Virus record (IMG/VR): IMGVR_UViG_3300017792_000001
Location: 40,697-104,696 of that record
DNA: 64,000 bases
From: a virus
Lineage: Duplodnaviria > Heunggongvirae > Uroviricota > Caudoviricetes
Reading direction: 5' to 3' (one strand)
Every line of letters begins with the position of its first letter. Within the stretch, counting starts at the first letter, position 1. Below, piece by piece: positions 1-64,000 of this stretch. The notes under the pieces were generated by a model. That model made no database searches, was not told where the DNA came from, and saw only the letters and a list, made by a program, of their open reading frames with translations. Position numbers and translations under genes: made by a program.

Positions 1-439
1 GCAGTTCAAGAAGGCCAAGCAAGACCGTCTGGCATATGAACACGCCAAGATGGAGCTGCTCGACTTACAAAAGCAGTTGCGCGACGTTGCAGTCGAACAG
101 ATTGGTTTGTGTAGCGATCACGTTCGGATGCTCTATGCTGCACGCCAAGAAGACGTGACGCGCTACGTCAAGGGTACAGACGCCAGCTTGCAACTGGTGA
201 ACGAACTCATGGGGCAGTTCAACTCCATGCTGCAAGTGCTCCCTGAAATCCCAGCGACTGCCTCGATGCACATGCGCAAGATTCAAGGCATCGCTGATGA
301 AATCCGCACGCTGCTCAACGACATCAAGTTTGAGAACCTCGCCGAAGTAATCGCGGCACTGGAACTCAGTGAGCACAATGCGTTGCACAACCACACCCGT
401 CTGGAACAGCAACAGGAGAAACTCAATGAGCCGTCGTGA
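1..439 (+). CDS. hypothetical protein (5' partial, frame open to window edge)
   Basis: ORF 50..439 frame has no stop back to nt 2; stop TGA 437-439 overlaps next start. Confidence 0.5.
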   Translation, partial: QFKKAKQDRLAYEHAKMELLDLQKQLRDVAVEQIGLCSDHVRMLYAARQEDVTRYVKGTDASLQLVNELMGQFNSMLQVLPEIPATASMHMRKIQGIADEIRTLLNDIKFENLAEVIAALELSEHNALHNHTRLEQQQEKLNEPS

Positions 440-755
440 TGCAGACGTTCGCCATACAGTGAACAGCCGAATCACCAGCGCACCTGGTATGGTCAGCGGT
501 CGTGAAGACCTGGCCCAGATGCAGCACAGCGTCAACGCTCGCGTTCAGGAATTCAGCCCGCAGCAAGCACAAGCTACTGCTGGTATGGGCGCCATGAACG
601 GCTACGACAAGATTGAAAACGAGCACGGCCTGACCCAGCTCGGCAGTGAAGAAGCGGCGCTGGCTGCCGTGCGTGCGTACTCTCAGCCCGGTGTGTTTGA
701 CATCGACAAGCTGATCGTCGCGGCTGCTGCATACAAGTTCCACACCCAAAAGTGA
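426..755 (+). CDS. hypothetical protein
   Basis: ATG 426 preceded by AGGAG (414-418); in frame with ORF 369..755; ATGAGCCGTCGTGA overlap with upstream stop. Confidence 0.5.
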   Translation: MSRRDADVRHTVNSRITSAPGMVSGREDLAQMQHSVNARVQEFSPQQAQATAGMGAMNGYDKIENEHGLTQLGSEEAALAAVRAYSQPGVFDIDKLIVAAAAYKFHTQK

Positions 756-836
756 ACATCAAGGCGATGCGGTCTATGGCTTCATCGCCTTTGTTTTATC
801 TCCTGATGTACTACTGATGACAGAAAAGAGGGCACT

Positions 837-1049
837 ATGTCAGTCAGAGCAAAGCTACAGGCAGACCTTGCCTTCTATGACTCGGTACTTGCTGCCATAG
901 ATTCTGCCGCAGCGTTTCGACAGCAACTCACCCACCAGCGTCATTCAATGACCGAGTGTGAATCGAAAGCCCGTGAACAGTTTGAATTGCTGCGCACGGG
1001 TTGTCAGGCTCGGCTTCGTCGTTCCGAAATACTCCCACACAGAGATTGA
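837..1049 (+). CDS. hypothetical small protein
   Basis: ORF with RBS aaagaggg 8 nt upstream; same-strand operon context. Confidence 0.5.
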   Translation: MSVRAKLQADLAFYDSVLAAIDSAAAFRQQLTHQRHSMTECESKAREQFELLRTGCQARLRRSEILPHRD

Positions 1050-1052
1050 ATC

Positions 1053-1568
1053 ATGGCTAAAGACGCAAAGAACTTCAACGCAATGCACTGGTCTGGTGAT
1101 GTCTTCGCCGAAGAACCAAGTCCAGAACTCCAGCTTGAGCACACGGTGAATGAATACGGCTTTGCTGCTGTCTGGGCCTTCAAAATCTTCGAATCTATTG
1201 GCGCGTGCGCAACTCACGCCGATGAAAGCGACATGCACAAGTACCGTGCCTTGGCTTCGATTCTCGGCGCTGGTCGAATCCGTGACAACATGATAACCGA
1301 CTACTGGTTCGAAGGTCGCGAACTCGCCGTGCTGTACACCGCGCTGTGTAACCTGCAAACGGGATTCTTGGACAAGTCGCGCATGAATCTGGAGAAGACG
1401 TTGATGCGCAACGCTCTGGAACAGCCAGACCCAGAGAGCGCGGTCAACAGCCTGCGCTGTGCGATCAAGTCTCAGGCGTCGATCATGGTGACGCAAGTCG
1501 GTGAGTTAATGAGTCTTATTGACGGGGCGCTCAACGACAACCACCGCATCCTCCTGACTGTGGGCTAA
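1053..1568 (+). CDS. hypothetical protein
   Basis: 171-aa ORF, 3-nt gap after previous gene. Confidence 0.55.
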   Translation: MAKDAKNFNAMHWSGDVFAEEPSPELQLEHTVNEYGFAAVWAFKIFESIGACATHADESDMHKYRALASILGAGRIRDNMITDYWFEGRELAVLYTALCNLQTGFLDKSRMNLEKTLMRNALEQPDPESAVNSLRCAIKSQASIMVTQVGELMSLIDGALNDNHRILLTVG

Positions 1569-1578
1569 AGCACCGTAC

Positions 1579-1695
1579 CTATAATCATAACCGTTATCTG
1601 ACTTGCACTACTGATGACAGTCGTGATATAATGACAGTGCAACTCAACATCCCGCGTGATCAATAGTGGTTACGCATATAGGTTAGGAATAAGTC
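1579..1695 (+). promoter_or_regulatory. conserved early promoter module copy 1: -35 TTGCAC (1603-1608), extended -10 TGaTATAAT (1624-1632), palindrome ACTGatgaCAGT (1610-1621) in the spacer, conserved leader catataggttaggaataagtc
   Basis: Near-identical ~120-bp block recurs at 13691-13802; consensus sigma70 hexamers with 18-bp spacing. Confidence 0.6.
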
Positions 1696-2313
1696 ATGAC
1701 TACAGAATCGAAGCAACGCGCCGCCAACATCAAAGCCCGTCGTGAGGCACTCGGCATTAGCTTTGAGGGCTTTTACGACCAACTAGGTATTAGCCAGCGT
1801 CACGGAGAGTTTGTCGAGAACGGTCAATACGGCAAGCTGACTACAGAACACCGCGAACTGGCCGAGAAGTTTCTCGTTCATCTGGAATTGAAGAAAGACG
1901 GTGCGGTAAAAGCAGCGGCACCTATCGACAAGCCGCATGTATCGCTGAACGACAAGACAGCCACACAGAAGCAACTGGAAAAGTTTGCTGACGGCTTGTG
2001 TCAGTCGATCCTGCGCAACGACCAGAACATCATCACCATTCCCTGGGCGCAGTTTTACGAATTGCTGTACGCATCCACTGGGTGTGGTCACTTCGAACTG
2101 ACCTTGTTGGAGTCCATCTTCTCCAACCAGACGTTCTGCAAGTTGCAGTTCATGATCAGTTTTGGCGAGAAGGTGGTGTTCATCTGCAAAGACACAAACT
2201 TTGCACCTGCATCGTTAGACGACTCCGACGATGAAGATGAAGATGCACCAGCTAACTCGGATGACGAGGATGAAGACAACGATCCCGACATCAAACAACC
2301 AACTACCTGGTGA
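1696..2313 (+). CDS. XRE-type helix-turn-helix protein with polyacidic C-terminal tail
   Basis: N-terminus IKARREALGISFEGFYDQLGISQRHGEFVENG fits the Cro/C1 HTH pattern; C-terminus DDSDDEDEDAPANSDDEDEDNDPD; first gene after the promoter. Confidence 0.55.
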   Translation: MTTESKQRAANIKARREALGISFEGFYDQLGISQRHGEFVENGQYGKLTTEHRELAEKFLVHLELKKDGAVKAAAPIDKPHVSLNDKTATQKQLEKFADGLCQSILRNDQNIITIPWAQFYELLYASTGCGHFELTLLESIFSNQTFCKLQFMISFGEKVVFICKDTNFAPASLDDSDDEDEDAPANSDDEDEDNDPDIKQPTTW

Positions 2314-2567
2314 CCGCAATGCTGATTCATCCATTCTTCGTCATTGTCTTGGGTTTGTTTGTCATTGGCTTGATCACTTGGTTGGCGTGCAACAACATCA
2401 AGCTGCGCGGCTTAAACCAGATCATGAAGATTGCCCTTGAGTCTCAGACCCGAGAGCTGGCTGCCCTCAACGACCGCATGGAAGATACCAAGTCGCGCAT
2501 GGACAATCTCACTGACTTGATTCAGCGGGTTGACACCATGGCGACTGAACTCAAGAACGAACGATAA
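2310..2567 (+). CDS. small membrane / coiled-coil protein
   Basis: N-terminal hydrophobic helix FFVIVLGLFVIGLITWLA followed by a heptad-like region; ATGA coupling. Confidence 0.5.
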   Translation: MTAMLIHPFFVIVLGLFVIGLITWLACNNIKLRGLNQIMKIALESQTRELAALNDRMEDTKSRMDNLTDLIQRVDTMATELKNER

Positions 2568-2610
2568 CCAATAAGGCCTGAAAGGGCCCGCACCTATTTG
2601 GAGTACGAAC

Positions 2611-3378
2611 ATGGAAACGAAAGAACAACTTTACGTGACACCTGCTGAACGCTTCCTGAAAGAGGAACGCAGCGCAGTCGAGCGCACCTACAAGGCTGTG
2701 GGTGAAATCACCATTGACGCGCCCGAGCGTGTTGTTGTCAAGCTGCCGCGTTTCGTTTCGTTCTATGATGCCCAGCTCGGCATTCAGAAGCTGGTCAACG
2801 ACGAATGGGTTTACGGCGACCCGACGAAAGAGTCGTGGAAGGATCCAACGTTCAAGATTCGCGGTGGTGAAGTCTGCGGTTATCGCGTGTCGCTCCCTGA
2901 TGTCGGTCAGTACCGATTCACTTGGGAATGGAAGGTCGTACTGACTGATCCGATTGCTAAGCTGCCGGTCCCTGTAGCGCTCAACATTGCAGGTCGTCAC
3001 CCTGCCCTGAAAGCGTTTAACATCGTCGAGCTGGGCCGTGCCCGTCTGTTCGAAAAGTTTGATCCGCAGTGGCTAATGTATGGTCAGTACGAATACCTGG
3101 TGCAGTTGAACGTGCCTGCGCGCTTCGACGACAACATCCACATTCACTTCGGCCAGGAACTTGACATCCTCCTGCGTGACGGCAAGCAAGACAAGAACAC
3201 GTGGCTGAACGTGCTGGCTGATGGTGCAACGTTGCTGGTCTGGGACAAGGCTGCCCTCGACCTGCTTCTGGCAGCGTGCAATAACAGCATCACCTCTGGT
3301 AACACCGACCACCGTGTCGATGCAGACTTCACCGCATTGATTCGCCCGGAGGCTTTCTGGAGTAATGCCCATGAGTGA
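2611..3378 (+). CDS. hypothetical protein
   Basis: 255-aa ORF, RBS ggagtacgaac before ATG. Confidence 0.55.
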   Translation: METKEQLYVTPAERFLKEERSAVERTYKAVGEITIDAPERVVVKLPRFVSFYDAQLGIQKLVNDEWVYGDPTKESWKDPTFKIRGGEVCGYRVSLPDVGQYRFTWEWKVVLTDPIAKLPVPVALNIAGRHPALKAFNIVELGRARLFEKFDPQWLMYGQYEYLVQLNVPARFDDNIHIHFGQELDILLRDGKQDKNTWLNVLADGATLLVWDKAALDLLLAACNNSITSGNTDHRVDADFTALIRPEAFWSNAHE

Positions 3379-3550
3379 TGTTCTCTACGTCGCCGCGCTC
3401 CTGATGATGTTTATCGGACTGTTCAGCGCCATGCGACAGCGCAATAAGTTTCGGGACAAGGCGCACGAGGCTGAGTTCACCGTCAGCCTCCAGAAGATCG
3501 AAATCGCCCACCTGCGTGAGCAACTAGAGGTGAAGAATGCGCAGACGTGA
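3365..3550 (+). CDS. small membrane protein
   Basis: 61 aa, single TM (LYVAALLMMFIGLFSA), overlaps neighbours in the operon. Confidence 0.4.
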   Translation: MPMSDVLYVAALLMMFIGLFSAMRQRNKFRDKAHEAEFTVSLQKIEIAHLREQLEVKNAQT

Positions 3551-3998
3551 ACTGATTCCCCACAAGGTGGAGTTTCTCGCAAACAACTTCGTGGCTGGTC
3601 ATGTAAGCCAAGTCCAGAAAGAAACGCCGAACAGTTATGCGGATCTGATGAACGCGGCGGTGCAGCGTATCGCTCGCGCACAGGCTGTCGATCATTGGTC
3701 GAAACAGTTATACGATTGCATCCAGCGCAACCTTGAAGGTGGCCATCGGTTGCAGATTCAATTCTACGACACGATGGACTTCAATCTGGACGAGGTCGCT
3801 ATTGTCCCGACGAAAGATCGCCACTACTTCAACCGCCAAGACGGTGTGTGCGAGGCCAAGCCTACAGGTTGGAAAGCGTGGGACGAGATTCGCACCAAGG
3901 TCCACCGTCGTCTCAATGGGAAGATCGTAACGTACCTGGACGACGAGTTCCGCATCGTCAAACGTCGCGATCACCTTTTCCTCACCAAGCTGAGTTAA
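3537..3998 (+). CDS. hypothetical protein
   Basis: 153-aa ORF, coupled to neighbours. Confidence 0.5.
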   Translation: MRRRELIPHKVEFLANNFVAGHVSQVQKETPNSYADLMNAAVQRIARAQAVDHWSKQLYDCIQRNLEGGHRLQIQFYDTMDFNLDEVAIVPTKDRHYFNRQDGVCEAKPTGWKAWDEIRTKVHRRLNGKIVTYLDDEFRIVKRRDHLFLTKLS

Positions 3999-4363
3999 TG
4001 ACCATGCCAATCATCAAAGACTTGCTGGACAATCTCGACGTGACCGTCGGTTTCAACGAGAAGCGCTACACCGAACTGTACGACATCCTGAGTGGGTTTA
4101 GCTGCACGGCAGCCGAACTTCACCAGCGCCTGAACTGGGGCGCCGGTCACATCCTGAGCATGTTGACTGTCCTGGAGAAAGTTGCTCTGGTGCGTCACTA
4201 TGAAAGCCGCGGCGCAAATGGGCCGATGGTCGTGTACGAAACCATCCGTGCTGTCGAACTCGACCACATCCGTACAGAACATGCGTTGCGTATCGTCAAG
4301 GCGAAACTGGCCCTACGTGATATGACCATGCTGTACCTCAGCAACTACCTCGTCGATCTTTAA
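3998..4363 (+). CDS. winged-helix-like small protein, paralogue A
   Basis: TAATG overlap start; shares IKxLLxxLD ... LYDxL ... VLEK ... VYETI ... YL with the next gene. Confidence 0.5.
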   Translation: MTMPIIKDLLDNLDVTVGFNEKRYTELYDILSGFSCTAAELHQRLNWGAGHILSMLTVLEKVALVRHYESRGANGPMVVYETIRAVELDHIRTEHALRIVKAKLALRDMTMLYLSNYLVDL

Positions 4364-4372
4364 GGAGCTGCC

Positions 4373-4750
4373 ATGATCGCTGCCCACATCAAAGCACTGC
4401 TCACCGCCCTCGATACCCGCGACGACATGCAAGGTAACATCAACGGCATTGCACCGCATAGCGCACTGTATGACGTGTTGCTCGGCACTCATGCCACGGC
4501 AAACAATCTGGCAAAGATCGTGGAATGGCCGCCGTATGTTGTGCGTGCTGTCCTCGAAAAGCTGATCCACTGCGGCCTGGCATGCTCGCGCAATAGCGTC
4601 TGTGACGAATCGGTTGACGTGTACGAAACCATCCCCGAAGACAAGCTGGAAGTGGATCGCGTCGAAGCCGCAACGCTCATTGTCCAGCAGCACATCGCTT
4701 TGCTTGTAGCGAATGCAGCATACGCCAAGCAGTACCTGCAAAAGGATTAA
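4373..4750 (+). CDS. winged-helix-like small protein, paralogue B
   Basis: Alignable by eye with 3998-4363; RBS aaggagctgcc ATG. Confidence 0.5.
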   Translation: MIAAHIKALLTALDTRDDMQGNINGIAPHSALYDVLLGTHATANNLAKIVEWPPYVVRAVLEKLIHCGLACSRNSVCDESVDVYETIPEDKLEVDRVEAATLIVQQHIALLVANAAYAKQYLQKD

Positions 4751-4752
4751 TC

Positions 4753-5187
4753 ATGCCAGCTCCAATCAGCTTTCGCCCGTCACTGTTCGCAGAGCGGTTC
4801 TTTGATCAGACCAAGCTCGATGGCCGTGACAAGGCGATCTACATCAACATGGCGATTCAGGCTTTGGCGATGGATCACTACGTCAAGACCTACACCCAGA
4901 AGTTGTCGCAGCACATCCAGTTGCGTGCAAACAGCGACGACGATCCTGGCACTCTGTGCTTCTTCCTGCCGGAGTTGATCAACAGCCTCGACACGGAGAC
5001 TTTGATGCACGCCGAGTCGCCTGCGAAGACGATTGATGGCAAGGAATGGAACGGGGTGCGTGAACTCACCGCCCAGATCAACATCATCTTCCACGGTAGC
5101 CAAGTGAATCTCGACAACGGCACCAGCTACAAGCTGCAACGTGTCCGGACCGAAGAGGGCATGGCTCTCGAAATGATCAAGCTCTAA
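4753..5187 (+). CDS. hypothetical protein
   Basis: 144-aa ORF, 2-nt gap. Confidence 0.5.
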   Translation: MPAPISFRPSLFAERFFDQTKLDGRDKAIYINMAIQALAMDHYVKTYTQKLSQHIQLRANSDDDPGTLCFFLPELINSLDTETLMHAESPAKTIDGKEWNGVRELTAQINIIFHGSQVNLDNGTSYKLQRVRTEEGMALEMIKL

Positions 5188-5196
5188 GGAACGAAA

Positions 5197-6192
5197 ATGG
5201 AATTGAAAGATTGCGTCGTCACTCGCCTGCATCAGGCAATGGACGTCAAGAAGATCCCGCACGGTAAGCGCATTGAAGCGCTGGTAGAAGCGTTTGACAA
5301 GACACCTTACCACATCGACAAAACGATGGTCATGCACTGGCTGCTGGGTAAGGCGCGCATCAACGAAATCGTCATGCCGACACTGGCTGCGTTCCTCGAA
5401 GTGAACGAGCGCTGGTTGAAAGAAGGTACAGGCACTCGTTACCCTGAACGTATCAGTCTCGGCAGTAACGAAGTTGACTGGACCGTGGAGCAGCGCAAGC
5501 TGTACAACTTCGACCGCAGTGAAATGCGCGACAAGGCTCTGGCCTGGGTATTGATGCACCAGCATGCGGACCTCGTTGCTGAGTTTTGCAGTGCTGCAAA
5601 CGGTCACGATCCCCGAGCCATGCGTGTTGATATCCGCGTGAACGACGTAGAGCTGCCGGTCAAGAAGTTTGAGGACCTTATCAGCAACTTGTCTGATGCC
5701 ATGCTTGATTACAAGTGGCGCGAACTCGGTCTGGACACTGTGCAGAAGTCAGCTTTCACGCAAGCCGAGTCTGTACTGCGCAAACTTCACGGCGACACCT
5801 ACGACAAGCTGGGTGAAGTCATGAGCCAACTGGACAACATGCGCGACAACATCGGCACGTTGAACGAACTGGCGTGGTCTGCCTACAGTCGTGAAGCACT
5901 GCACAGCATCGGTGCGTTTTCGATCAAACTGCCGGATCACCCTGAGCATCACTTCGACGAAGAAAAGCATGGCAAGTCGAATCGCCAGCACGCAATCGAA
6001 ATGCTTGTACGGATGATCAACGGCGCACGCGCACATTTGCTACGTCACGGCATGCGAGTCTCCGACTTGCCGAAAGACCACGAACGACTCGACGAGCTGG
6101 CGCGGTCTATCTACCACGACCTGACCGAGCAAGAGCAGGTGTACTGCGAACTGCATCTAGCCATGAGCGACTTCAACAAGGAACTGCAATGA
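5197..6192 (+). CDS. hypothetical protein
   Basis: 331-aa ORF, RBS taaggaacgaaa ATG. Confidence 0.55.
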   Translation: MELKDCVVTRLHQAMDVKKIPHGKRIEALVEAFDKTPYHIDKTMVMHWLLGKARINEIVMPTLAAFLEVNERWLKEGTGTRYPERISLGSNEVDWTVEQRKLYNFDRSEMRDKALAWVLMHQHADLVAEFCSAANGHDPRAMRVDIRVNDVELPVKKFEDLISNLSDAMLDYKWRELGLDTVQKSAFTQAESVLRKLHGDTYDKLGEVMSQLDNMRDNIGTLNELAWSAYSREALHSIGAFSIKLPDHPEHHFDEEKHGKSNRQHAIEMLVRMINGARAHLLRHGMRVSDLPKDHERLDELARSIYHDLTEQEQVYCELHLAMSDFNKELQ

Positions 6193-6815
6193 AATTCCTC
6201 GACCTGAACAACCTGCCCGAAACCCTGGCGCTGCTCAAGATCAAAGCCGATATTGACGCGCTGAAAGATCAACTGGTACTGGATCGCATGGTAGACAACT
6301 ACTTCGTGCATTCTCGTTTCTACGGCACTGGCACTGATGGTTCGATGTGCGCCTTCAACCAGAAGGACACGCTGACGATCATCAACCTCGTGTACTCGCA
6401 CAACGATATGAGCTATGGGGTTGCCAAGCAGAACGACAACCCAGGCCGCTTGCGCACCACAGCGAAGGTAGCAGACGTGCATCGGCACTGCGCACCGGAT
6501 CGCCCAGCATATTGGAACCTGATGCGCTGCCGTGATGATCGCCAAGTGATCTTCATGCTGCCGGAAGGTACAGACGTCCGCGAAGTTGAACTGCTCGACG
6601 GTGAATACCACCCTGAAGAAAAGGCGGTAGATTCGAAAGACGTGCGCGGCTTCATCGTCACCGACTTCACCCACTCGACAACGCAGCAAGTGGACAACGT
6701 CGGCCGAGTGCTCATTACCCAGGTAATTCTCAAGGCGTATGACAGCGACAAGCAGTATCAAGCTGTGATCGTCGATCTGGAGAAATGGCTCAAGTCACAA
6801 GGGATCACGCGATGA
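6189..6815 (+). CDS. hypothetical protein
   Basis: 208-aa ORF, ATGA overlap. Confidence 0.5.
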   Translation: MKFLDLNNLPETLALLKIKADIDALKDQLVLDRMVDNYFVHSRFYGTGTDGSMCAFNQKDTLTIINLVYSHNDMSYGVAKQNDNPGRLRTTAKVADVHRHCAPDRPAYWNLMRCRDDRQVIFMLPEGTDVREVELLDGEYHPEEKAVDSKDVRGFIVTDFTHSTTQQVDNVGRVLITQVILKAYDSDKQYQAVIVDLEKWLKSQGITR

Positions 6816-7666
6816 TCAAGCTACCACAAGCAACCGTTACTGACCTGCTCCTCAGTCTCGAAGCTGAATTCGGTGTGCGTATCAAGTATGCAGCCGAAGT
6901 CGGCAGTCGGGCCTGGGGTTACGCAAGCGACACCAGCGACCTCGACATCCAGTTTGTTTACGTGCAACTGCCGTGGGCGAAACGCATCGAAGATCGGCAA
7001 GACACCATCCGTGTTAATCGTGACATCACGTTCATTGTCGATGGTGTTGAACATTCGATGCATCTGGACATCCTGGGCTTTGAAATGCGCAAGGCTATCC
7101 AGAAGTTCACTGCATCGGACCTGACGTACCATGAGTTGCTGGATACTTCACGACTGCTCGGTGCTGATAGTGACGCGATGGATTCTTTGACAGAAGTTGC
7201 GCACCACTACCGCAATGACAGCACTCTGTTTCAGGTCTGCCTTGATTTGTCGAAGCGCAACCTGTACATCGGTGGTGTGAATCGCAAGGGTGACGTAGTG
7301 ACGTCCAAGTCGCTGATCCTGGGTCTGCGCTTCGCACTCATGGCATACACCCTGTCAACGCCAGGTACGCTTGAATGCCGGCTCGACAACCTGATTACGA
7401 TGAATTCGATCCGGGCTCCTTGGGTGAAGGGCACGCTAGATTGGCTGACTGCTAACCGCGATATGACGGCTGATCATCTGCTGTCTGACCCGCGCACGAT
7501 GCAAATCATCCAGTTGTATCACAAGGTCGTTGAACTGCCGCATCCGAAAGGTAAGCGCGACCACGATATGACGTTTGCGAACGAGCACTACCGCCGCATT
7601 GTGCAGGAAACGCTCGCTACCTACCACGTCACCAACGCCTCTGATTTGATCGCAGGAGTATTCTGA
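6812..7666 (+). CDS. predicted nucleotidyltransferase (Pol-beta superfamily, PF10127 / RlaP-like)
   Basis: GSRAWGYASDTSDLDIQFV matches the GS-x9-13-D-x-D NTase signature; start set to ATG 6812 (ATGA overlap, RBS aaggga) rather than ATG 6785. Confidence 0.55.
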   Translation: MIKLPQATVTDLLLSLEAEFGVRIKYAAEVGSRAWGYASDTSDLDIQFVYVQLPWAKRIEDRQDTIRVNRDITFIVDGVEHSMHLDILGFEMRKAIQKFTASDLTYHELLDTSRLLGADSDAMDSLTEVAHHYRNDSTLFQVCLDLSKRNLYIGGVNRKGDVVTSKSLILGLRFALMAYTLSTPGTLECRLDNLITMNSIRAPWVKGTLDWLTANRDMTADHLLSDPRTMQIIQLYHKVVELPHPKGKRDHDMTFANEHYRRIVQETLATYHVTNASDLIAGVF

Positions 7667-8838
7667 TGGAACGCAAACGCACGCGCAACGTCTACCTGTA
7701 CCTGTTCAAGAGCGAAGCCGCTCTGCATAAAGCCATGCGCATGTACAATCTGGAAGAAGACACCTGCACCGATATCTGGGCGCATACCTTCCGGGTGCAG
7801 ATTGGCGAGATACAGACCTACGCGCTGTACACCAGTCGGATCAGCTACTGGCAAAACTATCGCCCGTCGAAGTGGTGGGACATCGGGGCTATCGCAATCT
7901 GGGAAGTCGAACTCGAAGACCTCGACTGTCACAAGAAGACCATCCGGTTCGTGCAAGACTGGCCTGGGCTGCCGACTGGTCAGCGTCTCGAATTGTTCAA
8001 GCTGGTTACCGAACAAGCCGAGCCTGATACAAAATTCTACCGCGGCCGTTGGTTCGAAGACCGTTTCGAACAGCGCGTAGATCGCATGGGTGTCGCTCGC
8101 TTCCTCAAAGAGCACGCCGACTTCAAGATTCTGGGTTCCGAAACAGACCGCGAGGTTGTAGAAGATCTGGCAACGCTGCACAGTGTTGAACTCTCGCACG
8201 AACACATGGGCGCGATACTCGACAGCTTTGGTGCGACAGTCACAGAGATTGCCCGCTACCTGAATGCAACTCGCTTCCCGATGATGAATGATCTGGCAGC
8301 CGGTCGTCACTTCGCTGGCAAGTTTGAGATTCTCGAACAGGTTCCTGATTGGGAGGCCAAGCTCGACGATCCAACCGTGCTGCTGAGCATCAACGATCTG
8401 AATATCAACCCGGGCGAGATTGTGAACTGGGCTATGGGCTGGCGTGATCGTCACTGTGTTGCCTGCCCGCACAGCACTATCCTGTCTCTGGTGAATGCAG
8501 GCATCGACTTGCGCGCTTTGTTTGCTGCACTCGATAACCCAGTGCTCTTTCTACGCGACCAGTGGTACGCACCAGAAATCAAGCAAGCCTACGTCGTACA
8601 AGATCCACACAGTCTTGATTGGTACATCGTCTACATGAACCCGTCTGCGGCTGACGAAAGGACGGTCGAGCGCATGATCTGTTTGGCTGATGGCCACTAC
8701 CAGTACGATCTGCCGTCGCGCAAGGTGATGATCAAGATTCCATTCAACTCGTCGGCCGAGCGTTGCTATGACGAACACGACGCGAAGTACCGTCTCGCCA
8801 AGTGGTACGCTGACCAGCTAAAAGGAGCAAAGAAGTGA
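7666..8838 (+). CDS. hypothetical protein
   Basis: 390-aa ORF, TGATG coupling to the NTase. Confidence 0.55.
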   Translation: MERKRTRNVYLYLFKSEAALHKAMRMYNLEEDTCTDIWAHTFRVQIGEIQTYALYTSRISYWQNYRPSKWWDIGAIAIWEVELEDLDCHKKTIRFVQDWPGLPTGQRLELFKLVTEQAEPDTKFYRGRWFEDRFEQRVDRMGVARFLKEHADFKILGSETDREVVEDLATLHSVELSHEHMGAILDSFGATVTEIARYLNATRFPMMNDLAAGRHFAGKFEILEQVPDWEAKLDDPTVLLSINDLNINPGEIVNWAMGWRDRHCVACPHSTILSLVNAGIDLRALFAALDNPVLFLRDQWYAPEIKQAYVVQDPHSLDWYIVYMNPSAADERTVERMICLADGHYQYDLPSRKVMIKIPFNSSAERCYDEHDAKYRLAKWYADQLKGAKK

Positions 8839-9653
8839 AGTGCCCAAAAGGAAGTTACGCCCAGCTTGAGACTGTCGGCAAGAAGCTGGAAGCCCTGAGC
8901 CATGTGAAGTTTAAGAAGTCGTGGAGCACATTCACCGATCTTCCAGGTCCGACTTCGTTCGGCACGTTCAAGTCGGTTGAAGTTCGCCCGGTTGACTTCG
9001 TTGGCGGCGGTAACGTCATGGTCGACGGCTACGCATATCAAGGCAAGTTCGGCGTGGCGTGCAAAGCGTTCCTGTTCATCTTCAATCCGGAGAGCGAGTT
9101 TGACAACAAGCGGAACGTGCGCTTCACCTTCGATGGTGACGAGGGTTTCGCCATGTCTGCTGAGCGTGACCCGTTCCGTGAGAACATCGAAGACAGCGTT
9201 ATGGAAGCCTTCGACCGTCTCGTTGTGAAGTTGCAGCAAGAAGCCAACTGTCTGGAAGCTGAGAACTCCATTGAGTACCCGTGTACGATTCTCGCCAAGC
9301 AGATTCTGGCGCAGACCACCGAACTCAAGAAAAGCCATCTGCTCAACTACACCATTTCGATGCACAGCGCGATCAAGGATGCAGCCAATCGTCTGCGTGA
9401 CCCGCAGTATCCAGATGATCGTGAAGCGATGTGGACTTTGGCGATCAACGACTCGCCATTGAACCAAGGTCCGACTGCCATCGTCTGCAATATGTACGGC
9501 AAGTACATCGACTGCCTGCGTGCTGCTGTGTGCTTCAAGCAGGTGCACGACCTGATGTTCGCAATCCCACACGGCATCAAGCTGTCGGACCACATCTACT
9601 TGCTGCCAACCGCCACTGCATACCCGAAAGACTTCAAACCGGAGGTCGTATGA
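8835..9653 (+). CDS. hypothetical protein
   Basis: 272-aa ORF, GTGA overlap. Confidence 0.55.
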   Translation: MKCPKGSYAQLETVGKKLEALSHVKFKKSWSTFTDLPGPTSFGTFKSVEVRPVDFVGGGNVMVDGYAYQGKFGVACKAFLFIFNPESEFDNKRNVRFTFDGDEGFAMSAERDPFRENIEDSVMEAFDRLVVKLQQEANCLEAENSIEYPCTILAKQILAQTTELKKSHLLNYTISMHSAIKDAANRLRDPQYPDDREAMWTLAINDSPLNQGPTAIVCNMYGKYIDCLRAAVCFKQVHDLMFAIPHGIKLSDHIYLLPTATAYPKDFKPEVV

Positions 9654-10090
9654 CGAAGCGTGAAATGAAGACAGACCACGTGTTGGTGTTTCACCACCGT
9701 ATTGATCTGGCGCACTACATGGAACACTACATGAACCACGATCAGGTTCAGTCGATGAATGAGTGCGTTCAGGTTCTCGGTTTCGACGGTGTGCTGTACA
9801 AGGTACTAGTCGCCAAGCTGTACCCGTCGTATCCTGGCTGCATCGAAGAAACAGACGGCCCGCTTCTTCCACTTCTGTGGCGCACTAAGCTCGCTGCTGC
9901 ATACCGCGTCGAAGACAACAAGCTGGTTGAGATTCCTGGACCAGAGGCGAATAGCATCTACTTGCGAATCTCCAGCGACAAGAGCGCTGCACTCGGCGAG
10001 TATCTTGCCACGATCGTTCCGCAGTTCAAAGTCTTCTCCGGACGTTTCGGGTTTCAGCTAGGCCGCAAGAACATTGTCAGTACCGAATAG
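9650..10090 (+). CDS. hypothetical protein
   Basis: ATG 9650 after GGAGG; overlaps upstream stop. Confidence 0.5.
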   Translation: MTKREMKTDHVLVFHHRIDLAHYMEHYMNHDQVQSMNECVQVLGFDGVLYKVLVAKLYPSYPGCIEETDGPLLPLLWRTKLAAAYRVEDNKLVEIPGPEANSIYLRISSDKSAALGEYLATIVPQFKVFSGRFGFQLGRKNIVSTE

Positions 10091-10098
10091 AGGTAACC

Positions 10099-10638
10099 AT
10101 GAACACTCAAATGCGTCGCATCACCGTAGTACCAAACGAAGGCTTTCATGTCCGGTTCTATAGCCCAGAGAAAGACAGCGCATACTTCTCTGTGAAGACT
10201 CTCGGTGATAAGGCCGAGAAAGAAGCCATCAAGTGGCGTGACAAGCGCGAAAAGGAAATGGGTATCAGCGCTGATGATTACGGTACCCGCCGGCCCCGTG
10301 CTGTTCACGCCAACAGCAAAGCAGACACTGGTGTGTTTGTCGCAATCGGTACCAAAGGTAAGCGCTTCTATGCCGATGTCATGGGCGTGCTCAACTACAC
10401 TGAGAACGGTAAGTCAAAGCGTAAACAGAAAGCAGTGTCGATCTTGCGCAACGGCTATCACGCTGCCTACATCAAAGCGCTGCAAGAGCGTTGCACTATG
10501 GCGGGTCTGCCCCTGCCAGAGAAAGTCAAAGTACCAAAGCTGACTGACCAGCAGATTGATATACTGGTTGCTCACGGCGCCTCGGTTAAGAGCCTGACCG
10601 AACTCGCTGTCGTTCCATGGACTGGCAAGCTCGCATAA
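10099..10638 (+). CDS. hypothetical protein, possible AP2-like DNA-binding repeats
   Basis: Two segments (HVRFYSPEKDSAYFSV ... AIKWRDKRE and GVFVAIGTKGKRFYADVMGV ... AAYIKALQE) resemble AP2/integrase-type beta-beta-beta-alpha DNA-binding modules; weak. Confidence 0.4.
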   Translation: MNTQMRRITVVPNEGFHVRFYSPEKDSAYFSVKTLGDKAEKEAIKWRDKREKEMGISADDYGTRRPRAVHANSKADTGVFVAIGTKGKRFYADVMGVLNYTENGKSKRKQKAVSILRNGYHAAYIKALQERCTMAGLPLPEKVKVPKLTDQQIDILVAHGASVKSLTELAVVPWTGKLA

Positions 10639-10682
10639 CAATTTATAAGCGAACACGAACATGACATTACGGAGTATCGAAC

Positions 10683-11243
10683 ATGCACCTTGTACTATCG
10701 GCCCAAGTGCCATCGAAAACTTCATGGGTTCAGGGTAATGAAATCAAGCCACTCCTGAAGGCATTAAACATTCCACCTCACGGCATCAAAGAGCTAAGTG
10801 ATGGTGTTGTACCAGATGCGCTGCTCCGCTTCATCAACTGTCGGCGGCTAAAGAAGTTCGGTAGCATCCGGTTGCGTCTCAGTGATCTTGGGGAAGACAC
10901 TGATCGGTACGTGACCATGCACTATCTGGTACGCGAGCGCCAAGAGAATGATCTGCGCGCCGCACTCGAAAGCTGGAAGGAACAAAAGCTGGTTGTCAAA
11001 GTGCGACCAGCAGCCACGGTACGCTCGTTCTGTTTCTGCATTGATCTGGACGAGGAGTGCATGTTCTGGGTAAGTCCACAAGGACGCGCCCTGATTGAAA
11101 GAACGCTGCCTGAATCGGCGCGTATGTTTCGCACTGCCTGCAAACCTGTGAGGCCCACTGCTGTCACACTTGCAGGCATACTGAACGAAGAAACCAAGGT
11201 CGTTGAAGATCATTGGTCTCGAATGGAGAAACAGGATGACTAA
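10683..11243 (+). CDS. hypothetical protein
   Basis: 186-aa ORF with RBS ggagtatcgaac ATG. Confidence 0.5.
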   Translation: MHLVLSAQVPSKTSWVQGNEIKPLLKALNIPPHGIKELSDGVVPDALLRFINCRRLKKFGSIRLRLSDLGEDTDRYVTMHYLVRERQENDLRAALESWKEQKLVVKVRPAATVRSFCFCIDLDEECMFWVSPQGRALIERTLPESARMFRTACKPVRPTAVTLAGILNEETKVVEDHWSRMEKQDD

Positions 11244-12183
11244 CAAGCCAAAAGTCGTAATGCAAGAACGTGACCTGTCGATTGACGACCAGATGTTTAA
11301 GCTGCGTGACTGGCCTTCGGAAGACGGTGATGTAACCGAGCAGATGCTCAGGTCTCTCAACGTGCGCCACAATCCGATGTTGCCGCCAAGTACCATGATA
11401 GTCTGCGCACCAACGAGTCCGGACAAAAGCATATTCAATCGGCATATGCGCAGCGCCTTCCCCGGCCACTTCGTTGTGGATGAAGTACATCAGCCGTACA
11501 AGCCGCTTGACCGTTCTCACTTGCATGAGCACCAAGCGCTCGCTATGAGTTGGCTCGACAATCATCCAGCCATGCGCATCGAACTTGATGCGTGCGGCAA
11601 CACATCTATGGTTATTGACACGGAGTCCTACTTCCGTCAGGGTATAAACGCAGCGCGACTGCCGCTGATGGTTCGCCCTCTGCGAGGCATGGGTTTCGGC
11701 GGTCACATGGATCGCGACCACGCTGATTCGTTACGGATAGAAAATCTCCGCCGACTGCGCAATGGCATTCAAGCCTGGGAAGGTGGAGGCTACCTCGAAT
11801 ACCCGAGCATTGGCGGTCAGTTCAAGCTGTTCAGCGAACACTTCGGTGTCAACATAATCTCGGACGAGTACGTCGCACCTCCGAAACCAGAAGCCAAAGA
11901 CTGGGACAAGAACGCCCGTCATTGGTACAAGGCTGCAATGGGTGGCAAGCCGATGATGAACATGGCATTGGCTATGTATCGCTTGCGTCACAAGGACATA
12001 TACAATCCTGAGTTCGACTGGGAGAACCAGTGGGAAGCGCGTCGCCGTCTTGGGTTCATCAAGCACGTCAACGTCGGTACTGTCGGTCATATCGACTGGG
12101 GCAACAATCGCCTGATTCGTCCACGCCCTCAACATCCAGGTCGTCTGGCAGATGCCATTCGTGCCGTGATCGCAAACTACTAA
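11236..12183 (+). CDS. hypothetical protein
   Basis: ORF-track start 11203 is TTG; first ATG is 11236, preceded by ggagaaacagg. Confidence 0.5.
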   Translation: MTNKPKVVMQERDLSIDDQMFKLRDWPSEDGDVTEQMLRSLNVRHNPMLPPSTMIVCAPTSPDKSIFNRHMRSAFPGHFVVDEVHQPYKPLDRSHLHEHQALAMSWLDNHPAMRIELDACGNTSMVIDTESYFRQGINAARLPLMVRPLRGMGFGGHMDRDHADSLRIENLRRLRNGIQAWEGGGYLEYPSIGGQFKLFSEHFGVNIISDEYVAPPKPEAKDWDKNARHWYKAAMGGKPMMNMALAMYRLRHKDIYNPEFDWENQWEARRRLGFIKHVNVGTVGHIDWGNNRLIRPRPQHPGRLADAIRAVIANY

Positions 12184-12204
12184 CTCAAACATGGAAGCCT
12201 AAAG

Positions 12205-12717
12205 ATGTCTCTGCTCAATGCCTTAATTGCCGTTCTAGTTGCCTATGCAATCTCCTGCGTAACCCAAAACAAACTGCTGTCGATGTACGAACTGTTTAGC
12301 AACGAGAAACTTCTGCTGCAAGCCGTAATCGCATTCCTCTCGGCGCTCATTGTCGTGTATGGCATGGAACAGTGGCGCAAACAGCGCAAGTACATCAAGG
12401 CCGCAATGACCATGCGTCGTGCCTCAGGTCTGCGCAAGCACATGATCGAAGGCGTGCAAGGTGGTTCGTTTGCCTATCTCGCCAAGCAAGTGCAGTACGG
12501 TACCGAAGGTGAAGGTAGCTGGTTGCCGCCGATGGCCGAGGTGTATGTGATCTGCGACATGGACGAAGTCGAACTCGATCCAACCCGTGAGCCGACGATG
12601 CTGGTTGTTCCTGTGTTCAAGAACGTCAGCCTCGAACAGCCGAGCATGGCAGTGCAAGTCCCACGCGCCGATCTGTTCAAGCACATTCCACGCAACATGA
12701 TCCCGGAGCTCCTGTAA
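12205..12717 (+). CDS. membrane protein
   Basis: Two N-terminal TM helices (LLNALIAVLVAYAISCV; LQAVIAFLSALIVVYGM). Confidence 0.5.
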   Translation: MSLLNALIAVLVAYAISCVTQNKLLSMYELFSNEKLLLQAVIAFLSALIVVYGMEQWRKQRKYIKAAMTMRRASGLRKHMIEGVQGGSFAYLAKQVQYGTEGEGSWLPPMAEVYVICDMDEVELDPTREPTMLVVPVFKNVSLEQPSMAVQVPRADLFKHIPRNMIPELL

Positions 12718-13232
12718 TGGACAAGCAAGAATACATTGCCCTAGAAACCCTGTACGTCGAAGACGAACATGGTGAGGCGATTGAGTTACCCTTCGGTACC
12801 ATCCTACTGTTTGCGAAGGGTGATCCTGTACCTCAGGTAATGCAGACTGATCTTGGTGCCTGGGGCGTGCGCGCTGGGCATGTGTTGCCCCGTGCCGATG
12901 TTGACCCACGCAAATACTGGATCATGCCTGACGACTTCGCCAAGATGATCAAGAGTGATGCAGCATGGATGATCATCTGCCGCACCATGATCCAAAAGAA
13001 GAAGCGCAGTTTTGGTCTGGCGAAGAAACAGCCGGACAAAAGCATCAAGCCCTACTTCGACATCCGTGACGGCGTGATCACCAAGGTGGAGTTACTCGAC
13101 CGGAATATGGGTGAGGTGCTGATCACGTTCAAAGACGCGCTCGGCGAGAAGACGTTGAAGACCTGGCGTCCGGTTTCGATACTCGACATGGACGAACAGC
13201 GCCTCGTGCGCCCTTACCTAAAGAGGTCATAA
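12717..13232 (+). CDS. hypothetical protein
   Basis: 171-aa ORF, TAATG overlap. Confidence 0.5.
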   Translation: MDKQEYIALETLYVEDEHGEAIELPFGTILLFAKGDPVPQVMQTDLGAWGVRAGHVLPRADVDPRKYWIMPDDFAKMIKSDAAWMIICRTMIQKKKRSFGLAKKQPDKSIKPYFDIRDGVITKVELLDRNMGEVLITFKDALGEKTLKTWRPVSILDMDEQRLVRPYLKRS

Positions 13233-13684
13233 TGAACAAGACCGAATACCTGAAAGCGAAGTTGACCGACGCTATCAAAGACCAGTTTCTGGAGCAGTGC
13301 GAGTCCTGGGGAATTAGCCCGTCAGACGCACTGCGCGATCTGGCAGAAACATTCATCATCGAGCACACCTGTCCGTACAAGGTCGATTGCGAGGTAATGA
13401 CCAAGGGAAATCCGATACTGGTCATGACTATCTCGGGTGAGCATCCGACGGCGATGATCTTCGAACTACCCAATATTCCTGGTTGGACGATTGAGACGAA
13501 ACCAGAGTACCGAGTGCAGATGTTTGGCGAGTCGCGAAGTGCGGCAGTAGTCAATGGTTACTGGGCTGGCGTTTGCACTCCAGATGATCCGACACTTTCT
13601 ATGGGGCGTGTCATCCACGAGTTCACGACGCGCTTCCATAAGATAGCCGCCAAGATGCACCAACTGGACTCCATGTCTGAATAA
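13232..13684 (+). CDS. hypothetical protein
   Basis: 150-aa ORF, ATAATG overlap. Confidence 0.5.
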   Translation: MNKTEYLKAKLTDAIKDQFLEQCESWGISPSDALRDLAETFIIEHTCPYKVDCEVMTKGNPILVMTISGEHPTAMIFELPNIPGWTIETKPEYRVQMFGESRSAAVVNGYWAGVCTPDDPTLSMGRVIHEFTTRFHKIAAKMHQLDSMSE

Positions 13685-13690
13685 CCGTAT

Positions 13691-13802
13691 CTATAATCAT
13701 CACCGTTATCGCTATTGCACTACTGATTGCAGTTGTGATATAATGACTACGTGATAGCTCCCAGAGAGCACAACGTATTGGTTACGCACATAGGTGATGT
13801 TT
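13691..13802 (+). promoter_or_regulatory. conserved early promoter module copy 2: -35 TTGCAC (13715-13720), TGaTATAAT (13736-13744), palindrome ACTGattgCAGT (13722-13733)
   Basis: Same architecture and near-identical sequence as 1579-1695. Confidence 0.6.
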
Positions 13803-14081
13803 ATGACCACGTTCGATCAAAAGCTGAAACAGCGCCAAGTGATGCTGAAAGCCGCGGAAAAGATTGCCGCGAAGTATGACAGCAAGGATGAGTGTGATCG
13901 TTTACTGATGGTGGGCGAACTCACCCAGTTTTACGAAAACTTCTTCCTGAACTGCCGTCGCACCAACATCGCCTTGCTTGTTAGTCAAGGCACGTTGACG
14001 CAAGACGAGGCAGAAAGTCACTTGGAAGCCCGCGCCATCTTCTGCGAGATTCACGGGTTCGATCCGAAATTGTTTGACTGA
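13803..14081 (+). CDS. hypothetical protein
   Basis: First gene after promoter copy 2; ATG 13803 after aggtga; alternative starts GTG 13794 or ATG 13797. Confidence 0.45.
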   Translation: MTTFDQKLKQRQVMLKAAEKIAAKYDSKDECDRLLMVGELTQFYENFFLNCRRTNIALLVSQGTLTQDEAESHLEARAIFCEIHGFDPKLFD

Positions 14082-14482
14082 TGTACCTGCGGGCAACCGC
14101 GTATAAGCTAGGGGCGAGTATGAAGACCATCGAAATGGATAAAGCTCGCAAGATCGAGGAGGCCACGAAGTGCATGATTGCTTCGCTCGATCCAGAGTTG
14201 GCTAAAAAGCTGGTGCTGAAAGAAGGCGAGGTGCATCCGTACCTTGAACTGCCTGGTTGCTTCTACATTCTGCTGGGTGCGTTTGCCATTCACCGAGTGT
14301 ACTACTACCAAGCAGACAGAAATGTTTACGAGGCGTTCTGCACTCGTACCACGCCAGCCGAGCATTTTAAGGAGCGCCTGACTCCAGCCCAAATGCTTGA
14401 TCACATTGCTGAAACTAAGTATCTCTGGCTGCCGAAAGACAGTCCAGGTTTACGTCCAAGCTCAGAGTGGGACGAAGAATGA
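14081..14482 (+). CDS. hypothetical protein
   Basis: TGATG overlap start; alternative ATG at 14120. Confidence 0.45.
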   Translation: MYLRATAYKLGASMKTIEMDKARKIEEATKCMIASLDPELAKKLVLKEGEVHPYLELPGCFYILLGAFAIHRVYYYQADRNVYEAFCTRTTPAEHFKERLTPAQMLDHIAETKYLWLPKDSPGLRPSSEWDEE

Positions 14483-14904
14483 GAGCGCGCAAACACCTAC
14501 GTGAGACGTTCACCGAACTCGACACGTTCACTGATTGCCCAGAAGCGCGTGCGCGTGCTGACAAGGTGATCGCTCGCTTGATTGCCAAGTACGGCCCGCC
14601 GTTTGACTATGGGCGCAACCGTCTGGTATTCGCGAACGACCGCATCGTGTTCAAGTTCCCGCGCAACTGTGACGGTGAAGCTGACAACTGCTGGGAAGGT
14701 AGTTGCTCTGGCCCGACGAAAGCTCGTGGCAAGCGTCTTGAAATAGACGGCTTCATCTGTGTTATGCAAGAACGCCTGCAGCGTATCTACCAAGACGTAC
14801 CACGTCCGAAGACAGTCCCGAAATGGACTGACAGCGTTGACTGTATGCAGGTAGGTTTCGACCGCCAGGGTAAACTCCGCGTCTACGATTTCGGGACAAG
14901 ATAA
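14479..14904 (+). CDS. hypothetical protein
   Basis: ATGA overlap at 14479; ORF-track start 14467 is GTG. Confidence 0.5.
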   Translation: MRARKHLRETFTELDTFTDCPEARARADKVIARLIAKYGPPFDYGRNRLVFANDRIVFKFPRNCDGEADNCWEGSCSGPTKARGKRLEIDGFICVMQERLQRIYQDVPRPKTVPKWTDSVDCMQVGFDRQGKLRVYDFGTR

Positions 14905-15368
14905 TGCACATCATCCGTTGTGAAACAAAACCCCAGCTGCAAACTCTGATCAAGAAGGCCCTGTTTCGTCCGCACTCCGAAACGCTTGGTGATGTTGACG
15001 AATCGGAGCTGTCGCCTGAGCAAGTTTGCGAAATGCTCGGTATCAACCCTGAGTCGTTGCTGGAAGAACGCACCGGCAAAGAAGACCCAGATTTGTTTGA
15101 CGACAATCTGTCGATGATGGAAGTCGAGACCCATGTGCTAACGTGCGACGGCGTTCCGATGTTGAAAGACTTCAAGCCGGGCGTGCTGGTGTTCCATATC
15201 GAAGATGGTTTCGACCGCATGGGCAGCACTTCGCACCATACGTTCCACTACGTTGCGGACGAAGATATGACCTTCGACGCCTGGATGGCTTGGTACAACG
15301 ACATCCAGAAAGAATACGCCAAGAGCAATGCTCTGCGCGACCGTCAATCGAAAATGAACTGGGACTAA
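14904..15368 (+). CDS. strongly acidic hypothetical protein
   Basis: 154 aa rich in D/E; TAATG overlap. Confidence 0.5.
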   Translation: MHIIRCETKPQLQTLIKKALFRPHSETLGDVDESELSPEQVCEMLGINPESLLEERTGKEDPDLFDDNLSMMEVETHVLTCDGVPMLKDFKPGVLVFHIEDGFDRMGSTSHHTFHYVADEDMTFDAWMAWYNDIQKEYAKSNALRDRQSKMNWD

Positions 15369-15372
15369 CATC

Positions 15373-16155
15373 ATGCAAAGCATCGTACAACAACTCGGCA
15401 CTGTGAACTTTCCATTCTTCAACGGTGATCGCATTCACATGCTGACCATCGACCGTGACAAACCTCTGCCGGAAGTCGCAAAGCGCTGGCAGCAAACGAT
15501 TGACGATATGCTGGTGGGTATCGACCACGATGGTCCCGTGTACCTGATGGTTGACCAGAAAGAAGTCAAGGCGAATCAACTGCATCGTCGTGGCGGTCTG
15601 CACATCGACGGCTTCTGGGTCCCAGGCACAATGATCACAGGCGGCCGCTACCCTGAGCAGTACAGCACAATGCTCGCTGGTCATGTTACCGGTGGCGGTG
15701 GCAGTCATCGTACCGGTGGTGATGGTCCTGGTAGACACAGCACGGGTGATGTAGGTCGTCACCATACAAACGATCTGTATGAGGAAGTCATGGGTCGTGT
15801 TCATCGCAAGCAAAAGATTAACGAGCGGTTGAAACACATTCCGAAGAAACCCGAGCAGAATGCAGGCGGCCAGCACGATACTCACCGGACAAACTCAATC
15901 GACTGGCCGAACGAGACCATCATCCTGGCATCGAACATCCCAGCGTGTCGTGCTCTCGTTGGTGACTGGGGCGGTATCATCGGCGAAGGTGGTGATGTTA
16001 GTCACCTCGACCTCAGCCACATGCGTGAGATTCAGTTGCAAGCCGGTATTGCGTATGCCGGTAACGTCACGTTCGTCCACGAAAGTTTGCCGGTGTTGCA
16101 CGACTGCCAGCGTACTGTCGTTCGTCTCAACGTCCCAGGCCACATACTGCACTAA
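15373..16155 (+). CDS. hypothetical protein with Gly/His-rich loop
   Basis: 260 aa; segment HVTGGGGSHRTGGDGPGRHSTGDVGRHHTN; HxD (LHIDG) and distal His motifs. Confidence 0.5.
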   Translation: MQSIVQQLGTVNFPFFNGDRIHMLTIDRDKPLPEVAKRWQQTIDDMLVGIDHDGPVYLMVDQKEVKANQLHRRGGLHIDGFWVPGTMITGGRYPEQYSTMLAGHVTGGGGSHRTGGDGPGRHSTGDVGRHHTNDLYEEVMGRVHRKQKINERLKHIPKKPEQNAGGQHDTHRTNSIDWPNETIILASNIPACRALVGDWGGIIGEGGDVSHLDLSHMREIQLQAGIAYAGNVTFVHESLPVLHDCQRTVVRLNVPGHILH

Positions 16156-16164
16156 GGAGTCACC

Positions 16165-16569
16165 ATGGAAAAGCCAGTACGCACATTGACCGTCATCCGT
16201 TCCACGAACTGCGTTGATCGTCTTGAACTGCTACGCGAACAAATCAAAGAAAGCCTCGACGAGGACTTCGTGACCATCCTGTACACCAACGGTATGCCGC
16301 AAGATCAGGTGTACAGCGCTACCGAGAACCTGCACGGGGCTGCAATGCGTCTGCACACTCGCAGCGACGTTGATGATGTCTACGGTTTGGCACTCGCGAA
16401 CCGTGACGTCGAAGCGAAGGTCCACATTCTGGTCGGTAAGCCTGTGAGTTACGAGCCGACTGCCAGCAGCGTGAATCTCGGTGGTCTGACCATCCCGTTC
16501 GTGGCGGATGAACGTCTCAGCGCTGCCTTCAAGATCGTTGAACGTGTAACTGTCTGCACCGTCGAATAA
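16165..16569 (+). CDS. hypothetical protein
   Basis: 134-aa ORF, RBS aaggagtcacc ATG. Confidence 0.55.
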   Translation: MEKPVRTLTVIRSTNCVDRLELLREQIKESLDEDFVTILYTNGMPQDQVYSATENLHGAAMRLHTRSDVDDVYGLALANRDVEAKVHILVGKPVSYEPTASSVNLGGLTIPFVADERLSAAFKIVERVTVCTVE

Positions 16570-16579
16570 GGAAATCCCA

Positions 16580-17071
16580 ATGACTCTGTTCCAGATATTT
16601 GCTTCATGGTTTGCACGCCCTAAGGAAGAAGACATGGTGATGAACTTTGTCTGCGCCAAGTTGCAAACTGATCACGCGCACGTTCTGGTAACTGACAAAG
16701 CCATGCACCCTGTGTATGAGCGTCTGGCTCGCGGCCTTGTGCAGACTTTCACGGGTGAACTGATCCCGATTGAAAGCTCACTGGAGAACATCCACGGTCA
16801 CGAAGTGATCCTGGCGCACAGCACGTTCAACGCGAATCTGGTGAATCAGGTCGCACAGCGCAGCAACCACATCATCTTGATCGTGGACCGTCTCGACCCA
16901 ACCGCGCTCTATGCAGAACGCCTTGCCGAGATTTGTCGCGATACTGGTTGTGAGATTGACTTTGCATTCATCCGAGAGGAGCGTGCGCAGCAAGTCGCAT
17001 ATAGTTCAACAGAAGGCCGTTACATTGGGCACTACGTCCGCCGGCTGATACGAAAGAGGTTGCTTCAATGA
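16580..17071 (+). CDS. hypothetical protein
   Basis: 163-aa ORF, RBS aaggaaatcccA ATG. Confidence 0.5.
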   Translation: MTLFQIFASWFARPKEEDMVMNFVCAKLQTDHAHVLVTDKAMHPVYERLARGLVQTFTGELIPIESSLENIHGHEVILAHSTFNANLVNQVAQRSNHIILIVDRLDPTALYAERLAEICRDTGCEIDFAFIREERAQQVAYSSTEGRYIGHYVRRLIRKRLLQ

Positions 17072-17601
17072 ATGACCGATTAGCGGTCCTGCTTGAACCC
17101 ACGAAGAACTTCAAACGCTTCGCGGTCGTTGAGCTGGAGGCCGACGTAAAGAAAGGCAAGGTTCGCCACGTCGTACATGAACGTGACCGTGATTGGTACA
17201 CCAACTACGATGTGGTCGAGCTTGACCAGTTCCTCGAAGTTCCACCGATCTACGACTTCTTCAACCAGATGCGCAAACTCGCCACATTCGGCATTGTGTT
17301 CTCTAGCGAGACACAGAAGTTTGTAGTGAGCAGCTTCCGTTTCGGTAAGCCGTGCCGCATCAGTGTCCCGGTGTTCAAGGGCGGTAAAGTTGTCAGTCAG
17401 CGGTTCGTCACCACGACGAAGCACATCAACATCGTGGCTGATACGTTTGAAGAATGCGCGATCAAGCTGTTCCGCATTTGTGTTTCTGGTACGCTGTACG
17501 GCTACTACGCGCAAGGTCGCTTGGAGCGCTTGTACTGGGACACCGAGTTCAACCAGTTTTCAACGCAGCACGTTAGTCGCGACTCAATCAAAGTAAAGTA
17601 A
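17068..17601 (+). CDS. hypothetical protein
   Basis: 177-aa ORF, ATGA overlap. Confidence 0.5.
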   Translation: MNDRLAVLLEPTKNFKRFAVVELEADVKKGKVRHVVHERDRDWYTNYDVVELDQFLEVPPIYDFFNQMRKLATFGIVFSSETQKFVVSSFRFGKPCRISVPVFKGGKVVSQRFVTTTKHINIVADTFEECAIKLFRICVSGTLYGYYAQGRLERLYWDTEFNQFSTQHVSRDSIKVK

Positions 17602-17633
17602 CCGGTTCACCCGGTATAGGCTAAGGAATAACC

Positions 17634-17957
17634 ATGAGTAAGAAATCAGCACACGTCAACAACAAGATGGACGTTCGCATCAATGTTGGCAGCAGGCAGG
17701 TCGAACACATCACCGTGCATCCGAATATGTTTCAAGTCCCACGAGTTGGCGACCGCTATTCGTTTGTCGCGATGACCCGCAAGATCGAAGCCGACCCAGA
17801 CGACTTCAAGCAAGAAGTTGACGCACAGCACGTAGGCAATGTGATTGCCGTAGAGTTCTCCAACGCTGTCGTGCGTACCAAGACTGGTGGTCGCTACGCA
17901 ACAGAGTTGCTGCAAGGCGTAACGATCACTTTGCAAGATCCGGAGTTGGGCGCATGA
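17634..17957 (+). CDS. hypothetical protein
   Basis: Preceded by conserved leader gtataggctaaggaataacc (17614-17633). Confidence 0.5.
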   Translation: MSKKSAHVNNKMDVRINVGSRQVEHITVHPNMFQVPRVGDRYSFVAMTRKIEADPDDFKQEVDAQHVGNVIAVEFSNAVVRTKTGGRYATELLQGVTITLQDPELGA

Positions 17958-18316
17958 AACTCGACATCGGATTTGCAACAGTACCACCTGACACCTTCCT
18001 TGTCCACGGTAAAGAGGTTAGTTCAGTCTCGATACCAAAAGGTGTGCAGGTAGCCGCATTCGAATCCACCGCTGATATGCAGCCGGCTGGTATTCGTGGC
18101 GACACCATCATCGGTGTTAGCAGTGGGATGTCTACCTCTGTAGGTTGCGACATTGTTTTCAGGGTAGAGCAGGACAAGGAGCTTGTTGAAGCATTGGCAA
18201 GTGACCTGAGGGACAGGTTGAAACAAGCGGGCTTTACGACTCGCATGTGGTTGTTGAACAAAGCAACTGACAAATACACCTATGCCTACATCCGCGCCCT
18301 GGAGCAAACAACATGA
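17954..18316 (+). CDS. hypothetical protein
   Basis: 120-aa ORF, ATGA overlap. Confidence 0.5.
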   Translation: MKLDIGFATVPPDTFLVHGKEVSSVSIPKGVQVAAFESTADMQPAGIRGDTIIGVSSGMSTSVGCDIVFRVEQDKELVEALASDLRDRLKQAGFTTRMWLLNKATDKYTYAYIRALEQTT

Positions 18317-18807
18317 GCAAAGACATCACCTACCCGTTTGCAAGCGCACTGCACATGGAAGGAAAGTTTGACGGGATCGAACTACCAGCTGGCCCGTTCA
18401 TCACGAACGCACTGAGCACTGGCACAAGCAACATGGTGCCGCAGAAGGTTGACATCCAAGGTCGCCTGCACTTCTCGGTGTTCAACGCAGCACACGCACT
18501 GCCGATTAGCGACTTGGTGTTCCGAGTTGACGCACCTTCGGATGATGTTACCTACGCCGAGAACCTGGTCAAGACATTTGTTGAGCAGCTAAAGCCGCGT
18601 CTCGGTGAAGCGCAACACATGCAGGTGAGGCACTTGACTAACCACGTCATTCATTACTACGTGGTTCGGATATTCTTCAACAAGGATTTCAAGTGTACGC
18701 ACCACCCTGAAATGAAACTCGGTGAGCCGACGCGACCGTACTTGTGCCCTGCGTGCGGCACGATGCAAATCTCCGGCTTGCCTCATATCGAGGACACATC
18801 AGAATGA
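18313..18807 (+). CDS. CxxC zinc-finger protein, paralogue A
   Basis: C-terminus RIFFNKDFKCTHHPEMKLGEPTRPYLCPACGTMQISGLPHI. Confidence 0.5.
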   Translation: MSKDITYPFASALHMEGKFDGIELPAGPFITNALSTGTSNMVPQKVDIQGRLHFSVFNAAHALPISDLVFRVDAPSDDVTYAENLVKTFVEQLKPRLGEAQHMQVRHLTNHVIHYYVVRIFFNKDFKCTHHPEMKLGEPTRPYLCPACGTMQISGLPHIEDTSE

Positions 18808-19235
18808 GCTTCATCCAGATAGCGTTTGGAGGCAATACTCGTCTGATTGCCTTCGGTGACTTCAAGCTGCCTGAGTTCCCGTACAAGGTACCGTACGATT
18901 CCTGGGCGACTGTCGCTGCAATGATGCCTGCGAAGTACGAGCGCGGCTCCTTCTTCTACACGCGCAAGCCTGATCCGAAACTCCAGAAGATCCAGGTGGT
19001 TGATTACGTCTGGCAGACTTCGGGTACCGACATTCAAGGGCTCGAAGCTGAGGCCGAAGTGTTGTACTGGATCAACATCGAACTCGCCAGCCTGCTGCGG
19101 ATGTACAACGAACATACGACTGAGAAGATTCAGGCAGACGTTCTGACGTTCTACTCGGACAACCCTGAATATTTACCGAACACGGTGCCGCGAGTGGTTG
19201 TTTGTCGTCTCTCGCGCCCTGCTGATCTTGCATAA
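18804..19235 (+). CDS. hypothetical protein
   Basis: ATG 18804 with ATGA overlap; ORF-track 18744 start is an upstream alternative. Confidence 0.5.
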   Translation: MSFIQIAFGGNTRLIAFGDFKLPEFPYKVPYDSWATVAAMMPAKYERGSFFYTRKPDPKLQKIQVVDYVWQTSGTDIQGLEAEAEVLYWINIELASLLRMYNEHTTEKIQADVLTFYSDNPEYLPNTVPRVVVCRLSRPADLA

Positions 19236-19247
19236 GGAAATACGAAC

Positions 19248-19787
19248 ATGAACCAAGCAAACGTAACCGAGTGGATGGGCGTACAGGTACTGCCGCTCGT
19301 CTACAACATCAACATGACGTTCGAGGCGAAGATCGCCCGTGCCAACGTCGTGCCGTTTCAAGACATCGAAGACGGTGTGAAGTTTAAGACCTACGCCGAT
19401 CCGAGTCTCGACAAAGAGTGCCTCGATCTGGTCTGGCAAATCACTGGTGACACTGCTGAGTCCCAGTTTGCATTCAAGATGTTGGCGGATCATGCGAACC
19501 AGATCATCGCGACGATGAATGCCAACTTGGTACACTACGCTACCCAGTACATTCGGTCGATGCATCCGCTGTATCGCAATGCAGAACTCGGTACGCCAGG
19601 TACGCCGCGTTACTTCTTGCTGCGCGTCTATCTGAACCACGAGTTCGACTGCACTGAGCACCCGGAAATGTTTCTCGGGTCTCCGCTCGGCATGTATCAC
19701 TGCAAAGTCTGCGGCGATATGCAGGTAGCTGGTCTGCCGCACATCAGCGAGAAGATGGTCGAAGAATTCCACGCGCAGGAGAAGTGA
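19248..19787 (+). CDS. CxxC zinc-finger protein, paralogue B
   Basis: C-terminus RVYLNHEFDCTEHPEMFLGSPLGMYHCKVCGDMQVAGLPHI parallels 18313-18807. Confidence 0.5.
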   Translation: MNQANVTEWMGVQVLPLVYNINMTFEAKIARANVVPFQDIEDGVKFKTYADPSLDKECLDLVWQITGDTAESQFAFKMLADHANQIIATMNANLVHYATQYIRSMHPLYRNAELGTPGTPRYFLLRVYLNHEFDCTEHPEMFLGSPLGMYHCKVCGDMQVAGLPHISEKMVEEFHAQEK

Positions 19788-20491
19788 CCATGGCTCGCAA
19801 GAAAAAGTTGACAGGCTACTTCATCGAAGACCACGCAGACATCATGGAGCGGCTCGCTGCTGGTACTGCCACGGCCGACGATCAGAAGAAGGCTGCAGCC
19901 GCGTTGAATGAAGCCGATCTGTACGAAGACGTGTACCAGAACTGCACCAACAAGATCGAGCCGTATGTCGAACGTGCTGGGCAAGCTGGTGATCTGCCTG
20001 CCTCGTTGTGCGACAGCGTTGACATCCTGCTTGAGTTCTGGCTTGCCAACAAAGACAACCCTGCGTGTCAGCCAGAAACAATGGCAGATGTTCGCAAAGC
20101 GCTCTCTGTGGGAGTCAAGTACAGTCTCGTACCTTGCATAGATGCACTCGCCAAACTTGACGCCGTAACGCCCCAGACGGTCATCCAGCGTGCTGCCAGG
20201 GCCGCTCCGAAGTCATACTTTTTAGCCCCAGGGTTTCCTTCACGTTTGATCAAATGGCGTGAATATGCTGGTTTGACCCAGGAAGAACTGGCGCGCAAGT
20301 GCGTACTGCCAGTGACCGCAGTGCAGGGTTATGAGAACGGTACCAAGAACCCGCAGCCCCGCACTGTGCGCAGAATTGTAAACGTCCTGAATGTCCCACT
20401 GTCGAAGCTGGTTGACGGTGAGAACGAACAACAAATCCCTATTGGTGTATCGAGTGCAACGAAGCGCTCGGTAGACGAGGAAACAGAATGA
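19784..20491 (+). CDS. XRE-type HTH transcriptional regulator (C-terminal HTH)
   Basis: LIKWREYAGLTQEELARKCVLPVTAVQGYENGTKNPQPRTVRRIVNVLNV is a classic Cro/C1 HTH. Confidence 0.6.
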   Translation: MTMARKKKLTGYFIEDHADIMERLAAGTATADDQKKAAAALNEADLYEDVYQNCTNKIEPYVERAGQAGDLPASLCDSVDILLEFWLANKDNPACQPETMADVRKALSVGVKYSLVPCIDALAKLDAVTPQTVIQRAARAAPKSYFLAPGFPSRLIKWREYAGLTQEELARKCVLPVTAVQGYENGTKNPQPRTVRRIVNVLNVPLSKLVDGENEQQIPIGVSSATKRSVDEETE

Positions 20492-21273
20492 ACGACCAAA
20501 ACCGCAAAGACCTGAAAAAGTTTCTGCTGATCAAAGAACTGATGTGCGTCGAGTTGAAGACCGACCCTGAAGCACCAATGCAATACTGGCATTTTGTCGG
20601 TACTTACGACGGCAGCGCAGCCCGTGCAGCCTCTGTCGCGCGCAAGGAAGAAGTCGCCGGAATGTTTGAAGCGTTCATCGCCAAGCATATCCCGGAAGCG
20701 TTTGACGTTGCATCGAACTGGGGCCCAATGAGTGGCTTCGGCATCGACGGCATCATCTTCGAAGCCGAGAATGCGTTGCGCACCGACAAGCGCTTCATTC
20801 AACCGATGCAAGAAGTCCCAGGGTACGCAGAAGGCAAAAGCTGCTACATGGGCAGACCAAACATCGCTACCAAGGAAGGGCTTGAACTGTCTGACCTTCT
20901 GGAGAAGTTGCTGGCCGACGTGCAAGGTCCAATCGAGTTCTCGGACTTCGTGCTTGATGGTTTCGGCATGCACAAAGCGGTCGGCAGCAACGTCATCAAC
21001 GGCAAGCGTGTGATGATTCCACCGCGTGTGTTTGATACGCCGATCGGCCTGTTCTTCTGTGTACCGAAAGAACGTCTATACGAAATGCCTGCTGGGTTTG
21101 AAGTTGTCGCCCAGTCAGTTGTTGCGCTGTCGCAGGACGTCATGGCTCACTTCGCACTGGAAGATGCCGAAGAAGCGGTGTTCAAGGCAGTCGATGCCGA
21201 GGACGATGAAGAGGGTTTCGACGAAGACCCTGCGACCATGTACGACACCCTGAACGCAAGGAAGAACCTATGA
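20488..21273 (+). CDS. hypothetical protein
   Basis: 261-aa ORF, ATGA overlap. Confidence 0.5.
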   Translation: MNDQNRKDLKKFLLIKELMCVELKTDPEAPMQYWHFVGTYDGSAARAASVARKEEVAGMFEAFIAKHIPEAFDVASNWGPMSGFGIDGIIFEAENALRTDKRFIQPMQEVPGYAEGKSCYMGRPNIATKEGLELSDLLEKLLADVQGPIEFSDFVLDGFGMHKAVGSNVINGKRVMIPPRVFDTPIGLFFCVPKERLYEMPAGFEVVAQSVVALSQDVMAHFALEDAEEAVFKAVDAEDDEEGFDEDPATMYDTLNARKNL

Positions 21274-22001
21274 GAAAAGGTGCCCGAGCGATTCGCTTTC
21301 GTCCCAATCAAGCCTTCTACATCAACGTAGACGGCAAGGTTGAGAGCTACAAGTTTGTGCGGGCAACCTACACCTACAACGGTAGCGTGGGGATTGTTGC
21401 AAAGCCTGCCAAGAGCGATCTGCTGATCACGTTGATTGCCGAGCGTGGTTACATCCGGCGTGAGTTCAAGAAGACAGAGAAGGGCGGCACCTACGGCAAT
21501 TGCTGCATCTTCTCTGCATTCGACAGGCACCAGAACATCGTTCACTGGTGTGGCATTTACTTCTCTCGCCGCACTGCGAAGAAAGGTATCTCGACTCGCG
21601 ACCTCTGGAAGCAAGACTACCGAGAGATTCATGCCGATTCGATGTCGAAGGCCAGTGCTGACATTGAAGCCATGATGTCAATGGTGCGTGTCATCACCGA
21701 AGGTCCGATTGACGCAATGCTGATCGACGACCTGACGGGCAAGCGTGAGCGTGTTGTGTTTCAACCGTCGCACAAGATGAAGGACTTCCTGAATATGGCA
21801 GTCACGGCATCGCAGAATACAAACACGACAGGCTCTACGCATCCGGACGCGAAGGTGCCGACGTATGCAGACCTCAAGGCAATGGCTGATCAGTTGAAGG
21901 AGGTCGAGTTCGTTCGGCCAGATCCAAAAGATCCCATGTTTTGGCCTGACTTCCAGATTCGGAACAGTAACGCAATCATCAACATCAAGGGTGGCGTGTA
22001 A
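21270..22001 (+). CDS. hypothetical protein
   Basis: 243-aa ORF, ATGA overlap. Confidence 0.5.
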   Translation: MRKGARAIRFRPNQAFYINVDGKVESYKFVRATYTYNGSVGIVAKPAKSDLLITLIAERGYIRREFKKTEKGGTYGNCCIFSAFDRHQNIVHWCGIYFSRRTAKKGISTRDLWKQDYREIHADSMSKASADIEAMMSMVRVITEGPIDAMLIDDLTGKRERVVFQPSHKMKDFLNMAVTASQNTNTTGSTHPDAKVPTYADLKAMADQLKEVEFVRPDPKDPMFWPDFQIRNSNAIINIKGGV

Positions 22002-22003
22002 GC

Positions 22004-22138
22004 ATGGAACACAAGAAAATCCTGGAAGAATGGTTCAAGGCTATCAAGCAGCCTGCACCGATTAACTCGAAAGAGCGGCAGGCGTTCAAGTCGCCTGTAT
22101 TCGGCATGCGCTACGGTACTGATCAAAAGATCAAGTAA
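22004..22138 (+). CDS. small hypothetical protein (44 aa)
   Basis: ATG 22004 two nt after the upstream TAA; [44 protein letters not shown]; below the ORF-track size cutoff. Confidence 0.35.
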
Positions 22139-22181
22139 CTGTAAACGTCAATTGAACCCATATAAGCTAAGGAAGACCCGC

Positions 22182-22484
22182 ATGCACTCGCAATACTCCA
22201 GCCGCACCGCCGACAAATTCGTTGTACGCCTGCCTGATGGTATGCGTGAACGTGTAGCAGAAGTGGCAAAGGAAAATCACCGCAGCATGAACTCCGAAAT
22301 CATTTCCCGCCTCGAACAAAGTTTGCTCGCTGATGCACCGAATGACGGTACGCTTGGGTTGCGTATCGACAGCCCGGAAGTCAGCAAGCAGGAACAAGAA
22401 CTGCTCAAGCACTTCCGTCAGTTGGCCAAGCGCCAGCAGAACGCAATGCTCGCGCTGATCACCGTAGATGTGGAGGCTCCATGA
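22182..22484 (+). CDS. Arc/Mnt-family ribbon-helix-helix transcriptional repressor
   Basis: [35 protein letters not shown] parallels P22 Arc (FNLRWPREVLDLVRKVAEENGRSVNSEIYQRVMES); ATG 22182 after taaggaag; ORF-track start 22152 is TTG. Confidence 0.8.
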
Positions 22485-22996
22485 GCACGCCAATTCGCAA
22501 GGCCTATCCGGTTGAAAAGTTGCTGCCAGTTGAGAACATCATTCTCGGCAACGGCAAGATCCCGCGCTTCAACGGCGGCAAGCTGACTGTCGCACTGCTC
22601 AACATCATGAAGCAGCAGATCGCGGAGCAGGACGGTAACACCATCTACGTGCTCGCTACCCTGATGCCGGAGAAGGAATTCATCCGTGATTACGTCGAGG
22701 GCTACACGATGCCTCGTCACGTCTACCTGTGTCACCCTGATCTGGCGTTCGAGATTGTCCAGAACGTGATCGCGAACCCAGCGATTCAAGGCGACGAAAC
22801 CAAGCCGCGCAAGTTTGTGCGTCTGTTCATCGACTTGGTGGAATACACTGACCTGTGCTTGCTGCCTGATGGTAAGTCGCACAGCCTGCAATTTTCCCAC
22901 CGTCTCCTGAATCAAGCGGCGCACTACGTCGATACGATCAGCGCCACGGTCGATATGAACATTCGAGGTGGCAATGGCCCTATTCAGCAAGCCTGA
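22481..22996 (+). CDS. hypothetical protein
   Basis: 171-aa ORF, ATGA overlap. Confidence 0.5.
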
Positions 22997-23186
22997 ATTG
23001 AAGGTACGCTTGAAAGAGGAGGTCGGGTTTGCGGGCCCGATCTTCTACACGATTCAAGTGAAGGGTGGCGACTATAGCCGCTTCTTCTGGACGCGACTCC
23101 CAGGCTTTGATGAAATGCAAACTTCCGAAGCCTACGAAGTCGCTACTAACTGGTGTATCAAAAATAAGGCGCGGTTCATCCCATGA
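22974..23186 (+). CDS. hypothetical small protein
   Basis: ATG 22974 after gaggtgg; ORF-track start 22968 is GTG. Confidence 0.45.
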   Translation: MALFSKPELKVRLKEEVGFAGPIFYTIQVKGGDYSRFFWTRLPGFDEMQTSEAYEVATNWCIKNKARFIP

Positions 23187-23401
23187 ACATCAGAAAGTTG
23201 TTCAGGCTGAAACAGCCACCTCAGGTAACAACGGCTTACGATATGGGTCAGGGACTGTTCGTTGTCAAAGCGCGCGGTGGCCCTCACGGTTATGACTGGG
23301 AGCAGATCACCATCAACGGTCGTTACTCCCGTTCAGAACTCGCGCACATTCGTGCCAAAGAATACGCAAAAGAAATCGGAGCGAAAGTAAAATGCGGATG
23401 A
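23183..23401 (+). CDS. hypothetical small protein
   Basis: 72-aa ORF, ATGA overlap. Confidence 0.45.
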   Translation: MNIRKLFRLKQPPQVTTAYDMGQGLFVVKARGGPHGYDWEQITINGRYSRSELAHIRAKEYAKEIGAKVKCG

Positions 23402-23730
23402 AATACATTATGGTCGAGTTCGACCACGAACATGCGGGCAAGCAGATCACCCCGATCCTGTTTCCAGAAGCCGTCGTCCACAAAGATATGCTGGAGTCGA
23501 TGCAGCGTCGCCCGTATCGCGCTGACCTGGTGAGTGCAGGCTTCGTGGACATCTACGTCGAAGACGGCCGCCAGATCGTTAGCTGCTACGGCGAGAGCGA
23601 GTCCATCGGTTGCAAGTCGCGCGGCTCTGACGATGCGTTCATCATCAAGCACATGCAGAAAGGCTGGACGTACTCCAGTCCTGAGTGGCTTGAGAAACAA
23701 AAAGCACACGAGGCTCAGTACGGAGCATGA
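23392..23730 (+). CDS. hypothetical protein
   Basis: 112-aa ORF in operon. Confidence 0.5.
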   Translation: MRMKYIMVEFDHEHAGKQITPILFPEAVVHKDMLESMQRRPYRADLVSAGFVDIYVEDGRQIVSCYGESESIGCKSRGSDDAFIIKHMQKGWTYSSPEWLEKQKAHEAQYGA

Positions 23731-24119
23731 TGACTGCCCTTTATGTCGCTGCCTCTATCTGGTTGCTGCGCGCTCTGATCTACGCGACGATGTACAAGAT
23801 TGTCGTGGAGCTGACGGTGCTGGAGGATGTGCGCGAGCGTGAGCTAAACATTACCCCGCGTGACATCCGCCTGCCTTATGTCTTCTTCTTTCTGGAAGTG
23901 TTGCGCAATATCCTCTTTCCCTTCTGGGTACCACGTCGTTTCGGTGATGGTAGTTGCGCACTGCACGCAGGCTTGATTGCACCTGTGATCCGGCTTGCGA
24001 CTCCTGATATGCCATATCAAGTGCTGCTGGTGAAGGTGCGCGACAAAGCAGTAGAACATGGCGGTCGCTACCTGATGCGCTACGAAAGTGAACTGCGAAT
24101 TGTGGAGGCTAGACGATGA
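23727..24119 (+). CDS. membrane protein
   Basis: Hydrophobic helices LYVAASIWLLRALIYATMY and LPYVFFFLEVLRNILFPFWV. Confidence 0.5.
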   Translation: MMTALYVAASIWLLRALIYATMYKIVVELTVLEDVRERELNITPRDIRLPYVFFFLEVLRNILFPFWVPRRFGDGSCALHAGLIAPVIRLATPDMPYQVLLVKVRDKAVEHGGRYLMRYESELRIVEARR

Positions 24120-24739
24120 AACTGGATCAATACGCCTACGTGGTCACGTTGACTCACGCGAATGTCGAATACCCAGTGCGCGTTATCGCTGACACGCACG
24201 ACGGAATGTTTGTCGAAAGCGAAGACATCTGGGCTGCACTCGGCACAGGTCAGTATGCCTTCATGAACGACGCACTGGCCGACAAGAAAGCCAGCGAGTC
24301 GATCAATCAGGGAATGCGCAGCCGCTTCCCAGGTTTCTCCGGTCTGGAAGTTCGAATCAGTACCAGGCCGACGTTCAACGGTGCTCATGCCCAGATTCAC
24401 ATGAAGATGAAGGGCAAGGACAAGATGCACCGGATGTACTTCACTTGGGCCAACACGTTGCTGCGACGCCTGCCAGAGGAACATCTGGTCGAGTTCAACG
24501 ACATCGTGCGGCACATCGGCACTGCGTTTCCCCACGAGTTCAACTGGGATGACGAAGCCGATTACCAAGGCAAGCACAATACCCTGCCGATCACAGTCTT
24601 TGCACGCGGTGCTCAGATGGGTATCTGCAAGGTCCACGTCGATATGCCCGACAAGCCGCAGAAAGTTTTCCGTGGCAGTGCAGACCGTTTCGTGGACCTG
24701 ATCATTCAAGCGAAGGCGCACATCGAGGAGAACTCATGA
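24116..24739 (+). CDS. hypothetical protein
   Basis: 207-aa ORF, ATGA overlap. Confidence 0.5.
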   Translation: MKLDQYAYVVTLTHANVEYPVRVIADTHDGMFVESEDIWAALGTGQYAFMNDALADKKASESINQGMRSRFPGFSGLEVRISTRPTFNGAHAQIHMKMKGKDKMHRMYFTWANTLLRRLPEEHLVEFNDIVRHIGTAFPHEFNWDDEADYQGKHNTLPITVFARGAQMGICKVHVDMPDKPQKVFRGSADRFVDLIIQAKAHIEENS

Positions 24740-25698
24740 GCCAGTTAGAAAGAACCGATGCAGAGCGTATTGCCGAGCATCACTGCCGGGCTTTGGCGCA
24801 GAAGTACCTCGAACGACTGGAAGGTCACTTCCCCCGTCGCAAGTTCGTGCTCGCCATGCGTCAACTCACGCTGACCATTCAGTGCGTAGGTGCGTACACC
24901 AACATCCGCTTTCACGGTGAACGCAGCGTCATGGTTTGCATGGGTGAGTACCAGGCCAAGGTAACTCAGCAAGTGGTGTTCGACGTGCTCTCCCGTGCTT
25001 TCGAGCTAGAGACCAAGCTGCGTAAAAAGCAGTCGCACCAGCGCCAGCAGATCAACGCTTGGGTGCAACGCCTGCAAGCAACTGAAATGCTGGAAACGCC
25101 GCAGCTTGTGCTGTCGATCACACCCAGCACTGATGATCCGAAGTTTGCGCCGTCTGCGTTCTGGCATTGGGTTGGACTGCCGGATGATCCGGTGATCGAA
25201 GTGCGCTTCATGCTGTATCGCAACAAGTGGAACGGGCACGACAACTTCCGGGTTTACTTCGGCGACCGCATCCAAACGTTCAACGTGATTTCCGAAGTCG
25301 AGTCCTTCTTCAACGGCAATGACGTGTTCAAGGATCTGGATCAGTCTATCGGCAAAGAGAACTTCCAGTTCATCACACCGACTGCGACCGAAGCCGAAAT
25401 CAGTTGGCCAAAAGTCGAAGGCCCGTACGTGATCATCCCGCGTAAGCGTCTGGTTCAGTCAACGCCGCACCTGTTGTTGATGCAAGCCCACAACCCTGAG
25501 ATTCTTCAGGCGCGGGTAACACCGACAGTCTGGTATGCGCAAGAGCGCGTGCAGAAAGCCATGCAGCACTTCCAGGACAAGGCAAAGACTGTGGACTTCG
25601 TGAAGTTCCCATGTCACCCTGAATTGCAGTGGGACTTCCACTATGCAGGGCTCAACCTCGAACCTGAGTTTGGCGACGACGAAAGCGACGAAATCTAA
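24736..25698 (+). CDS. hypothetical protein
   Basis: 320-aa ORF, ATGA overlap. Confidence 0.55.
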   Translation: MSQLERTDAERIAEHHCRALAQKYLERLEGHFPRRKFVLAMRQLTLTIQCVGAYTNIRFHGERSVMVCMGEYQAKVTQQVVFDVLSRAFELETKLRKKQSHQRQQINAWVQRLQATEMLETPQLVLSITPSTDDPKFAPSAFWHWVGLPDDPVIEVRFMLYRNKWNGHDNFRVYFGDRIQTFNVISEVESFFNGNDVFKDLDQSIGKENFQFITPTATEAEISWPKVEGPYVIIPRKRLVQSTPHLLLMQAHNPEILQARVTPTVWYAQERVQKAMQHFQDKAKTVDFVKFPCHPELQWDFHYAGLNLEPEFGDDESDEI

Positions 25699-25715
25699 CT
25701 AGCCGAGGATCCGTT

Positions 25716-25913
25716 ATGAACCATCCAATGTCTGCGCAGCAGTGGCACCAATGGCGTGAGCGTTATTACGCCAAACGTCCGAAGTTACCAGCAATGGGTA
25801 AAACGTTTGTACGGGAACACGCAAAAGATTCAGAACGGCACGCTGAGTTGATCAACGCGCCGAGTGACAAAGCTGCCGAACAATACATCGAAGAACGTTT
25901 CGTTCAATTCTAG
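25716..25913 (+). CDS. hypothetical small protein
   Basis: 65 aa, RBS gaggatccgtt ATG. Confidence 0.45.
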   Translation: MNHPMSAQQWHQWRERYYAKRPKLPAMGKTFVREHAKDSERHAELINAPSDKAAEQYIEERFVQF

Positions 25914-25925
25914 GAAAGTAAGAAC

Positions 25926-26660
25926 ATGCCGAAGCTCAAGCCGTTCCATCTGCTGGTCAACGACACCCTGCGTCAGGTCACTGTCATTGGCGATGGCAAG
26001 GACACCCAGGAATTCGACCTGATGCCTCTGGTTGCTAAACTCGACGTGATTCCCGACACTCTCGTTGGGATTCGTCGTTTCTTGGCACAGGCCGATACGA
26101 AGCTCGACACTACCAGCGATGAACATATCGCCAAGTTCCTCTATCACGACCTGTTTGTGTTGTCGAAGTGGATTTACCTGACCCGTACTTACCGCGTGAT
26201 CTTCAATGCTCATGTTCGCGACGCGCGTGGGGATCACGGCGGTGAGTTTTACGGACACCCATTCGATGACGGTCTGCCAAGCCCTGACTTGCGTGAATAC
26301 CAGATCAGCGCTATTTACGGCTATGACAGCAAGTGGTTGCGCCTGCACCTTGGGCACCTGCTCGACGACAACTGCCCAGACTTCGCCAAGCCAACGCGCT
26401 ATGACCGTTTGAACGGCGTCCTGTTTGAAGTGATGCAGGACATCGAAGACGGTCGGCCAGAAGTCACGTTCAGTGAAGCATTGGCACTCGCGAAATGCGG
26501 TGCTGTGATTCGCTCTGTCGGCTGGTCCGAACATCATCGTATCACTCGCGTCGGTGAAGCATTGCAGCACCAATTCCGCAATGTTGAAGATGAATGGCGT
26601 GAGTCAAGCGGTGACTTGACCGTAGCCGACGTGTCGAACAAGTGGCACGTAACTCTGTAA
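25926..26660 (+). CDS. hypothetical protein
   Basis: 244-aa ORF, RBS aggaaagtaagaac ATG. Confidence 0.55.
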   Translation: MPKLKPFHLLVNDTLRQVTVIGDGKDTQEFDLMPLVAKLDVIPDTLVGIRRFLAQADTKLDTTSDEHIAKFLYHDLFVLSKWIYLTRTYRVIFNAHVRDARGDHGGEFYGHPFDDGLPSPDLREYQISAIYGYDSKWLRLHLGHLLDDNCPDFAKPTRYDRLNGVLFEVMQDIEDGRPEVTFSEALALAKCGAVIRSVGWSEHHRITRVGEALQHQFRNVEDEWRESSGDLTVADVSNKWHVTL

Positions 26661-26685
26661 ACAGCATTTAGAATAGGAGAGGAAC

Positions 26686-27654
26686 ATGGGCGATTACATC
26701 TACATGCAAGGCACGGCGAAGATCCGTCCGATGCACCGCAAAGTGCTGCAAAAATTCTTCAACAGTCGGCATGACGACGCTGACTACGAACTCAACTGGC
26801 CGAAGCTGGTTGAAGATGATCCGACCATCATCGTCTACAGCGGCTACAAAGTCCTGAAGATGGCGCACGGCATGGGAGCAGAAAGCATCCCGTTCGGTAT
26901 GTCGAATCCCACCGGCTGGCCTGATTCGTTTGACGAACTGCCCCGCGAAGAAGGCGACGAGTACGGCATCGGTGAATGCGAACTGGACGACGAGGGCAAC
27001 CTGACGTTCAAGTGCAGCAGTCGTAACCGCAACCGCGTCATGGAAGCATTCATCAGTCTGGTGTTCTACTGGGCTGAGGACTACAAGATTGAAATGGACA
27101 CCCGTGAATGGGCGTTCGATATGTTCGGCGGGCAAGACCACGTCGCTGTCTACACACCCGGCAACGAAGCTGGGTTCGACGCGATCATGGAGATTGTCGG
27201 GAATCAACTCCAGGAAATGGAGCGCAAGGCTGAACTCTGGCGTCTCGCTCCAATCACAGTCGATGAAAAGGAGAAGCTGCGTGCGCTCGGCCTCAGTGAA
27301 TCTTTCCTCGCAAGCCTCGACGGCCCGAGCAAGAACATCGTTGACGTGCCGAGTGAACCAAATCTCTCGACTGAATGGTCGAAGCTGGTGAACAAGAAGT
27401 TGGAGCAGATGGGCATTCCGCTTGAACTGTTCACGTCGTCGAACCCACGACCGCATGAATCGTTTGCTGACTACGTGGTACGTCTGGGCATGACCCGTGT
27501 GTACAAGCCAGATGAACGTGTGCAGTCGCTCAACAGTCCGAAGCTCGGGCAGTGGAACAGCACGCTCGAACACATCGAAGCCCACAAGCGTTTCGCTCGC
27601 GGCAAGAAGGGTGTGCGTCAGGTGAGACGTAAGCAACGCCGTGCGATGAAGTAA
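26686..27654 (+). CDS. hypothetical protein
   Basis: 322-aa ORF with strong RBS ataggagaggaac ATG; the mirror antisense ORF is rejected. Confidence 0.55.
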   Translation: MGDYIYMQGTAKIRPMHRKVLQKFFNSRHDDADYELNWPKLVEDDPTIIVYSGYKVLKMAHGMGAESIPFGMSNPTGWPDSFDELPREEGDEYGIGECELDDEGNLTFKCSSRNRNRVMEAFISLVFYWAEDYKIEMDTREWAFDMFGGQDHVAVYTPGNEAGFDAIMEIVGNQLQEMERKAELWRLAPITVDEKEKLRALGLSESFLASLDGPSKNIVDVPSEPNLSTEWSKLVNKKLEQMGIPLELFTSSNPRPHESFADYVVRLGMTRVYKPDERVQSLNSPKLGQWNSTLEHIEAHKRFARGKKGVRQVRRKQRRAMK

Positions 27655-27911
27655 TGGCTCGCAAGGACGTCACGGATCTGATGGTACTCGAAGCCATCAA
27701 AGAGCGGGCTATCACTGGTGAATCACTGCTGCGCATACTGATGGTGCGTACCAATGAACCCGAGAAAGTTTGCTGGCGTGCAATGGAGCGAACTCTACGC
27801 CGCAACTACATCGACTACGGCACAAGTATGCGAACCTCTTGGATCACACCAGAAGGTCACGCGTACCTTGAGCTTTTGAACAAGGGACAAGAAGATGCTG
27901 TATCTGGTTGA
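27654..27911 (+). CDS. hypothetical small protein
   Basis: 85 aa, TAATG overlap. Confidence 0.5.
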   Translation: MARKDVTDLMVLEAIKERAITGESLLRILMVRTNEPEKVCWRAMERTLRRNYIDYGTSMRTSWITPEGHAYLELLNKGQEDAVSG

Positions 27912-28302
27912 ACGTGACCGTGAGGGCGTAGAAACCCTCACCCAGATCAAGTCCGGTATGAAGCTCGACAAGGCGCAGCCGGAAGTTTACAAGGCAATGC
28001 ACAAGGTAATGATGGCAGGTGCAAAGACCATCGCTACTCGCTTGCTGCAAACAGGCGACCTGCTCAAGCAGAACTACATCGACCTGTGCGAAACCACCAA
28101 CCCAATGGTCGATGCGATTCTCGCGGACAAGTTGCGTGGCTCAATGTACGGCTGCAAGTTTCGCTACGTGCGCAGCCGCAACAATGAGGAAGACGTGGCA
28201 CTAGGTCGGCAAGTGTTGCAGTTCGGTATTAACAGCGGCAGACGTGATGGCTATTACGTCGAGTTTGCCTACATCTTCACTCCACGGGAGACAGCGCAAT
28301 GA
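27895..28302 (+). CDS. hypothetical protein
   Basis: 135-aa ORF. Confidence 0.5.
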   Translation: MLYLVERDREGVETLTQIKSGMKLDKAQPEVYKAMHKVMMAGAKTIATRLLQTGDLLKQNYIDLCETTNPMVDAILADKLRGSMYGCKFRYVRSRNNEEDVALGRQVLQFGINSGRRDGYYVEFAYIFTPRETAQ

Positions 28303-29033
28303 TCGGAACAACTCAATACGCTTCATGGAACCTCGATGCCATGAATATGTTTCCGAGTATCAAGGACTTGGAACCGCAGCGCGTCCAGATCGACGCACAC
28401 CTCAATGAGCGTTTCCCGTCGAACGCTGAGCACAGCATCCTGGAAGCAATCTTCGGTGCAGACGAACACGTCACGCTGGCGCTGAGCGTTGCAATGGCTG
28501 CTGGTATGCTTGCGATCCAAACGCAGGCAAAGTTTGAACCGAAGGACGATGACCAGAAGGAGGCCCAGGACGAACTGGTGCGTCAACTCTGGAACAGCCA
28601 GAAGGACTTCATCAAGAAGGAGCTGTACAACCATCTGCAACTCGGTATCGCGCAGTGGTGGGACAAATCCGAAGACCACTTCATGCGGGTTGACTGCGAC
28701 GACACCATGAACCCGCCATCTGTCCTGGAAGAAGGCAAGCTGGTCGCTGTAGTGACACTGGCAAGTGGACTCAAGAAGTCCCAGCTCACCATGTTCCACT
28801 TCGTGTTCGACCGTTACTCGACTGTCGAGGCGTTGTTGAAGAACGGCATCAACGCATACCTGAAAGACTTGGCAGCGGCTCGTCCTGCAATGTACGAAGT
28901 GATCTGCGACCGCACCAACAACAGCGACGAAGACATCGCCAACAACGTCCTGAACGTTGATATTTCGTCCAGCGATCCTGACGTGATCAGAGCGTGGCAA
29001 GAAGCAGGCATTGAACTCAAGCCCAAGGAGTAA
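28299..29033 (+). CDS. hypothetical acidic protein
   Basis: 244 aa, ATGA overlap. Confidence 0.5.
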   Translation: MIGTTQYASWNLDAMNMFPSIKDLEPQRVQIDAHLNERFPSNAEHSILEAIFGADEHVTLALSVAMAAGMLAIQTQAKFEPKDDDQKEAQDELVRQLWNSQKDFIKKELYNHLQLGIAQWWDKSEDHFMRVDCDDTMNPPSVLEEGKLVAVVTLASGLKKSQLTMFHFVFDRYSTVEALLKNGINAYLKDLAAARPAMYEVICDRTNNSDEDIANNVLNVDISSSDPDVIRAWQEAGIELKPKE

Positions 29034-29035
29034 CA

Positions 29036-29413
29036 ATGCTCTTTGGTGCAGTGAAGCGAATCGGTACCCTGCACCTCGTCAACAAGCACAAGCGCACCAA
29101 GTCACCGGTTAATCCCTTACGCCCTGCAACTGTCGATGTGTTTATTGGTCGCCCGTCTTGTCTCGGCAATCAGTACCACATCGGCACGCACGGTGATCGT
29201 GACGAGGTGTGCGACTGCTATGACGTCTGGTTGCGCAAGAAGGTAAAACGCAAAGACCCTGTGATCATGGCAGAGTTGCAGCGGATCAGCGATCTATTGG
29301 ATACCGGGCATGACGTGTGTTTGGTCTGCTTCTGTCACCCACAGCGCTGTCACGGTCTGAGCGTTATCAAACAAATCAAACGCCTACGTGGCGGAAAGAA
29401 GGTGAGACCATGA
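29036..29413 (+). CDS. DUF4326-like protein
   Basis: VDVFIGRPSCLGNQYHIG ... VCLVCFCHPQRCHGLSV resembles the GRP-x-GNP / CxC-x-P-x-x-CH pattern of DUF4326 family members as I recall them. Confidence 0.5.
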   Translation: MLFGAVKRIGTLHLVNKHKRTKSPVNPLRPATVDVFIGRPSCLGNQYHIGTHGDRDEVCDCYDVWLRKKVKRKDPVIMAELQRISDLLDTGHDVCLVCFCHPQRCHGLSVIKQIKRLRGGKKVRP

Positions 29414-30189
29414 GCGAATCTCCGTTGAAGCAGCACCACGAACGCAGCACGCCGCAACAACGTCTGATCGAAGCTGCGTTTGGGATATACAAGCGCAAGT
29501 GCGAGGAACTCCGCTACCCAATGAGTCTCGACGCGCCGATACGTCAAGGTGACGACCTGGTATTTCAAGGCGGTCGTCTCGGTGCTCACGTTGGCTTCTC
29601 TGTTTGGGAACTGGCTGAGTTCATGCAGTACATGGCGAAGACGCATCGTCTGTTTGAACAAGGTAAGACCCGCTTCCTTATTCGCTTGAACGACAACGAC
29701 TGGGAGGCGTTTCAGGACGACACTATGGACGGGTGCATTAAGCGCGTCGATGACCACTACACGGCAGAACGTGCGGCATACGAAGCCAGTCCCAAGTACG
29801 TCGAAGACATGGCGCAAGCCGCGGCCGACGAAGCTGCAAACTTCACACGCTGCAACCACGTAGCCCACAAGCTCGACATCGGGTTTGATCGTTACGACGT
29901 AGCCAGTTGGGTCCAAACGTTTGTTGAAGTCAGCCAAGGTCGTGGTGCACTCATGGCAACTGACGCGCAAATGATCTTCAACCGCTTCCAGATCATGGGT
30001 TACGAAGTGAGCGAAGGTGTTGGCACTGATCCGAAGACCTTCGAGGAGCGTGTGCGCTACATCGTCGGCCAGGTCATGAGCTACTGCCAGAAGGGTTGGC
30101 CTCCACATCCAATGCTTGCTGACTTCGCAAAGACTGCAATCAAAGATCATCTGGAGCCTGCGAATGAGCAACCTGCCAGCGAATCGTGA
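29410..30189 (+). CDS. hypothetical protein
   Basis: ATG 29410 after aaggtga; ATGA overlap. Confidence 0.5.
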   Translation: MSESPLKQHHERSTPQQRLIEAAFGIYKRKCEELRYPMSLDAPIRQGDDLVFQGGRLGAHVGFSVWELAEFMQYMAKTHRLFEQGKTRFLIRLNDNDWEAFQDDTMDGCIKRVDDHYTAERAAYEASPKYVEDMAQAAADEAANFTRCNHVAHKLDIGFDRYDVASWVQTFVEVSQGRGALMATDAQMIFNRFQIMGYEVSEGVGTDPKTFEERVRYIVGQVMSYCQKGWPPHPMLADFAKTAIKDHLEPANEQPASES

Positions 30190-30889
30190 TCAACTACCTG
30201 CACGTCAAGGTCATGTTATTCCCTCAGTGGAGAATGTGCTCCAGGAAATGATGCTGGCAGGTCAGACTGACGGGTTGCTCGAAGAAATCCTGCTGCAACT
30301 CAAGACCTTCACCCAGTTGGTCTGGTGTGTGACTTACGGTAGCGACATCAGTGTCGGCGTAACGATGCACAGTGTCCCTATGGAATATTTTGGCAGAACG
30401 TGGCATCAACCAGCGCGTCCACCTGAGCTTGACATCCGCATGTCGATCTTCCAGTATGAAGACGGCAAGACCCTGAACGAGTTGCTGCTAAAGGCAATGT
30501 ATGCCGAACCGTACGGGGCGATCATGTCACTCGAAAGCGGTGTGGAAATGCAGAGTCACAACGGCACCGGCACAGTCAAGATCGACTTGACGATTCCTGG
30601 TGGCAACCCGTACGGTGAACGTTGGCACAATCTTGTTTTGATTATGTTTAACGGCACCCAGGAAATGAAGGACAAGGTGGATTACATCGCGAGCCTCAAG
30701 ATCGAACGCAAGACCGATCTGGAAGAAGCGCTGTATCGGGTTTGCTGCGCACTGTCTGCATTTTACGACTGGGCAATGCGTACTCGCCATCACCAATGGT
30801 ATCGCAATCCCTTCGGTGCTCAGGGTCCACAGGGCGCACAAGGTCCGCAAGGTGCAATCTCATACGAACCACGATTGGGGAAATTCTGA
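30164..30889 (+). CDS. hypothetical protein with short collagen-like GPQGAQGPQG motif
   Basis: ATG 30164 after ggag; ORF-track 30116 is TTG. Confidence 0.45.
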   Translation: MSNLPANRDQLPARQGHVIPSVENVLQEMMLAGQTDGLLEEILLQLKTFTQLVWCVTYGSDISVGVTMHSVPMEYFGRTWHQPARPPELDIRMSIFQYEDGKTLNELLLKAMYAEPYGAIMSLESGVEMQSHNGTGTVKIDLTIPGGNPYGERWHNLVLIMFNGTQEMKDKVDYIASLKIERKTDLEEALYRVCCALSAFYDWAMRTRHHQWYRNPFGAQGPQGAQGPQGAISYEPRLGKF

Positions 30890-31566
30890 TGAACCGTGAA
30901 CGAGGCCTCAACTTCGGCGCAAGCACGTACCACAAACCAAACGATCCGAGCGAGTATCAGTTCGCTTACCTGTTTGTCTGGACTGCCAGCTTTATCGAGA
31001 AGCTCGGTCGCATCGGGCTGCCGTTCGAACCGTACATGGTGAACAGCGGCGAGTGGTACGTGATCAGCGCCAACGAAATCAACGAGAAGCTGACTGACTT
31101 GGCTGACGTGATTTTAAATGTAAAGGATCGTGTAGTCGAGAAGTGCGGTGTTGAAGTCGGCGGCAAGAGCAAAGGCAACGTCGAATACTCCGACGTGTTC
31201 CTGTCTCTGGTGTGTAGCGGCATCGGGCATGTTCCACCAGACCTGCAATCTGCACGTCGCATGGCGCAGGAGCTTTACTTCGTCGAGCAAGACATGATCA
31301 AGCGACTGGGTGACGACTTCGGTATCGAACGATTCCCTACAACACCGATCAACATGGTCACCCTCTCTGGTGTATGGGACACTGCGAATCGGTTGCAGTC
31401 CCGTATCTTTGAACTGAAGGGTCTGCTCAAGCGCTGCGAAGATACGTCTGACGACAAGAAGGGCGCAGCGATCACCAAAGCCTTCATCGAAAATGTGGAC
31501 CTGAAGAATCCACCTAACCCGGATCGCAGAATGCAAATCAACCGCGAACCGAAGCAAATCAACTAA
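30889..31566 (+). CDS. hypothetical protein
   Basis: ATG 30889 with TGATG overlap. Confidence 0.5.
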   Translation: MNRERGLNFGASTYHKPNDPSEYQFAYLFVWTASFIEKLGRIGLPFEPYMVNSGEWYVISANEINEKLTDLADVILNVKDRVVEKCGVEVGGKSKGNVEYSDVFLSLVCSGIGHVPPDLQSARRMAQELYFVEQDMIKRLGDDFGIERFPTTPINMVTLSGVWDTANRLQSRIFELKGLLKRCEDTSDDKKGAAITKAFIENVDLKNPPNPDRRMQINREPKQIN

Positions 31567-31574
31567 GGAAGTAA

Positions 31575-32429
31575 ATGAACATGAAGAAACAACGTGGCAG
31601 TGCAGTTGCTGGTTTGATTGCGGCAGTCGCAGTCATTGCAGTAATCGGTTACGTGCTGTGCTGGGTATTTCTCAAGCACTCCATCGTAGCAGAGAACGGC
31701 GTCGAAGTCGTCATCGTGGACAAGCCGTACTTCTGGGGCCACGAAGGTGTGCGCAAAGAAACCCTGAAGCCTGGCTCTCGCTCTGTCGAATGGCGCACTA
31801 CTGACGGCATTGAAGTACCGATCACACCGTTGACCGTACAGATGCAGTTTGAAGACCTGCCGACTTCGGACAACGTGCTGCTCGACTTCTCCACTTCGTT
31901 GCAGGTTCAAGTAACCGATGCTCGCGAGCTGATCGTAACGAAAGGCGCGAACTGGTTTGCGAACAACCTGCAACAGCCGTGGTCGTCTGAGTTCCGTGAT
32001 CAGACCAAAGCGCACACCATGAAAGAAATCATGACAGATCCGAAGGTCGCTGCTCTCATGGAGAAGAATCTCTTGGAAGCACTGACCAAACGTGCTGCTA
32101 CTGACGGCATCGCGGTTCGCATCACTGACTTCAACATGGGCCGCGGTAAGCCTAACCCAGCAGTACAAGAAAAGCTGGACGCAACGGCGGCTGAGCAGCA
32201 GCGTTCGACTACTCTGGATGCCACGATCGTTGCAGAAGGCAAGCGTGCAACCTCAGAAGCAGCGCGTGCTCTGGCCGACAAAGCCTACGCTGATGCCATG
32301 AACTACAGCCCTGAACAGGTTGTGCAACTCGCGGCGATCAATGCGTATGCAGAAGCGTGCAAGAAAGAAGGCACCAACTGCGTCATCATGGCGCCGGGTG
32401 CTAATCCCGTAATCGGCGTAGGTAAGTAA
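31575..32429 (+). CDS. SPFH / band-7 (prohibitin-HflK/C-like) membrane protein
   Basis: N-terminal TM AVAGLIAAVAVIAVIGYVLCWVFL, then an SPFH-like core (ITPLTVQMQFEDLPTSDNVLLDFSTSLQVQVTD ... IAVRITDFNMGRGKPNPAVQEKLDATAAEQQR) and an Ala/Glu-rich coiled tail. Confidence 0.65.
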   Translation: MNMKKQRGSAVAGLIAAVAVIAVIGYVLCWVFLKHSIVAENGVEVVIVDKPYFWGHEGVRKETLKPGSRSVEWRTTDGIEVPITPLTVQMQFEDLPTSDNVLLDFSTSLQVQVTDARELIVTKGANWFANNLQQPWSSEFRDQTKAHTMKEIMTDPKVAALMEKNLLEALTKRAATDGIAVRITDFNMGRGKPNPAVQEKLDATAAEQQRSTTLDATIVAEGKRATSEAARALADKAYADAMNYSPEQVVQLAAINAYAEACKKEGTNCVIMAPGANPVIGVGK

Positions 32430-32431
32430 CC

Positions 32432-32755
32432 ATGAGTGATGACCTCTTCAAAGGCGAAGACCCGTACATCGTTGTGAACCGTATCGAAGCATTCAAAATG
32501 TTTGCTACGGCGTTCTTTCACGATCCAGAGTTCGGCTTGACCGAGGATATGATTCGACAAGCTGGGCACGCTCTCGCCAAGTGCGACAAAAGCATGGGGA
32601 ATTGGATCAACGGCGACGCAGAAGATCCGATCACTGGCTGGCATCCGTGTACGGTACTCGCCGCAGAAATGTTTGAGCTACCAGAAGAAAAGCTGAATGG
32701 GCCTCAGAAAGCCTATGCGAAGCTGATCTACGCTCGGTGCAAAGCTGCGAAGTAG
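32432..32755 (+). CDS. hypothetical protein
   Basis: 107-aa ORF 2 nt after the SPFH gene. Confidence 0.5.
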   Translation: MSDDLFKGEDPYIVVNRIEAFKMFATAFFHDPEFGLTEDMIRQAGHALAKCDKSMGNWINGDAEDPITGWHPCTVLAAEMFELPEEKLNGPQKAYAKLIYARCKAAK

Positions 32756-32778
32756 TCATCACTCTGCTCCAACATCAG

Positions 32779-32803
32779 GGACCTTCGGGTCCCTTTTGTC
32801 AGT
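32779..32803 (+). terminator. rho-independent terminator GGGACC-TTCG-GGTCCC + TTTTGT
   Basis: 6-bp GC stem, tetraloop, T-run immediately after the 32755 stop. Confidence 0.6.
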
Positions 32804-32815
32804 AGGAGAGCCAAC

Positions 32816-33130
32816 ATGAAACGAGAGCGCACGGTTGTAGGTAGTCTTGTAGAGACAGAGCACGGCAAGACGTTCAATCGCCCTGTGACTGTCTGTCCGG
32901 GTTATGGCATCATTTGCTATGGGCTTGGCGTAACGAACGGTAGCATCGCTATCTGCGCTGGGCAAATCAAAAAGATGTTCTGGAATCTCGAACGAGCAAG
33001 AAAAGAGAGTGGAGACCCGAAGCTGGAGTTTGTCTTCACTCTCGAAGATGAAGTGCTGGATATTCCCAGCATGTCCTTAGAGGCGCTGTTTCAGCGTCTA
33101 TTGGCAGTGTACGAAAAGTACGGAGAGTAA
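32816..33130 (+). CDS. hypothetical protein
   Basis: RBS taggagagccaac ATG. Confidence 0.5.
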   Translation: MKRERTVVGSLVETEHGKTFNRPVTVCPGYGIICYGLGVTNGSIAICAGQIKKMFWNLERARKESGDPKLEFVFTLEDEVLDIPSMSLEALFQRLLAVYEKYGE

Positions 33131-33133
33131 AAA

Positions 33134-33694
33134 GTGGACAACGACATTATCCAACTAAGCGCCGGTACTACCGTTGATCTGTCGGTATGCAAGCTGACCC
33201 CACACCAAATTGAATGGTTGCAGAAGCTCGCTTCGCATCCTTCGTTCAATGGTCTGCTTGAACCCGACTTCGACCAAACTCGCGCTTCTGGTTCTTTCGT
33301 TTGCACCTGGTTGTCTGGTACACGTCGTCATCAAGCATTGGTCGGTCGCTATCGCACCATGCCTTGGCCTCAACGTGGGCAGCTTGCGCAACTGCAAGCC
33401 AAGACCATGTCGCACAACTGGAAGCCGCAACTGTTCAAAGCAGTCGGCACGTACAGCTTCAAAGACCGCCCGAACGACTTCCCTTCGCTGCGTGAAGACT
33501 TCGAAACACGCTGGCAGGAGTTGATGACTGCGTGGGACAATCGCACCGATATGACTGTCGAGTTTGCCTTCCCACACAAGTGCTTGGCACTGGCGAAGGA
33601 TATGATCATCCTCGGCAACCTGGCCTTCGCACAAGAACTCACCAATCGTTACGATGCCCTCTCCGAAGAAATGAGGGCCAGTCATGAGTCGTAA
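33134..33694 (+). CDS. hypothetical protein (GTG start)
   Basis: GTG 33134 after ggaga; no in-frame ATG nearby. Confidence 0.45.
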   Translation: MDNDIIQLSAGTTVDLSVCKLTPHQIEWLQKLASHPSFNGLLEPDFDQTRASGSFVCTWLSGTRRHQALVGRYRTMPWPQRGQLAQLQAKTMSHNWKPQLFKAVGTYSFKDRPNDFPSLREDFETRWQELMTAWDNRTDMTVEFAFPHKCLALAKDMIILGNLAFAQELTNRYDALSEEMRASHES

Positions 33695-34283
33695 CCAGTA
33701 TGAAGATGCCCGAGGGTCGCTCAACTTTCTGGTACGTCAGGTGCAGTTACTTGAGTACCAGTCCGAGTTGATGCTGTGCAAGTTCGGAGAGTTTCGACCA
33801 GAACCTCCGATCGGGCGTTCGATGTACCGTGCAGATGCTTTGCGGGCATTGTACGAAACGTACCAGCGTATCGAAGCACGCAGCACCATCATGCAGTCCA
33901 AGATTGCCAGTGAGTTTGCTTCGATGCTGCTCCAACCTGTGTACAAGAGCGCACTCGACCTCCTGAAACATGTGGTGCTGGAAGGTGATTGCTACTGGGC
34001 AGGGCGAGAGCATGAGACTGACCCGAAAGACTGGGTGCTGATGTTTGCTCGCGGCACTCCAGACTGCCCAGAAGATTTGCGTTTCTGCCAGATGTTCCCT
34101 GCGTTGCAATGGACTGGCAAGATCAACGAACGCGGTGACATCATCGGTCAGCCATTGAAGCTAGTCTGGAAAGCAGACGCTGGCTCTATCGAGGGCTGGA
34201 GTCTCGAACCGAATCAGCGTCTGCGCATCGTCACGCAGAAACGTAAAGACTTGATGGAGCGCCGCAGTGCCGAACATTCCTGA
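33684..34283 (+). CDS. hypothetical protein
   Basis: 199-aa ORF. Confidence 0.5.
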   Translation: MSRNQYEDARGSLNFLVRQVQLLEYQSELMLCKFGEFRPEPPIGRSMYRADALRALYETYQRIEARSTIMQSKIASEFASMLLQPVYKSALDLLKHVVLEGDCYWAGREHETDPKDWVLMFARGTPDCPEDLRFCQMFPALQWTGKINERGDIIGQPLKLVWKADAGSIEGWSLEPNQRLRIVTQKRKDLMERRSAEHS

Positions 34284-34542
34284 TAATCTTCCTGCGTATG
34301 TGCAAGCTGTGATTGATGCTGCACCGAAAGACTACTTCAACCACGTGCGCGCAGTCAACACAACGGAGCATCGCTACATTTTGAATGGGGATCACCACGA
34401 AGTGCGATTGAATACACGCTACGGTATCATCGTGCGTCGAAACCCTACCCAGTTGATGTTGCGCTACGCTGTGCATCACTCGCATGCCAATGTAATTGCC
34501 CAACTGCGATCCGACCTGCAATTGAACAAGGTACTGTCATGA
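34267..34542 (+). CDS. hypothetical small protein
   Basis: 91 aa, ATGA overlap with kptA. Confidence 0.45.
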   Translation: MPNIPDNLPAYVQAVIDAAPKDYFNHVRAVNTTEHRYILNGDHHEVRLNTRYGIIVRRNPTQLMLRYAVHHSHANVIAQLRSDLQLNKVLS

Positions 34543-35087
34543 ACGAGAAGCAAATCACCAAGGCCAGCAAGTTCCTGAGCTTCGTGCTCCGCCATGAACC
34601 ACAGGCTATTGGGCTCACGCTCGACAGCGACGGCTGGGCAGACATCGACGAACTGATCGCGTGTGCCACGAAGCACGACCACTTCATGAACCGTGACCTG
34701 CTGCAGGTAGTCGTCACCACGAACGAGAAGAAACGGTTCACTGTCGAAGGCAACAAGATCCGCGCAGCCCAAGGTCACAGCGCAAAGACTGTGGCGATGA
34801 AGCATGAGCCAATGATTCCACCGAAGGTTCTGTATCACGGCACGGCAACGCGCTTCATGGAGTCGATCAGCAAGACTGGTCTGACCAAGCAGCAACGTCA
34901 CCACGTGCATCTGTGCGAAGACAAGGCTACGGGCATCGCAGTCGGCAAGCGCTACGGTAAAGTGGTGTTGTTGAAAGTTGATGCAGACGCGATGTTCCAA
35001 ACCGGGCATGTGTTTTATCAGGCAGACAACGGTGTCTGGTTGACCGACAGCGTACCGCCGCAATATCTGGAGATTGACAATGGCTAA
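34539..35087 (+). CDS. kptA: RNA 2'-phosphotransferase KptA/Tpt1
   Basis: Near-collinear with E. coli KptA: SKFLSFVLRHEPQAIGLTLDSDGWADIDELI ... KKRF ... IRAAQGHS ... LYHGTATRF ... RHHVHL ... NGVWLT. Confidence 0.88.
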   Translation: MNEKQITKASKFLSFVLRHEPQAIGLTLDSDGWADIDELIACATKHDHFMNRDLLQVVVTTNEKKRFTVEGNKIRAAQGHSAKTVAMKHEPMIPPKVLYHGTATRFMESISKTGLTKQQRHHVHLCEDKATGIAVGKRYGKVVLLKVDADAMFQTGHVFYQADNGVWLTDSVPPQYLEIDNG

Positions 35088-35682
35088 GCCCACATCCGAA
35101 TACGGTTTCGCGTACATCTTCCACATGCAGCGTGCAGCGTTCAACGATCTGGTGGGCCACTTCACTGGCATCGAAATGACGGTGACTGAGGAGCGCGAGA
35201 ACATCCAGATTGTCCACTTCTCCGACTACAAGACGAACATCGTCCAGTATGCAACCTACGTGTTTGAGCTGTGGACTGGACAAGTGCATAAGTCGCGCTT
35301 GACCGATTCGCAGGACATCGAGATTGTCTTGGCTATGGATGAGGCGCTGAGAGACATTGATCAGGCAAGTGCTTTCGGTGCGCTGCGCTTCCAAGTCATG
35401 AACCATATTCACTGGAAGCGTGAACAGTGCGAACGTCTGCTCCAGGAATGTTTCAACCACGGGTTTCAGTTGCCGCCAGTACCAAACTCCGCGTGCGCTA
35501 TCTGGAAAGGCGTCGAGACACCAAACCTCACTGGGCTGTTGCTTGACGAAGTGGTCGAATACTTCAATATGGCGCACTGCAAGAAACAGGCGCTGATCGA
35601 CCGTAACCGTAATGAAGCGGTTCGCGATCTTGGACGTATGCTGCGACCTACAAGATCACCTGTGGCTCATACGCACAGCTAA
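35080..35682 (+). CDS. hypothetical protein
   Basis: ATG 35080 after ggag; ORF-track 35074 is TTG. Confidence 0.5.
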   Translation: MAKPTSEYGFAYIFHMQRAAFNDLVGHFTGIEMTVTEERENIQIVHFSDYKTNIVQYATYVFELWTGQVHKSRLTDSQDIEIVLAMDEALRDIDQASAFGALRFQVMNHIHWKREQCERLLQECFNHGFQLPPVPNSACAIWKGVETPNLTGLLLDEVVEYFNMAHCKKQALIDRNRNEAVRDLGRMLRPTRSPVAHTHS

Positions 35683-35753
35683 TCTGTAAAGAATTTGTGA
35701 GGCAATTCAGTCTCACAACTATCCGGGCCCCATGAGGCTCAAAAGGAAATGCA

Positions 35754-36521
35754 ATGACTGACGTACAAGCTGGTACTAACCTCCGTGTGTTCCACTACCT
35801 GAGCGACCTCGCGGTTAAAGGCGAGACGACCACTTACCAAGATATGGCGATTGCTCTCAATCTGCCAGCTCAAGGTAACAACATGAGCAAGGTGTTGAGT
35901 CCCATTCTCTACAACGTGTTTATGTTTTGCGTGTTGCAGAAACTTCCACACCTCACCTCGATCGTGGTGCGTAAGTCTGGCAATGAGCAAGGTCTGCCGG
36001 GTATGGGATTCTGGAAAGTGATTGAGCGTACCCAAGGCGGTGCGATCTACCACGAAATCGCGGCTGGTAGCAAGGCACGCAAGACTGCGCTGAGCAACCG
36101 CTTCAAGCAAGAAGTGTTTACGAACTGGGGTGACCCACTGTTCCTTCAATTGACCCTGCCTACTCTCGACTATCCAATGCTTGACATGGCTGAGCAAGAG
36201 GAAGAAGGGTTCCTGGAGAACCTCTGGTTCGAACGTCAAGGTGCCAAGCTGGAGCGTCTGAAACCAACGAGTCGTGCAGACCACGAAACTGCCACGTTGA
36301 GTTATGAGCAGACGAACGCGATCCTGGAGGAAATGCGCCAGAAGATTGCCAAGGAGTTTGGTGTGACGTTGCAGGATGATCCTAATGGTGCATGGGGTCA
36401 AGCTGGGCAACGCTACCTGACGCTGCGCTTTGGTGATTCGGAAGTGAGCATGACCATCAACACGGTCGCCAGTCACAAAGCAGATGCGGAACACAATGCC
36501 TTCTTGAACGAAGACAAGTAA
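35754..36521 (+). CDS. hypothetical protein
   Basis: 255 aa, RBS aaaaggaaatgca ATG; followed by a terminator. Confidence 0.55.
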   Translation: MTDVQAGTNLRVFHYLSDLAVKGETTTYQDMAIALNLPAQGNNMSKVLSPILYNVFMFCVLQKLPHLTSIVVRKSGNEQGLPGMGFWKVIERTQGGAIYHEIAAGSKARKTALSNRFKQEVFTNWGDPLFLQLTLPTLDYPMLDMAEQEEEGFLENLWFERQGAKLERLKPTSRADHETATLSYEQTNAILEEMRQKIAKEFGVTLQDDPNGAWGQAGQRYLTLRFGDSEVSMTINTVASHKADAEHNAFLNEDK

Positions 36522-36523
36522 CG

Positions 36524-36561
36524 AAAAAGCCCTGCCTAGAGAAATCTAAGCGGGGCTTTTT
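36524..36561 (+). terminator. rho-independent terminator (GCCCTGC ... GCGGGGC + TTTTT)
   Basis: Hairpin with A-tract before and T-tract after, 3 nt beyond the 36521 stop. Confidence 0.55.
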
Positions 36562-36729
36562 ATGGCGTCCAATAAGCTGTTCATAATTTCTTGATGCGGG
36601 TGAGAATTACTTGCCCTTGCAGCAGGAGGTGATCCCCTATCTCCGAGATACCACGACTCAGTTATCAAAGAGTGGTAGGCGAGCTGTACGCCGAACCCAT
36701 CGCGGGTTTCTACCTACAAGGACCTTCCC

Positions 36730-37008
36730 ATGACGCCCCAAGACCGCATCGTTTTGTCTGGGCTGTTGGAGCGAGCGAAGCTGCTTGATCACCATCAGAC
36801 CCACGACCGTTTCATTTACTTCATCCGAAAGTGCATTGAAGAAGCCAAGAAGCGCGGCAGTTCGTCGTTCGCTGACCGGTTCACCGATATGTACGCTGCA
36901 CACCAGTTGTCGTTCCGTGCGTTCGATCAGCGGCGCCAGATGGTTGGTAAGCTTGCAGCTACTGGGCATGCCGTCGTCTCTTGGTTCTTCCCGAGGGCTG
37001 TGGCATGA
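36730..37008 (+). CDS. hypothetical protein
   Basis: 92-aa ORF after a 170-bp gap. Confidence 0.45.
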   Translation: MTPQDRIVLSGLLERAKLLDHHQTHDRFIYFIRKCIEEAKKRGSSSFADRFTDMYAAHQLSFRAFDQRRQMVGKLAATGHAVVSWFFPRAVA

Positions 37009-37373
37009 AGATCAGCTTTCCATTGCGGTCGACTGTAGCGGTAGCTGGCACTGATGTTGTGTTCCCCGAGTACGCGCATAAGATCCTGATGTCGCTCGGC
37101 GTGACTACTCTGGAAGGCTGGAAAGTTTCAGTATCACCGGGTAGTTTGAAGTTCAGCCACAGTTCCGATACATGGGGCGGTGGTGACTTCGTACTGCGTT
37201 TGATTGCGCAGACGCTGCGTCGTAACTTCGAAAAACAACCGAAGACCCTTGATGATTACGACAAAACCAAGCGTTGGGATTTGGTTATCGACGACCGCAT
37301 GGTGATTATCGACCTGCGTATCTCGACTGGCTGCAAGGAACGCGCGTACTTTACCACTATTACGATCAGTTGA
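37005..37373 (+). CDS. hypothetical protein
   Basis: ATG 37005, ATGA overlap. Confidence 0.5.
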   Translation: MKISFPLRSTVAVAGTDVVFPEYAHKILMSLGVTTLEGWKVSVSPGSLKFSHSSDTWGGGDFVLRLIAQTLRRNFEKQPKTLDDYDKTKRWDLVIDDRMVIIDLRISTGCKERAYFTTITIS

Positions 37374-37381
37374 GAACGATC

Positions 37382-37762
37382 ATGCCGAGACTAGCAAAGA
37401 AGAAAGAAGCTGCACATTGGTTCCACAGTAAATCACCTGCTGCGCAGAAAGCCTACATCGCTGCGCATCCGAATTCCATTTACGCAAAGAAAGGCGCCAC
37501 GAAGGCCAAGATCAGTAAGACCGCAGAGACTCGCGGTGCTGGCTTGCGCGCTGCCCGTGAAGCTCGTCGTGCATCGACTGAGACTGTCGCACCAAAGAAC
37601 CGCGTGAATCGTGTACGCAAAGCTGCACTACCTGCTCATGAAAACTGGGATGGTTGGGATCCAGAACCGACAGCAACGCCCAAGGGAGCACGTAAAGGCT
37701 TGATCAAGAAATCGTCGGGGTCTGGGGCTGCACCAAAAGTCCGCAAGGGTATCCGCAGATAA
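37382..37762 (+). CDS. basic protein with WF ... QKAYIAAHPNSIYAKK motif, paralogue A
   Basis: ATG 37382; K/R-rich; shares a ~25-aa motif with the convergent gene 37808-38212. Confidence 0.5.
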   Translation: MPRLAKKKEAAHWFHSKSPAAQKAYIAAHPNSIYAKKGATKAKISKTAETRGAGLRAAREARRASTETVAPKNRVNRVRKAALPAHENWDGWDPEPTATPKGARKGLIKKSSGSGAAPKVRKGIRR

Positions 37763-37805
37763 CAAAAAGGCCACTGCCCGGTTAAGAGCGAGTGGCCTTT
37801 TTTAG
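37762..37805. terminator. bidirectional rho-independent terminator (AAAAA-GGCCACT ... AGTGGCC-TTTTTT) at the early/late convergence point
   Basis: 7-bp GC-rich stem flanked by an A-run and a T-run, between convergent genes. Confidence 0.65.
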
Positions 37806-37807
37806 GT

Positions 37808-38212
37808 CTATCGAAGGCGCTTGATGCGATCCTCAAAGACTTTGATCTTCATTTTGAGTTCCTGGTTCTCACGGCTGTACTCCCACGATTGCTTCTCGTC
37901 GGGCATACGCTTGCGTGCCTTCTTCCCTTCGCCCAAGAGCTTGGAGATACGTTCCTTGTTCTGATCAATCTTGCGCTGCAACCGAGCAATAGCCATTTTG
38001 TAGGCTTTGATCCGTGCAGTGTTGTCTTCTTTCACCGTGGTCTTGGTGACTGTCTTGCGCTTCTCCGCGTAGATCGAGTGCGGATGTTCCTTGACGTATT
38101 GCGCTTGCTTCGGCTTGGTCAACTTGCTGAACCAGTTGCCGATGTTGAGTGCTTCTGCCTTGTTACGTGCGCGTCTCTTTCCGGGCTTGACCCGCTTCAT
38201 TACAGCAGCCAT
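37808..38212 (-). CDS. basic coiled-coil protein with NWF ... QAQYVKEHPHSIYAEK motif, paralogue B
   Basis: RBS GGAG 6 nt upstream; last gene of the minus-strand late block. Confidence 0.5.
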   Translation of the reverse strand: MAAVMKRVKPGKRRARNKAEALNIGNWFSKLTKPKQAQYVKEHPHSIYAEKRKTVTKTTVKEDNTARIKAYKMAIARLQRKIDQNKERISKLLGEGKKARKRMPDEKQSWEYSRENQELKMKIKVFEDRIKRLR

Positions 38213-38221
38213 ACAATCTCC

Positions 38222-38635
38222 TCAGACCTCTGTTGATGTGCCCCAAGCCTGGATCATTACCTTGGTGTTTGGTGCGATTCGGTGCGATACGACTGTACCG
38301 CCGATGACGATGTTGACACTTGCACCACGAAGCGTATAACCAGTACCACCTTTAGCAGTCCATGGGCTGATCAGGTTTGCTGTCACCCGATCATGAACTG
38401 CGGATGTTGCTGGCGCTACAGCAGTCGCTATGACGTTAACGGGCGGGGCCGAAAACTTCGCTGCACTCCAATCAACTGAAAAGACACCAAGGGCGTCACT
38501 GGTTGCTTCACCGATCCAGCAACGCATATTGGTGGCTGTTACCCTTCCTTGCGCGTTGTAAAGCGAAATACTGGAGGTCAGGCGTTCCTTCTCCTTGACC
38601 TCGTTTCGTGCCATCACTTTCCCATTGACGTCCAT
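38222..38635 (-). CDS. hypothetical protein
   Basis: 137 aa, RBS GAGGA 7 nt upstream. Confidence 0.5.
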   Translation of the reverse strand: MDVNGKVMARNEVKEKERLTSSISLYNAQGRVTATNMRCWIGEATSDALGVFSVDWSAAKFSAPPVNVIATAVAPATSAVHDRVTANLISPWTAKGGTGYTLRGASVNIVIGGTVVSHRIAPNTKVMIQAWGTSTEV

Positions 38636-38653
38636 AGCGTCATCCTCTCTGGT

Positions 38654-39364
38654 TTATAAATCTCCCGATAAGAAACGACCGATGATACGGCTGACGTGAC
38701 CCACTACCTGACCCAGGCTTGAGTGCCTGAAGTGCCCAGCCTCTTGGCCGCCGCGCACGTAGTCATAGTGGATTGTGAGTTTCTGGATCTGCGGATGCTG
38801 GCACCAGTCTTCAATACGCATAGCGAGAGTGTCGTCGCCCTTCTTCATTTCCAGAGTCACGGTGTCTTCGTCGTCAACCTCCACCTCACCGAAATGCTCA
38901 GCGATCAGAGGTGTATCACGTAGCATCTGGGCAACCTGCTGCATTGCAGAGGTGGCGGACAGAGCCAACATCTTCGACTGCACCAACTCATCCAGAAAAG
39001 GCTTGAGGATCTTCGGTACCTTCTTGCGTGCGTCTTTCAACGGGAACCACTTGCGCTTGCGCAGACCCTTCTCAGGCCAGTCAGGCGTGTCGTTCTTGTA
39101 AAGCATACCGTACATCACGACGCTCTGGTCGCGCCCTTGCTTACGGTACTTGTACGTGCCAAGGGTGGAGAGAATCTGACCAGCTACGCCAGCTTCCTCG
39201 TAAACTTCTTTTGCTGCGCTCTCACGACTCGACAGGTTCTTTTCGACACCGCCTTTCGGGTAGACCCAGTCCTTGCCGTCGCTCGACTTGACCAGCAGAA
39301 TCTCATACTCGAAATTGCGGTTGTAGCGAAAGACCACGCAGCCACTTTGTTTGCGTTCACTCAT
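38654..39364 (-). CDS. NUDIX hydrolase
   Basis: GCVVFR ... ILLVKSSDGKDWVYPKGGVEKNLSSRESAAKEVYEEAGV: Nudix-box-like KEVYEEAGV (R to K variant) after the GG-x-E loop; ATGA coupling. Confidence 0.6.
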   Translation of the reverse strand: MSERKQSGCVVFRYNRNFEYEILLVKSSDGKDWVYPKGGVEKNLSSRESAAKEVYEEAGVAGQILSTLGTYKYRKQGRDQSVVMYGMLYKNDTPDWPEKGLRKRKWFPLKDARKKVPKILKPFLDELVQSKMLALSATSAMQQVAQMLRDTPLIAEHFGEVEVDDEDTVTLEMKKGDDTLAMRIEDWCQHPQIQKLTIHYDYVRGGQEAGHFRHSSLGQVVGHVSRIIGRFLSGDL

Positions 39365-39957
39365 GGCTTATTTCCTATGTGCATCGTAATGCGGTTCTTG
39401 CGACCTGACAGCCCGTTGAGTATCGCACACGAGCAGAAGAACCCGTAACGACGGCATGCTTCGGCTGCAACAGGTGCTTCGGTGATTTCATTCAACGGCT
39501 CTGGCGCTTCGTTCGGGTCGATCCAGCGGCTGTAACGATCAACCCAGACCATGTGATCTGGAATCACTTCACCGTTCTGGAATATGGAATTCGCACGCAT
39601 TTCGGCTTGACGTGCTCGCCATGCAGCCTGCTCTGCTTCGATGCGGACGTTGCGTGCTTCCTCTACTGCAATCTCCTCGGCCGTGGTGACAAAGGTGCTG
39701 TCAACGTCCTTGATGGTGATCGCATCATAGAAGTACAGACGGTTCTCGCCGTCGTTGACTTGAATTGCCAGATCATACGTGACCTTGGAATTCGAGAACT
39801 GCACCTTTTCAATACGTGCCTTGAAGGCTTTGTACATATTGTCTTTGGTGAGCAGCCAGGTGTTCGGATGAAACAACACCTCTGAACCAATCTCGAAGCG
39901 AGAGGAGAATGCACCCGAGTCAGCGACCTTCAACTTCATACTCAGTGAGATAATCAT
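39361..39957 (-). CDS. hypothetical protein
   Basis: 198 aa, ATGA overlaps on both sides. Confidence 0.5.
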   Translation of the reverse strand: MIISLSMKLKVADSGAFSSRFEIGSEVLFHPNTWLLTKDNMYKAFKARIEKVQFSNSKVTYDLAIQVNDGENRLYFYDAITIKDVDSTFVTTAEEIAVEEARNVRIEAEQAAWRARQAEMRANSIFQNGEVIPDHMVWVDRYSRWIDPNEAPEPLNEITEAPVAAEACRRYGFFCSCAILNGLSGRKNRITMHIGNKP

Positions 39958-40418
39958 TCGTGGATCACTCGCTTCTGGTTGTTCTTGGTGAGCGACACCG
40001 AAATCCAGTGCGTCTTGTCCTGGAGGGTGTCGAATTCAGGCAGTGTCTGGATGAACTCAAACAGGCCTTTGTTGTTGCGCGACCGGAGTGTCACTGCGCA
40101 GCATGACTGGTGTTGCTTCTGTTCCAGATACGTGCGCCACGATTCAGGGCGAATATGCAGGCGGTTCGCAATGCACCACTGGACGTAAGCGTTGCGGCTG
40201 TAGTCCTTCTCAAGCGCTTCACTGCGATACCAGGAAGTGATGTGGTACTGGAAGCCAGCTTCGATCAATGGCTCCAGAATACCGAGGGCTAGCGCACGGG
40301 CATTATCAACCAGCGCGTTGCTATCCACTTCGTTGTTGATGTTGAGGCGTACTGCCTGTTCGTTGTACTGGACATCGTACAGGGTGAAGTTGTCACTGAT
40401 CCGGATTCGATTGTCCAT
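39954..40418 (-). CDS. peptidase M15-like protein, putative endolysin (catalytic motif not evident)
   Basis: ISDNFTLYDV ... ALALGILEPLIEAGFQYHITSWYRS matches the N-terminal half of Peptidase_M15_3; the SxHxxGxAxD motif is not recognisable; directly upstream of the spanin and holin. Confidence 0.35.
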   Translation of the reverse strand: MDNRIRISDNFTLYDVQYNEQAVRLNINNEVDSNALVDNARALALGILEPLIEAGFQYHITSWYRSEALEKDYSRNAYVQWCIANRLHIRPESWRTYLEQKQHQSCCAVTLRSRNNKGLFEFIQTLPEFDTLQDKTHWISVSLTKNNQKRVIHE

Positions 40419-40882
40419 TAAAGCACCAATAAAATACCCATGAACACGATCATGGTCTTGTGAATGAGGAGCTCGGTTGAGAACTCTTGGTACTGCTGCC
40501 GACGTGCGTTCTCTGTCTCAGCATACTTCTGCTGGAAGAAGTTGGCACGGTCTTCCTCAAGGGTGAGAGTTTGCAGCATGACATTGCGCTGATCAACCAA
40601 GCCATTGTGTGCTGTGATCAACAACTGGAGCGCTTCGGTGTTTTGCTTGGCTGCAGCCTCGAAGGCCGATAGCTTCTGCACACCAACGCTGTTCAGCACA
40701 GCATACGAAGTCCCGTCGATTTGCTTGATCTGGAGCTTGTCCGTCTGCGGCAGTTCTGCGGCGACAGCGTTCAGCTTCTCAGTCGGGACTAGCTTGGAAT
40801 AACGGTCGCTTGGCTCGACCGGTACTTGTTGCGTGCCGCACCCTGTAAGGAATACGGCTAAGACCAGCGCAATGTACTTCAT
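40418..40882 (-). CDS. unimolecular spanin (u-spanin)
   Basis: N-terminal lipoprotein signal MKYIALVLAVFLTGC (lipobox LTGC) plus C-terminal TM LLIHKTMIVFMGILLVL with a periplasmic coiled region; TAATG and ATGA coupling to neighbours. Confidence 0.6.
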   Translation of the reverse strand: MKYIALVLAVFLTGCGTQQVPVEPSDRYSKLVPTEKLNAVAAELPQTDKLQIKQIDGTSYAVLNSVGVQKLSAFEAAAKQNTEALQLLITAHNGLVDQRNVMLQTLTLEEDRANFFQQKYAETENARRQQYQEFSTELLIHKTMIVFMGILLVL

Positions 40883-41268
40883 GCGGTAGTACCACCTGTT
40901 TGGGTAAGTTCCTTCATTTTCTGCTCTTGCACGGCGATGGCAGCTTCCTGCTTGGCGATGATGTCACCAGCAGTTCCACCGACGGGTGCTTTATTGAGCA
41001 GGTTATCACAGGCGAATCCTATCGCCATGTATGCCAGCTTGCCTGACTCTGGGTCAGTGATGATCGTGAACAGGAATGCCGAGAACGTACCCAGCAGTGC
41101 AGTCTGCGTGCGACCCGGATATTGCTTCCAGTATGCACCCAGGCTGATTTCCAATTCACGGCTACGCTTTGCCCAGTTGATTGCGACACCGATACACACG
41201 CACATGAAATACGTGAGTGCTATATGCGGCTCCACTCCCAGCAACTCCTTCACTGCGTCTAAAAACAT
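40879..41268 (-). CDS. holin candidate (3 TM segments)
   Basis: 129 aa with hydrophobic helices (IALTYFMCVCIGVAINW; ALLGTFSAFLFTII; LAYMAIGFACDNLL) and a charged C-terminus; adjacent to the spanin. Confidence 0.5.
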   Translation of the reverse strand: MFLDAVKELLGVEPHIALTYFMCVCIGVAINWAKRSRELEISLGAYWKQYPGRTQTALLGTFSAFLFTIITDPESGKLAYMAIGFACDNLLNKAPVGGTAGDIIAKQEAAIAVQEQKMKELTQTGGTTA

Positions 41269-41280
41269 GGTGTTCGCTCC

Positions 41281-41586
41281 TTACTGCTTGCCCTTGTTGT
41301 ACGAGTTGACTGCATCTTCCAAGGACATATCTGGTTGAATAACCACGGGCTTCGGCTTCAATGCCGTTTCGATGGTTTTGTGTTGGTCGGCAAGTACGAC
41401 TTGCTCTTTTTCGAGTTGCTTGGCGTTGTTGTCGGCCTGAGACATATCAGGACTTTTCGCAACGGGTTCATTCGCTGGGTTAGCTGGTGACTTACGCATG
41501 ACGACAGCTACGGCGAGACCAATAGCAGCCGGAATTCCCAAGACTAACCAAGCTTTGATCTTCGATAACCATTCCATACGTTTCAC
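41281..41586 (-). CDS. type-II single-pass membrane protein (antiholin / holin-partner candidate)
   Basis: N-terminal TM WLVLGIPAAIGLAVAVV, Pro/Lys-rich periplasmic tail; sits in the lysis cassette. Confidence 0.4.
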   Translation of the reverse strand: MKRMEWLSKIKAWLVLGIPAAIGLAVAVVMRKSPANPANEPVAKSPDMSQADNNAKQLEKEQVVLADQHKTIETALKPKPVVIQPDMSLEDAVNSYNKGKQ

Positions 41587-41592
41587 CTCTTA

Positions 41593-42606
41593 CTACGCTG
41601 ATACTGCGGGACAGATACAGAGAATTGCTTTACTGAACGTGACTTGCTTCACGAACGGTTCGTTCCAGTTCTTGGAGGCGCCTATACTACCAGAAACCCC
41701 ACCAATGAAACAGCGTTCTTCGGTAGCAGTGATGCAGTTTGCGGGTTGTGAACCGACAGCAGCAACGATGTTTGCGGCATTACCGCCTGCTACGACTGGG
41801 GTGAATGTGTCCTTTGTCAAGGCGAGTGCGATTGCAGAGCCGCCAGCGATCTGGTTGCTACCGCCGCACATTGCCCAGACACCACGAGTCTTGTCATAGA
41901 ACACATCGTTCCAGACTCGGCTATCCCCACCGCCAAAGTAGTTCATTACCAGGCTGCCGGTGTATACACCAGTGCTCAGTTTTGTGGCTTGTCCAACCGC
42001 ACCGACGATACCGTCTTCGTTGACAGTCCCGCCGTAAACCCCATAGTACGAACTACCAAAGCCTGCGGCGGCTAGACGAACAAGCACACCATCTTTGTGC
42101 TGCGGTGTGCGTACTACCATAGCAGAACGGTAGTCACCGATGTGCGTGAACACAAACACACCTTTCGCTGCACCTGAACTCCAACCGATAGTACCAGGTG
42201 TTGCATATGGGCAGTCGATGCTAGTCCACGTAACGCCATTGATCGACCAGAACAAACGGTTTGCGGATGTGTTGCCTCGTGCATAGAAGCAGAACACACC
42301 GTCGCTGTACTCAATGGCATTGATGCCGAAGGTGGTTGGTGAAGGTGTAGCAACCCACGTCTTGCCGTCGTCATGTGAAAGAAGGATCTTGCCGCCTTCA
42401 CCAACAGCTACCCAGACATCACTACCGAAAGCAACGCTGTTCAGTTGGGTCGTGATGCCACTGACGACTACTTCCCAGGTATCTCCCGAATCTTCGGTAC
42501 GGGCGATTAAGCCGCCTGCCCCTACCGCCACGAGCAGACCTGGATCATCGCCGAGTGAAGGTCTAGGTCCCGGCCAGGGTGAACGAGATGGGACCAGGGT
42601 CAACAT
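41593..42606 (-). CDS. BNR-repeat beta-propeller protein, putative receptor-binding or glycosidase tail protein
   Basis: Canonical BNR/Asp-boxes TEDSGDTW and SHDDGKTW; N-terminus MLTLVPSRSPWP shared with two downstream fibre genes. Confidence 0.55.
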   Translation of the reverse strand: MLTLVPSRSPWPGPRPSLGDDPGLLVAVGAGGLIARTEDSGDTWEVVVSGITTQLNSVAFGSDVWVAVGEGGKILLSHDDGKTWVATPSPTTFGINAIEYSDGVFCFYARGNTSANRLFWSINGVTWTSIDCPYATPGTIGWSSGAAKGVFVFTHIGDYRSAMVVRTPQHKDGVLVRLAAAGFGSSYYGVYGGTVNEDGIVGAVGQATKLSTGVYTGSLVMNYFGGGDSRVWNDVFYDKTRGVWAMCGGSNQIAGGSAIALALTKDTFTPVVAGGNAANIVAAVGSQPANCITATEERCFIGGVSGSIGASKNWNEPFVKQVTFSKAILCICPAVSA

Positions 42607-42720
42607 TACGTCTGCACCTCACGATAGTGATCGCCTTCTGCCTTGCGCCGTGCAGTCTTCAACAACTTGCGGGCAAGACGGCCTTGGATAGCACGCATAT
42701 CGGATTCAGGTCCTACGCGT

Positions 42721-43401
42721 TTATCCTTCTGTTGCTTCGACTTCTTCGTCGGCAGGGATTCTTGGGTAGGTGCCCCAAGTTCCGCTTGCTGTCGGAGTAT
42801 CAGTTGCATTTCCATTGGGTTCAGTCCAGTCGATTAATGCAGGTGCAAACTCGGCAAACTTGCTGAAAGCCACGCGATAGCTGTCACCTGTGAATGTACC
42901 GATGACGTTGCGTGTCATGCAGTTCTCGGTGTCAATCACAAGGAACAACACCCATTCGCGCTCGCCCAGACCCAACTCACCAAGCTGGTCGAAGCCGAGA
43001 CAGACGTAGTGGTTGTGATAGACCTGGAACGTGGCTTGCATCGGGAACTTCTGAGTGTCAGGCAGTTCAATGCGATTCCAGTTTGCACCATTCGCTTGCA
43101 GGATGTTGTTGAGTTCGAGTGCGACCTCAGACTCCAGAAGCTTGGTGTAGTTGATGTAGTTCTCAAACAGCTTGCCAGTGAGTTGCGCCGTGTTGTCTGA
43201 GGGTGCCACACCTGCCTGATCAAGCATCATCTGGATGAAGTTGACGGCTTTGTCTTCGAGTCGATCACCAGCACGCATACTGTGGACGATACCCGTGTTA
43301 CGCAGCATTGCCATGAGTGCAGCAGCATCGCCGAGTACGACAGGTTGTCCGTAAGAGAGACTGGTGTACTTCTCCTTGTTGAAAAACAGTTTGAGCTTCA
43401 T
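42721..43401 (-). CDS. hypothetical protein (possible fibre chaperone or assembly factor)
   Basis: 226 aa, RBS GAGGG 6 nt upstream; sits between receptor-binding-protein genes. Confidence 0.45.
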   Translation of the reverse strand: MKLKLFFNKEKYTSLSYGQPVVLGDAAALMAMLRNTGIVHSMRAGDRLEDKAVNFIQMMLDQAGVAPSDNTAQLTGKLFENYINYTKLLESEVALELNNILQANGANWNRIELPDTQKFPMQATFQVYHNHYVCLGFDQLGELGLGEREWVLFLVIDTENCMTRNVIGTFTGDSYRVAFSKFAEFAPALIDWTEPNGNATDTPTASGTWGTYPRIPADEEVEATEG

Positions 43402-43472
43402 TGCATGCCCTCATTTGGATAGGCATAAATTACAGACCTGAAGACGGGCCCTATACAAGCGGCCCGAATGCG

Positions 43473-46400
43473 TTACAGGTTGGCGCGTGAAGCACGCACG
43501 ATGCGGAAGTTTTTGAGCGTCATATCCGAGTTCCAGATGACACCACCGCTTGCACCGATACGTCGCCCAATCAGGAACTGAGTATTGGTATCGAGCTGGA
43601 TGTCGTCTGTGAATGCAGACTCGCCGATCTTCACGTTGTCTACCCAGAAGGACAGCATGCCGCTAGAACGGGTGACTTGCACCTTGTACATGGTGTTCAG
43701 GGCGAAGTTGGCAGGGAAGATGCGATACTGCGCAGAGCTTTCATTACCGACGGAGAAGCCGAGATTACCAGTGCCGAAGTTGTAGTTCACCTCATAGTTC
43801 ATCGGGCTTCCAGGTGTTGCAACGTTACCCCAGAAGACCAATGCTACAAGTGAACCGTTCGCTCCAGAAGGCTGTGAGCTTTGCAGACTGAATTCCATGT
43901 CAATCGTGAAGTCACCAGAACCGAGAACAAGCGCTTGGCTTGGTGGAATGGTGATGTACGACCCAGGCGTGATACGCACACCGTCAGCAACTACCGAAGT
44001 ACCAACACCAGAGCCAAGGGCGAGTGACCCTTTGTCGATGATCGTGGTACCTGCCATCTTGATTCGCGGCAGTGTCGATGCTGGCGTAATCTTGCCGTTG
44101 TACATCGCACGTTTGGCAATGCGGATGTTCGTCACTTGCAAGGTATTCGCTGTACCCGAGGTGTTGTCCCACAGGTTACGCAGTGGTCGCAGAGCCGCAC
44201 GGTTGATGAACGGGATTGGTGCACTGCCCTCAGCAACCTTCACACCATCGAAGTACATGGTGATCGTGGAGCCGACCTTCTCGACGACAACGTGGCAGTC
44301 AGAGTTGAGCGGCAGTGGAACACTCGCTTGAATGTTGCGTGCAGAACCAGCACTGTCTACCCAGTAGAAGATCACACCACGACTGCCGCTAGTCCACATC
44401 AACCAGTTACAGTTTGCATCGAAGGCATTACCGTACTGACCCATGATGCCAGATTCAGCAGTCGCTGGGTTTACAGGCATCCGCACCTTGCACTCAATCG
44501 TGAAGTCAGCAGCACCGAAATACGCACACGGTGCAGAGAAACGCGACGTGGCTTGCGGCTGGATGTTCAAGCGACCATACGCAACGGTTGCAGTACCGAG
44601 CAGAGTGATGTTCTCACCAGTCGCTTCGTTTACCAGAGAGTTCTGGCGCATGCAGGACTGGAACACGATGTCAGCAGCAACCGCTTCGTCGTACACCGCA
44701 GGCGTAATCGTTGGCAGAATCGTTGGTGGTGTGAACGGTCCGTTGTATGCAGACTTACCGCGGAAGATCCGCATGTTCCAACGCTTACCGATTGCACCGT
44801 TGCGAATGTTCAGGAACTCTGTACTTCTGAATGTCGCAGTAGCGTTCGGCCCTGAGTAGATCGGCACACCGTTGAGATAGATCGTCAACACACCAGCGAC
44901 ACGTCCAACGGCCAAGTGATGATCAGCGTTCAGCGTGAAGCCTGCAGCAGGCACAGTGATGCGCCCGGTGTTCGGGCTTGCACCATTATCGTTCACGATT
45001 GCAATTACGGTACCGTTGGCTTGTGCGCCCAGAAAGAAGGCAAAGTCAGTGGAACCCGACGGTGCGTACATCGACAGAGCTGCAGCCGCATCAGGAATCG
45101 AAGACATATTCAGCCAGCCTTCAATGCTGAAATCCTCAGCAGCCGACAGGTACAGCGGCATTGCCATATCCATCGGCTTGTCAGTTGACGCCGTATTCAC
45201 CAGCTTGTTACCTGTGATCGTGGCGTTCGATAGCAGCACAGGTGCTTGAGTAACATCGTCTATCGCCAGATTGTCACGGAAGCTGAACTGCGACCAGAGA
45301 GTTGTATCGAACACCATGGAAGGTGCCACGCCTGAATTCAGGATCATGACGCGATGCGTCGTGTCAGCCGTATTTTGAGGTGCGAACGTACCGATGATCG
45401 CGACCGTGCTGTCATCAATGTTGTGCAGCATACTGTCGTAGGTCTGCTTGGACAAACTCAGACCCAGTAGCTTGCTGTTTGCAGACGCATTGACCGCGTT
45501 GGTTGCCGGATCATAACGGAACACGTACACACGCAAATCAGTGGACATCCGTGCCACAATATCTGGCGTGTTAATCAAGTTTGAAGACAGAGCAGCGGGT
45601 GGATTACCAACACCTGCAATGACGATGAACGTGGTCTGATCGACCCAGATTGCATCTTCCATTGTCAACGTGGCGAAGTCAATTCCAGACGCAGTGCTCG
45701 ACAAAGCCGTGATGCCTTGAATATAACCATTCGAAGCACTTCGCGTGAATTGAGAAACTACAACCTGAGCACCGTTGAAGTTGACAAACTTGTCTCCTTC
45801 AATCGGGACAATGTTCCGAGTATACGAAGGTGCAGACGTAGCATAATAGGCATTACGTCCATCGTCAAAGCTGCCTGTGCTGAAATCCAGATAGAAAGCA
45901 GCAGTCTCAGCAGCAACCAGAGACCAGACTTTACCCTTACGATCAACGCGATGTCCCGAATACAGCGGCGCCATACTTGTGGCTTGGTAGTTCGCACTAC
46001 CTCGCGCTTTCTCCGCAACAATCGTATCACCAGACATAGTGATCTTGAACATCATCTGGTAGTCTTTGGCTGCACCTTGTCCTCGACTACCACTCGTTGT
46101 GCCGTTGTACCACGCAATCCCATTACCTGCACTTAGCAGCAGTGGAAGTTGAGGTTGCAAACTGTCAGATGCAGTTGCCGTGGTTGTTGCGGCAGTACGA
46201 CTGACCAACGATACGCTATCATCCGAGTTCACGTTGAGCAGCGCGAACGAGTGGACGGTTGCCAACCCGTTCTTGACGTTGACGTTCTCTGGGATGCTGA
46301 GCACTAATCGTGAGTCAGTAATCTTGGTGATGCGCATCATTGGATGCTGCACCGCCGAGTTACCATTCATGTTCGCGATGAAGCTCGGTGCTTTGAACAC

Positions 46401-46655
46401 CGGCTTCTTGTCCACGAAGTTTACGATCTGGACGTAATACTTGTTCACACCCGCTTGCACACCAGCGAAGACCAAAGCGATCTTGGTCTTGCTGATCGGG
46501 CACCAACTAAGCGCCCGCGTAGACACTGCCATAGCAATGTCAGACGCAGGTGTTGGGATTGTGTTGGACTCGGTTGTGAGGTTCCCGTTGTACCAATCAG
46601 TAGGCAGCGCACGCACAAAAGGCCACGGCGATCTAGCAGGTATTAATGCGAGCAT
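43473..46655 (-). CDS. large tail fibre / receptor-binding protein with tandem LamG/ConA-like jelly-roll domains
   Basis: 1060 aa; repeated ...DFT-I-E... and ...LT-I-Y-x-N/D-G-V... motifs typical of LamG/pentraxin folds; N-terminus MLALIPARSPWP. Confidence 0.6.
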   Translation of the reverse strand: MLALIPARSPWPFVRALPTDWYNGNLTTESNTIPTPASDIAMAVSTRALSWCPISKTKIALVFAGVQAGVNKYYVQIVNFVDKKPVFKAPSFIANMNGNSAVQHPMMRITKITDSRLVLSIPENVNVKNGLATVHSFALLNVNSDDSVSLVSRTAATTTATASDSLQPQLPLLLSAGNGIAWYNGTTSGSRGQGAAKDYQMMFKITMSGDTIVAEKARGSANYQATSMAPLYSGHRVDRKGKVWSLVAAETAAFYLDFSTGSFDDGRNAYYATSAPSYTRNIVPIEGDKFVNFNGAQVVVSQFTRSASNGYIQGITALSSTASGIDFATLTMEDAIWVDQTTFIVIAGVGNPPAALSSNLINTPDIVARMSTDLRVYVFRYDPATNAVNASANSKLLGLSLSKQTYDSMLHNIDDSTVAIIGTFAPQNTADTTHRVMILNSGVAPSMVFDTTLWSQFSFRDNLAIDDVTQAPVLLSNATITGNKLVNTASTDKPMDMAMPLYLSAAEDFSIEGWLNMSSIPDAAAALSMYAPSGSTDFAFFLGAQANGTVIAIVNDNGASPNTGRITVPAAGFTLNADHHLAVGRVAGVLTIYLNGVPIYSGPNATATFRSTEFLNIRNGAIGKRWNMRIFRGKSAYNGPFTPPTILPTITPAVYDEAVAADIVFQSCMRQNSLVNEATGENITLLGTATVAYGRLNIQPQATSRFSAPCAYFGAADFTIECKVRMPVNPATAESGIMGQYGNAFDANCNWLMWTSGSRGVIFYWVDSAGSARNIQASVPLPLNSDCHVVVEKVGSTITMYFDGVKVAEGSAPIPFINRAALRPLRNLWDNTSGTANTLQVTNIRIAKRAMYNGKITPASTLPRIKMAGTTIIDKGSLALGSGVGTSVVADGVRITPGSYITIPPSQALVLGSGDFTIDMEFSLQSSQPSGANGSLVALVFWGNVATPGSPMNYEVNYNFGTGNLGFSVGNESSAQYRIFPANFALNTMYKVQVTRSSGMLSFWVDNVKIGESAFTDDIQLDTNTQFLIGRRIGASGGVIWNSDMTLKNFRIVRASRANL

Positions 46656-46663
46656 ATAGAGCC

Positions 46664-49600
46664 TCAGACAAATTCGAAGGCGATCTCTCGACCCTCAGCG
46701 AGAGGATTCATTGCAGTCACACCGGACCAATAACCGGATTGCGCACCAAGCGGCGAAACAAAGCCACTGGTAGGTTGTTGGTTGTAGACGAATGTAACCC
46801 CGTTGATGATCAAGGTATTAGTCCAAGCGGGCATATCGCTCGTTGGAGTCAGTGTTGTGTCCTCCCAGCCCAGGATTAAGAACGAGCCACGGTCCATGAA
46901 CAGACCTTTCAGGCGACGTACAATCGTTGTGCTCCCAGAGGTATAACGGAACAACTTGTGCGTGCAAGAACCAAGACTGATGTAGGCACCGCCGCCGCTT
47001 GATACGCTGTACGACGAATTCTCCATGTAACCGTAGATCGTACCGACATCACCAGAGAAGAAACCCATGGTGAGCGAAGGTTTGATCGTGTTCAGCCGCT
47101 TATACTGCGGGAACTTCGGTACGGTGCCTTTGTACTGACTTGTCTTCGAGATACGCACATCACGCACGGACAGACCGCCGCTGCCGATATCACCACGTTG
47201 AATCGGCAATGTCGTTGCAGGCAGTGCACCAGAGAATGTACCACTGGCTTTTGCGACACCATCAAAGTACAGAGTTATGGTTGTACCTACGCGCTCAGCA
47301 ACCACGTAGTATTCTTGGTTCAGCACAAGGGCTTCTGGGTTCGTGATGACCACCAAGCCTGTGAGTGCAGCACCCGTCGAACTGAGTACAAGCCCGATCT
47401 TACCGTCCATGAGACGGAACTGCCACGAGTTGTTGCTCGCGCTATTCAGGAACTGACCGATCAACGACACAGGGTTACCTGAGATAGACGACACCACTAG
47501 GCGCGCTTCAATCGTGAAGTCACCAGCACTGAATGCAGGTGTCAAACCAGCCCATGCAAACCCACCGTTGGTGCTGATACGACTGGACAGAACCGAACCG
47601 TTTGCAGCAGGTACCGTAATCAGCGTACCGAGCTTATCGTCACGTGGCGAGCGAGACACCGTGGCTTGAGTAACGACGTTCGCCTCTTCCGCTGTCGTGT
47701 ACTTGTTGTCAGGGAAACCAGGAAAGGTTGCAGCAACATCGACTACGCCATTGTACATGGCTTTGTCAGCGATGCGAATGTCCCAGATCCAACCAGTGCC
47801 GCTATAGTTACCTGTACCCGGACTGTAGTTGCGAACGAAGCGTGGAGCTTCACCGCGAATCGGGAACGTGCAAGGGGCAGACAGCTTGTCAACCTGAACG
47901 CCAGTGTGGGCATCCAGAATATACAGCGTCAGTACACCAGCAACACGCTCAACGATCACGCGGTAGTCGATGTTCAATGCCAGAGCAACGGTCGAATACA
48001 GCGAGACTGCATCAGTGCCGACAGTCGAACGGTTCATCTGGAAGTAGGCTTTGCGGTCCGCAGCGATCAGCAATGCCCAGCGGTTCAAGTCGTTAGTGGC
48101 AGAACCCAACCACCACTCGCTCAGTAGCAAGAAGCCAGCAGTAGCGCCAGCAACCGACATATTGAAACTGCACTCGATGGTGAAGTCACCTGCACCGAAC
48201 GGGTCTGCGAGTAGCATGAACCCGTTGGTTGAGGCTTGAGTGCCTGTGAACTTCATGCGACCTTGTTGTACGACTTGGTTCGCACCGCCGGTGTTGACAA
48301 CAACTCGGTCGTTGGCTTCATCAATCACTGCATCGCGACGGAATCCAACCTGTGCACGAATTGCCTTGGCATCATCAACACTATACAGCGGGCGCACGTA
48401 TGTCTGCACCGAAGTATCTGGTGTGAAGCTCTCGGTGTGACGGCAGATGCCTTTGTCGATATACAGACCACGACGTGTGCCACGGAACGCATACGAGTTG
48501 GAGTTTGTGCCGAAGCCAATACCACGTGCGCTTGCAGGTTGCGGACCAATACCGCCGTTGTTGACAGTGCTGAGAGTCTGCTTGACGCCGTTCATGAACA
48601 CATAGAACTGACCACCTTTGCGGCTAAACTCAATGTGCAAATCGGCACCTGCAGCCACAACAACGTCTTGCCCAGGTACGAGCGCGATAAACGCACCTGC
48701 CACCTTCACGTAGAAGAGAAACTTGTTGAAGTTCTTGCCGTAGAGAATGTAGAACGTACCAGCAGTATCGCCTGGTACATCACACGAACCAGCGATCAAC
48801 AGGTCTGTGGTAATTGCGGCAGCGGACAGAGTGTTCAACGGTGTGATCGTCAGACCAATCGTGAAGTCCTCGTTATCCTTGAACAGCAACGTGTCCTTGA
48901 TGCGCATCGACGAGGCGGCAGTTGTGGTAGTGACTTTATTGTCCGCAATTGAAATGCCGGAACCTGCAAGGATACCGAACTTCTCGGTAACATCGTCGAT
49001 GTGCTCGTTGGTTGCGAACGAGAAATGCCTCCAGCGGTTGAAGTCGCTGAGCGTGAGCTGGCGTACGGTGATGCTCGATACAACGGAGCGTGCCGTGTAG
49101 GTCAGATTCCAGTTTGCCCAATCAGCACTGTACCAGATCTTCTCGTCGCCGATGATCAGGCTGTTCGAACCAGCAGCATAGATGTCACGCAGCGCTTGGT
49201 TTGCACCGAACATCGTGTTCATGGTTGCAGCAGGAATTTGTTCCCATGCAGTACCAGCAACACCCTTGTACATCAGCGATTGACCAGTGGCAGAGTCTGC
49301 GTTACCGATCTGGAATACAGTGTCAGTTGAGACTTGCGTTGCACTGCCGCCACTGTACAAGGCGTTGCTTGCAGCGCTTGCACGGGTAGCGGTCCAGCTC
49401 GTATCAGATGGTTTGCGACGATAAGCGCCAGCACCTTGGCGAACAGCAACAAGGTACTCTTTACTTTCAGTGATCGAACCAATAACGATGTACTGCGAAC
49501 CTGAAGTCACGTTATCGGTGGTGACAGTGTAGCCGTTGCCGTTCCAAGTGAACACATGGAAACCACGCAGAGCATCACCGACACCTGGTTGATATATCGC

Positions 49601-50059
49601 ACCAGTGGAAAGACGCTTCGCTTTACCGCCACGGAAACCTGTTTGAGTAGGCGCAGTGTAAGTGCCGCGAGTCCACGTTGCACCGTTGTCAGTCGTGAAG
49701 AAGTAGGACGAGTTGCTGCCCAGAACAAGGAAGCGCCCACTGTCGAAGACGATGGAACCCTGATCGAGCGGAGTGCCTGAGACGATAGCAGCCGGAATCG
49801 TGAGCTTCTCCCACGTAACGCCGTCGTCAATAGAACGCAAGATCGTGCAGTTCGTACCACACGCCATCCACTGCCCGTTGCCGTATGCAGCTTGGTGCAG
49901 ATTCGCTGTGGTCAATCCCGTAGCCATTTCGGCCCACGAAGTTCCGTCTATTGAGCGTGCAATGAGACCAGATGCTCCTACCGCGACTGCGGTTATTCCT
50001 TTACTAGCCACTTGCCTCACAAACGGCCACAAGGCGAACTTGGGGATTAGACTGAGCAT
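46664..50059 (-). CDS. large tail fibre / receptor-binding protein (BNR propeller + LamG-like domains)
   Basis: Start set to internal ATG (MLSLIPKFALWP; RBS AGGA) at 50059; BNR boxes SIDGTSW, SIDDGVTW, TTDNGATW, then LamG-like repeats (GDFTIE ... TLYFDG). Confidence 0.55.
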   Translation of the reverse strand: MLSLIPKFALWPFVRQVASKGITAVAVGASGLIARSIDGTSWAEMATGLTTANLHQAAYGNGQWMACGTNCTILRSIDDGVTWEKLTIPAAIVSGTPLDQGSIVFDSGRFLVLGSNSSYFFTTDNGATWTRGTYTAPTQTGFRGGKAKRLSTGAIYQPGVGDALRGFHVFTWNGNGYTVTTDNVTSGSQYIVIGSITESKEYLVAVRQGAGAYRRKPSDTSWTATRASAASNALYSGGSATQVSTDTVFQIGNADSATGQSLMYKGVAGTAWEQIPAATMNTMFGANQALRDIYAAGSNSLIIGDEKIWYSADWANWNLTYTARSVVSSITVRQLTLSDFNRWRHFSFATNEHIDDVTEKFGILAGSGISIADNKVTTTTAASSMRIKDTLLFKDNEDFTIGLTITPLNTLSAAAITTDLLIAGSCDVPGDTAGTFYILYGKNFNKFLFYVKVAGAFIALVPGQDVVVAAGADLHIEFSRKGGQFYVFMNGVKQTLSTVNNGGIGPQPASARGIGFGTNSNSYAFRGTRRGLYIDKGICRHTESFTPDTSVQTYVRPLYSVDDAKAIRAQVGFRRDAVIDEANDRVVVNTGGANQVVQQGRMKFTGTQASTNGFMLLADPFGAGDFTIECSFNMSVAGATAGFLLLSEWWLGSATNDLNRWALLIAADRKAYFQMNRSTVGTDAVSLYSTVALALNIDYRVIVERVAGVLTLYILDAHTGVQVDKLSAPCTFPIRGEAPRFVRNYSPGTGNYSGTGWIWDIRIADKAMYNGVVDVAATFPGFPDNKYTTAEEANVVTQATVSRSPRDDKLGTLITVPAANGSVLSSRISTNGGFAWAGLTPAFSAGDFTIEARLVVSSISGNPVSLIGQFLNSASNNSWQFRLMDGKIGLVLSSTGAALTGLVVITNPEALVLNQEYYVVAERVGTTITLYFDGVAKASGTFSGALPATTLPIQRGDIGSGGLSVRDVRISKTSQYKGTVPKFPQYKRLNTIKPSLTMGFFSGDVGTIYGYMENSSYSVSSGGGAYISLGSCTHKLFRYTSGSTTIVRRLKGLFMDRGSFLILGWEDTTLTPTSDMPAWTNTLIINGVTFVYNQQPTSGFVSPLGAQSGYWSGVTAMNPLAEGREIAFEFV

Positions 50060-50169
50060 ATTGATTCCTGCATGAGTTCGGTGTTGGCTATTAGAAAATG
50101 AAGATCCGTCTGAAATAGTCCTTGGAAAATAAAAGGGCCGCACACCAAGAAGATGAACGACCCTTGGGC

Positions 50170-50706
50170 TTAGATCGAGGTCACTCGCACACACGCTGGT
50201 TCAGTTACCTGACCATACGCATTCACCAGACGGTAGGCAAAGGACTCTTGCCCACTGTTACCTTGAGAGACGTAGGCAATGTGCTGACCGTCATTCGATA
50301 CTCGCGCCACACCCTTTTCAGGTTGACTGAGGATCTGAGGCCAGAACGGAATGCTCGCCTTGAACATGCTGTCACCCTCGCCCTGTACAAGGGCTTTGCC
50401 AAGGTTGATCACATGATCTTCAAAAGGTGCGATGGCTTTGAACACCCGAATTTGATACTCTCCGGGCGTGCGAGTTACGAGAAAGCCGCCCTCGAACCAG
50501 TAGTCAGGTTGAAACCCTTCTGCACGGTTCAAAGACACGCCGTCACTGGTTCGAATCACGTCAAACAGACCGCGATTGATCGGATCCATTTCGAGCCGAT
50601 CAGTGAAGACTTCTTCGGTGAACTCCACAGAAGCCTTGGGTAAGAACTTCTGTAGATCGTTGATGGAAGGTTTGGCATAACGAAACACTGGACTTGACGC
50701 AAGCAT
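50170..50706 (-). CDS. hypothetical structural protein
   Basis: ATG 50706 overlaps the upstream TAA (TAATG); the ORF track extends further to an alternative start. Confidence 0.45.
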   Translation of the reverse strand: MLASSPVFRYAKPSINDLQKFLPKASVEFTEEVFTDRLEMDPINRGLFDVIRTSDGVSLNRAEGFQPDYWFEGGFLVTRTPGEYQIRVFKAIAPFEDHVINLGKALVQGEGDSMFKASIPFWPQILSQPEKGVARVSNDGQHIAYVSQGNSGQESFAYRLVNAYGQVTEPACVRVTSI

Positions 50707-53669
50707 TAGCCACCTCCCACATAGCCGTAACGTTTTTGTTGCTCCGGCGGCTTGATGATAATGCCACACGTAGCGTTCTCAGCGAGAGGCTTCGCAACGA
50801 AGATCCACTTGCCGTTGATCTGGAAGAACTCGGTGCGTTGCGCTTCAACCTCAGCAGCGTATGCCTGAGCCTGTGCTTGCGAACCAAATCCAGATTGTTC
50901 CTCTGGCAGGAAGAAGTCCTGGCTTGCGACAGCGTACATCGGAGTTGCTTTCGCGACCTCGACAGCCGTTGGTGCGTGACGCTCATACACCATGTCGAAG
51001 CTACTTGCCTCGTTGACTTGATTCCAGTAGTACGCTGCATCAATCTTGCGACTGACAACTTGGTTCCACTGGTACGCCGCAGAGATAAGCTGGAACTTCT
51101 CAACGTCAGGTCGGAACCATTCGAACGGTCCGATTTCTTCACGGTGATACAGTTGATAACCCTGAACCACAATATCCGCGAAGTGACGATTCAGCAACGT
51201 GCGTGGTTCTGCCGTGATGTCCTGGTACTCGACGTGTCGCAGCGTGTGTGCAAGCCATTCCGTACCAATGCGCTCAACGTGACGCAGAGTGTAGGTGTTC
51301 CAGCTTGTGCCGATCTTCTCGACGTGCTGCAATGCGTACTTGCCGAACAGTGCGTTGATCTTCTCGATGTGTTGCACCATGGCCTTGGACCACTTCGCAT
51401 CAATCGGGTAGATTTTATTGCGCTGCCAACGATTCCACAACTGACCGTCCCAAGTACGGAACAGAGTGTCACGCAATGCTGGATCTGCTTGTACTGTCCA
51501 GTAATGCGACGGTACGTTGCGCACAGCTTCGATAACGGGGATGTACGCCCAGTAACCACCGAAATGGTTAATGGTTTGCTGCATCGCGTCAAACGGTGCC
51601 ATGGTGCCTTGCAACTGCTTGACCGCCTCGATGTTCCGGTCGAGTGACATCACAGTCGTATAGTCGCGAACTGCTCCAGGAACTGCTGCTCCAGTGCGTC
51701 GTACACTACCGTGGGTAATGCGGAGCGCAGTAGGAACGGCCATGTTTGGCAGACGTGATGTGTTACGCAGCTTTGTCGCAGTCAGTCCACGATCCAGTTC
51801 AACCAGCGTGCCTTGCAGCATATGCTCGCCAACCAGTGCCGTTTGCTTCTTGACGCTTTGACCACCACCGATCATGCCATCATAGCGATTGCGCAGGTCA
51901 GTCTTCTCTTGGCGTCGTTCGACACCATTGAGTACCATAGGCAGCAGCGTGATGGAGAACACCACGTTGTCGTCAGCGGCATGAGTGTCGTGCGTGTTGC
52001 GCACCGGACGCAGGTTCTGGAGAACGGAGCGAACCTGAATCACGTCACCATTCTTGATCGTACCGCTGTAGCCAAACTCACCACCGTTGATCGAGAACGA
52101 AACCTCTGACTCGCCCACGTTCGATGTCACGTCAGCAGTGAAGCCTTCGGTGATACCTGCAACAACGTAGGTCGGAGACAGGTACTCGTACTTCGGTACC
52201 GCGTTGTTGATCTGCGGCAACGACTTCGGATTTGGGAACAACTTCGGCTGAGTACGCAGCATGATCGACGTAGGACGACGGCCCATCAGGGTTACCCAAC
52301 GGTCGTAGTACCAATCGGTCGAAGCAGGCATGGTGATCACCAGCTTGTCACCGAAACGCAGATACCCGCCAGTCCAATCGACACCGTTCAGCTTGACTGT
52401 GGCACCTGGGCTAGTTGCGAGCTTCACGTATTCAGCGCGAGGCCATGCGCAAGTCCAGGTATAGCTGATCGCTTTGTTCCAGGTGAAGTCAGCAGGTTGC
52501 ACCAGCACTGGAGACACAGCAGGCTCAAGCGTTGTTACCGCAGCAGCGTCGCTATACAGGTCAGTCACCACGTAGTCCGCAAGGTAAGTAGCACCGTACG
52601 TTTTGGTGGTTGTGATGTCTGCACGCCCAGTGAAGTCGAGGGCGAACGTTGCGGTTACCGTTGTGTCAAAGAAGCCGACATATACGGTGGTGTCCTTGAC
52701 AGTGATCGAGCGCGGCACGTCGTTGAAGTACGTGAGCTTGTAGGTGTTGTCCGCCAGCAGGAGTTTCATTGCACAGCGGTTTGCACCATCGACCACATAC
52801 AGGTCAGTTGCGTTGCTGTCTGCCGCAATGTATGTACCATTGAGCGGGACAAGCACTGTGGTGACGTAGCTGCCACTAACCAGCGCAGTCTTCTTGATCC
52901 CGCCGTTGCCGAAGGTGATATACGAGTTGTCGTACAGCACATACAGGCCGTGCAGTGCGTCCAGTTCCGCGTTAGTGGTCGTGGTGAGCACAGCACTGGT
53001 AGCAGGACTCCAGCGAACGAGACTGCTGGCATAAGCGAACACCAAGTTGCCGTCAACATCACCAGAGGCAGCAACAACGCCGTCAGTAATGGAGAACGTG
53101 GCATCAATGGCGAACGCGGTGGTCAGCCGAATGATTTGCGACTTGGTGACAATGAAGGGAACAGTCTGCACGCCGTCTGCCAATGCCCAACGTGGAGCAT
53201 AGATGACAGCAACAGGCACTGTGGTGAGCGTGAGCTTCTTGACAGCATTCGCCGCGTTGAAGAACCACACTTCTTTCTTTACAAAATCAATGGAAGCGAC
53301 CGCGTCCCCTGCAGTGAACGTGCCGGTGTCCGTGTAAGGGACTTGAGCACCTGAAGGGTAGTGGGTTAGCTTGCCATATGTGCTACCAGTCAGTCGCTGA
53401 TACGCCAAGTCACTGATGTAGCGCAGAGTCTTGGGTAGATCGACAAACCAGTAGTATTGCTTGCCACCGAGCTGAACGCTGATTTCGGCATACGCAGTCA
53501 CGGTCGTACTCAACCGAACCACATCACCTTGCTTAACCGGAATCGTAACTCCCGGCTGATAGGTGGTGCCCTTATAGATGACGCTACACGCGGCGATCAG
53601 ATCACCGGAGAGCGGCACTGTGCAATCAACTGTCGTCGCGCCGGAGGCCAAACTAACTGGAATGTACAT
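50706..53669 (-). CDS. large virion protein (baseplate or host-specificity candidate)
   Basis: 987-aa ORF in the tail gene block; RBS ggag upstream; beta-rich composition. Confidence 0.5.
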   Translation of the reverse strand: MYIPVSLASGATTVDCTVPLSGDLIAACSVIYKGTTYQPGVTIPVKQGDVVRLSTTVTAYAEISVQLGGKQYYWFVDLPKTLRYISDLAYQRLTGSTYGKLTHYPSGAQVPYTDTGTFTAGDAVASIDFVKKEVWFFNAANAVKKLTLTTVPVAVIYAPRWALADGVQTVPFIVTKSQIIRLTTAFAIDATFSITDGVVAASGDVDGNLVFAYASSLVRWSPATSAVLTTTTNAELDALHGLYVLYDNSYITFGNGGIKKTALVSGSYVTTVLVPLNGTYIAADSNATDLYVVDGANRCAMKLLLADNTYKLTYFNDVPRSITVKDTTVYVGFFDTTVTATFALDFTGRADITTTKTYGATYLADYVVTDLYSDAAAVTTLEPAVSPVLVQPADFTWNKAISYTWTCAWPRAEYVKLATSPGATVKLNGVDWTGGYLRFGDKLVITMPASTDWYYDRWVTLMGRRPTSIMLRTQPKLFPNPKSLPQINNAVPKYEYLSPTYVVAGITEGFTADVTSNVGESEVSFSINGGEFGYSGTIKNGDVIQVRSVLQNLRPVRNTHDTHAADDNVVFSITLLPMVLNGVERRQEKTDLRNRYDGMIGGGQSVKKQTALVGEHMLQGTLVELDRGLTATKLRNTSRLPNMAVPTALRITHGSVRRTGAAVPGAVRDYTTVMSLDRNIEAVKQLQGTMAPFDAMQQTINHFGGYWAYIPVIEAVRNVPSHYWTVQADPALRDTLFRTWDGQLWNRWQRNKIYPIDAKWSKAMVQHIEKINALFGKYALQHVEKIGTSWNTYTLRHVERIGTEWLAHTLRHVEYQDITAEPRTLLNRHFADIVVQGYQLYHREEIGPFEWFRPDVEKFQLISAAYQWNQVVSRKIDAAYYWNQVNEASSFDMVYERHAPTAVEVAKATPMYAVASQDFFLPEEQSGFGSQAQAQAYAAEVEAQRTEFFQINGKWIFVAKPLAENATCGIIIKPPEQQKRYGYVGGG

Positions 53670-53688
53670 AGGCGGCTCCAGAGAAACA

Positions 53689-53722
53689 AGAAAGGGGACT
53701 AAAGAAGTAGTCCTTTAGTCCC
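53689..53722 (-). terminator. hairpin terminator/attenuator (perfect 12-bp stem AGGGGACTAAAG / CTTTAGTCCCCT, then TTCTTGTTTCTCT on the minus strand)
   Basis: Lies immediately downstream of the 53743 stop on the minus strand. Confidence 0.55.
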
Positions 53723-53742
53723 CTCTGTGGTGTGTCTACTAC

Positions 53743-54747
53743 TTACGCAGCAGGTACGCCACCGCCGTCGATCAGGAACAGCAGGCGCATTTTGGTGTTG
53801 TTCGCACCGTTGGCTTTCAGTGCGCGATACAGACGTGGGGTCTGCTCGTTGTACACGGTGACCGGGATTTCCGATTCTTCGGCGATCACGTCAGCACTGG
53901 TATATGCGATCATATCCAGTTCTTCGGTGTACGCGTAGCGGTCGGTGTTCAGACGGTTCGGGAAGGTGATCAGGTACTTGTTGCCCTTGGCAATAGCAAC
54001 CTGGTCCTTACCATTCAGAATCGCGGCGCTGTTCACGGTGTCGATTTCGGCAGATACCGACTTCGTTGGACGGAACACGTCGCTTTCCGATACGACGAAC
54101 TTCTGAGCTTCTTGCGAGTCGCAGGAGTACACGCAGAAGATCGGGCTGTTGTCGGTTTTCAGGACAGCACCAGTCGACTTGTCGACAGGAGCCTGGATCA
54201 GGAACCAGCTGTTGGACGGCGAAACGTCCGAAGCATCTTCCCACACTTGCAGCGCCAGGCCACGATCGGTAGCGACCATGTAGTAGCTGTAGGTGGTACC
54301 GGCGTCGTACACGACGTTCAGCAGGTTGCGAGTGATGAACACGTCGCCCAGTGCTTGGCCTTGGGTTTTCGACCAGGCATTACCCAGTTGACCCATGACG
54401 CGGTCGCCGTACTGCTGACCGGTGTTGTTACCTGGGAACTGAGTGGTGCTGCCGTCCGCTGGGATCTGCTGTGGGTTAGCCACGGCAATCTTCAGGGTAC
54501 CGGTGCCAGGGTTCTGGGTAGTCGAAGCAACGTCAACCAGCAAGCGCCACGGTTGGGTAGCGTTCATCGGGTTGATGGCAGCGTGCGAGTCGAACACGAA
54601 CTTGCCCGAACCGGCGGTCAGCGCAAACGGAGTGCTCGAAGCTGGAAGGATCTGAGTCAGACCAACAGCCTTGAGGTCGGTGAACAGAGCCAGAGCAACA
54701 GCGCCCAGGCCTTGCAGTTTGGATTTGGTATATACTTTACCAGCCAT
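53743..54747 (-). CDS. abundant virion structural protein (major tail or tube/capsid-associated candidate)
   Basis: Start at ATG 54747 with strong RBS GGAGA (7-nt spacing); highly biased codon usage; followed by an attenuator hairpin. Confidence 0.5.
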   Translation of the reverse strand: MAGKVYTKSKLQGLGAVALALFTDLKAVGLTQILPASSTPFALTAGSGKFVFDSHAAINPMNATQPWRLLVDVASTTQNPGTGTLKIAVANPQQIPADGSTTQFPGNNTGQQYGDRVMGQLGNAWSKTQGQALGDVFITRNLLNVVYDAGTTYSYYMVATDRGLALQVWEDASDVSPSNSWFLIQAPVDKSTGAVLKTDNSPIFCVYSCDSQEAQKFVVSESDVFRPTKSVSAEIDTVNSAAILNGKDQVAIAKGNKYLITFPNRLNTDRYAYTEELDMIAYTSADVIAEESEIPVTVYNEQTPRLYRALKANGANNTKMRLLFLIDGGGVPAA

Positions 54748-54761
54748 TGATGTGTCTCCGG

Positions 54762-55328
54762 TTATACAGAAATAAACCCACAAAGGGTGATCGAGATGTC
54801 GGCCAACGCTGGGTCGGTCGTTTGAGGCGCAAACACAACAATCGTTTCCCCACGTTTAATGAGGATGTCATCCATGGAGTTCGATTGGAATTCAGCAGTG
54901 TCATTCCCATCCGAAAACACAATGTTTCCGATGAAGTTGGCAGAGCCGTCTTCTGGTGTATGCACAATCGAGAACTCTTGCGTGCTTGTCGAAGGCTGTA
55001 GCGCTTTTGCAATCGCTCCTGCGAAGCCGCCCTGAATTACAAACGAGCGGGGTGCAACGAACAGCATTACGCGCTGGTTAGCTTCCGGGCTGCCGAAGAC
55101 AGTACCCGACAAGTCATAAGACAGCAGGCTGTATTGCGGCGAGCGCAAAGTCCAGACGTTACGAGTGAACTCGTAGATGCCAGGACCTTGATTACCAGCG
55201 GCTTGAGTGAGTTCCCACAGAGCACCGTCAGTTGGAACTTGCGGGAATTGGGTTCCCCGGCGAGCTTCATCCAACATCTCAATGCCAAGACCAGAACCTG
55301 CGGCGATAGTTAGACCATCAGTCAGCAT
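54762..55328 (-). CDS. hypothetical structural protein
   Basis: Start set to ATG 55328 (RBS AGGAG, 7-nt spacing); ORF-track start 55367 is GTG. Confidence 0.45.
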   Translation of the reverse strand: MLTDGLTIAAGSGLGIEMLDEARRGTQFPQVPTDGALWELTQAAGNQGPGIYEFTRNVWTLRSPQYSLLSYDLSGTVFGSPEANQRVMLFVAPRSFVIQGGFAGAIAKALQPSTSTQEFSIVHTPEDGSANFIGNIVFSDGNDTAEFQSNSMDDILIKRGETIVVFAPQTTDPALADISITLCGFISV

Positions 55329-55536
55329 CAGACTACTCCTGCTTTGCCCGATCGTGGGACTGACCACTCAATGTGGAGCTCCATGTCAGAGACGACAACT
55401 ACTGCTTTGGGCAGCATCTTGTTGATCTTGCCGTCTACTTCAATGAAAGCGTCCACTACTGGGGCTCGTGTGTATAAATTATGCCGAACAACCCAAAGAC
55501 TGCTCGGTTCGGTTTGGACGTGCTGATAACGGTCTG

Positions 55537-56136
55537 TCATACGCACCGCGCTCGCCCGGTCATCGGGCTGGTAAACGTTGCGGTGGCCTGGGTCATTGCG
55601 TCATTATGCACGATTGACGTGGGCTGGATTTCCATGTTGCCAGCGAAGCAACGGACGAGCGGCAGGTAACCAAGATTGTGGTTGATCACCCAGATCTGCT
55701 CGTTGTTGAACACTTGCTCGTAAGCAACTTGTGGACGAGGGATACCCTCGGTGCTGCCCATGATCAGAATGGCACGACCGGCTTGTGGCTCAGAGAACCG
55801 GATCGTCGCATGGTTGAACGAGAACTCAACCTCGTCCTCCATGATCGCTTTGTTGTCACCCGAAAGAACTTGCACGATACAACCTGCGGTTTGCAGCTTG
55901 TGGTCGATTTCCCAGACTGACGATGCCACGAACTGGTCGTGGATGTGAGTCTGGAGTTCATTGCTCATGGGCAACCAGACCGGGACACCATCTTGAATCT
56001 CCAGGCAGATGAAAATGCGACTGCCTTTGAAGATGAAGGTGCCCGGCTTGGGTTCAAGCGGCCATTGATCAACGGGTTCGAGCGCGAAGTTCTTCAGGGT
56101 ATTACCCAGAAGGTCGAGGTCGCCATTGATCTGCAT
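55537..56136 (-). CDS. hypothetical structural protein
   Basis: 199-aa ORF directly downstream of the tail fibre gene. Confidence 0.5.
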   Translation of the reverse strand: MQINGDLDLLGNTLKNFALEPVDQWPLEPKPGTFIFKGSRIFICLEIQDGVPVWLPMSNELQTHIHDQFVASSVWEIDHKLQTAGCIVQVLSGDNKAIMEDEVEFSFNHATIRFSEPQAGRAILIMGSTEGIPRPQVAYEQVFNNEQIWVINHNLGYLPLVRCFAGNMEIQPTSIVHNDAMTQATATFTSPMTGRARCV

Positions 56137-56149
56137 GTAGCCTCCGGGA

Positions 56150-57856
56150 TTATGCTGCTACTTTCTTACCGCTGACAACCACGAAGATTTTCTGCGCAAC
56201 AGCCAGGGTGACGGTGACGGTGTTGGCGTCAGTCAGCTTGACCGAATCAGGCAGTAGCTGGTTGAACGCTTCGTCGTACACGGCAACAGTCGCGAAACGG
56301 TTGTTCATGTTGTGCGTGACAACGTAGCTATCGGCAGCAGCACCGGTAGTACCGTCGAACACGAACTGGTTCGCGTCCAGCTTGGCACCCAGATCAGTGA
56401 TGGTCTGAGTAACGGTGGTCACTGCGTCGGTCACAGTCTTGCGGTTCGCGATGCTGGTGTCAGCAGTCGGAGCAGGAACAGCGATCTGGCCAGTCAGGGT
56501 TGCAGTCGCAGCGTCCAGCTTCAGGTACGAAGCCGAGATATCACCGATTGCAACACCGTCGGTGGTAACAGTGACAGTGCCGTCGGCAGCTTTGACAGCG
56601 AGCGCAGTACCTGCACCGCCTTGGAGGCCGTTACCAACAACGTCAGCAGCCAGGTTGGCAGCTTTCACGCCTTCGCTTGCGATGCGAACGCCGGTAGCGT
56701 CAACGGCGAGGCCGCCAGTGTCTTTCAGCAGAACAGCCAGCACGGAATCAGCAGCGGTAGAAGCATCGCCAGTGATCGGGTCGACCAGACGCAGACCGCC
56801 AGTGGTGCCGACGTCGAGACCGATTTCACCGGTAGGTAGGTTAGCAACACCAGCACCGAACTTGACGCTCAGAACGTTGCCGTTCTTTTCCAGACCAGCG
56901 GATACAGTGACGCCGCTCAGGCCGCCTTGTTCCGACCAGTTGGTGCCGTCAAACTTCTTGTACTTGCCTTCTGCGCGATCCCAGACCAGGACGCCAGGAC
57001 CACGAACGCTCACGTCGTAGATCACAACGTAGTCGTCGCCTTTCTTCTGGATGATGTCGCCATCTTCCAGGCCGTCGATAGTACCGAACTCAGCGTTCAG
57101 GGTATCGGCGTCGGTAACGATGTAGCGGTTCTCGTTGTCAGGAACGACAGACAGAGTAGGCGTCAGGGTACCGTCAACCTGGGTTGCGATCACGTCGGCT
57201 TGGAAGTCGAGCGAGGCTTTCAGGTTGTCGATGTCGATCAGACGCACAGGGCTGGTCGGATCGGTTGGCGCAGACAGGTTCAGCAGCGTGTGAGTGCCGC
57301 CGAAGTTCAGGTCGCCGGTCAGTGCATCGCCAGCTTTGTTTACCGGAACGTAGCCCAGGTCGTCTTGCTTGAGTTCGATCTGGGTCTGGATGTTGTCGGT
57401 AACGCCATCCAGGTGGTTCAGTTCGGTAACGCTGATCAGTGCGGAACCACTGATCTTGCCATCAGCATCAGTAACTGCAACCACGGACGGAGCCAGGTCG
57501 AGAGTAGTGATGGTAGTAGCGGCACCAGTGATCTTGTCCTGCTTGGCTTCACCAGCAGTTTCGATTGCAGCGGTGAGCTGGCCGACAGTAGCGGCTTCGA
57601 GGGCTTGAACGCCGTCAGCAGCGAGGATCAGCGGACCGGTGAGCGTGCCACCTTCTTTCGACAGGTAAGCATCGAGGCTACCACCAGTTGCGATGGTCAG
57701 CACTTCGGTACCGTTGTACCAGCGCAGTGCTTTGTCGGTGGTGTTGACCCACGTCAGACCCTGAACAAGATCAGCGCCGGATGGATCAGCCGCGAGACGA
57801 CCAGGCTTCAGGCCCTGAATCTCGCCGACTACTTGAATATTGCCGTTATAGCGCAT
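56150..57856 (-). CDS. tail fibre protein
   Basis: N-terminus NGNIQVVGEIQGLKPGRLAADPSGADLVQGLTWVNTTDKALRWYNGT typical of a fibre N-domain; phage-fibre repeat GGTLTGPLIL; long Gly/Thr/Ala-rich beta repeats. Confidence 0.7.
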   Translation of the reverse strand: MRYNGNIQVVGEIQGLKPGRLAADPSGADLVQGLTWVNTTDKALRWYNGTEVLTIATGGSLDAYLSKEGGTLTGPLILAADGVQALEAATVGQLTAAIETAGEAKQDKITGAATTITTLDLAPSVVAVTDADGKISGSALISVTELNHLDGVTDNIQTQIELKQDDLGYVPVNKAGDALTGDLNFGGTHTLLNLSAPTDPTSPVRLIDIDNLKASLDFQADVIATQVDGTLTPTLSVVPDNENRYIVTDADTLNAEFGTIDGLEDGDIIQKKGDDYVVIYDVSVRGPGVLVWDRAEGKYKKFDGTNWSEQGGLSGVTVSAGLEKNGNVLSVKFGAGVANLPTGEIGLDVGTTGGLRLVDPITGDASTAADSVLAVLLKDTGGLAVDATGVRIASEGVKAANLAADVVGNGLQGGAGTALAVKAADGTVTVTTDGVAIGDISASYLKLDAATATLTGQIAVPAPTADTSIANRKTVTDAVTTVTQTITDLGAKLDANQFVFDGTTGAAADSYVVTHNMNNRFATVAVYDEAFNQLLPDSVKLTDANTVTVTLAVAQKIFVVVSGKKVAA

Positions 57857-57871
57857 TTGAGTGCTCCAGGA

Positions 57872-58663
57872 TCAGGAAGTGATTTCAACGATTTTGATGC
57901 GGGGGTTTTCTTGAAGATCAGTTAACATGCGGGCAAGTGGTGACTCGCCGACGATGACTCCATTCTTCAATTCGAGCGTATCTTCCGTGTAGTTCTTCAC
58001 CTTCACTGGGATCACGATATCCGGCAGCACCACGTGTGCGAGGTAGTGCTCTAGCCTGTGCTTCGTGATAAAACTCCCTGTCTCGCGGTAGTCGCGAAGA
58101 TCATCCCGTCCAATGTACGTGATGATGTTGTCCGGCTGTGATTCGTTTGTCGTTACTTTTTGTTCGACCAGATTCGACCCGAGTAGACAGTCGATTTCGT
58201 ACAATTCGTACAGGGTGCGCTGCAATGCAGCCACCAAAGCATCAATGATGAGGGGGTACGCTTCCAGTTGCGATACACCAATGCTTTCTCTCACGCGCCG
58301 TTTGAACGACTGAGGTATGTGCTTGTGGACAGAGGCAAACACCTTCAGGTAGTCAGGCAAGAACACGTCACTGTGGATGGCGAAGATTTGCTTGTTCGAC
58401 TCAACAACCTCGCCGAAGCGTTGGAAGATAATCTTGATGTCGGACTCATCCACAGTATTGCGATTGAGAAGCAGGCTTTCTACTTTGCTCGCCCAGTCGC
58501 TGTACGTGTTGAAGAACAGCAACTGGATTTCTCGGGCGACCTGGCTAAACTGCTTTCGCTCGTCGATCAGCTCATTCAGAATGAAGGACTTGGAGTTGTA
58601 GTACCTTTCCAATGCCTTAGAACTGACGGAGCGAAACCGTATGTTATTCAGCACATAGGCCAT
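57872..58663 (-). CDS. moron gene A: cytoplasmic N/I/K-rich protein of unknown function
   Basis: 263 aa; A/T-shifted codon usage relative to its neighbours; no recognisable domain. Confidence 0.5.
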   Translation of the reverse strand: MAYVLNNIRFRSVSSKALERYYNSKSFILNELIDERKQFSQVAREIQLLFFNTYSDWASKVESLLLNRNTVDESDIKIIFQRFGEVVESNKQIFAIHSDVFLPDYLKVFASVHKHIPQSFKRRVRESIGVSQLEAYPLIIDALVAALQRTLYELYEIDCLLGSNLVEQKVTTNESQPDNIITYIGRDDLRDYRETGSFITKHRLEHYLAHVVLPDIVIPVKVKNYTEDTLELKNGVIVGESPLARMLTDLQENPRIKIVEITS

Positions 58664-58673
58664 AGTGAACTTC

Positions 58674-59225
58674 CTACAAGCCTCTATTCATGGTCTTCGC
58701 GATAGACATACCCGTGAGCACACCGGCTACCTGGCTTTGCTTGTCGCTGATGTCCGAAACTTGACGGGCCAGCGATTCCAAAAGGCGGGTTAGTCGTTCT
58801 ACTTCACGTTGCACGTCACTGCGACCCTGTTTAGAGTGGTCAGAGGCGGTATCGAGCACTTCACTCAGCTTGTCCAGAGATTCTCGGACTTCAAGGAACA
58901 TGCGTTCCATAACGCCAGTTAGTGCGGTTGATTGTTGTTCCACTGCGGACTTGAGAGCACCAACGATCGTCACAAGATCATTAACGTTCTGTTGGCTTTG
59001 CAGACTGGTCGCCAGCTCTTGCATAAATTTCTGGACGTTAGCCTTTTGCAATTCAAACTCGTCACCCAATTTACGTTGCAGATCCGAGTTTTGTTCGCGC
59101 AGTGTTTTCACTTCTTCGAGAAGGGGAATCACGAAAAAGTAGTAGCCAGCCAAACATGCAGCAGTTATGACGACACATACTGCAATCGGCAGTGGGCTAC
59201 TGAGAATGGTTTGCATGAAGTCCAT
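58674..59225 (-). CDS. moron gene B: N-terminal TM + coiled-coil membrane protein
   Basis: TM PLPIAVCVVITAACLAGYYFFVIPLL, then heptad-rich segment. Confidence 0.5.
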   Translation of the reverse strand: MDFMQTILSSPLPIAVCVVITAACLAGYYFFVIPLLEEVKTLREQNSDLQRKLGDEFELQKANVQKFMQELATSLQSQQNVNDLVTIVGALKSAVEQQSTALTGVMERMFLEVRESLDKLSEVLDTASDHSKQGRSDVQREVERLTRLLESLARQVSDISDKQSQVAGVLTGMSIAKTMNRGL

Positions 59226-59234
59226 TGAGTAGCC

Positions 59235-59516
59235 TCATTGGCATCGGTCATCGCTCGGTATAACTCTTATGTTCCGGATATTGGGATTGATCGCATCGGA
59301 CTCGATCAGCACTTCCGAGATTCTCGGTTCCGACACATTGCAAACATCGCCTGTAGCCTTGTTTACGACACAAACGCTTTGCACGCACTCCAGCGTCGAG
59401 TAACGGACAGATTCCCTGTCAGGCTTACCGGAGGAGAACTGAATTGCGATGTAGGCAACGAATGCCAGCAGCGCAAGAATAATCCCTCTGGAGACTTTCG
59501 TTTGGGTACTAGCCAT
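59235..59516 (-). CDS. moron gene C: small single-TM Cys-containing exported protein
   Basis: 93 aa; TM IILALLAFVAYIAIQF; five Cys in the periplasmic part. Confidence 0.45.
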   Translation of the reverse strand: MASTQTKVSRGIILALLAFVAYIAIQFSSGKPDRESVRYSTLECVQSVCVVNKATGDVCNVSEPRISEVLIESDAINPNIRNIRVIPSDDRCQ

Positions 59517-60368
59517 CTATCCACCGCCTTCGACTATATCAAACTTTCCAATTGAAGCACGGTAGACTGGAAGCCACTTGGCTTTCACACGCTTCAGGTT
59601 GGCACAAGAGCTAATGTGCGGCTTAGATGGTTGGTCGTAAGCGGCCATTGCCAGAATTGCGGCCTCACCAGGAGTGGGGCCTAAAGCAAAGGTCGTTTTA
59701 AACCCTGTGCGACAAATACCAACGTCTAAATGTCGTGAGTTCGCAGTCACAAAGAGCTTTTCAATCTCCGTGTAACCGACATTCGCATTCCATTCGTCAA
59801 CAAGGGTGAAGACATTGAGCACGATTGTGCCCTTTGGCTCACCCTGAAGTTTCTGCACCAGCTTGCGGAACTCCAACACCGTATCGACATCAAACACTTC
59901 TGGCGTATTATCGCCCAGCTGCTTCTTGAGGTCAGCTAGACGCAATGCCGCGAGAGCGGACTTGTCCGTGATGATGTAGATCGCTTTCTCTTTGGGGTTG
60001 TAAGCACCGAGGGCGGTAGCAGCTACCATATTGAACGTTTCCCCACCAAACAACACCGAGCTGTATTTGGTAGAGAACCCAATATTAAGGGCAGGTTCAC
60101 CCAGGAACACGACTAAGTCCGGCTTCCGCTTTTCGACCCAAGCTTTGACCACGTTTGTGAGGCTATCACGCGAGTAAGCAGAGTTGTCATGCGAGAATTC
60201 CCGAACGTTGAGGACGTCAATCATGTGATCGTCCTCATTCGCCAGCATTTTCTGGATGATTGTGTTTCCATACAAGTCGTGAATGGTTGCGGACTGCACA
60301 ACCGAAAGACTTTGGGCATTTACCGTTGAGCATAAAATTAGCGAGGCTACTACCAATACCCAATTCAT
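59517..60368 (-). CDS. moron gene D: secreted/periplasmic protein with cleavable signal peptide (possible periplasmic-binding-protein-like fold)
   Basis: Signal peptide MNWVLVVASLILCSTVNAQS; stop TAG abuts the next ATG. Confidence 0.5.
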   Translation of the reverse strand: MNWVLVVASLILCSTVNAQSLSVVQSATIHDLYGNTIIQKMLANEDDHMIDVLNVREFSHDNSAYSRDSLTNVVKAWVEKRKPDLVVFLGEPALNIGFSTKYSSVLFGGETFNMVAATALGAYNPKEKAIYIITDKSALAALRLADLKKQLGDNTPEVFDVDTVLEFRKLVQKLQGEPKGTIVLNVFTLVDEWNANVGYTEIEKLFVTANSRHLDVGICRTGFKTTFALGPTPGEAAILAMAAYDQPSKPHISSCANLKRVKAKWLPVYRASIGKFDIVEGGG

Positions 60369-60375
60369 AACGGTA

Positions 60376-61218
60376 TTACCTGAGGCCTACCAGGACTGCG
60401 GTCCCTGCACGGGCTTTTGCGAACGTGACTTTGAACGTGTTCACATCAAGGGGTTCCATCGTTTCTGGCATTACAAACTCGCCAGTCTCTAGGTAAACTT
60501 GGGCAAGGATTGCCTCAGTTCCCAGGTTGTGCTCGATACGCCACTCAAGCGCAGCTTCGGCCTGTTCGAATTTCTTCGAGGGAATCGAACCACCAGGGCC
60601 CGTCGGTGTTTCTTCCAGCGTTTTGATACGGGCTTCGGTGCTTGTCACACGGTTGCGGATCGAAGTGATCTGCGAACGAACGGATGCCATCTGCTGATAC
60701 ACGGACGCAGCGACTGCTTGCGCAGCATCCGTGAGCTTCTTCGTCAAGGTCTTCGGAATGGCTTCCTGATCGGCAAAGTTGTCAATCGAGGTATCAGTGC
60801 GGAGCAACAACGGGCCGAGCATCTTGCCGCCAGTCGTTTGATTGACCGCGTCGATGTCCGCAGTTTCCAGGAAGAACGGGTTACCCACGTTGCGGTTCAA
60901 CTCTTTGAAGGGCTGATCCGTGGGCATCGGTTCGTCCCAGATCTGCGGCGTCCAGAAGTTGGCTTCTGTGGCATCAGTCCAGGTGTGCGTGTAGGCTTGT
61001 GAGCTTGCGCGACTTACCCGACGCAGTGTGGTATTACTGGTCGGGTTAATCCAGAGTAGATCAAGCGGTGCAACAACGTTCGTAGGCTCTGTGAAGCTGA
61101 CGATGATGTTTACCCGTTGCTTGGCTACACCTCCGTCTGTAGAGAGCAGAATCGGTGCAGACTGACCTAGACCTCTGGCCTGGGCCGCCGCAACGAGTCT
61201 GGCGATTGGTAGGGACAT
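60376..61218 (-). CDS. short tail fibre protein
   Basis: Phage-fibre repeat GGKMLGPLLL; central coiled coil (QITSIRNRVTSTEARIKTLEE). Confidence 0.5.
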   Translation of the reverse strand: MSLPIARLVAAAQARGLGQSAPILLSTDGGVAKQRVNIIVSFTEPTNVVAPLDLLWINPTSNTTLRRVSRASSQAYTHTWTDATEANFWTPQIWDEPMPTDQPFKELNRNVGNPFFLETADIDAVNQTTGGKMLGPLLLRTDTSIDNFADQEAIPKTLTKKLTDAAQAVAASVYQQMASVRSQITSIRNRVTSTEARIKTLEETPTGPGGSIPSKKFEQAEAALEWRIEHNLGTEAILAQVYLETGEFVMPETMEPLDVNTFKVTFAKARAGTAVLVGLR

Positions 61219-61249
61219 GGCTTACACCTCGATGTACGATGCTTGTAAA

Positions 61250-61705
61250 TTAGCCTAGATGCAAGCCAACCAAGTGTTCGGAGATAGCTTCGGCCACTTT
61301 CAGGGCGTCGTCTCTCGTCATCGCTTCGAGCTTCGTACCGCTAGGTGAATGGATAATTGCACGGACTTTGGAACTTCCTGCCGCAAGATCCATCATCATC
61401 GGACTGAGCGCGATTGGTTCAAGTGCATAGCAGATGCCATCGACAACCAACCCGCCAATGATCGCTGACGCAACGTCAACGGTCTGGCGTTCGATCTGGT
61501 CTTCTGGAACATTGTTGACAAGGGTGAGCTTGCCGTCTACAACACGCCAGCGACTTGGATCAGTCTGAATCTCGGCGTGGTTCTCGACGCTGACAGTGAG
61601 CAGCGGACTTACGTCAGGCTTACCGCGCATCGGGTTGTGAAAAGACAGGACTTCGCCCGTCTCCTCATCGTAGTTCATTAGCCAGTACTTCGGTGGAAGA
61701 TTCAT
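61250..61705 (-). CDS. hypothetical protein (possible fibre assembly or chaperone)
   Basis: 151-aa ORF between fibre genes. Confidence 0.4.
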   Translation of the reverse strand: MNLPPKYWLMNYDEETGEVLSFHNPMRGKPDVSPLLTVSVENHAEIQTDPSRWRVVDGKLTLVNNVPEDQIERQTVDVASAIIGGLVVDGICYALEPIALSPMMMDLAAGSSKVRAIIHSPSGTKLEAMTRDDALKVAEAISEHLVGLHLG

Positions 61706-61714
61706 GCCAGCTCC

Positions 61715-62524
61715 TTATGCTTTGGCGTCACTGCCGATAACGAACCAGTAGAAGTCCCAGCCCAGTGCAGCGGCTGCTTTCGTTCCGCCCGCACCATCAG
61801 GTACTTGAGGCAGCAGCGCAGTGTTCACGCTGAGCTCCATGTTGCCCTTGTTGATCTTGTCAATGCGCACGGCGTGCTTCACCGCAGACGTTGGATCAAT
61901 GAACTGGATGAATGCAGTGCGAGTCGTCTCTTGGGTAAACGCTTCTGGGAACACGACGCGCTGGAAGATGGCAGCACTGTTACTGGTGAAACGTCCCCAG
62001 CATTTCAGCGTGCTGTCTTCGTACAGTTCGTACCCGCCAGTTTCCCCGACACCAAAGAGAGGCATCTTGCCGTCTTTACCTGCGGGACCCGTTGGACCAG
62101 TCGGTCCGGTTGGGCCAGTCGCACCGAGAGTACCGGGGCCACCGGGAGGGCCAGCAGGTCCAGTGTTACCGGCAGGACCTGGATCACCTTTCGGGCCGAC
62201 GCAACCAGTATCGCCGCGACGACCGTCTTTACCGTTTCGACCATTGACGCCCTGGCTACCTTGCGGGCCAGTGGGACCCGTAGGCCCCACGCCGATACTC
62301 GACTTGGTGAGCAGACCGCGAATCAGTACAACGGAACGGTCTGCTTTTGTCAGTGTGAGCGTGCCGGTCTCAGTGTCATATTGACCCGAGACGACCTGCG
62401 TATCACTGTTATTCTCATCCTGATCTTGGAGCTCCAGGTCCTCGCCGTTGAACAGAACAACGTCGTTGGCGGAACCCTTACCCGGTTCGATCAGTTGCAG
62501 CGGGATCTTCGTTAATCCACTCAT
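61715..62524 (-). CDS. collagen-like (G-X-Y repeat) tail fibre protein
   Basis: ~75-aa uninterrupted Gly-X-Y tract ([73 protein letters not shown]). Confidence 0.65.
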
Positions 62525-62531
62525 AGCGTGC

Positions 62532-62702
62532 TCACTTCACTGTCAACCATTTGGTATTGTCGGAGGAACGCACCCGAGTATTCCCCGGGTGCATTTGGAT
62601 CCAAGCGCTATTTGCGGCATTGCGCACCTTCCAGCCCAGCTTATCGAAGTTCTCGATCCACGGGCTGGCTGCTGTCTGACGTACACGGAGTCTGACTGCC
62701 AT
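62532..62702 (-). CDS. small coupled ORF (56 aa)
   Basis: [56 protein letters not shown]; TAATG overlap with upstream gene stop; below the ORF-track cutoff. Confidence 0.3.
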
Positions 62703-64000
62703 TATTCAATCTCCCCAATCGAGTTCGCTTGTCCTTTCCAGTCTGCTGCACGGGTCACGTACACAAGCTGGTTGTTCAAACGCACCGAGAAACACGCATA
62801 CCCCGGCGTACAATCCGGGACGTTCAGGTAACGAAGGATGATGTTGCGCTTCCCTTTCGCTACAGTCACTGTGGTTACCTTGTCGCCAATTGGACCAGAC
62901 GCAACCAACTTGCAGTCGATGTACATTTCAAAGTCATCGTCATTGCGGTTGTAAAACACGTACTGACCACTAGCAGGGAAATCAATGAAGGCTTGCATCA
63001 GGTACTTCGTGTTGCCACGTGCGCAGTTCAGGTTTGGTTGCACGTACAAACCGTAGCTGCCATCTGGACCTCCAGCAAACTCATTCACTGGGTCTGTTGG
63101 ACGTTGACGACACAAGGCGCTGTCATCGTCTTGGATCGTACCAGTACCTTCTGCGGTATTGATCGTACCCTTCGTCGCGTTGCTGATGGTCATGATGATC
63201 GTCCGATCCCCATCAACCGTGTCGTTACCAATCAACGGCACACAGACTTGCTTGCTGCTTTCACCCGGAGCGAATGTCACAGTCCCAGAAGTAGGAATGT
63301 AATCAGGACGCTTCTCGGTGAGTTTGATTGCACCTTCACTACCACCAGCTGGCAGCTTCTCGCAGTGCAGCCCGTTCCAAGCCTGGTGATCACCGTTGCG
63401 ATTGATCATATCCCGCACAGAGACTGGGTTGCGGTCAACGCTACCATAAAACTCAATGCCGAACTGGTTCGCAAGTTGGTTAGCGCCCGACTGGAACACA
63501 TAGTGGTCCGTGATCACAATCAACCCACCACCGTTCTTCACGTACTGACCGAAGTTGGTGACAGATGCAGGCTTGAAGACACCTTCGCTTGCAGCACCAG
63601 TCGCAGTCACACGACTACCAATGAAGATGATCACGTCGTATTGTTGGAGGTCAGCCAGCGGGATAACCCCGACGCTGTTCCATGCGTACACGTCTTTGAC
63701 TTCAGGTGTGAACCCAGCAGCGGTGATCGTCAACGGAATACCGGTTGCGAAACCAGTAGCTTGTGCATCGAGCCCGTAGTTACCGCCAGCAGCAACGTCA
63801 CCCGTGAGCAGCACTTTGCGACTCGCACCAGGACTGCGTGCAGACCATTGAATCAGGTTCTTCAGGTACGTGAACGCTGGTGCAAGACCAATACCACCGC
63901 TAGCGATGTTCGAGAACGAAGCGTTGGCCTGGGACTGTGCGCAGAGACCATAGAAGGACTTCTGGGCAAACATCTCAAGTCCGGCACCGTTCAGGTTCAC
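62702..64000 (-). CDS. Calx-beta domain virion protein (5' end beyond window; partial)
   Basis: TVTFAPGESSKQVCVPLIGNDTVDGDRTIIMTISNATKGTINTAEGTGTIQDDD is a textbook Calx-beta motif; frame still open at nt 64000. Confidence 0.55.
   Translation of the reverse strand: MNLNGAGLEMFAQKSFYGLCAQSQANASFSNIASGGIGLAPAFTYLKNLIQWSARSPGASRKVLLTGDVAAGGNYGLDAQATGFATGIPLTITAAGFTPEVKDVYAWNSVGVIPLADLQQYDVIIFIGSRVTATGAASEGVFKPASVTNFGQYVKNGGGLIVITDHYVFQSGANQLANQFGIEFYGSVDRNPVSVRDMINRNGDHQAWNGLHCEKLPAGGSEGAIKLTEKRPDYIPTSGTVTFAPGESSKQVCVPLIGNDTVDGDRTIIMTISNATKGTINTAEGTGTIQDDDSALCRQRPTDPVNEFAGGPDGSYGLYVQPNLNCARGNTKYLMQAFIDFPASGQYVFYNRNDDDFEMYIDCKLVASGPIGDKVTTVTVAKGKRNIILRYLNVPDCTPGYACFSVRLNNQLVYVTRAADWKGQANSIGEIE

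Follow-up and report, generated by a model that had tools for sequence, protein, structure and literature searches.

Four open reading frames, designated D, C, B and A in the order of their transcription (D>C>B>A), lie on the minus strand between two genes for fibre-like proteins in the window, the whole 64-kb stretch of phage DNA that was analysed. The genes at the locus, the features read within them and an endolysin gene that enters the argument below are as follows.

39954-40418: M15-type endolysin
56150-57856, minus strand: 568-aa fibre-like virion protein (phrog_16122, E 2e-159)
57872-58663, minus strand: gene A, ORF of 263 aa
58674-59225, minus strand: gene B, ORF of 183 aa (phrog_28931 match)
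59121-59192, minus strand: predicted transmembrane (TM) helix of B, about residues 12-35 (maximum 19-residue Kyte-Doolittle score, KD19, 2.30 from residue 15)
59235-59516, minus strand: gene C, ORF of 93 aa
59430-59486, minus strand: predicted TM helix of C, about residues 11-29 (maximum KD19 2.08 from residue 11)
59517-60368, minus strand: gene D, ORF of 283 aa
60315-60368, minus strand: putative signal peptide of D, residues 1-18 (MNWVLVVASLILCSTVNA then QS), read from the sequence
60376-61218, minus strand: 280-aa short fibre-like protein, directly upstream of D (phrog_24148 match)

The four ORFs are exactly where the sequence-only reading had put them, and they are closely packed. The short fibre gene is separated from D by 7 nt, C from B by 9 nt, B from A by 10 nt and A from the 568-aa gene by 15 nt, and the TAG of D is followed directly by the ATG of C, the gapless junction (0 nt) already described. 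Gaps of 0-15 nt leave no room for an own promoter or terminator, and in a scan for sigma-70-type consensus sites, promoter- and terminator-like sites did not exceed the shuffled expectation and none flanked the block. The genes of the block overlap or abut in phages AD1, Y3, Yen9-02 and NCTB as well. Together with the signal peptide of D and the TM helices of C and B, these short gaps agree with the description of a tightly packed, co-transcribed, envelope-directed four-gene module.

The block is distinct in composition. Its GC content is 0.495, compared to a sliding-window mean of 0.534 (sd 0.010; 2.5-kb windows), and the only windows as low in the 64-kb scan are those that overlap it, so that the reported A/T shift is indeed the GC minimum of the window at this scale. 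The synonymous-codon scores of C (z = -3.2) and D (z = -2.7) are also under average. Both observations favour a recently acquired foreign moron, the origin that the sequence-only reading had proposed. Gene A does not fit this picture: its GC3 of 0.663 is above the window mean, and the claim that it is written with AAT, ATT and AAA codons is therefore wrong (counts are AAC 8/AAT 6, ATC 17/ATT 5 and AAG 11/AAA 4). The low GC of gene A is confined to codon positions 1 and 2 (z = -2.7) and is thus due to amino-acid composition. The protein is richer in N, I and K, as had been stated, with these residues making up 20% of it versus 14% of the fibre proteins, although the difference is modest.

The question of descent was addressed by comparison with related phages. 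The window belongs to a relative of Pseudomonas jumbo phage PaBG, which has the same four genes at nearly identical lengths. The same D-C-B-A-fibre order is found in PaBG, Lu11, HRDY3, NCTB, Dickeya phage AD1, Erwinia phage Y3 and Yersinia phage fHe-Yen9-02, and C genes lacking annotation were found in Lu11, HRDY3 and Y3. D-C-B-A is likewise kept in all 34 of the 34 IMG/VR metagenomic loci, which represent the PaBG/Lu11/Erwinia lineage; the fibre gene follows A in 32 of them, and the other two (L013 and L026) stop just past A. Amino acid identity to PaBG rises through the block from D (55%) to C (62%), B (68%) and A (73%), a span enclosed by the 48-82% identity of the neighbouring structural genes, and the Dickeya, Erwinia and Yersinia phages and the marine phage NCTB are further away (~20-25%). 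The dN/dS values are 0.11 for D, 0.03 for C, 0.03 for B and 0.08 for A, compared to 0.13-0.19 in the flanking fibre genes, and the GC dip at the block recurs in five of the five relatives measured.

The view that the block had been inserted among the fibre genes could not be upheld, as contiguous fibre genes without the block occur in no relative examined, whether named phage or IMG/VR locus; instead, the block is made up of genes conserved among related phages. A scan of 185,579 species genomes by a single peptide pattern yielded no homologue of gene A. Recent horizontal transfer is contradicted by the synteny in every relative and all 34 loci, the shared GC dip, the GC3 of gene A and dN/dS values below those of the fibre genes, and it is further disfavoured by divergence in step with the neighbouring genes, the result of the species-genome scan and the lack of an own promoter or terminator, so that the foreign-moron explanation is scarcely tenable. 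We conclude that the block is an ancestral, vertically inherited and strongly constrained part of the PaBG/Lu11/NCTB/Erwinia-Dickeya jumbo-phage lineage, not an acquired moron.

The earlier failure to name a family for any of the four genes was borne out, since none reaches a Pfam, NCBIfam or PADLOC threshold. Profile searches of PDB sequences with each of the four proteins returned nothing meaningful, and in the literature we found no paper that discusses D, C, B or A. Against the PADLOC defence models, B gave only coiled-coil noise (E at least 1e-3) and the other three proteins gave no match; a defence or anti-defence identity was set aside because no PADLOC model matched.

Gene D appears to encode an exported protein. 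As had been noted, the N-terminus carries a signal-like segment ending in VNA, followed by QS, that reads as a cleavable signal peptide. The Cys within this peptide varies (V or S in P0062-P0064) and is thus not part of a lipobox, and D was rejected as a lipoprotein. D itself had zero Pfam matches at E <= 0.1, and so falls below the PF04392 gathering threshold, and had no match to PDB sequences even at E 10; its profile, however, reaches a protein above the PF04392 threshold with an hhalign probability of 94%. The alignment to PF04392-type proteins covers ~120-155 residues, roughly one lobe, and the structure model of D is of low confidence (pLDDT 60). D matches phrog_31505 in part (E 5e-10), and its family is tiny, with 62 representatives among 1.84 billion proteins. 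Taken as a candidate PF04392 protein, D shows remote homology and a shared fold and stays below the gathering threshold. These results indicate that D is an exported periplasmic protein with one alpha/beta lobe, remotely homologous to PF04392 (ABC_sub_bind).

Gene C fits its first description as a small, single-TM, Cys-containing protein, with one N-terminal hydrophobic helix and four Cys. A short basic N-terminus precedes the helix; the ectodomain beyond it is ~60 aa long and contains the four Cys, all of them invariant. Residues C44, C49, C59, C92, G56 and P64 are invariant among seven orthologues, and the pattern C-x4-C-x8/9-C-x29-32-C stands beyond the TM helix in 27 distinct sequences. 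Since all four invariant Cys are past the TM helix, the ectodomain is predicted to lie in an oxidising compartment; since every Cys is at least 13 residues beyond the helix (the first ~15), C has no lipobox. C matched no family. Weak PDB matches to pilin-like proteins (E 0.07-0.35) span the hydrophobic helix only, and a type IV pilin-like identity was rejected because a class III leader is absent and the alignment has no conserved G or E5.

The assignment of B as a TM plus coiled-coil protein also held: an acidic N-terminal tail without K or R leads into one TM helix and then a long coiled-coil domain. P34 is invariant among the orthologues aligned. B matches phrog_28931 (E 2e-73), and elsewhere (Pfam, NCBIfam and PDB profile searches) it gave coiled-coil-type matches only. 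Across 27 distinct orthologues, the N-flank of the helix carries 0-1 K/R versus 1-5 on the C-flank, and 23 of the 27 have none in the N-tail, a bias from which the coiled coil would be cytoplasmic (N-out/C-in). For single-pass proteins the K/R rule can fail: lambda Rz faces the periplasm despite having more K/R past its TM helix. The orientation matters for what follows, since a B protein facing the periplasm could not hold A.

Gene A encodes a protein without a hydrophobic segment (maximum KD19 1.36), in line with its earlier placement in the cytoplasm. In its structure model, which is confident, residues 8-161 form an N-terminal six-helix bundle and residues 180-262 a C-terminal alpha/beta domain; an invariant motif near the N-terminus reads NNIxxR (NNIRFR in the window). 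On this model, A is confidently predicted to be a new fold combination without known relative. The protein matches phrog_19088, named 'ABC transporter', end to end (E 3e-101). The label, which is used by RefSeq and PHROG, was rejected: A has no Pfam or NCBIfam ABC match, no TM segment and no Walker A sequence (GxxxxGK[ST]), and its fold has no ABC match.

In all lineages, those of the Vibrio and Ralstonia phages among them, B adjoins or overlaps A. In two of these phages the pair occurs without C or D, as B-A in Vibrio pv27 and as A-B in Ralstonia RsoM2USA, and in both it stands in a region without fibre genes. Since the pair exists alone in these jumbo phages, B-A may be the ancient core of the block, with D-C a periplasmic add-on.

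The genes on either side of the block are better characterized. The 568-aa protein is 64% identical to PaBG gp257, which was detected in PaBG virions (PMC7412058 Table 1), and its gene follows directly after A in every locus that extends past A (32 of 34 in IMG/VR), also in NCTB. Such strict linkage would fit an assembly or a receptor-related role equally well. The 280-aa short fibre-like gene is syntenic in PaBG, AD1, Y3, Yen9-02 and NCTB, and the C-terminal domain of its product is common to the 568-aa and 199-aa proteins; the 'HNH endonuclease' label of phrog_24148 was discarded, as no Pfam match backs it.

The position of the block inside a structural module favours the idea that the virion contains its products as minor components, such as proteins that are ejected into the host envelope. 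As had been observed, none of the four products resembles a nameable virion component, and we found no match to a named virion protein. The four orthologues are absent from the 14 Coomassie-stained bands of PaBG virions, in which the neighbours gp257, gp261 and gp263 are present (PMC7412058), and ORF432 and ORF433 of RsoM2USA were not detected among 10 such bands, although proteomes of 10-14 Coomassie bands are too shallow to exclude minor proteins, which could escape. In addition, a cleavable Sec-type signal would take D out of the cytoplasm, where virions assemble, and B and C would be membrane-anchored. We consider incorporation into the virion very unlikely.

Taken together, we propose that the block, ancestral and expressed late, probably encodes no virion proteins and that its four products form one complex spanning the inner membrane, a reading to which we assign a probability of roughly 0.45. 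Which way each protein faces, whether the four join in a physical complex, in which direction a signal runs and what it brings about are inferred in this model. D would be secreted to the periplasm, where its substrate-binding-protein-like lobe would be the likely ligand- or partner-binding input. C would be anchored N-in/C-out, and its small disulfide-stabilised ectodomain could be the docking site for D. B, anchored N-out/C-in, would hold A at the inner face of the membrane through its cytoplasmic coiled coil. A periplasmic cue sensed by D-C may then control a cytoplasmic action of B-A late in infection, the leading guess for this output being lysis-timing control or a superinfection response.

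A bolder form of this proposal, which we regard as unlikely, is that D-C-B-A constitutes a new phage transmembrane signalling device in which a captured substrate-binding lobe reads a periplasmic small molecule or envelope fragment. The signal would pass from D through two oppositely oriented single-pass proteins (C and B) to A as a cytoplasmic effector of new fold. If this were true, a jumbo phage whose latent period is long could adjust its lysis or late development to outside conditions, and the older B-A pair would be a widespread membrane effector of jumbo phages.

The same envelope location could serve superinfection exclusion or the masking of a receptor or entry route. The block, ancestral and conserved as it is, would then provide an envelope complex that blocks the receptor or DNA-entry route used by the adjacent fibre, with the benefit that the infected cell is protected or that progeny are not lost on debris. 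The predicted periplasmic and inner-membrane location of the products is consistent with such a role, as is the fact that the 568-aa fibre gene comes immediately after the block wherever a locus continues beyond A (32 of 34), a placement reminiscent of the receptor-blocking genes llp of T5 and cor of T1 and phi80, which lie beside receptor-binding genes. The faster divergence of the periplasmic parts than of the cytoplasmic ones (from 55% identity in D to 73% in A) also fits. However, phages of Pseudomonas, Erwinia, Dickeya, Yersinia and a marine host have all retained the block, with a divergence no greater than that of core genes, and dN/dS values of 0.03-0.11 lack the sign of an arms race. 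The best-conserved member (A) is cytoplasmic, D has no lipobox, and B-A is located away from any fibre gene in the Vibrio and Ralstonia phages. The block also belongs to a late operon, and known exclusion genes are typically early. We consider exclusion or masking a minority possibility.

Its setting in a co-transcribed tail/fibre operon suggests instead that the block might encode a membrane-associated, non-virion platform or chaperone for assembling the neighbouring fibre, the baseplate or 'hairs'. Adjacency to the gene for the 568-aa virion protein in every locus extending past A argues for this role, as does strong purifying selection of the kind expected for a core morphogenetic gene, and the lineage has been described as 'hairy Myoviridae' with hairs of unknown origin (PMC6143709). 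On the other hand, B-A occurs in regions of Vibrio pv27 and Ralstonia RsoM2USA without fibre genes. Assembly of tailed phages is cytoplasmic, which would leave a secreted D and a disulfide-bonded C ectodomain without an obvious role, and the gene for a fibre chaperone usually lies downstream of the fibre gene. An assembly factor is thus a doubtful candidate.

Finally, the products might be lysis effectors, with B as i-spanin, C as o-spanin or holin and D and A as accessories. The layout of B, a TM helix followed by a coiled coil, is i-spanin-like. In the Lu11-like clade only, the block and its fibre gene are directly followed by a lysis cassette, and in Vibrio pv27 an endolysin lies 3.5 kb downstream of B-A. 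A consistent linkage between block and endolysin was rejected, as the endolysin type of the cassette is found only in Pseudomonas phages and the linkage is confined to the Lu11-like clade; in PaBG, block and endolysin are 25 kb apart. The window already contains a lysis cassette at 39954-41586, 17 kb from the block, with a multi-TM holin-like protein, the endolysin and a spanin candidate whose lipobox (LTGC) and C-terminal TM helix give it the architecture of a unimolecular spanin. Since this cassette is complete, a spanin or holin role of the block is unlikely, and with no lipobox in C, whose first Cys is ~15 residues past the TM helix, we rejected that identity. The gene order C then B is moreover the reverse of i-spanin then o-spanin, and the N-tail of B is without the basic residues of a signal anchor. 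A direct part in lysis is accordingly very improbable.

The genes have already been deposited as hypothetical proteins, and A, B and D have existing database entries (phrog_19088, phrog_28931 and phrog_31505, respectively); the value of the present analysis is a well-defined target, not discovery. The analysis also corrects two misleading database names, those that call A an 'ABC transporter' and the short fibre-like protein an 'HNH endonuclease'. If the four products do act as one envelope-spanning unit, they would represent an undescribed, conserved and constrained function at the periplasm and inner membrane in a lineage of giant phages that infect Pseudomonas, Erwinia, Dickeya, Yersinia and marine bacteria. 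Because it is compact, has clear boundaries and occurs in phages that can be cultured (PaBG on PAO1, Lu11, AD1 and Y3), the block lends itself to deletion and expression tests.

Among known systems, lambda Rz/Rz1 resembles the block in that Rz and B both have a TM helix near the N-terminus and a coiled coil after it. The block, however, has no lipoprotein partner, its gene order is wrong, the N-tail of B has no basic residue, and this phage has a unimolecular spanin of its own. Lysis inhibition in T4, in which a periplasmic cue is tied to lysis timing through periplasmic RI, the holin T and cytoplasmic RIII, is a closer parallel in layout: its members are late and comprise periplasmic, membrane and cytoplasmic proteins, and gene t adjoins the tail-fibre genes. 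In contrast to T4, the holin-like gene lies elsewhere here, linkage to a lysis cassette is restricted to the Lu11-like clade, sizes are very different and no sequence similarity was detected.

The likeness to type I periplasmic substrate-binding proteins of PF04392 (PDB 3lft, 5z6v and 6hni) concerns D only. A scan of eight neighbouring proteins revealed no ABC domain, so that D has no adjoining ABC permease or ATPase; its partners are two bitopic proteins and cytoplasmic A. Periplasmic binding proteins with a membrane partner are known from LuxP-LuxQ, TorT-TorS and ChvE-VirA, and RseB-RseA-sigmaE provides an anti-sigma layout. The block has no kinase, HAMP, sigma or anti-sigma domain, A, B and C have no sequence or fold match, and where the LuxP-LuxQ type has one receptor the block has two oppositely oriented single-pass proteins. 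The resemblance is in logic only, with a periplasmic binding fold, one or more bitopic proteins and, on the cytoplasmic side, a protein tethered to the membrane.

The four genes that the sequence-only reading had placed at 57872-60368, between two fibre-like genes, are present there as open reading frames. Each lies on the minus strand, and transcription runs from D through C and B to A:

60376-61218, minus: short fibre-like gene, 280 aa, bounding the block on the D side
59517-60368, minus: gene D, ORF, 283 aa
59235-59516, minus: gene C, ORF, 93 aa
58674-59225, minus: gene B, ORF, 183 aa
57872-58663, minus: gene A, ORF, 263 aa
56150-57856, minus: fibre-like gene, 568 aa, bounding the block on the A side

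From the short fibre-like gene through D, C, B and A to the 568-aa gene, the intergenic gaps are 7, 0, 9, 10 and 15 nt; the zero gap, already noticed in that reading, is where the D stop codon TAG abuts the C start codon ATG. Scanning for consensus sites gave no more promoter- or terminator-like sequences than expected from shuffling, and none beside the block. Given these small gaps and the lack of such sites of its own, we conclude that D-C-B-A belong to the late tail/fibre operon. The region's strongest terminator-like hairpin (53691-53726, minus; a 16-bp stem followed by a T-rich tail) sits directly after a 346-aa gene (53743-54783) and may be the end of that operon.

The 280- and 568-aa fibre-like proteins and a third of 199 aa (55537-56136, minus) have a common C-terminal domain of ~60 aa, seen through cross-hits to phrog_21918, phrog_16122 and phrog_24148. 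The name "HNH endonuclease" on phrog_24148, which has been copied into RefSeq for phages PaBG, AD1, Y3 and Yen9-02, finds no support in Pfam and seems to be a mislabel. Farther along, a 269-aa protein (61715-62524, minus) contains a long collagen-like Gly-X-Y run, and the annotation of relatives calls it a tail fibre protein; related contigs carry more collagen-repeat genes upstream (Pfam Collagen matches, loci L046-L048). A large ORF (62702-64000, minus) runs past the window end, and its orthologues in related contigs (L047, L048) are 1099-1217 aa long with a weak Calx-beta match; a large fibre or adhesin-like product is probable.

By megablast, the nearest relative of the region is the Pseudomonas jumbo phage PaBG (Baikalvirus; ~72% nucleotide identity), which carries the four genes at the equivalent position and with nearly unchanged lengths (A 263, B 183, C 94 and D 286 aa). 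Gene A was also found by tblastn in Lu11, HRDY3, many Erwinia and Dickeya jumbo phages, Yersinia fHe-Yen9-02, six Vibrio phages (~191-196 kb), Ralstonia RsoM2USA and phage NCTB, and gene D was located in PaBG, Lu11, HRDY3 and Erwinia Y3. Comparison with related phages placed the block between the same neighbours in conserved order: fibre, fibre, short fibre-like, D, C, B, A, "virion structural protein" in AD1, Y3, Yen9-02 and NCTB, and D-C-B-A-virion protein in Lu11 and HRDY3. In three of these records C is present in an annotation gap at that spot, each time as an unannotated orthologue of ~94 aa with a TM segment and four cysteines:

L003 (Lu11 locus), 6205-6489: unannotated C
L007 (HRDY3 locus), 6228-6515: unannotated C
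L006 (Erwinia Y3 locus), 6892-7176: unannotated C

An IMG/VR scan returned 34 loci, all with D-C-B-A; a homologue of the 568-aa protein follows A in 32, and the other two (L013, L026) end just past A. Identities to PaBG (A 73%, B 68%, C 62%, D 55%) fall within the 48-82% span of twelve flanking genes. With the close metagenomic relative L046 as reference, dN/dS is 0.08 for A, 0.03 for B, 0.03 for C and 0.11 for D, against 0.13-0.19 for the fibre genes. From this synteny, in-range divergence and low dN/dS, we conclude that the block is ancestral to the lineage, inherited vertically and under strong purifying selection.

The block had been read as an A/T-shifted, horizontally acquired moron. It is indeed the lowest-GC 2.5-kb stretch in the window (0.495; sliding-window mean 0.534, sd 0.010), and only windows overlapping it are equally low, but the dip is small in amplitude and its nature is other than supposed. 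Part of the contrast arises because the flanking fibre genes, rich in Ala, Gly and Thr, go up to a GC of 0.56-0.58. The AAT, ATT and AAA codons attributed to gene A are not preferred; AAC, ATC and AAG are, and its GC3 (0.663) exceeds the 0.634 average of 47 reference genes; the low GC of the gene is located in codon positions 1 and 2 (z = -2.7). GC3 is somewhat low in B, C and D, and synonymous-choice scores are low for D (z = -2.7) and C (z = -3.2), the latter noisy because C has only 93 codons. The same dip relative to flanking fibre genes occurs in PaBG, Lu11, Dickeya AD1, Erwinia Y3 and Yersinia fHe-Yen9-02, with genomic GC from 0.45 to 0.56; kept across such divergence, it appears to be intrinsic to the genes and not a signature of recent transfer. 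A recent foreign moron, which the GC minimum might suggest, is thus refuted by the shared synteny (34/34 IMG/VR loci included), the in-range divergence, the low dN/dS and the dip in relatives, and we leave it only a very small chance.

A has no hydrophobic segment. In its confident AlphaFold2 model (pLDDT 93.3, pTM 0.89), residues 8-161 form a bundle of six helices and residues 180-262 a small alpha/beta domain. Structural matches in BFVD were unnamed phage orthologues only, and profile searches with A matched no PDB sequence. Fourteen residues are invariant from Pseudomonas through Vibrio phages, including an N-terminal NNIxxR (NNIRFR in the window). The homologues found are 208-272 aa long, nearly all 247-272, without a Pfam domain, on contigs of up to 316 kb; a scan of 185,579 species genomes with one peptide pattern found none. 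The RefSeq/PHROG name "ABC transporter" for A was rejected, there being no ABC domain, Walker A motif, TM segment or ABC fold.

B and C are single-pass proteins, as had been read from the sequence. B has one N-terminal hydrophobic helix and a long coiled coil, and its database matches are of the coiled-coil type only. Of 27 distinct orthologues, 23 lack K/R in the N-tail and 4 have a single one there; one to five K/R lie just C-terminal of the helix. We infer an N-out/C-in orientation, as in the Pf3 coat protein, with the caveat that lambda Rz violates the simple K/R-count rule. C (93 aa) has a short basic N-terminus, one N-terminal hydrophobic helix and four cysteines, all past the helix, in the pattern C-x4-C-x8/9-C-x29-32-C, which holds in 27 distinct sequences and NCTB. 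These cysteines point to a disulfide-bonded periplasmic ectodomain.

D was likewise borne out as a predicted exported protein, with a conserved signal-like N-terminus (a hydrophobic segment ending VNA|QS) and conserved NAQS motif. C219 and C255 are invariant in 22 PaBG-like sequences and present in Lu11, and are absent from NCTB. Its structural model is of moderate confidence (pLDDT 60; residues 60-215 better). Searched in full by HMMER, 1.84 billion proteins gave just 62 representatives for the D profile; one of the matches, P0141, exceeds the gathering score of PF04392 (ABC_sub_bind), and another, P0139, matches it weakly. Since hhalign aligned the D profile with P0141 at 94.4% probability (D residues 66-222), these chained matches identify D as distantly derived from the PF04392-type substrate-binding fold. 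No ABC transporter adjoins D. The earlier statement that no known family could be assigned holds for A, B and C, and for D apart from this remote relationship.

B and A, which we regard as the core pair, also occur without their partners. In Vibrio phage pv27 the gene for a 132-aa TM and coiled-coil protein overlaps the A start, C and D are absent, and the pair sits among small genes; Ralstonia RsoM2USA has the inverted order, A then a 180-aa TM and coiled-coil protein, and C, D and fibre genes are all missing from the vicinity. In AD1, Y3 and Yen9-02 the stop of B and the start of A overlap. Since the pair is retained through rearrangements, its products most likely interact, which agrees with a cytoplasmic position for the coiled coil of B. 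On this view D-C seems to be a periplasmic addition, acquired in the PaBG/Lu11/NCTB/Erwinia lineage. A role in fibre or baseplate assembly, to be considered for genes within a fibre operon, seems to us quite unlikely. Many small paralogues, whose products end ...PEEFI or PELMI, make up the array (L005, 4100-9400) in which the pv27 pair lies.

The window has its own complete-looking lysis cassette (39954-41586), whose genes abut or overlap:

41281-41586, minus: TM protein, 101 aa
40879-41268, minus: holin-like multi-TM protein, 129 aa
40418-40882, minus: 154-aa protein with lipobox LTGC and C-terminal TM, unimolecular spanin layout
39954-40418, minus: M15-type endolysin, 154 aa, last in the cassette

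In the Lu11-like clade the same cassette comes directly after D-C-B-A and the fibre gene, and in PaBG 25 kb separates it from the block. This separate cassette and the absence of a lipobox from C make it very improbable that the block's membrane proteins are a spanin or holin. That the products are virion components also deserves little credence. Among 14 Coomassie bands, the PaBG virion proteome includes gp257, gp261 and gp263 and none of the block orthologues gp253-256 (PMC7412058), and ORF432 and ORF433 are absent from the RsoM2USA one (10 bands; PMC8504454); both proteomes are so shallow that they may miss such proteins. Superinfection exclusion or receptor masking, which an envelope location could serve, is an unlikely reading. 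No defence model matched the block proteins.

We favour, at a probability of roughly 45%, a complex that spans the inner membrane, is made late and is not part of the virion. D, once secreted, would dock on the disulfide-bonded C ectodomain, the helices of C and B would pair within the membrane, and A would be held there by the cytoplasmic coiled coil of B. The topologies, contacts and output in this picture are inferences, while conservation, synteny, selection, the folds and the gene linkages are direct results. An input-output device is suggested both by the status of D-C as an add-on and by the descent of D from a ligand-binding fold. Our leading guess for its output is lysis-timing control or a superinfection response, because these are the known late phage processes joining periplasm and cytoplasm.

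GenBank, where they are hypothetical proteins, and PHROGs both contain the four genes already, under names that are partly wrong, and we found no discussion of them in the literature. The block is far from known kinds, its four-part D-C-B-A layout being matched by none of the described phage systems.
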